Source: Octopus sinensis (lineage: Eukaryota). Taken from it: a stretch of DNA of 20,243 bases. Position 1 is the stretch's first letter. The number at the start of each line of letters is the position of its first letter. Under the pieces are notes generated by a model, which saw only the letters and a program-made list of their open reading frames with translations, did not search any database and had not been told where the DNA came from. Of this stretch, positions 1 to 20,243 are shown piece after piece. The stretch spans positions 1 through 20,243 of the forward strand of contig NW_021824039.1 in NCBI RefSeq assembly GCF_006345805.1, read 5' to 3'. The translations under genes were made by a program, and so were the position numbers.

Positions 1-254
1 GCCAACAGCGTCTTAGGCTAATAATAGTCATTGCCTGAAATGGAACGGTCTTTGTTGGAATGGCGAATTTGAACAGTATTCACAGCTGTGATAACCAATA
101 TCTGAATATTATTGTTATAACAATGGTGATTTTTGGAGTGAATGTATATTTGTGGCTGTTCTGTTTTTATGCTGGCTACTCTCTGTGTCCTGTGTATGTA
201 TGTATGTACGTTCTTAGTTACATATGTATGTACCTAGGCCCGTGTGTTTGGATG

Positions 255-269
255 TATATATATATATTG

Positions 270-312
<43 letters not shown>

Positions 313-388
313 GTACATATATATATGCATCTATATATATATATATAATATACATACACATATGTATATATATATATAGTATATATAT

Positions 389-421
<33 letters not shown>

Positions 422-467
422 GATAGAAGAGAGAGATGGATAGATAGATAGATAGATAGATAGATAG

Positions 468-504
<37 letters not shown>
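255..504. repeat. Compound microsatellite, (TA)n followed by (GATA)n
   Basis: Direct reading: interrupted TA runs ~255-421, then AGAT/GATA tetramer array to ~504. Confidence 0.95.
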
Positions 505-506
<2 letters not shown>

Positions 507-1043
507 GAGTAAATGTACGTGTGAGTATGTATCCTCCTGTGTACGTATGTATATATGCATCTATATGTGTAAGCATGCATGCACGCACGTACGTACGTAT
601 GTATGTATGATTGTGTGTATATATGCATGTATATATGTATTTATGAATGTATGATGTATGTTTGTATGTTCTAGTTTTGAAGTTTCTCACCAATAAAGAA
701 AAGAAGACAACACCATCTGTAATTCAAACGAACATCAACCAGGCCGTCACATCTCTTTTGTCCTTTGTGATTTATTAAAACGTTTTCGTTTTTAGACTTC
801 AAGCCGGTCACTGACAATGATCCAAGATTCTTTTGTCTAAATCATGACAGCTCTTTGAGTTTGTAGCTATCTGGTTTGTTTAGTGTCAGTAAATACGTGC
901 TTGTGTGCATGTGTACGCTTGGGGATAAACTGGCTGTGGTGCACTGGGTATACATATCCCTTTATACACAACAAACGCTTGTACTTCGTAACCGTTTATG
1001 TGCGTGCGCGCCTGCCTGTGGATTTCATATGCACATTTTGACC

Positions 1044-1115
1044 CTTTTGTCATTGAACTGCGACCATACCGGAGCACCATCTTGAAACGCTTAGTCCAGT
1101 GATTCTCGACCAGGG
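1044..1115 (-). mobile_element. Decayed 3' fragment of SINE family A
   Basis: gtcattgaactgcgaccataccggagcaccatcttga aligns loosely with cagtaatttggctgcggccatgctggagcaccgcctt in the full copy (1254-1290). Confidence 0.5.
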
Positions 1116-1229
1116 CCCATGTGAATCTTAGTGCTCCATATAAAACCTACAAGGGTCCACAGAAGCAAATTAGTAAATTGGGGATCCGCAAAAGTATTTT
1201 AAGGATTATGACAGCAAAGTTTGCTTTAG

Positions 1230-1637
1230 ATTCTTTTATTCTTTTACTCGTTTCAGTAATTTGGCTGCGGCCATGCTGGAGCACCGCCTTTTTAGTCGTG
1301 CAAATCGACCCAGGGACTTATTCTTTGTAAGCCTAGTACTTATTCTATCGGTCTTTTTGCCAAACCGCTAAGTTACGCGGACGTAAACACACCAGCATCG
1401 GTTGTCAAGCGATGCTGGGGGGACAAACACAGACACACAAACATATACACACACATATACACACATATATACATATATACGACGGGCTTCTTTCAGTTTC
1501 CGTCTACCAAATCCACTCACAAGGCTTTGGTCGGCCCGAGACTATAGTAGAAGACACTTGCCCAAGGTGCCACGCAGTGGGACTGAACCCGGAACCATGT
1601 GGTTGGTAAGCAAGCTACTTACCACACAGCCACTGCG
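1230..1637 (-). mobile_element. Full-length tRNA-derived SINE, family A (octopus-type)
   Basis: Minus strand has Pol III A-box-like TGGCTGTGTGG and B-box-like GGTTCAGTCCC, central gcaccttgggcaagtgtcttctac, internal (TA/TG)n and a short repeated (taaaagaa) tail. Near-identical in reverse complement to 5481-5887. Confidence 0.92.
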
Positions 1638-1668
1638 AGAAACAGCTAGGTTTGTTTCTCTAATATTT

Positions 1669-1850
1669 AGGCGCAGGCGTGGTTGTGTATAGGCACAGGC
1701 ATGGTTTAGTAAGAAGCATTCTTCCCAAACACATGGTTCCGGGTTCAGTCCCACTGCATGGCACCTTGGTCACGTGTCTTCTACTATAACTTCGGGCCGA
1801 CCAAAGCCGTGTGAGTAGATTTGGTACACGGAATCTGAAAGAAGCACGTC
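1669..1850 (+). mobile_element. 5' half of SINE family A with duplicated 5' head
   Basis: aggcgcaggcgtggtt then aggcacaggcatggtt, B box GGTTCAGTCCC and body to gaaagaagcacgtc; 3' half missing. Confidence 0.88.
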
Positions 1851-2155
1851 ATGGATACATTAACACGCACGCACTTACGTGTGTATATCTGTGTATTTAT
1901 TTGTGTATTTCTATGGTTTTAAGTATGTAAACAAACCACATCCAGTTTCATATATAAAATAAATCTAAAGAAATTGTCTTCTGTGAAAAGTGTCCCTGGG
2001 GTTGCCTCCATTTCCGGCTACGTACGTTTAGGTTTGTTTTTTCTCTTTTTCGACGTCGTAGGATTAAACTGCTTTCCATCGTAATAAAGTGGCGTTCAAT
2101 CATGTCATAATATAAATAGTGTATAAATATATATGCATACCTACACATATATATT

Positions 2156-2167
<12 letters not shown>

Positions 2168-2232
<65 letters not shown>
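2168..2232. repeat. (TG)n microsatellite
   Basis: Pure TG run. Confidence 0.97.
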
Positions 2233-2237
<5 letters not shown>

Positions 2238-2495
2238 AGAAAAAAACACCTTTTATCAATTCAAAATGAACAATTGATTTACATATCTAGAAAATTACAT
2301 ATAATAGAAATATTAAAATTAAAATAATAATAATATACCAAATATATACGTTTTTATTATTATTTTGCACATTACTTAATCATCGGTATATTATTGTTAT
2401 TTTATATTTAATATTTCTATTATATGTAATTTTCTTGGTGGTGTAATTTAATTGTTCATTTTGAATTGATAAAAGGTGTTTTTTTTTCTAATTTA
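2232..2495. repeat. AT-rich fold-back element, arms 2232-2339 / 2385-2495
   Basis: taaattagaaaaaaacaccttttatcaattcaaaatgaacaatt... is reverse-complemented by ...aattgttcattttgaattgataaaaggtgtttttttttctaattta; ~45-bp spacer. Confidence 0.9.
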
Positions 2496-2589
2496 TATAT
2501 ATATAATATATTACATTTTGTGAAATTTGATTTATTATTTCTAAATTGAATTTTTCCTGTAAGTTAGGAATGATATTCCCTTAGATACT

Positions 2590-2629
<40 letters not shown>

Positions 2630-2631
2630 AT

Positions 2632-2677
<46 letters not shown>

Positions 2678-2781
2678 AACATTTATGTATGTATATACAC
2701 AAAAGAGAATACAAAAGCACCTTAAATTTACGACAGCTGATTCGGCAGAAATTTATAAATGCATTCGTAGAAGAGTACATG

Positions 2782-2878
2782 TATATTTGTATATACATGC
2801 ATATATGGGCACAGGACACCACGGTTGTTTACGTTCCGCGGTGTCCTGTCCCCATATATGCATGTATATACAAATATA
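2782..2878. repeat. Short fold-back, arms ~2782-2824 / 2836-2878, related to the 13.5-14.2 kb element
   Basis: tatatttgtatatacatgcatatatgggcacaggacaccacgg pairs with ccgcggtgtcctgtccccatatatgcatgtatatacaaatata; shares tacatgcatatat...acaggacaccac with 13663-13703. Confidence 0.85.
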
Positions 2879-3580
2879 TGTATGTACATATATATGTGTA
2901 TGTATGCCTATATATTTATATATTATTTATATTATTATATAGTTGAACGCCACGGATCCATTTCCAAGTCTTCTATCTCAATGGTATGAGGCTTGCACAC
3001 GTAGTTTATCAGTATATATATAATACTATATGTGTTTGTGTTTGTGTGCGCCCAAGGTGGTGTATGAATGTATGTACACTGAAAAACATAAGTATATATT
3101 TATATGATTATATGTGTGTATTGTATGCGTGTGCGCGCGCGCGTGTGTGTGTGTGTGTGTGCACACGTGTGTTAGCGCATGCGTATGTATGCGGCTACAC
3201 AATGAAATAAACTAGAAAACGGCTCAGTCTGTAACAAGCCGATATTTGGATAAGAATATCTAATTAAAAAATAAGTTATAAGTATCTAATTAAAATATGT
3301 ACCTAATTATAATTTCCCTTTGCTTCCCCACTGAAGAGTCTTGGGCATACAAAACATTAATTAATGCGTTTAGCAATTTCAATCAAACATATATTCAACT
3401 TTCCCCAAAAATAGATTGCGTTGTTCATCAGTATAGTCCAGTATATTTCGATGGTTATCTACACATATTTACAAACTCGATGTGCTGGAACTAATAAAAT
3501 TAATAGAATGTGTTTTAGGAAGTAATATTTATGCACTTAAATTAAATTCTTTTTACATACAGCAATATTTTTATACATAA

Positions 3581-3975
3581 CTAGCAGTATCGCCCGGCAT
3601 TGCTCGGGTTTGTAAGGGAAATAACTATATCAGCATTTTTAGAGAGTTATAGTCAAAAAGTAGCAAAAAATGCATTAAAAATGGAAAAAAATGATGGTAA
3701 ATTTTTTTTTAAATCGTTGACTCATCGTAGACATTTTTAGAGAGTTACTTCCCTTATATAATAGCGAAAAAATGCATTAAAATGGAAAAAAATGATGGTA
3801 ATTTTTTTTTAAATCGTAGACTCATCGTAGACGCGCGCTAATACCCAGAAGGGCTCGATATGAATCACGACTATAAGATACCCGAATTTGGTTAAACTGT
3901 ACCGCAAAATGTGGGAGTAGTTAGGAATCTAAATCGTAGGAGACAGACACACAACTTGACTTTTATATATAAAGA
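3581..3975 (-). mobile_element. Complete non-autonomous Helitron (395 bp)
   Basis: Minus strand starts TC (3975-3974) after host A and ends CTAG (3584-3581) before host T. GC hairpin cccggcattgctcggg (3593-3608) lies 8 nt from the CTAG. No TSD. Internal ~99-bp tandem duplication at 3634-3731 / 3732-3832. Confidence 0.9.
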
Positions 3976-4397
3976 TAATCTAAGTAATTTATTGACTAAT
4001 TTCACTCACATTATCAAAATTTTGTCTCAGTGCAGTAATATCGTTATAATCCAGCAAATTCGAGTTCACAGTTAATCCATATTTTTCTTCAGTACGATTA
4101 TTGCTTCTGCTTCACCTTCCTACCAACTTTGGTACTTTTACTTCACAACTTCAAAATAACTGTTTAACAGATTTTATTCTAATTTCCCAGCATTTAAGCT
4201 AACGTAAATTTATCTGTTCATGAACTGGATACCGATTAAAAACCTATATAAGCTTTGTAATTTGAACATGTTTGATTATGCCTGTTCCACTCATATTTTT
4301 TCCGCTCATCTATTAATTCATCGTGTTCAATTTTTCATTATTTGGTTAATATTATTGCCATTTTAATCATATCTTCGCAATAGATTCATTTATTCCT

Positions 4398-4556
4398 TTC
4401 TCTCTCTCTCTCTCCTTCTTCTTCTTCTTCTTCTTCTTCTTCTTCTTCTTCTTCTTCTTCTTCTTCTTCTTCTTCTTCTTCTTCTTCTTCTTCTTCTCTC
4501 TCCCTTCTCTCTCTCTCTTTCTCTCTCTATCTCTGTCTCTATCCCTCTCTTTCTCC
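4398..4556. repeat. Polypyrimidine/polypurine tract (CT)n-(CTT)n-(CT)n
   Basis: Pure (CTT)n ~4415-4496 flanked by CT repeats; the source of the poly-K ORF. Confidence 0.96.
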
Positions 4557-5480
4557 ACTATTTCTTTTTAGATTTTCTAAAATTCTTATACATTGATTTT
4601 TGATATAATTTAGCTATACACTATTTAGTTATCTCTCTCTTAAGTAACTTTAGCGCAGTCTATTCATCTTACGTAATTAAATTATACACATTCGTACAGA
4701 TTAAATTTGATAAAACACATAAATGGCATCCATCTTATCTACTCGTATATATCCTACTCTCAAAACAACGCTACACAATACAATTTAGTCCATCGTTCCT
4801 TTATGATTGAGTCTGCGGCATACTTCTGAGAATTGACGGGGTCAGTTTTAAATTTGGCACTGTTCTCCGTAATAATGAATTATCGCTGCTAGTCTCTGAT
4901 TCTGGATTGAGCCAATGGATTTAAAGGCGCTTGAAGATGAAATATACCGTTCAAGTCTTCTATTTATCATTTGTTTTAATCATATATAATTTGTTTCCCT
5001 CTACGGGTCTCGCATGATGATTCCAATTTGGATATCGATCTTTCACTGGTCAATTATACTCCCTTCCATATTGAAATGCTGATTTTTCTGTTTGAATGTT
5101 CATATGTTGTTAAACATGCATGATCAGCAATGTATCAAATACTGACTGCATGGAGTAGCCTGATGATTTGGGAGACTATTGCATTATAATAAATATGCGA
5201 TGCTACCTCACAATAAAATCATTTAATGAGACATTGTAACAAGACCGTGTATTCAAATCGTCTGCTTCTTTTTATCATTATATTTTATCATAAGAGATGA
5301 AGCCAGCATAGAAGTTCCACTATAATTTGAATATCATGGATTTGCAGATTACCAAAGAGCAATTAGCTTTTTCCTCCATTTTAAACACTACACCAATGGA
5401 ATGAATTGTTTATCTGATAATTTGTGTCGTACTATCTAGGAATCAAGTGTTGTGTACTCGCTGATATACCTCAATTTTTA

Positions 5481-5887
5481 AGCGCAGGAGTGGCTGAGTG
5501 GTAAGTAGCTTACTTACCAACCACATGGTTCCGGGTTCAGTCTCACTGCGTGGCACCTTGGGCAAGTGTCTTCTAATATAGCCTCGGGCCGACCAAAGCC
5601 TTATGAGTGGATTTGGTAGACGGAAACTGAAAGAAGCCCGTCGTATATATGTATGTGTGTGTATATGTTTGTGTGCCTGTGTTGTCCCCTAACATCGCTT
5701 GACAACCGATGCTGGTGTGTTTACGTCCCCGTAACTTAGCGGTTCGGCAAAAGAGAAGACCGATAGAATAAGTACTAGGCTTACAAAGAATAAGTCCTGG
5801 GGTCGATTTGGTCGACTAAAGGCGGTGCTCCAGCATGGCCGTAGTCAAATGACTGAAACAAGTAAAAGAGTAAAAGAGTAAAAGAGA
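5481..5887 (+). mobile_element. Full-length tRNA-derived SINE, family A
   Basis: gcgcaggagTGGCTGAGTGGtaag (A box), GGTTCAGTCTC (B box), central domain, 3' ggcggtgctccagcatggcc and (gtaaaaga)3 tail; matches the reverse complement of 1230-1637. Confidence 0.93.
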
Positions 5888-6022
5888 ATATATATTTCTG
5901 TGTGTGTTAGGGGTTGAGAAACCAAATAAAGGATAGTAAATATCCATATACTGCTGGTATATTGGATAGCTATCATAGGTACACGCCAATACGTACTCTC
6001 TTATAACACACACACCTTCGTG

Positions 6023-6023
<1 letters not shown>

Positions 6024-6059
<36 letters not shown>

Positions 6060-6085
6060 TATATATATTAGATAGATAGATAGAG

Positions 6086-6117
<32 letters not shown>

Positions 6118-6145
6118 GATAGATAGATAGATAGACAGATGATAA

Positions 6146-6218
<73 letters not shown>

Positions 6219-6241
6219 ATAGATAGATAGATAGATAGATA
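6024..6241. repeat. Compound microsatellite (TA)n + (GATA)n
   Basis: Direct reading. Confidence 0.96.
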
Positions 6242-6294
6242 GCTATATGGAAAAAAAGTCAAGATAGGAAATGCTAAAATAATTTTATAAAAAA

Positions 6295-6341
6295 CATTTC
6301 AGTACCAGTTTCAGTCATTGAGACTTTTTCAACTGTAGTAT
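6295..6341 (-). ncRNA. Minimal type-I hammerhead ribozyme with U3-A8 variant core
   Basis: Minus strand: cag UUGAAAA aguc-ucaau-gacu GAAA cug GUA|cug. Stem I cag/cug, stem II 4 bp, stem III A-U and C-G; predicted cleavage between 6303 and 6302. Confidence 0.72.
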
Positions 6342-6466
6342 GGAAAACAATTAAATTTGGAAAAGAATATTTGTATAGTGTCCAAATACAACGGCCCATT
6401 TTCCTAGTTTCTGCCTGTCTCTTCTCTCTTGTTTACTCTTGTGGGTTCGAAGATCGTTGTGTGTAG

Positions 6467-6502
<36 letters not shown>

Positions 6503-6734
6503 ATATATAGATATATATTATATGTGTGTGTGTGTGTTGTGTATGTATGTATGTATGTATGTATGTATGTATGTGTTTGTATTGAGGCACAAATGTTTTA
6601 TTTCTACACTCTCACTTCTGAAAGCGCTGTTGCGTGTTTGGTTTGAGAACGGAACCGGAAGTTTCATATTAAATCCGTTATTTGGTTAATTTCCGATTGG
6701 ATATCGGAAAATTCTTCTAATTCATGACGCTAAC

Positions 6735-6735
<1 letters not shown>

Positions 6736-6783
<48 letters not shown>

Positions 6784-6837
6784 ATAATAATAATAGTAAT
6801 AATAATAATAATAATAATAGTAATAATAATAATAATA
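6736..6837. repeat. Compound trinucleotide microsatellite (GTA)n-(ATA)n
   Basis: Direct reading. Confidence 0.96.
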
Positions 6838-7067
6838 CGAGAAAACCCTAAAACAAAAATACTAAAAAAGAAAGAAAAATCAGACATACAAAGGAAGAAA
6901 ATATTCAGTGCAAGAAACAAAACCAGGTCATATCCTTTTATATATGGATGCACAGAAGCCTCATACATATATTGCGAATATCAAATAAGCTCATACAATG
7001 ACTGCATATGTTATACATACATGGTAACAAACTGATGCCAGCTGATAATACATTTTCTGTCATACGT

Positions 7068-7120
<53 letters not shown>

Positions 7121-7327
7121 TATATATATATATATATAGATAAGAAAGTTTGTTTGGTAAAGCACGTGGGTGAGGAATATATAAGAAAATAGTAAAGTGT
7201 GAAAAAACGACAGAAGGCTTAAATGTTAAAAAAATATATATATTTGTGTCAAAATGTCTGAGAAGAATATTGGAAAAATTTTTTTTCCCTTTCCTTAAAA
7301 TGACATAATTTTAAAAATTGTTTAAAG

Positions 7328-7361
7328 AAATTACCGGTTTCGCGTGTAGCTTTTCAAAGTT
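7328..7361 (-). ncRNA. Minimal type-I hammerhead ribozyme with U3-A8 core and palindromic stem III
   Basis: Minus strand: aacu UUGAAAA gc-uacac-gc GAAA ccg GUA|auuu. ACCGGU palindrome at 7333-7338; stem I has one C.U mismatch. Confidence 0.62.
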
Positions 7362-7467
7362 TTTTGTGACATAGATATATATATATATATATATATATAG
7401 ATATATATATATATATAAAGTATTAAAAGCAATATGTAGGTATATATATGTATATATATATATGGTA

Positions 7468-7500
<33 letters not shown>

Positions 7501-7920
7501 ACACAGAGGCACACATTCATAATGAACGTATCAAAAGCTGCAAAAACAGAGGATAAAGATAGAAAAAGTTGTTGGTTAGAAATACTATGTGCTTGCGTTT
7601 CAATAACCTACACGTGTATGTGTGTGTATTTATGGGTGCATGTACTCATCAATGAGCGTGCACCACACATACACATATGCGTGTGTATATATACGTGTGT
7701 ATGTGCATATATATATATATATATAATATATATATTATATATATATATATACTTATATATATATATATATAATATATATTTGTTTCTTGTGTGCATACTG
7801 CCGTTGTCAATATTGGTCTAATCTTGTTACGGGCGATTTCTCTTCGTGATGGCAGCTAGAAAAACAACCACTTTTAATTATCTTTCAGGTCTCGCATAAA
7901 AATATATATATTTTATATAA

Positions 7921-7921
7921 T

Positions 7922-8009
<88 letters not shown>

Positions 8010-8016
8010 ATATGTA

Positions 8017-8047
<31 letters not shown>

Positions 8048-8176
8048 TGTATGTATGTATGAATGTATGTATAAATATATGTACGTACACATACAAATAT
8101 ATATAAATGTGTGTAGGTATACATATATATACATACATACATACATACATACATACATGCATACATACATACATAC
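7921..8176. repeat. Compound (CA)n/(TA)n/(TATG)n/(CATA)n microsatellite block
   Basis: Direct reading; the TATG and CATA arrays are mutually inverted. Confidence 0.93.
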
Positions 8177-8529
8177 AGACGCTCATATAAACTAGGAAAT
8201 AAATATAGCTTTTATTAACTGCCACCGCATATAAAAGATGTATATAACAATTATACACGAACTAAACACACACAGAATTCCCGTGCACACAAACTTAGAA
8301 TACAGAGTGAAATTCATGCATCCATCTCTCTCCCTCTCTTTCACTCTTTCTCTCTCTATCTATCTTTATATATATATATATATATATATATAACAACTTA
8401 TAAATGAGGGCAAACGAAAAAATTTCTAATGCCAAATATGCCGAAATTAGACACATTGTCCATAACCATATATTTTATCACAATATGCACGCTACTCGAA
8501 AAAGGTCGACAGAAATTTCTAAAAAAATT

Positions 8530-8601
8530 CCGTTATTACCATTACGGACCGATTTCAGGATTAGTTCATAAGAACCCTCTCTTCGTCAGTGATAAATGCG
8601 G
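8530..8601 (-). ncRNA. Type-I hammerhead-like motif with intact core and displaced or decayed stem I
   Basis: Minus strand: uuauca CUGACGA ag-agag-gguuc-uuau-gaacu-aauc-cu GAAA ucg GUC cguaa ugguaa. Core boxes at 8589-8583 and 8556-8553. Confidence 0.5.
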
Positions 8602-8713
8602 CAAAAAATAAATGAAATACTTACTCATATCCTACATTAGATGTAAATTTATATATATATATATACATACATATATATATATAGAATATATATATATATA
8701 TATATATTATATA

Positions 8714-8774
<61 letters not shown>

Positions 8775-8775
<1 letters not shown>

Positions 8776-8879
8776 ACCGACCAGACTATTAAATGTTGTT
8801 ACACATCGCTGGTCACAATGCGTTCGCATTGTTTTAGCCTTCGAATGACGCCACCCCGCTGGCTAAGCTAGCAGGCCAA
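8775..8879 (-). mobile_element. 3' fragment of SINE family C
   Basis: atgttgttacacatcgctggtcacaatgc...ttttagc...gcaggccaa matches 10197-10285. Confidence 0.7.
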
Positions 8880-8898
8880 TATATATATATATATATTA

Positions 8899-9102
8899 TA
8901 TTTCTTTATTGCCCACAAGGGGATAAACATAGAGGGGACAAACAAGGACAGACAAAGGGATTAAGTCGATTACATCGATCCCAGTGCGTAACTGGTACTT
9001 AATTTATCGACCCCGGCGGAATTTGAACTCAGAACGTAGCGGCAGGCGAAATACGGCTAAGCATTTCGCCCGACGTGCTTACGTTTCTGCCAGCTCGCTG
9101 TC

Positions 9103-9103
<1 letters not shown>
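8899..9103 (-). mobile_element. tRNA-derived SINE family B (Deu/Nin-domain type) with 27-bp internal deletion
   Basis: Colinear with 10921-11146 (gagctggcagaa...gagttcaaattcc...ggggtcgataaattaagtaccag) but lacks aaaggatgaaaggcaaagtcgacctcg. Confidence 0.88.
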
Positions 9104-9170
<67 letters not shown>

Positions 9171-9203
9171 ATAAAATTAATAATAATAATAATAATATAA
9201 TAA

Positions 9204-9254
<51 letters not shown>
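9104..9254. repeat. (TAA)n microsatellite
   Basis: Direct reading; interrupted in the middle. Confidence 0.96.
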
Positions 9255-9257
<3 letters not shown>

Positions 9258-9539
9258 AATGATCCCTGGCTTACCATCCCTGCAAGAAGTGCAAAAGATT
9301 GTCTTAACTGGTACATCACACGTATTGAGAAGAGCATTGTCGATGTGAGAAATGTTGCTGCCTCATGTATTTTAATTTAACTTAAAAAAAAAAAAAAAAA
9401 ATGAACGAAACTATGAGTTTGGTTTAATGGCCTACCAATGTATACTATGAGTTTCTTTGCCTAGGAGTCGGGAAGACACTCGGCAAGAAATGGAAGCAAA
9501 TTTGAAAGAAGAAAAAAAAAAGTAATAATAATAATAATA
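9255..9539 (+). mobile_element. 5'-truncated R4/Dong-clade non-LTR retrotransposon (ORF C-terminus, 3'UTR, A/TAA tail)
   Basis: 9256-9348 translates RMIPGLPSLQEVQKIVLTGTSHVLRRALSM*, matching the R4/Dong C-terminal QKxVLxGTxHxxR signature. 3'UTR stem-loop at ~9450-9490. Flanked by (TAA)n on both sides. Confidence 0.8.
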
Positions 9540-9671
9540 GAAATATGAGTTCATCCGATAAAACTCTAGAGCAAAAAAAGAAACAAATATAAACAAAAAC
9601 TAATATTTATAATAATTTCCAAGGAATCAAATTTATTCAAATGAGAAAAATAAAACTAGATAACTTATCAC

Positions 9672-9803
9672 CTTCCCTGATGTTAATGAATGCAATGTCA
9701 TCATAGCGGAAATAATTGATGACAAGATCGAATAACAAGTCAGACACACCAGCAAGCTTTCCATATAATGAATTTAATATTTCTAATTGTCGCCAACGGA
9801 ATT
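9672..9803 (-). CDS. Candidate internal coding exon of an unknown host gene (132 nt, phase 1-1)
   Basis: Pyrimidine-rich acceptor tttcttctcatatttcttggcttcagtttttaAG, open frame FRWRQLEILNSLYGKLAGVSDLLFDLVINYFRYDDIAFINIRE, donor AAG|GTGATA. Non-repetitive sequence; no homolog recognised. Confidence 0.35.
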
Positions 9804-9981
9804 CTTAAAAACTGAAGCCAAGAAATATGAGAAGAAATACAATCATAATTTCACTAACGGGAGTCTCAGTGTGTTAACGCATAAGAATTCTTATCATCGT
9901 ATGCGCATATACGTCGCGGACGCATGTGCATATGTATGGCTACATACATACGTTGTACATCTATCCGTTCATTCATTCATC

Positions 9982-10251
9982 AATGTATCCATCCAGCTGT
10001 ATGCATGTGTGTCTGTGTGTATATGCGTGTACATAGACAGATCTCGTGATCAACCAGGATATCACATGTTGTTATATATCGCTGGTCACAGTGCACTTTG
10101 CATCCTTTTAGCTGTTGAATAATGTATCCATCCAGCTGTATGCATGTGTGTGTGTGTGTGTACATAGACAGATCTCGTGATCAACCAGGATATCACATGT
10201 TGTTATATATCGCTGGTCACAGTGCACTTTGCATCCTTTTAGCTGTTGAAT
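9982..10251. repeat. Recent tandem duplication, units 9982-10120 and 10121-10251
   Basis: The units are identical except in the internal TG run; AATG microhomology at the junctions. Confidence 0.92.
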
Positions 10252-10450
10252 AATGACAGCCCGTTTGTTAGGTAAGCAGGCCAACATCTCCCCACCCCAG
10301 ATCGGAAAGCTAGTTTGTTACAAGGTTACCCATTTACAGCTGAATAAAATTAAGTGTTTTACTCAAGAAAAAAAAAGCAACACGCGGCTCGGTATGGAAA
10401 TCGAACCCACGATCTAAGGATCGTGAGTGCAACACCGTAACCACTATATC
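10170..10450 (-). mobile_element. tRNA-derived SINE family C (older, diverged)
   Basis: Minus strand tagtggttacggtgttgcactcacgatccttagatcgtGGGTTCGATTTCC (tRNA head with B box), central cttgagtaaaacactt...cagctgtaaatgggtaac, and a tail shared with 8775-8879. Confidence 0.75.
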
Positions 10451-10920
10451 ATACTCCTTCGCTACATAGACATATACATACATATAAACATACATCAACT
10501 CGCGACCAAGTAAGACCACTTGTTAAACACATTTCACTCCAAGAAACATCTTAAGTTTAGTTTTCCCTTCACTGATGACGTCTCGTATGTCTCCTAAGGC
10601 GTGCAAAGGGCCTACAAGTCATTCCACAAGACCACAAGTCAACCTACCAGCGACAAACAATCTGGAAGTTGAAGCCTACACAACTGAGTGAATCCACTGG
10701 CCGGCCCATATACTTTATTACACAAGATTCACAGGAGAACATACTGGATATCACATTAATAACACTTGTGGCTGAATAGGCCTTCCTTTGAGAAGAAGAC
10801 ACACGGAAGAGAATGTTTCATGCCTTGCTCAGGAAGAAGATCCATATATTTACTAGCATGTTCCAGTTCAGTGTATGCCACTCTGTTGTTCTCGTCGTAT
10901 TTTTGCATCCAACAGAGACC

Positions 10921-11146
10921 TATTTCTTTACTATCCACAAGGGGCTACACACAGAGGGGACAAACAAGGGCAGACAAACGGATTAAGTCGATTACATCGA
11001 CCCCAGTGCGCAACTGGTACTTAATTTATCGACCCCGAAAGGATGAAAGGCAAAGTCGACCTCGGCGGAATTTGAACTCAGAACGTAACGGCAGACAAAA
11101 ATACGGCTACGCATTTCGCCCGGCGTGCTAACGCTTCTGCCAGCTC
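10921..11146 (-). mobile_element. Full-length SINE family B (Deu/Nin-domain type) with 16-bp TSD
   Basis: GCATCCAACAGAGACC at 10905-10920 and 11147-11162. Contains gcctttcatcctttcggggtcgataaattaagtaccag, resembling the Deu/Nin domain, and B-box-like GAGTTCAAATTCC. Confidence 0.92.
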
Positions 11147-11159
11147 GCATCCAACAGAG

Positions 11160-11255
11160 ACCATAAACCCATGTCTCATCACCACTGATAACGGTCTCCA
11201 TGAAGACCGGGTCGTGGTTTGCACAGTCCAGCATGTTCTGAGCGGTTTCCACGTT
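11160..11255 (-). pseudogene. Mariner (Tc1/mariner) transposase fragment
   Basis: VETAQNMLDCANHDPVFMETVISGDETWVYG matches the mariner DPxFxxxIITGDETWVY motif carrying the first catalytic Asp. Confidence 0.82.
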
Positions 11256-11266
11256 TTAAAACTTAC

Positions 11267-11306
11267 CCTTCCTGTGTTGTCTTTCATTTTGCCTTCATTG
11301 CTTTCA
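11267..11306 (-). CDS. Candidate 40-nt micro-exon (phase 2-0)
   Basis: TAG|t gaa agc aat gaa ggc aaa atg aaa gac aac aca gga agg|GTAAGT. Perfect donor but weak polypyrimidine tract; the only open frame is compatible with the 16286-16329 candidate. Confidence 0.25.
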
Positions 11307-11549
11307 CTACATAGACATATATGTGTGTGTATGTCTGTACAAGTGTGTGCGTGTGTATGTGAGTGTGTGTGTGTATGTGTGTGTGTAGGCTTATATACAT
11401 ATGATTAGACTGTAATTTGAACTGGATCCAGCTTGTTCACTCCACAACATTTAACAATTTAACCATTTTAGTGATTTCGGTTTCAATGAGTTATGGAAAC
11501 CTTCAGGCGTGAGTTTCTGCAAGCGTAGTCGCCGTACACAAGCTCAAAT

Positions 11550-11563
11550 CACACACACACACA

Positions 11564-11602
<39 letters not shown>

Positions 11603-11720
11603 ACACCACACACACACACACATGCACGCACATACACACACATATAAGGACACACGGTTGTACAAACACACATATACACAAGCATACAATTCCACATGCA
11701 GATACACATATACACATGTG
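11550..11720. repeat. (CA)n-rich microsatellite
   Basis: Direct reading. Confidence 0.93.
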
Positions 11721-11821
11721 CACAGATATGTACGCACATATGTCTTCGTACATATAATGAATTATTAGTAACTGTTAGAATGCTAATTAGCTTAAACGCC
11801 TTCATATTCTGCGATACATGA

Positions 11822-12000
11822 TATCTCCAGAGCAGTTAAGTGCGTCATAGAAAGCTTTGTTCACATTGTGAGAAAGACGATGCCAGTTATTGTCTTTGAC
11901 ATTCAGTGTCTCCCTTCACTGTCTTCCTTTTCTCCTGTCCTTGAGAATTTGATGAAGGACTTACTTGAGGGGGTTGGTTGAGAGGATCAGTTGAAAACAG
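11822..12000 (-). mobile_element. Possible decayed RTE-type LINE fragment
   Basis: Minus strand translates ...ETLNVKDNNW... and HNVNKAFYDALN in different frames, resembling the RTE pre-RT linker (RxMKDxWW...KxFYDALK). Confidence 0.35.
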
Positions 12001-12376
12001 ATTAAGCTGCTATGACAATTTTCAAACACCTTCCCACTTGACCAAAGCCAATGGGTTGGGCTTTATGTAATCTTTTAACCCGGTGTAAATAGCAGCCAAA
12101 TACACGCAAAAAAAATTCTATTGTCTTCAGGTTATGCAGGTGCTAAGATACACCACACGTTAAACCAGCCGGATATTTTTTTTTAATTTATGAAATTAAA
12201 TACGGTATATATGTATATATATGTATATATATATATGCGTGTGTGTGTATGTGTGAACACATGCACACATATCCACTAATTCTTAAACACACACATGCAC
12301 GCACACATGCGCGCACACACACGCACGTACACATACACACATCTATCTATCTATTTGTCTGTCTCTCTCTCTCTCC

Positions 12377-12444
<68 letters not shown>

Positions 12445-12638
12445 ATTAATAGTAATAGTATGACAACAAAAGAATGAACGATCGAATCGATCGCAATGAT
12501 ACCTGGTTGATCTTGTCAGTAGTCACTGGTGTACCTTTTGTGATCTAGATATATGTTTTATAATATATTTTATTTTTTCTATATGGTATGGTGTATGTCA
12601 TCATTGTTTGAATTACATAATAGTGGTTTTTCTCTAAC

Positions 12639-12730
<92 letters not shown>

Positions 12731-12969
12731 TGTATGTATGTATGTATACACACAAGAGGTACGCAATGAAACATGTTTCATACCGAGAGCAACCTTTAAA
12801 TTAAAATTTTTATTCCTTAGATATTTACTCGTCAAGTTTTTAATATTCAGTTATTATTTAAATTTATTATTTGTATTTCTATTCATTTGCACATGTTAAG
12901 TAAGATTATATTGAAGATATAGAGTATCATGGAAGTATATAAGAGTTAGGGGTAGTGAAAAATGTTGAG

Positions 12970-13098
12970 GAATCCAGACCTGACGATTGGGAGTATGTCG
13001 ACCCGAGTAAGTATTGAAACTAGATACCTCGTATCTAATCAATACCGACGTACTTTCATGAAACGCGTGTAGTCTTATAAACGGAAAATACAGGATTC
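12970..13098 (+). ncRNA. Type-I hammerhead ribozyme with long extended stem II
   Basis: agac CUGACGA(12980-86) u [ugggaguaugucg/cgacguacuuuca 13 bp; guauuga/ucaauac; uagauac/guaucua] u GAAA(13060-63) cgcgu GUA|gucu. Stem I agac/gucu, extendable by gaaucc/ggauuc; predicted cleavage after 13071. Confidence 0.8.
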
Positions 13099-13317
13099 AG
13101 AATAGATATAGCTAGTTAAGATTTAATTTTTAATATTTTATAGAGTGGTCGGGTATAAAAATCTTAGTGTTGACTGAGTTGAAGGTGGTTCTGTCTCTAA
13201 AATTACTTTTATATATATGAATTAAACATTGAGAGATGTTCATTTTAGGACATCTAATTTGAATGTCTTTCTCCTGTGTACTCGGAACTAATATTACCTA
13301 ATAATTATAATATATAT

Positions 13318-13357
<40 letters not shown>

Positions 13358-13420
13358 ATATGTATATATGTATATGTAAGTATGTATGTGTGTATGCATA
13401 TATATATATATATAATATAT

Positions 13421-14172
13421 ATAGTGTAATAAATAAAATATATGCATATATACAAACATATATGTACGTACCTACATCTACATGTACATATACATGCATA
13501 TATAAATATATATAAACAGTACTTGGAGAAGAAGAAGAACGGAACGAAACGAACGAATCGAATCGAATCGACGCGAGGGCGCTGTCAAACAATAGTGTAA
13601 TAAATAAAATATGTGCATACATACAAACATATATGTACGTACCTACATCTACATGTACATATACATGCATATATAAATATATACGTAAGTACAGGACACC
13701 ACAACTAGACGTAGAACTCAACGAGAAACGAAAACGGAAAAACAAGCATGGAACAAACCATTTTTTTACAACAGAAAAACAGAGTACAAGACAAACACGA
13801 GGAAAAATCCTTCATCAGCTGTCCCTAGTTCGACTCTAGCGTGTCGACGAAACACGCTAGAGTCGAACTAGGGACCGCTGATGAAGGATTTTTCCTCGTG
13901 TTGTCTTGTACTCTGTTTTTCTGTTGTAAAAAATGGTTTGTTCCATGCTTGTTTTTCCGTTTTCGTTCTCGTTGAGTTCTACGTCTAGTGTGGTGTCCTG
14001 TACTTACGTATATATTATATATGCATGTATATATACATGTAGATGTAGGTACGTACATATATGTTTGTATGTATGCACATATTTTATTTATTACACTATT
14101 GTTTGACAGCGCCCTCGCGTCGATTCGATTCGATTCGTTCGTTTCGTTCCGTTCTTCTTCTTCTCCAAGTAC

Positions 14173-14177
<5 letters not shown>
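13421..14177. mobile_element. Partial-tandem plus inverted repeat element (Penelope-like pLTR architecture); arms 13514-13844 / 13852-14177, direct copy 13421-13512 of 13592-13683
   Basis: Arms match apart from about 5 single-base indels and 2 substitutions, with a 7-nt loop cgacgaa. Contains GAAAC and CTGATGA boxes near the apex. Flanked by (TA)n. Confidence 0.8.
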
Positions 14178-14216
<39 letters not shown>

Positions 14217-14376
14217 TTTTAATTCTAAATTTCTCAGAGAGAGACATTCAGTAACACTTCTTGAAAGTAAAAGCTAATTGCCAACAAAATATGGCTGTCC
14301 TGGAAGTGAGGTTGTTACTATTTATTAGCTCCAAGAAACATCGTTTATAGCTGGCTATACGACTCACTATCTTTGG

Positions 14377-14422
<46 letters not shown>

Positions 14423-14479
14423 TCGCGTTTATGCATATGTATATAAATATACTTGTGTGTCTATGTGTATATAAATAGC

Positions 14480-15260
14480 ATGACAGCGCATCCCTGTTTC
14501 GATGTTAAAGTATGAAAAGAGTGTCATTCACAAATGTCGCAGCTCTTTAGCGATTCCATTGTATACTTGTAGTATCATGCTAGTTAAAGGTAAATTAATT
14601 TGCTAAACAAATGTGCTATCAATATCTTCATACGTATAAACTTTGACGTTCTTGTTACTTCATCCCAAAAGATGAAACCGTTATCTCGAATTTGTCTTGC
14701 CATTTTGCTGTCGATATCAATGCCGGAAACGACGATCATGTCAGTGGAAATTACAATATGGAAAGTTGAATAACCTGAAGAATCGCTTTTGTAGAATAAT
14801 ACTAGAGATGCAACAGCAAGATATAGTTGATTCCATGTTCTCGATAAATGCTTGAATAAAAAACGTTTTTACAGATCTATCAATAGAGAAAGGATTTGTA
14901 TTTAAATTGTTTTTTTCTTTATGGCAGCAGTTAAAGCGTCAACGACATGTCATTATTGATTTGAGTTCTACGTCCTTCGATTGCTTCCTTCAATTTTCTA
15001 TATATTGTCTACAATGGGTTAAAATATATTCTAACTCTTGAACGATGGATATCATCAAATGATGTTTCATTAGCGAACAGCTGGCATCATGAGTTGATGC
15101 TTCAAACATTTTACACGGGTACGGTCATTGTCAGTTGATGACCAAACTACTACTTCGTCAAATACGCTTAGACGCAAGCGGCTCTTATCGATGGGAGAAA
15201 CCAAGTCACAAATAGGTTTATATGACGATGAAGAAGCTATTTTTCTGGCATAACTTCGTT
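14480..15260 (-). pseudogene. Decayed Helitron RepHel segment (PIF1-family helicase region)
   Basis: Minus-strand motifs in the expected order: IRAACV/VFDEVVVW, QELEYIL, IDRSVKTF (14884-14861; deleted Walker A), LAVAS (14820-14806), GYSTF, SKMARQIRDNGFIFWDE (WDE 14667-14659; Walker B), YEDIDST, ETGMR (to 14486). Confidence 0.78.
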
Positions 15261-15336
15261 ATTAGATAAAATAGATGATGATTATGGTGGTGTAAAAATA
15301 GTAGTGGGACTAAAACTTCTTCAAAGCGGTGCCTGG

Positions 15337-15381
15337 GTGGAACTTTGGGCAACTGTCTTCTACTGTAGCCTCGGCCCGACC
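15337..15381 (+). mobile_element. Central fragment of SINE family A
   Basis: gtggaactttgggcaactgtcttctactgtagcctcggcccgacc matches 5550-5594. Confidence 0.75.
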
Positions 15382-15403
15382 CCTCTTTAGATAAGATTAA
15401 TAC

Positions 15404-15693
15404 AAGAATAATATAAGACGTCTCTATGCTTGCGTCCCCCGGAACCTAATGACTTGATTGGTTGCAAGAAATGCACTTCATTTTTACCCGGGGTACCCAG
15501 GAAAATCCGACAGGAATTAATCGTATTCCGCCCTGATGAAGAGCCCACAGGCAGCCGTTGCTGAGCATTATTATAAAGAGTGTTCTTCTATAGTGATCTT
15601 AAGATATAAACTCAGTAACTTAAAGATGGTTTGCAGCGCAGAAACAAATGTGATCTATTGATGAAACTTATCTTATCCTCGTGTTATATTATT

Positions 15694-15696
<3 letters not shown>
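15404..15696 (+). mobile_element. Structured repeat island with 17-bp terminal inverted repeat and degenerate long-stem-II hammerhead
   Basis: aagaataatataagacg (15404-20) / cgtgttatattattctt (15680-96); CTGATGA at 15533-39 and GAAAC at 15641-45 bracket nested stems. Confidence 0.45.
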
Positions 15697-15740
<44 letters not shown>

Positions 15741-15776
15741 TGTATTTATATCTGTGTGTATATATATGTGTATGTA

Positions 15777-15820
<44 letters not shown>

Positions 15821-15881
15821 TATATATATATATATATATATAACATATATATATATATATATAATATTTATATAACATATA

Positions 15882-15914
<33 letters not shown>

Positions 15915-16108
15915 AGTATTATATACATATATGTATGTATATATGTGTGTGTCTGTGTGGTATAGTGTGTGGGTGTGTATATATATATGTGTGTTGTGTG
16001 TTGTGTATATATATATATATATATGTATATGTATTTATGTATGTATGTTAATATATATATATTATATTAATATATATATATATATATTATATTATATATA
16101 TATATATA
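15697..16108. repeat. Long degenerate (TA)n/(TG)n block
   Basis: Direct reading. Confidence 0.93.
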
Positions 16109-16285
16109 CATTCACATTACTATTTCTTGTGTAATCAATAGGTACCTAAGCGTTACAAAATATTCAAATTCAATTAGACTTGTCTCCAAGCTGTATCGGG
16201 AACATACAGTACGATACTATCTTTATGCTTTTTATATCATCTTCCCATCATATAATCTAATGGTGTCACCGCATAACTAAATTAC

Positions 16286-16329
16286 TTCATAATAGACTGT
16301 GTGCTTTCCTCCTGTTCTCCTTCATCCAT
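16286..16329 (-). CDS. Candidate first coding segment of a host gene (MDEGEQEESTQSIM...), inside putative exon 16286-16420
   Basis: Acceptor ttatgattgCAG at 16423-16421, ATG in strong context AAAATGG, donor AA|GTAATT; unique sequence. Confidence 0.3.
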
Positions 16330-16557
16330 TTTACAATGCCTCTATTGTCTTGCTGATATATGTTGATGATGCTGCTGCTGTCGATTTTTCTTGGTTGGTA
16401 AGTGTGATGTCAGACTTTCTCTGCAATCATAAGTTATACGTAAGAATTGTCACGATTTCGCAAATTCTTTATTGTTTATTTTTTTATGCATTATTCTCTT
16501 TTTTTTCTTTTCTTTTGTGAACTGACAAAATGAAAACGAATACATAATATATATATC

Positions 16558-16588
<31 letters not shown>

Positions 16589-16646
16589 CTGTGTGTGTGT
16601 ATACGTATGTCTATATATATAATTTAACACATATATATATATATTA

Positions 16647-16681
<35 letters not shown>

Positions 16682-16729
16682 ATACATATATATAGATGTA
16701 TAGTCATACATATATATAAACAAGTGTAT

Positions 16730-16779
<50 letters not shown>

Positions 16780-16887
16780 TATTCTTTAGACATCAAGGCC
16801 TCTGTGTACACATTATTAAATAACTATGTCTACATACCTAGGTGTTATATTATGTACGTAGTATATACATATATATATATATATATA

Positions 16888-16924
<37 letters not shown>

Positions 16925-18107
16925 ATTGGTCTTCATGGCTATGTACGCACACCACACAGGCATACACATCAAAACGCATACATAGATGTTATGTATTTAA
17001 AGAAAATATATTCACTACATACATTTCAGGTTATATATATTTAATATAATTTACATTTGTTGCAACTTAAAGTTTGGCGCTCACAGCTAACAAAACACTT
17101 CACACATATTTAGATAATAGGCAGCCATATTCTATAAACATGCTAAGAAATATGCATCAATATTTTTTAAAAAATGAATTGAGACATAACTACACAGAAA
17201 AAAGCTTTTAACTGTTGACATGTAAATATCATAAGAATGGTGTTGATAGGGGAATAGTACTAGATCATGTATTACAATAAATTGACGGCGAAATAGAGTC
17301 ATTATATAAATATACATACATGCATGCATACATATATCATTCAACTATAGTAGCAGTTGAATGATATTCTTAAGGCTGCAATTTACTCACACGCAGCATA
17401 TTTCAGAGCTTGTCACTAATTCAGTTCTTAGCCAAGTTGAAAACTGTTACCGTTTTTGAAGAGGACTGGTCTCTACCTACATTTTGGCATAAAAAATTGA
17501 GATTTGGTCCAGTAGAGAAAAGTTTGCAGCAACGTTAGAGGAGAGTAAGTGACGCCAACAATCAAGTTTAGATCTAAATAATTTTTTTTTTATTTTAAAA
17601 GCAAAATATATTTATCTTAACTTCAATGATAGAAGAAAGCGTGAAGAACTTTATAGTTCTGGTCCCATGCAAAAAAAATCTGTATCAAAAAAGTTGAGAG
17701 GTAAAATATCTTGAAAAATGTAAGTCAGGCAAAAAATTGTATTTAAGCATAATTAACTTTTTTATTTTAAAAACAAACTATATTTTAATTAAGCTTTAAT
17801 GATAGAGTTCAATTCGAGGAATTTCACGGTTTCAATTTCATGCAATGAAGTTTTAGAAGAGAAAAGTTATGAGTGTTTGTTTCTCAAATTTGAGGGTGAT
17901 AATATAGTTCTATACTTTTTTATGAATATAGTTCTAGGGGAATTTTGATATATGTCACCGGCATCATTGAGGTAAGGAAAAATTATCAACGACACCGCTA
18001 ATTGACACATTTGACACATTATTAATTAGCATAAATTAGCATAACAGCATAGCCTGGAAAAAACATGGATTACATGGGAAAATGCGAGCAAGAGAAATAA
18101 TATTCTT

Positions 18108-18824
18108 AAGATTATAAATCTGGAAAATTATAGAACAAGTTATTACACTTGGAAAAGTTCAGGACAACTTATTACATCTGGTAAAGTACAGAACAATAAC
18201 ATTTTTACTTAAAATATTGCAGCTAAGGATAAAATTTGAATATTAAAAAATATTTTATTTTAATTTACGAAGTAACATTATAATTTTAAAATGTACCATC
18301 CTTTTTATTAAAATATTGACACACCAGAATACTTAAAAACTGAGAAAGTTTTATGCAAAGTAAAATAGTATATATGGTATACAAATTCATTATGTAAAAA
18401 ATAGGCATTGGGTCAAGACTAAAAATGTGAAGACTTGGCAATAACTCAAGCAAATTTTACTGTGAACTTGTTGTTATAGGTAAATTTAACAGTAATACAT
18501 AACTAATTTTTGTATTATTCTATTGATTGTACTAATTATGAACTAGTACTATTTTTTATAACCTATTTTCAAATTTCTGGTTATTAATTAATAATTAAAA
18601 AAAGGAAGTTTTTAAAGTGCAAAAATATTTTGAGTTATTTTTAATTTTTGATAGAAGTAACAAGTAATAAGAATAAAAGTAATAACTTGTAATAATTTTT
18701 TTAGTTTTTATAAACGCTAATATTTTCTAAATCTAAATATTTTATTTGAAACTTTATCCTTACCTGCAATATTTTAAGTAAAAAATTTCTTGTTCTCTAC
18801 TTTATCAGATGTAATAACTTGTTC
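18108..18824. mobile_element. MITE/foldback-like DNA element with ~72-bp imperfect inverted repeats (18162-18233 / 18753-18824) and 29-bp tandem subrepeats
   Basis: ttattacatctggtaaagtacagaacaa...tttttacttaaaatattgcagctaaggataaa is reverse-complemented on the right. Three 29-bp units at 18108-36, 18137-65 and 18166-94. Confidence 0.7.
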
Positions 18825-19208
18825 AGAAAATGTGTCAAAGGCTCAGAAACATGTCTCTGGGTGCAGGCTTAGCTGTTGGGGGTGCTTGTCTCCCCTTTGT
18901 AAACATAAAGGCATAGGAAATGTGTCAAGGCCGACAGGAAGCGTTGATGCTTCCTAGGGCTAAATAGCGGTGGTGTGATTCCCTTTATGGGACTGTCACG
19001 TTAAGTTGACAGTATACAACTGCTCTATCGTTACACCACTGCTTATATCTCTCTGAGATATTTAGAAATTTAATATTTATATATATATATGTGTGTGTGT
19101 GTGGTGTGTGTGTGTATGTATGTAGGTATACTTATATATCTTTAAATATACATATAAATATATACAGACAGCATCTATTACACCACACACACCCAACATC
19201 TATATATT

Positions 19209-19283
<75 letters not shown>

Positions 19284-19799
19284 TTACTTGTATGTGTGTA
19301 TATACACACAAGTGTATACGTATGTATATATGCATACACGCTCGGACACCATACTCGCAAATATATATAACGCTATAACTTTTGCAAAGACTACTGAGAT
19401 TAATAAACTTAATTCTCTTAACAAACGAACAAAATACTACACAATTAAAAACATATATTATATTTAAACAATTTATGAATTCGTTTTTGATCCGAAAATT
19501 TTGAGGTTAAGCGTAAATTAAATTGAAAATATTTTATTAAATATTATTGATTCCATAATGATATAAAGTACTTTATTTATACATTAATTCATTGAAATTA
19601 TTATTTTCAATTTAATTTGTTTACCTTTCAATTCATCAAAGCATAGTGAAATGATCGATGCTTGTAAAACAAATACTTACCAATATCAAATCTCGGTTTA
19701 TTTCGTAGCTTATTTAATGACATTTAACGATGACTTTTATCTTCCGTTCTGTGTGCTATAATATATCATCTGATTTTTTTCTCACTTCAATTCGTATAT

Positions 19800-19976
19800 A
19801 TTCTTTTATTCTTTTACTTGTTTCAGTCATGTGACAACAGCCATATTGGAACACCGCCTTAAAATTGTCTTTTAGTCGAAGAAATCGAACCCAGTACTTA
19901 TTTTTTGTAAGCCTAGTACTTATTCTATCGGTCCCTTTCGCCAAACCGCTAAGTTACAGGGACACAAACACATCAA
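19800..19976 (-). mobile_element. 3' half of SINE family A (5'-truncated)
   Basis: Aligns to 1230-1397 (ttcttttattcttttac...gtaagcctagtacttattctatcggtc...gccaaaccgctaagttac). Confidence 0.88.
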
Positions 19977-20046
19977 GATATATATATTTCGTTTTGGGTT
20001 TGCTTTGCAAGATTCTTTATGTGAGTTCGTGTGTTGAAGCATATTC

Positions 20047-20197
20047 TGTTGTGTCTGGGGAGAGTCATTCTCTTTTGGTGCCTTATAATTTAACACACTC
20101 ACCGGTAAAAAAAAAGAAGTGGTAATTTGGTAATTTTACCGGTGAGTGTGCTAAATTATAAGGCACCAGAAGAGAATGGCTCTCCCCCGACACAACA
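20047..20197. repeat. Fold-back element with 64-bp arms, 20047-20110 / 20134-20197
   Basis: 4 mismatches; both arms carry ACCGGT next to the 23-bp spacer; followed by (TA)n. Confidence 0.92.

Positions 20198-20243
<46 letters not shown>

Follow-up and report, generated by a model that had tools for sequence, protein, structure and literature searches.

The short non-coding islands found in a 20,243-nucleotide stretch of Octopus sinensis DNA (contig NW_021824039.1, called the window below) are most probably the independent 5'-truncated tails of several families of Penelope-like elements (PLEs), copied by target-primed reverse transcription into TA-type microsatellites, and four of them carry a hammerhead motif. 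These islands are of a published kind and are not a radiation of retrozymes, as had been proposed in a preliminary description; nor does the variety of their motifs amount to one new system, this being the pattern already published for PLEs. A full element located elsewhere would supply the GIY-YIG endonuclease/reverse transcriptase (EN/RT) nicking the microsatellite. Reverse transcription would begin in the 3' region of the RNA and halt early, and the palindrome observed in the window would consist of one such fragment plus the inverted copy frequent in PLE insertions. The various motifs (minimal U3-A8, Hydra-like with a long stem II, and Naiad-like with reversed boxes) would come from different PLE lineages.

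Islands and their hammerhead motifs

The set consists of six islands, A to E and a fold-back palindrome; copies were searched for in the case of D. The features of islands A, B, C, and E are as follows:

6243..6466, minus strand: island A, likely a PLE 3' fragment
6335-6300, minus strand: minimal type I hammerhead of A, with a U3-A8 core and a GUA site after 6303
7143..7370, minus strand: island B, with a minimal U3-A8 motif and a GUA site after 7332
8393..8649, minus strand: island C, with a degenerate type I motif and a GUC site after 8547
15385..15696, plus strand: island E, with a hairpin flanked by boxes at 15533 and 15641

The islands are present where they had been located and are unrelated in sequence, as previously claimed: the inter-island blastn matches are TA-rich bits alone. 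The TA flanks reported on these islands were confirmed at the 3' end in all six cases (that of A abuts (TATC)n), but not on the 5' side of E, which is a piece of a SINE, or on that of D, which is (TATG)n. Since 38% of the region 6001-16200 is no more than 100 nt away from a (TA)6+ tract, adjacency to TA repeats is partly expected by chance and is a weak argument when taken alone.

Core boxes had been attributed to every island. Real hammerhead motifs are present in four of the six (A, B, C, and D), where CUGANGA (or its U3-A8 form) and GAAA occur in order together with a UH site; E carries boxes with no fold, and the order of the boxes is reversed in the palindrome. The hammerhead of A has a 3-bp stem I, a 4-bp stem II, and a near-palindromic stem III. 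In B (box 1 at 7357, GAAA at 7341), stem III is palindromic, stem II has 2 bp, and stem I is weak, with one mismatch, while in C (box 1 at 8589, GAAA at 8556) stem I is shifted out of register by 5 nt. A palindromic stem III, which is typical of PLE motifs, is common to A, B, and C. Thousands of solo minimal hammerheads originating from truncated elements, U3-A8 cores included, have been described in metazoan PLEs (Cervera and De la Pena, 2014; PMC4209133). The present motifs resemble them in being solo and of type I with a short palindromic stem III, and in the U3-A8 core of A and B; they differ from them in A (neither G10.1-C11.1 nor the bulged base is present) and in the length of stem II (2-4 bp here vs 7-8 bp in PMC4209133).

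The motif frequencies exceeded the shuffled background in the case of CTGANGA (12 in the window vs 4.9 expected; 2/300 shuffles) and GAAAC (49 vs 34.8; 3/300 shuffles), but not in that of TTGANAA (23 vs 22.9). With a strict type I descriptor, A alone was retrieved (1 vs 0.01 expected; 5/500 shuffles), and D joined A when this descriptor was relaxed (2 vs 0.028; 0/500 shuffles). A minimal descriptor omitting stem I, which was composed post hoc when the motifs were already known, picked five loci (A, B, C, D, and 4017 on the minus strand; 0.018 expected; 0/500 shuffles). According to the descriptor scan, the three stems are intact only in A and D, stem II of the latter having a U.U at its base. 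No match with the Rfam hammerhead, twister, or HDV models was obtained with A, C, D, and E searched singly, or with B and the palindrome among the 150 of 194 matches listed in a scan of the whole window.

Could the motifs other than that of D be chance look-alikes in AT-rich intron DNA with abundant microsatellites? The absence of a stable fold in B, C, and E (z 0.40, -0.08, and -0.33, respectively), the background level of TTGANAA, the fact that the post hoc minimal descriptor also picks 4017, and the 31 non-repeat segments available to choose from are consistent with this explanation. We consider it very improbable, however, given that more than one minimal motif occurred in none of the 500 shuffles as against five in the window, that A satisfies the strict descriptor, and that A, B, and C share the PLE-type stem III. 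In the case of E, it is likely to be true: no hammerhead fold was found in this island, where H17 would be a G and stem I is absent, and attempts to fold it as a type I hammerhead with a giant stem II, as a type II or III hammerhead, or as a permuted one all failed. Of the varied ribozyme architecture previously put forward, the giant stem II holds for D and not for E, which is possibly a decayed PLE end.

The multi-copy family of island D

Island D can be divided into the following parts:

12749..12799, no strand assigned: 5' part of the island as first delimited, not covered by the contigs of the family
12800..13218, plus strand: body of the island, the 3' end of a multi-copy family, with a first terminus at 13218
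12976..13075, plus strand: type I hammerhead with a Hydra-clade-like core and a GUA site after 13071
13219..13312, plus strand: optional 3' extension, with a second terminus, likely a PLE "tail"

The multi-copy status of D was established by the 537, 352, and 271 contigs recovered in runs X1, X6, and X8, which carry three organism labels. The contigs of this family are mostly 90-99% alike. Their depth is near 0 at 12755-12794 and climbs to a peak at 13175-13214. The idea that the beginning of D might encode a GIY-YIG C-terminus was dropped because 12755-12794 is outside the coverage of the family. Many contigs include the extension and others end at 13218, as do those of X14; the loose ends past 13218 are TA repeats in X1, X6, and X8, and opposite-strand joints occur in four contigs. 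Inverted 5'-truncated copies and tails are hallmarks of PLEs, and the tail concept has been documented (PMC11167929, PMC8557442), although the published PLE tails are 30-40 nt long as compared with the 94 nt of the D extension. With its dispersed copies, 5' truncation, 3' end in (TA)n, inverted joints, and two termini, D has several of the characteristics by which PLEs are recognized.

The D hammerhead has a 4-bp stem I and a 73-nt stem II (13+7+7 bp). The region folds stably (z -3.81), and the pairing probability of stems I and III is near zero in a 319-nt context. Octopus Hydra and Naiad families target (TA)n by preference, and Hydra-clade cores have a U after box 1, a U before GAAA, and a palindromic stem III of 3-4 bp, the distance of the hammerhead from the 3' end being about 100-250 nt (PMC8557442). 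D resembles the Hydra-clade PLEs (e.g., Hydra-1_Obim; Craig et al., 2021) in the U flanks on stem II, the palindromic stem III, the motif near the 3' end, and the (TA)n target. It differs from them in its sequence, in that no ORF was seen, and in its 73-nt stem II: the Hydra entries of File S2 have a stem II of roughly 11-25 nt, and the longest in the whole table, that of PLE-X1_sMoe, is about 50 nt (PMC8557442). None of six short motifs taken from the islands was found in the published Naiad/Chlamys/Hydra consensus files. A pattern scan of metagenome contigs with the D core gave two matches, both of which were chance 20-mers in GC-rich bacterial-looking DNA.

The present copy of D shows private changes in the core region. 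It differs from the other copies at 12984 (the free N7), and the base present at 13065 in other copies turns stem III into a perfect palindrome. The stem II variants among the copies are CpG-type and internal-loop changes, with no compensatory pair among the 40 of 94 variant rows listed. One contig of a presumed-RNA run, which could be from either strand, crosses 13071 uncut.

The claim that no RT ORF lies nearby was upheld, no relevant Pfam match and no RT or GIY-YIG domain being found among the 15 ORFs and 42 stop-read-through frames in the window, as is expected in the case of tail fragments. Since none of the islands has an RT/EN sequence linked to it, their PLE parentage rests on anatomy: the earlier idea of PLE pLTR fragments inserted into microsatellites is supported directly in the case of D, and by anatomy in that of A, B, C, and the palindrome, whereas E does not fit.

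It is rather unlikely that some of the islands, D above all, are non-autonomous ORF-less hammerhead elements moved in trans by PLE proteins, whether as solo monomers of retrozymes or as SINE-like parasites of PLEs. Like the animal non-LTR retrozymes (PMC7229834; 10.64898/2026.07.22.740005), the islands are non-coding and PLE-derived, with a type I hammerhead; solo retrozyme monomers are common and pLTR-derived (10.64898/2026.07.22.740005), the depth of D falls off at about 12800-12850, no ORF was seen, and eight D contigs are present in a presumed-RNA run. Against this, the 5' attrition of D is gradual, with no fixed 5' end, and four X6 contigs run on upstream of 12805 over a median of 160 nt. 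The window contains no tandem units, nor do the joints listed for D include any head-to-tail unit joint, and the cores are minimal or Hydra-like, whereas those reported in retrozymes are of the canonical type (PMC7229834). The retrozyme-like part of the preliminary description is not supported.

The palindrome and Naiad-like ends

The features of the palindrome and its surroundings are as follows:

13421..13512, minus strand: additional 92-nt copy of a segment from inside the palindrome arm (13592-13683)
13514..14177, no strand assigned: fold-back palindrome, with arms at 13514-13844 and 13852-14177
13845..13884, plus strand: core boxes in reversed order, which may be the 3' half of a permuted hammerhead

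The arms are identical at 324 of the 326 aligned bases, with six gap positions, and both outer ends lie on (TA)n. The palindrome is likely to be a PLE 3' fragment joined to its inverted 5'-truncated copy. Its GAAA (13849) precedes CUGAUGA (13878) by 24 nt, with a mirror box at 13818 on the minus strand, and this layout, defined post hoc, occurs once in the window as compared with 0.02 times expected (2/100 shuffles). A type II or III hammerhead was rejected, as its stems fail to pair. A Tc1/mariner MITE is less likely in view of the one-base difference between the ends, the 7-nt loop between the arms, and the lack of an internal part. Protein searches with the spurious frames of the palindrome gave either nothing or one chance match to a sheep repeat translation, and a pattern scan of viral and prokaryote genome contigs gave no matches.

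Naiads have been published as PLEs without hammerheads, and their 3' ends carry an "HHR_half_core" (PMC8557442). The palindrome arm resembles the Naiad_Obim/Ovul ends, where GAAA is located 20-24 nt before CUGAUGA, as well as in its T-rich tail, (TA)n end, and inverted copy; it differs from them in the absence of any sequence match, the missing 5' half, and the length downstream of the box (about 290 nt vs about 75 nt in Naiad_Obim). A G block followed by a C block, as in the arm (13849, 13878), is the arrangement present in the SGC and CSG types of non-circularly permuted hammerheads (Eckert et al., 2023; PMC10085705). Of the 17 published Naiad ends with reversed boxes, 14 fold by eye as hammerheads of this kind, with a helix linking stems I and II. 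In seven of these 14, again by eye, the chain is open at the A9-G10.1 junction and the 5' strand of stem II lies upstream, unlike the forms previously reported, which originate from metatranscriptomes and not from animal genomes and in which block C was assumed to be unbreakable (PMC10085705). No description of a rearranged hammerhead in PLEs was found in the literature.

The palindrome itself fits none of the six hammerhead permutations; it retains the 3' half only, the inverted copy sitting in place of the upstream half. It probably contains one half of a hammerhead with rearranged parts. We tentatively suggest, as a reading that may well not hold, that it is a Naiad-like tail, the ribozyme of which would be a candidate non-circularly permuted hammerhead with the CUGAUGA block split from stem II (A9/G10.1).

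A putative host gene and the significance of the islands

The end of a putative host gene was traced by eye:

6664..12544, minus strand: putative host gene end, exon chain
12544-12503, 7855-7799, and 7056-7021, minus strand: putative exons, phase 0, AG/GT
6729-6664, minus strand: putative last exon, with stop

It had been suggested that three of the motifs might be sense and intronic in this gene and might cut its pre-mRNA. In the putative exon chain, only the motifs of B and C combine an intronic position with sense orientation; that of A, also sense, lies immediately 3' of the putative stop codon. Despite these positions, it is hardly credible that the sense-strand motifs have been retained for cutting. 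Stem I is damaged in both B and C, and A-B or B-C heterodimers were rejected because the stems I of the three islands are mismatched and would not pair. Single minimal hammerheads did not cleave in vitro (PMC4209133), a PLE hammerhead required the protein of the element and no RNA ends were found at its site (PMC11167929), the private changes in this copy of D affect the core region, and the host gene itself is a putative exon chain. Cutting of the host pre-mRNA by the islands is therefore unlikely, and the solo decayed copies are probably inert.

The pattern first noticed amounts to commonplace remains of retroelements in a genome rich in microsatellites. Two points go beyond what is in print. 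A PLE hammerhead, that of D, can retain a 73-nt stem II over many copies, which, if true, would add to the known forms a type I hammerhead with a stem II of this length in hundreds of copies. The reversed boxes of the palindrome suggest that the published Naiad consensus ends may be permuted hammerheads. If this is so, Naiads would carry the CSG, SGC, and split forms in ctenophores, cnidarians, nematodes, spiders, and cephalopods, which would explain why they seem to lack the ribozyme kept by other PLEs. Non-circular permutations would shift from a few metatranscriptome contigs to animal genomes, where scrambled hammerheads would be present with a topology assumed not to occur. This reading of the Naiad ends yields short RNAs, the cleavage of which can be tested directly.

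Hammerhead motifs of the islands and their repeat setting

The window consists of AT-rich DNA of animal type, with 122 tandem-repeat rows and 56 (TA)6+ tracts. The places compared were the following:

6243-6466, island A
7143-7370, island B
8393-8649, island C
12749-13312, island D
15385-15696, island E
13514-14177, palindrome
3990-4025 (-), weak minimal type I motif (minimal descriptor), U3-A8 core, GUC site, box 1 at 4017, very weak stem II

No matches were found between the islands, which are mutually unrelated in sequence as previously described, and the absence of a nearby RT ORF was confirmed: neither an RT nor a GIY-YIG domain was detected in 15 ORFs or in 42 read-through frames from seven stretches. 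In the 31 non-repeat segments (16,119 bases), the excess of motifs over shuffled sequence held for CTGANGA (12 versus 4.9 expected; 2/300 shuffles) and GAAAC (49 versus 34.8; 3/300), but not for TTGANAA. The strict type I descriptor was passed by island A alone, a count of 1 being reached in 5/500 shuffles; when one mismatch was permitted at the base of stem II, island D passed as well (count of 2 in 0/500). A minimal descriptor leaving out stem I and requiring a palindromic stem III, which is biased because it was composed after the motifs were known, retrieved A, B, C, D and the 4017(-) motif, i.e., five motifs versus a shuffle mean of 0.018 (0/500). The 4017(-) motif may be due to chance.

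The hammerhead boxes attributed to every island form type I motifs in A, B, C and D, and these motifs are real; the boxes of island E, where position 17 is a G and stem I is absent, form none, nor do those of the palindrome, which satisfied none of the six hammerhead block orders. Island E may reflect chance or heavy decay. Stem I has one mismatch in island B and is off register by 5 nt in island C, and B, C and E folded no better than shuffled sequence. No ribozyme occurred among the Rfam matches listed. In all six islands, palindrome included, the motif strand runs 3' into TA-type repeats, as the proposed microsatellite setting implies, but the weight of this adjacency is limited by the fact that 38% of 6001-16200 is within 100 nt of a TA-type tract.

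Other repeats and remnants were as follows:

1232-1634, 5489-5877, 1709-1850, 15333-15381, 19797-19975, dispersed SINE-like family (80-90% alike within the window)
8899-9098, 10921-11148, second dispersed SINE-like family (80-90% alike within the window)
14430-15290 (-), 11185-11260 (-), 11840-12060, broken coding-like remnants
20045-20200, 2781-2879, 2233-2490, 18158-18255 with 18735-18828, near-perfect hairpins or terminal inverted repeats
9982-10255, 131-bp tandem repeat, two copies 94% alike, lacking the hammerhead motif

Both SINE-like families presumably resemble octopus or cephalopod SINEs, and we take the remnants to be akin to Helitron helicase, mariner transposase and LINE endonuclease sequences; no Pfam match was found in them. 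The hairpins are MITE-like or fold-back structures, some flanked by TA tracts, and carry no ordered hammerhead boxes.

Element class and putative host gene

The minimal motifs of A, B and C are of the same kind as the hammerheads in PMC4209133, which have U3-A8 cores and palindromic stems III, stem for the most part as solitary motifs from truncated Penelope-like retroelements (PLEs), and do not cleave as monomers. PLEs are abundant in Octopus vulgaris, according to PMC13282606. Islands A, B, C and D probably belong to this already known class of element. The suggestion that they might be retrozyme-like finds little support: animal retrozymes are described in 10.64898/2026.07.22.740005 and PMC7229834 as tandem units with one hammerhead each, and no such units occur in the window.

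It was also proposed that three sense hammerheads could cut the pre-mRNA of a minus-strand gene, if that gene is real; its putative AG/GT-bounded segments, delimited by eye, are:

12544-12503, 7855-7799, 7056-7021, 6729-6664 (-), putative exons, phase 0 chain, stop at 6664
16190-16146 (-), putative extra exon, open segment, phase 2/2

The latter would require one more exon before joining the four-exon chain. If this chain holds, B and C, but not A, are sense and intronic; cutting is nevertheless unlikely, since both hammerheads are damaged and their stems I pair neither with each other nor with that of A.

Island D, a multi-copy family with a long stem II

Site after 13071 (predicted), type I hammerhead of island D: 4-bp stem I, CUGACGA, U, stem II, U, GAAA, short stem III, GUA

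The giant stem II previously reported was recovered here: it spans 73 nt with 13 + 7 + 7 pairs (z -3.81, 1/200 shuffles), and a probability of 0.93-0.96 was obtained for 12 of 13 base pairs when 319 nt of context were folded. The pairing probability of stems I and III in that context was near zero. At 12984 (free N7) and at 13065, nearly all the other copies carry an A; the second of these renders stem III perfectly palindromic and, we infer, also abolishes a competing pairing present in the window's copy. Stem II variants, among the 40 of 94 variant rows listed, are CpG-type or internal-loop, with no compensatory pair. The 'long helix II' hammerheads in the available text of PMC13725137, with 6 pairs, are much shorter. 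U flanks and a palindromic stem III are common to the D core and the Hydra rows (a PLE group) of PMC8557442 File S2. Island D is an architectural variant within the known class. Hydra-1_Obim targets (TA)n (PMC8557442); its identity with D was rejected, none of the six short island motifs being present in that supplement.

Contigs of 4 of the 24 listed sequencing runs were aligned to D at an 80% likeness threshold, giving 537 (X1), 352 (X6), 271 (X8) and 8 (X14, the RNA origin of which is a guess) matches. Summed depth, which is not readable as copy number, reached thousands in X1 versus 36-65 for single listed contigs; it rose from about 0 at 12755-12794 up to 13175-13214. Loose ends past 13218 contained TA repeats in X1 (9), X6 (9) and X8 (4 and 2), some contigs extended to about 13312, and four showed opposite-strand joins. 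Since four X6 contigs extend further upstream of 12805 (median 160 nt), the window's copy is truncated. By its anatomy, D is comparable to PLE 3' ends, which PMC8557442 and PMC11167929 describe as truncated on the 5' side, accompanied by inverted copies and in some cases extended by a tail, and the PLE-fragment reading is supported for this island. A 16-nt perfect palindrome at 12766-12781, in the 5' part where family coverage is absent, resembles the GAAA/stem III portion of D's own hammerhead.

The palindrome and Naiad ends

The arms of the palindrome are identical at 324/326 positions, with 6 gap positions, a 7-nt loop between them and (TA)n at the ends; a further copy of a 92-nt piece lies at 13421-13512. 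Read outward, it has GAAA (13849) and then CUGAUGA (13878), 24 nt apart, a reversed order found once in the window versus 0.02 expected (2/100 shuffles, post hoc). The published ends of Naiad_Obim and Naiad_Ovul, members of the Naiad group of PLEs, show the same order with 22-nt spacing. Since an inverted copy stands in place of the 5' half, we put forward only tentatively, and with some doubt, that the palindrome is linked to Naiad-type permuted hammerheads.

In PMC8557442, Craig et al. named some of these Naiad ends 'half cores' and stated that Naiads have no canonical hammerheads. Among the 60 of 81 'cgaaac' places viewed in its supplement, 36 were in the Naiad file (File S5), 17 of them in non-coding ends. 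Read by eye, fourteen of these 17 fold as non-circularly permuted hammerheads sensu Eckert et al.: six are of type CSG (nematodes; stems of 4-11 pairs, linking helix present), one is of type SGC with a U3-A8 core (spider part of the file), and seven have an open S-G-C form. The remaining three fit in part or not at all. The open form has 6 pairs in stem II, 4-9 in stem III, 2-6 in stem I and 5-16 in the linking helix; in it the 5' strand of stem II lies upstream of the S block, and the chain is therefore open between A9 and G10.1. Its hosts are a ctenophore, corals, a box jelly and Octopus, i.e., about four independent lineages, several entries being near-identical; stems I and III of this form are visible by eye in Naiad_Esco. 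Eckert et al. (PMC10085705) defined these permuted hammerheads assuming that block C is uninterruptible, and all but one of their RNAs lay outside the genomes of known organisms. Our literature search, the coverage of which excluded most subscription journals, yielded no paper connecting Naiads with permuted hammerheads. The possible presence of permuted hammerheads in Naiad-type ends is a strong lead, one half of which only is backed by the window.

Follow-up and report, generated by a model that had tools for sequence, protein, structure and literature searches.

The closest described relatives of the ribozyme reported here are the type I hammerheads of Hydra-clade Penelope-like elements (PLEs; Craig 2021, PMC8557442). 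In File S2 of that paper, 14 of 25 Hydra families have the U·U form (CUGANGA-U...U-GAAA), and stem III is palindromic (ACAC.GUGU in Hydra-1_cRog and Penelope-17_HM). Those elements and ours also share the location of the motif at the element end, (TA)n targets, and the DKT and CxCX5C motifs. They differ in stem II, which by our count has 12–26 nt in File S2 against 68–73 nt here and 107 nt in one family (G, below). Our element, with a 3' UTR of ~1 kb and a total length of >3 kb, is likewise unlike the published Hydra elements, and the Hydra-1_Obim hammerhead differs in sequence. The longest stems II in the paper's PLE table, ~50 nt, belong to the spike-moss elements PLE-X1_sMoe and PLE-X1_sTam (~54 and ~48 nt, counted), which are marked there as deviating from the canonical structure. 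These plant elements are Chlamys-related and EN-less, their stems II are shorter than ours, and no three-segment rod is described for them in that file.

Three further systems share parts of the arrangement. The minimal, dimer-acting metazoan PLE hammerheads (Cervera and de la Pena 2014, PMC4209133) also lie in the pLTR, with a 4-bp stem I, a palindromic stem III and a helix II longer than canonical, in elements that leave solo, truncated and inverted copies. Their helix II, however, has 6–8 bp, a G10.1-C11.1 pair and one additional 5' nucleotide, whereas ours has 27 bp in three segments and a U·U. Variants described by Perreault 2011 (PMC3088659) include the U10.1-U11.1 closure, there the best-tolerated mismatch at that position, and stem I-II pseudoknots. 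The stems II discussed there are short, and the pseudoknot proposed for our locus would need a partner ~78 nt past the cut. In Poseidon of Anolis (Frangieh 2024, PMC11167929), the hammerhead sits at the pLTR/ORF junction, uncut RNA is the template, and two internal reverse-transcription starts lie downstream of the hammerhead. There the ORF begins inside stem II and the starts are 30–40 nt apart; here ~300 nt separate the hammerhead from the ORF, and the two ends, both at AT-rich runs, have ~95 nt between them.

What is known at our locus is the ribozyme type, the transposon group and the U·U closure; what appears new is how long stem II is and how it is segmented. We found no stem II of 68–73 nt in the literature searched, although Lunse 2017 and the supplements of Cervera 2014 could still contain long-stem variants. 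A preliminary description of this DNA had suggested an undescribed architecture. That holds for stem II as far as its size and its division into segments go, while the rest is a standard PLE pLTR ribozyme. We consider it probable that this is a pLTR type I hammerhead, predicted to cut after 13071 only as a palindrome-paired dimer, whose stem II is a lineage-specific, tolerated extension held in a self-folded state by selection.

The hammerhead in the window

The window, the whole 20,243-nt stretch of Octopus sinensis DNA that was analysed, carries one such motif, within the following features (all on the + strand; family letters are defined below).

~12805..13312: 3' UTR and pLTR remaining from a 5'-truncated, ORF-less copy (family A) of a Hydra-type Penelope-like element; it stops at (TAA)n beside a (TA)n/(TG)n microsatellite
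12970..12975: distal stem I, 5' side, partner 13093-13098; present in families A and A2, with no clear counterpart in BC, D and F
12976..12979: proximal stem I, 5' side, partner 13072-13075; pair 2 is A-U, G-C or U-A by family
12980..12986: catalytic strand CUGANGA, with N7 = C here
12987..13059: stem II, 73 nt, U10.1·U11.1, 13+7+7 bp in three segments
12988-13000/13046-58: 13-bp helix of stem II
13001-10: 10-nt 5' bulge of stem II
13011-17/13039-45: 7-bp middle helix of stem II, followed by a 3x1 loop
13021-27/13031-37: 7-bp apical helix of stem II, with a 3-nt loop
13060..13071: GAA, stem III palindrome A15.1..U16.1 (13063-70) and A17; predicted cut after 13071
13072..13312: stretch 3' of the cut site, the 5' UTR part of the pLTR, which continues into the ORF start in tandem copies
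13146..13154: proposed pseudoknot partner (not established) of the stem II bulge, to which it is complementary; also complementary to the catalytic strand
13207..13218: internal TA-rich run, preferred 3' end no. 1 of copies (17/32)
13299..13312: internal TAA run, preferred 3' end no. 2 (13/32), where the window copy ends

Core and stem I lie where the preliminary description put them. CUGANGA, GAAA and UH follow one another on the + strand in type I order, as CUGACGA (12980-86), GAAA (13060-63) and GUA (13069-71). Stem I pairs AGAC (12976-79) with GUCU (13072-75) and, around a 17-nt bulge, GAAUCC (12970-75) with GGAUUC (13093-98). Position N7 is A in 61 of 64 family A copies and C in 2. Stem I has 4 bp in the window and 2–3 bp in families BC, D and F; it covaries between families, its second pair being AU in 13, GC in 6 and UA in 3 of 25 aligned copies, and is unformed in the nested monomer fold of most families. 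A possible third segment of stem I in family A (12959-12968 with 13130-13139, 10 bp) is AT-rich and unformed in this copy's ensemble.

Stem III is predicted to pair between molecules. The palindrome ACGCGU seen earlier is present in the window, but G13065 occurs in only 2 of 64 family A copies, so ACGCGU is copy-specific and lies off the register that a dimer would use. In family A, the dimer palindrome is the 8-mer ACACGUGU (13063-70), from which the window departs by one G·U-forming change. A monomer stem III costs +2.4 kcal/mol and the palindrome duplex yields -10.3 kcal/mol (-9.5 in the window), a combination that fits the dimer model (Cervera 2014, PMC4209133; review PMC6765202). Among relatives, stem III reads ACAAUUGU, ACGUACGU, AUGUACAU, AGUACU or the near-palindromic ACAUUUGU: the sequence differs between families and self-complementarity is kept.

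Stem II folds as first described, with 73 nt in helices of 13, 7 and 7 bp. The 13-bp helix has pair probabilities of 0.97–1.0, except 0.42 for its first pair, and its three non-Watson-Crick pairs (12990·13056, 12991·13055 and 12996·13050) are all G·U. Its fold energy is -27.5 kcal/mol (z -5.8), matched by 0 of 500 shuffles, against -19.3 kcal/mol for the antisense strand, which bears out the assignment of the structure to the + strand. The U·U closure (U12987 opposite U13059) had been called atypical; it is the form of the majority of published Hydra families (14 of 25), and natural U10.1-U11.1 has been reported (Perreault 2011).

Comparison with Rfam, proposed earlier as a check, gave no hammerhead match in the window at E values up to 10, and only miRNA-like matches on simple repeats. 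The long stem II is a likely cause of the missing match.

The long stem II across families

The long stem II is genuine and shared across families, with compensatory changes in a rod common to five of them. We searched the genome for CTGANGAT-N60..90-TGAAACACGTGT (also given as core-N60..90-UGAAACACGUGU), using the reversed pattern as control, and obtained 288 matches against 2. Spacers of 91–125 gave 32 matches against 0, and spacers of 6–59 gave 41 against 0, a set that includes many deletion copies. The excess of 288 over 2 shows that the pattern is not a product of chance. Chance resemblance, or an artefact of a single decayed repeat copy, might be suspected from the absent Rfam match and the richness of the window in simple repeats; with the pattern counts, the covariation, the position in the pLTR and the likeness to published Hydra hammerheads all refuting it, we give this explanation almost no credence.

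Clustering was done on 137 distinct hits from fetched loci, a subset of the pattern matches. It yielded families BC (37 copies, stem II of 70 nt), A (34, 73 nt), G (22, 107 nt) and D (12, 68 nt), and the smaller A2 (4 copies, 73 nt), E (4, 69–71 nt) and F (4, 69 nt), leaving one spurious pair and 18 singletons. Six of these families (A, A2, BC, D, E and F) are related, with stems II of 68–73 nt that are 48–81% identical. Family G (L163, L164, L176, L177 and others) instead has a branched stem II of ~107 nt, with TA-microsatellite-like hairpins and a second, internal CUGANGA.

Folding recovers one geometry repeatedly. Stem II z scores are -5.8 in A, -4.5 in F, -3.7 in BC, -3.0 in E, -1.9 in D and -1.5 in A2, where the apical helix is weak (P 0.07). 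In A, BC, D, E and F, stem II is an unbranched rod: a long basal helix (12–14 bp), a 5'-side loop, a middle helix (5–8 bp), an asymmetric loop and an apical helix (3–7 bp). The recurrence of this geometry across families goes beyond what tolerance alone would require, although common descent explains part of it.

Covariation, which the preliminary description had named as a check, supports the helices in part. A MAFFT alignment of 25 copies, unfitted to structure, was scored over stem I, stem III and the basal 11 bp of stem II: pairing holds in 83% of cells, against 33–56% when slid. There are 41 double changes where shuffles give 18.9, a kind of count that kinship inflates, and 2 of 5 shuffle measures are non-significant (166/500 and 439/500). 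Because distal registers slip, RNAalifold on the unfitted alignment recovers no more of stem II than its first 6 bp; it also gives a wrong core pairing. A CM-fitted alignment gives 87% paired against 39–48% slid, figures that carry little weight since it is biased toward the structure; in addition, one of its rows (L152:35-138) is false and several others are misaligned. Pair 3 of stem II, 12990/13056, is G·U in 23 of the 25 aligned copies, across six families, while its neighbours covary; it may be a conserved contact.

The same genome also holds short-stem relatives. A search for stems II of 16–18 nt, mostly with the same U·U, gave 733 matches against 17 controls, many of them identical. In a tree of 15 ORF-start pieces of 900 nt each, 6 of whose 12 branches are open, L214 (stem II of 16 nt) and L217 (70 nt) fall within one 100/100 clade. 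That close relatives with stems of 16–18 nt have spread argues that the long arm is dispensable.

The element and the ends of its copies

On motif traits and a by-eye comparison with the proteins of the Craig 2021 supplement, we assign the element to the Hydra-type PLEs. The traits are those that section 11 of Craig 2021 gives for the Hydra clade. Longer copies encode RT and then a C-terminal EN (order seen in L062-L065), and a single 774-aa protein, P0002, is matched by the RT pieces as well as by the EN pieces. No Pfam family was found for these pieces or for the three homologues P0001-3; one homologue bears a name from Argonauta, which together with the microsatellites suggests an octopus-like cephalopod as host. 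DKG is replaced by DKT (SDKT in L062 and L065), a CxCX5C linker precedes EN (CNCRDKNNC in L061, CNCRDNNNC in L063), and the CCHH motif is absent, CxxC and CxH flanking the conserved E and N (by eye, L065 2778-3293). At the N-terminal RWK position, the sole readable copy, L065, has KWK; L064 is frameshifted, P0002 has RWK and P0001 RWR. Insertion is into (TA)n, as in the Hydra clade. L063, L064 and L066 are longer element copies interrupted by a different non-LTR retrotransposon with long intact RT frames.

The hammerhead lies ~1 kb past the EN stop and ~300 nt ahead of the next ORF. Sequence like the window tail enters the ORF in sense in 4 of the 20 loci fetched with an ORF start (L201, L202, L204 and L206), and in L202 a complete long-stem hammerhead continues in sense into the ORF. 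This continuity in tandem loci places the motif in the pLTR. Two other origins were rejected. A Naiad PLE, an idea taken from the 'half core' remark in Craig 2021, needs an N-terminal EN, and here EN is C-terminal. Non-LTR retrozymes are described as tandem non-coding units with a hammerhead in each (bioRxiv 10.64898/2026.07.22.740005); our copies are solo or inverted and ORF-linked, with no tandem non-coding hammerhead units.

Family A is a repeat with 346 candidates in its own 2.72-Gb genome. Of the 346, 40 were scored and gave 44 matches, 92–96% identical apart from the window itself. Among 64 distinct copies from fetched loci, median divergence from the majority sequence is 5.3%. The window holds a single hammerhead-type stem III motif, and its copy is a solo, dead-on-arrival fragment of ordinary decay with no nearby partner, and is likely inactive.

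Other repeats share the window. A tail fragment of another Hydra-type family (12529-12643, 88% to L219) ends in (TA)n directly upstream of the studied copy; the L219 hammerhead has a 77-nt stem II with G-C closure and the palindrome AUGUACAU. A 163-nt inverted repeat (13514-13676 / 14015-14177, 99% complementary, 338 nt between arms) with a partial third copy at 13421-13505 resembles a recent MITE-like or inverted retroelement end. A long MITE-like hairpin of ~65 bp with A-C/G-U mismatches (20045-20200) gives sub-threshold miRNA model matches, and a common SINE-like repeat, present in several copies and both orientations, covers 1440-1857 and 5489-5752.

The right ends of family A copies are clustered, while left ends are variable and frequently fused to an inverted piece. 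Among 32 hammerhead-spanning matches (loci L001-L030, L004 left out as a duplicate), 17 end near 13218 in the TA run and 13 at 13310-13330 in the TAA run; the matches were chosen for spanning the cut, so the count cannot reveal copies made from cut RNA. With 30 of 32 ending at one of these two points, copies extend 150–240 nt beyond the cut to two AT-rich starts, which makes uncut RNA the likely template. Two inverted pieces begin within 7 nt of the cut, at 13068 and 13078. Of 24 listed sequencing runs, 8 have contigs that extend over the element, several of them across the cut site; such contigs show neither ends nor strand.

These observations can be arranged as follows. A read-through transcript of tandem elements would bring two hammerheads together; two copies paired through the 8-nt stem III palindrome would then cleave slowly and release unit RNA. 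Inserted copies would come from uncut RNA, probably primed at internal AT-rich runs, and extra loop II sequence would persist only when a self-contained rod leaves the core free.

Copying from RNA that spans the cut site also invites another explanation: that the hammerhead is no longer usefully fast, and that rod and core are kept so that the element's own RT-EN protein can recognise them, or because they serve translation of the ORF that follows. Hammerhead mutants leave insertion by the Anolis PLE in vitro unaffected (Frangieh 2024), families BC, D and F have a very short stem I, and the motif lies ~300 nt upstream of the ORF; type I hammerheads in RNA virus 5' UTRs do affect translation, but cleavage is required there (PMC13725137). 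Against this, the core recurs in many families while the stem II sequence turns over, an invariance partly imposed by the search pattern, and stem I and the dimer palindrome covary, as catalysis would predict. We regard such a non-catalytic role as quite unlikely and favour the slow dimer-acting ribozyme.

Proposed pairing of the stem II bulge

The preliminary description had proposed a pseudoknot between the stem II bulge, acccgaguaa, and 13149-54. The two are indeed complementary, but the pairing is significant only in the window's family, and in the nested fold of the window copy it is the catalytic strand, not the bulge, with which the downstream segment pairs (P 0.98). A pairing of the bulge with the 17-nt bulge of stem I was also considered and rejected: it offers only 3–4 bp, with no covariation in family A (P 0.16).

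On a rival reading, the long stem II would be a working domain that sets the timing of cleavage, its bulge making a tertiary contact (with 13146-54 or the stem I bulge) or serving as a decoy that keeps the downstream UCGGGU segment off the catalytic strand. The duplex of the bulge with 13146-54 is worth -11.7 kcal/mol, at P 0.012 for the family majority sequence and 0.006 for the window against shuffles. Family A2, in the same register by eye, keeps 9 of 10 pairs, one of which has changed on both sides from A-U to G-C. Pairing with the core is also open to this downstream segment, at P 0.006 in the window and, at a different site, P 0.004 in family D, and a stem I-II pseudoknot occurs in ~40% of hammerheads (Perreault 2011).

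The comparison across copies and families speaks the other way. Pairing of the bulge is non-significant in 5 of 5 sister families (P 0.39–0.76), and bulge length varies between about 4 and 10 nt. Within family A, C13150 is absent from 11 of 64 copies and replaced by A in 6 of 64; the copies with the deletion share further changes and so represent a subfamily, of 12 copies, that spread. Three of the 64 copies carry a G-C to A-U double change, which falls at CpG sites. The anti-core pairing reaches P<0.05 in just 2 of 13 sequences, with the L214 family outside that set. A working domain of this kind seems unlikely to us, and a working pseudoknot or switch, while possible, is unlikely.

A more specific version can be stated. 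The bulge carries a better match to the downstream segment than the core does (ACCCGA against ACCUGA), and loop II of cephalopod Hydra-type elements might act as a regulatory domain, in which a 5' UTR segment shuts the catalytic strand until the bulge captures that segment and reopens the core. We rate this as a long shot. If true, one RNA could switch between cleavage and serving, uncut, as a template for reverse transcription.

These hammerheads widen the range of natural stem II sizes known from Penelope-like elements, about threefold over the published Hydra examples. Rfam misses motifs of this kind, as descriptors with a size limit would presumably do too, and the number of PLE ribozymes is therefore probably underestimated. 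The genome itself provides a natural panel of stems II of 16, 18, 55, 68–77 and 107 nt with the same core and self-specific palindromes, which should be useful for asking what PLE hammerheads do.
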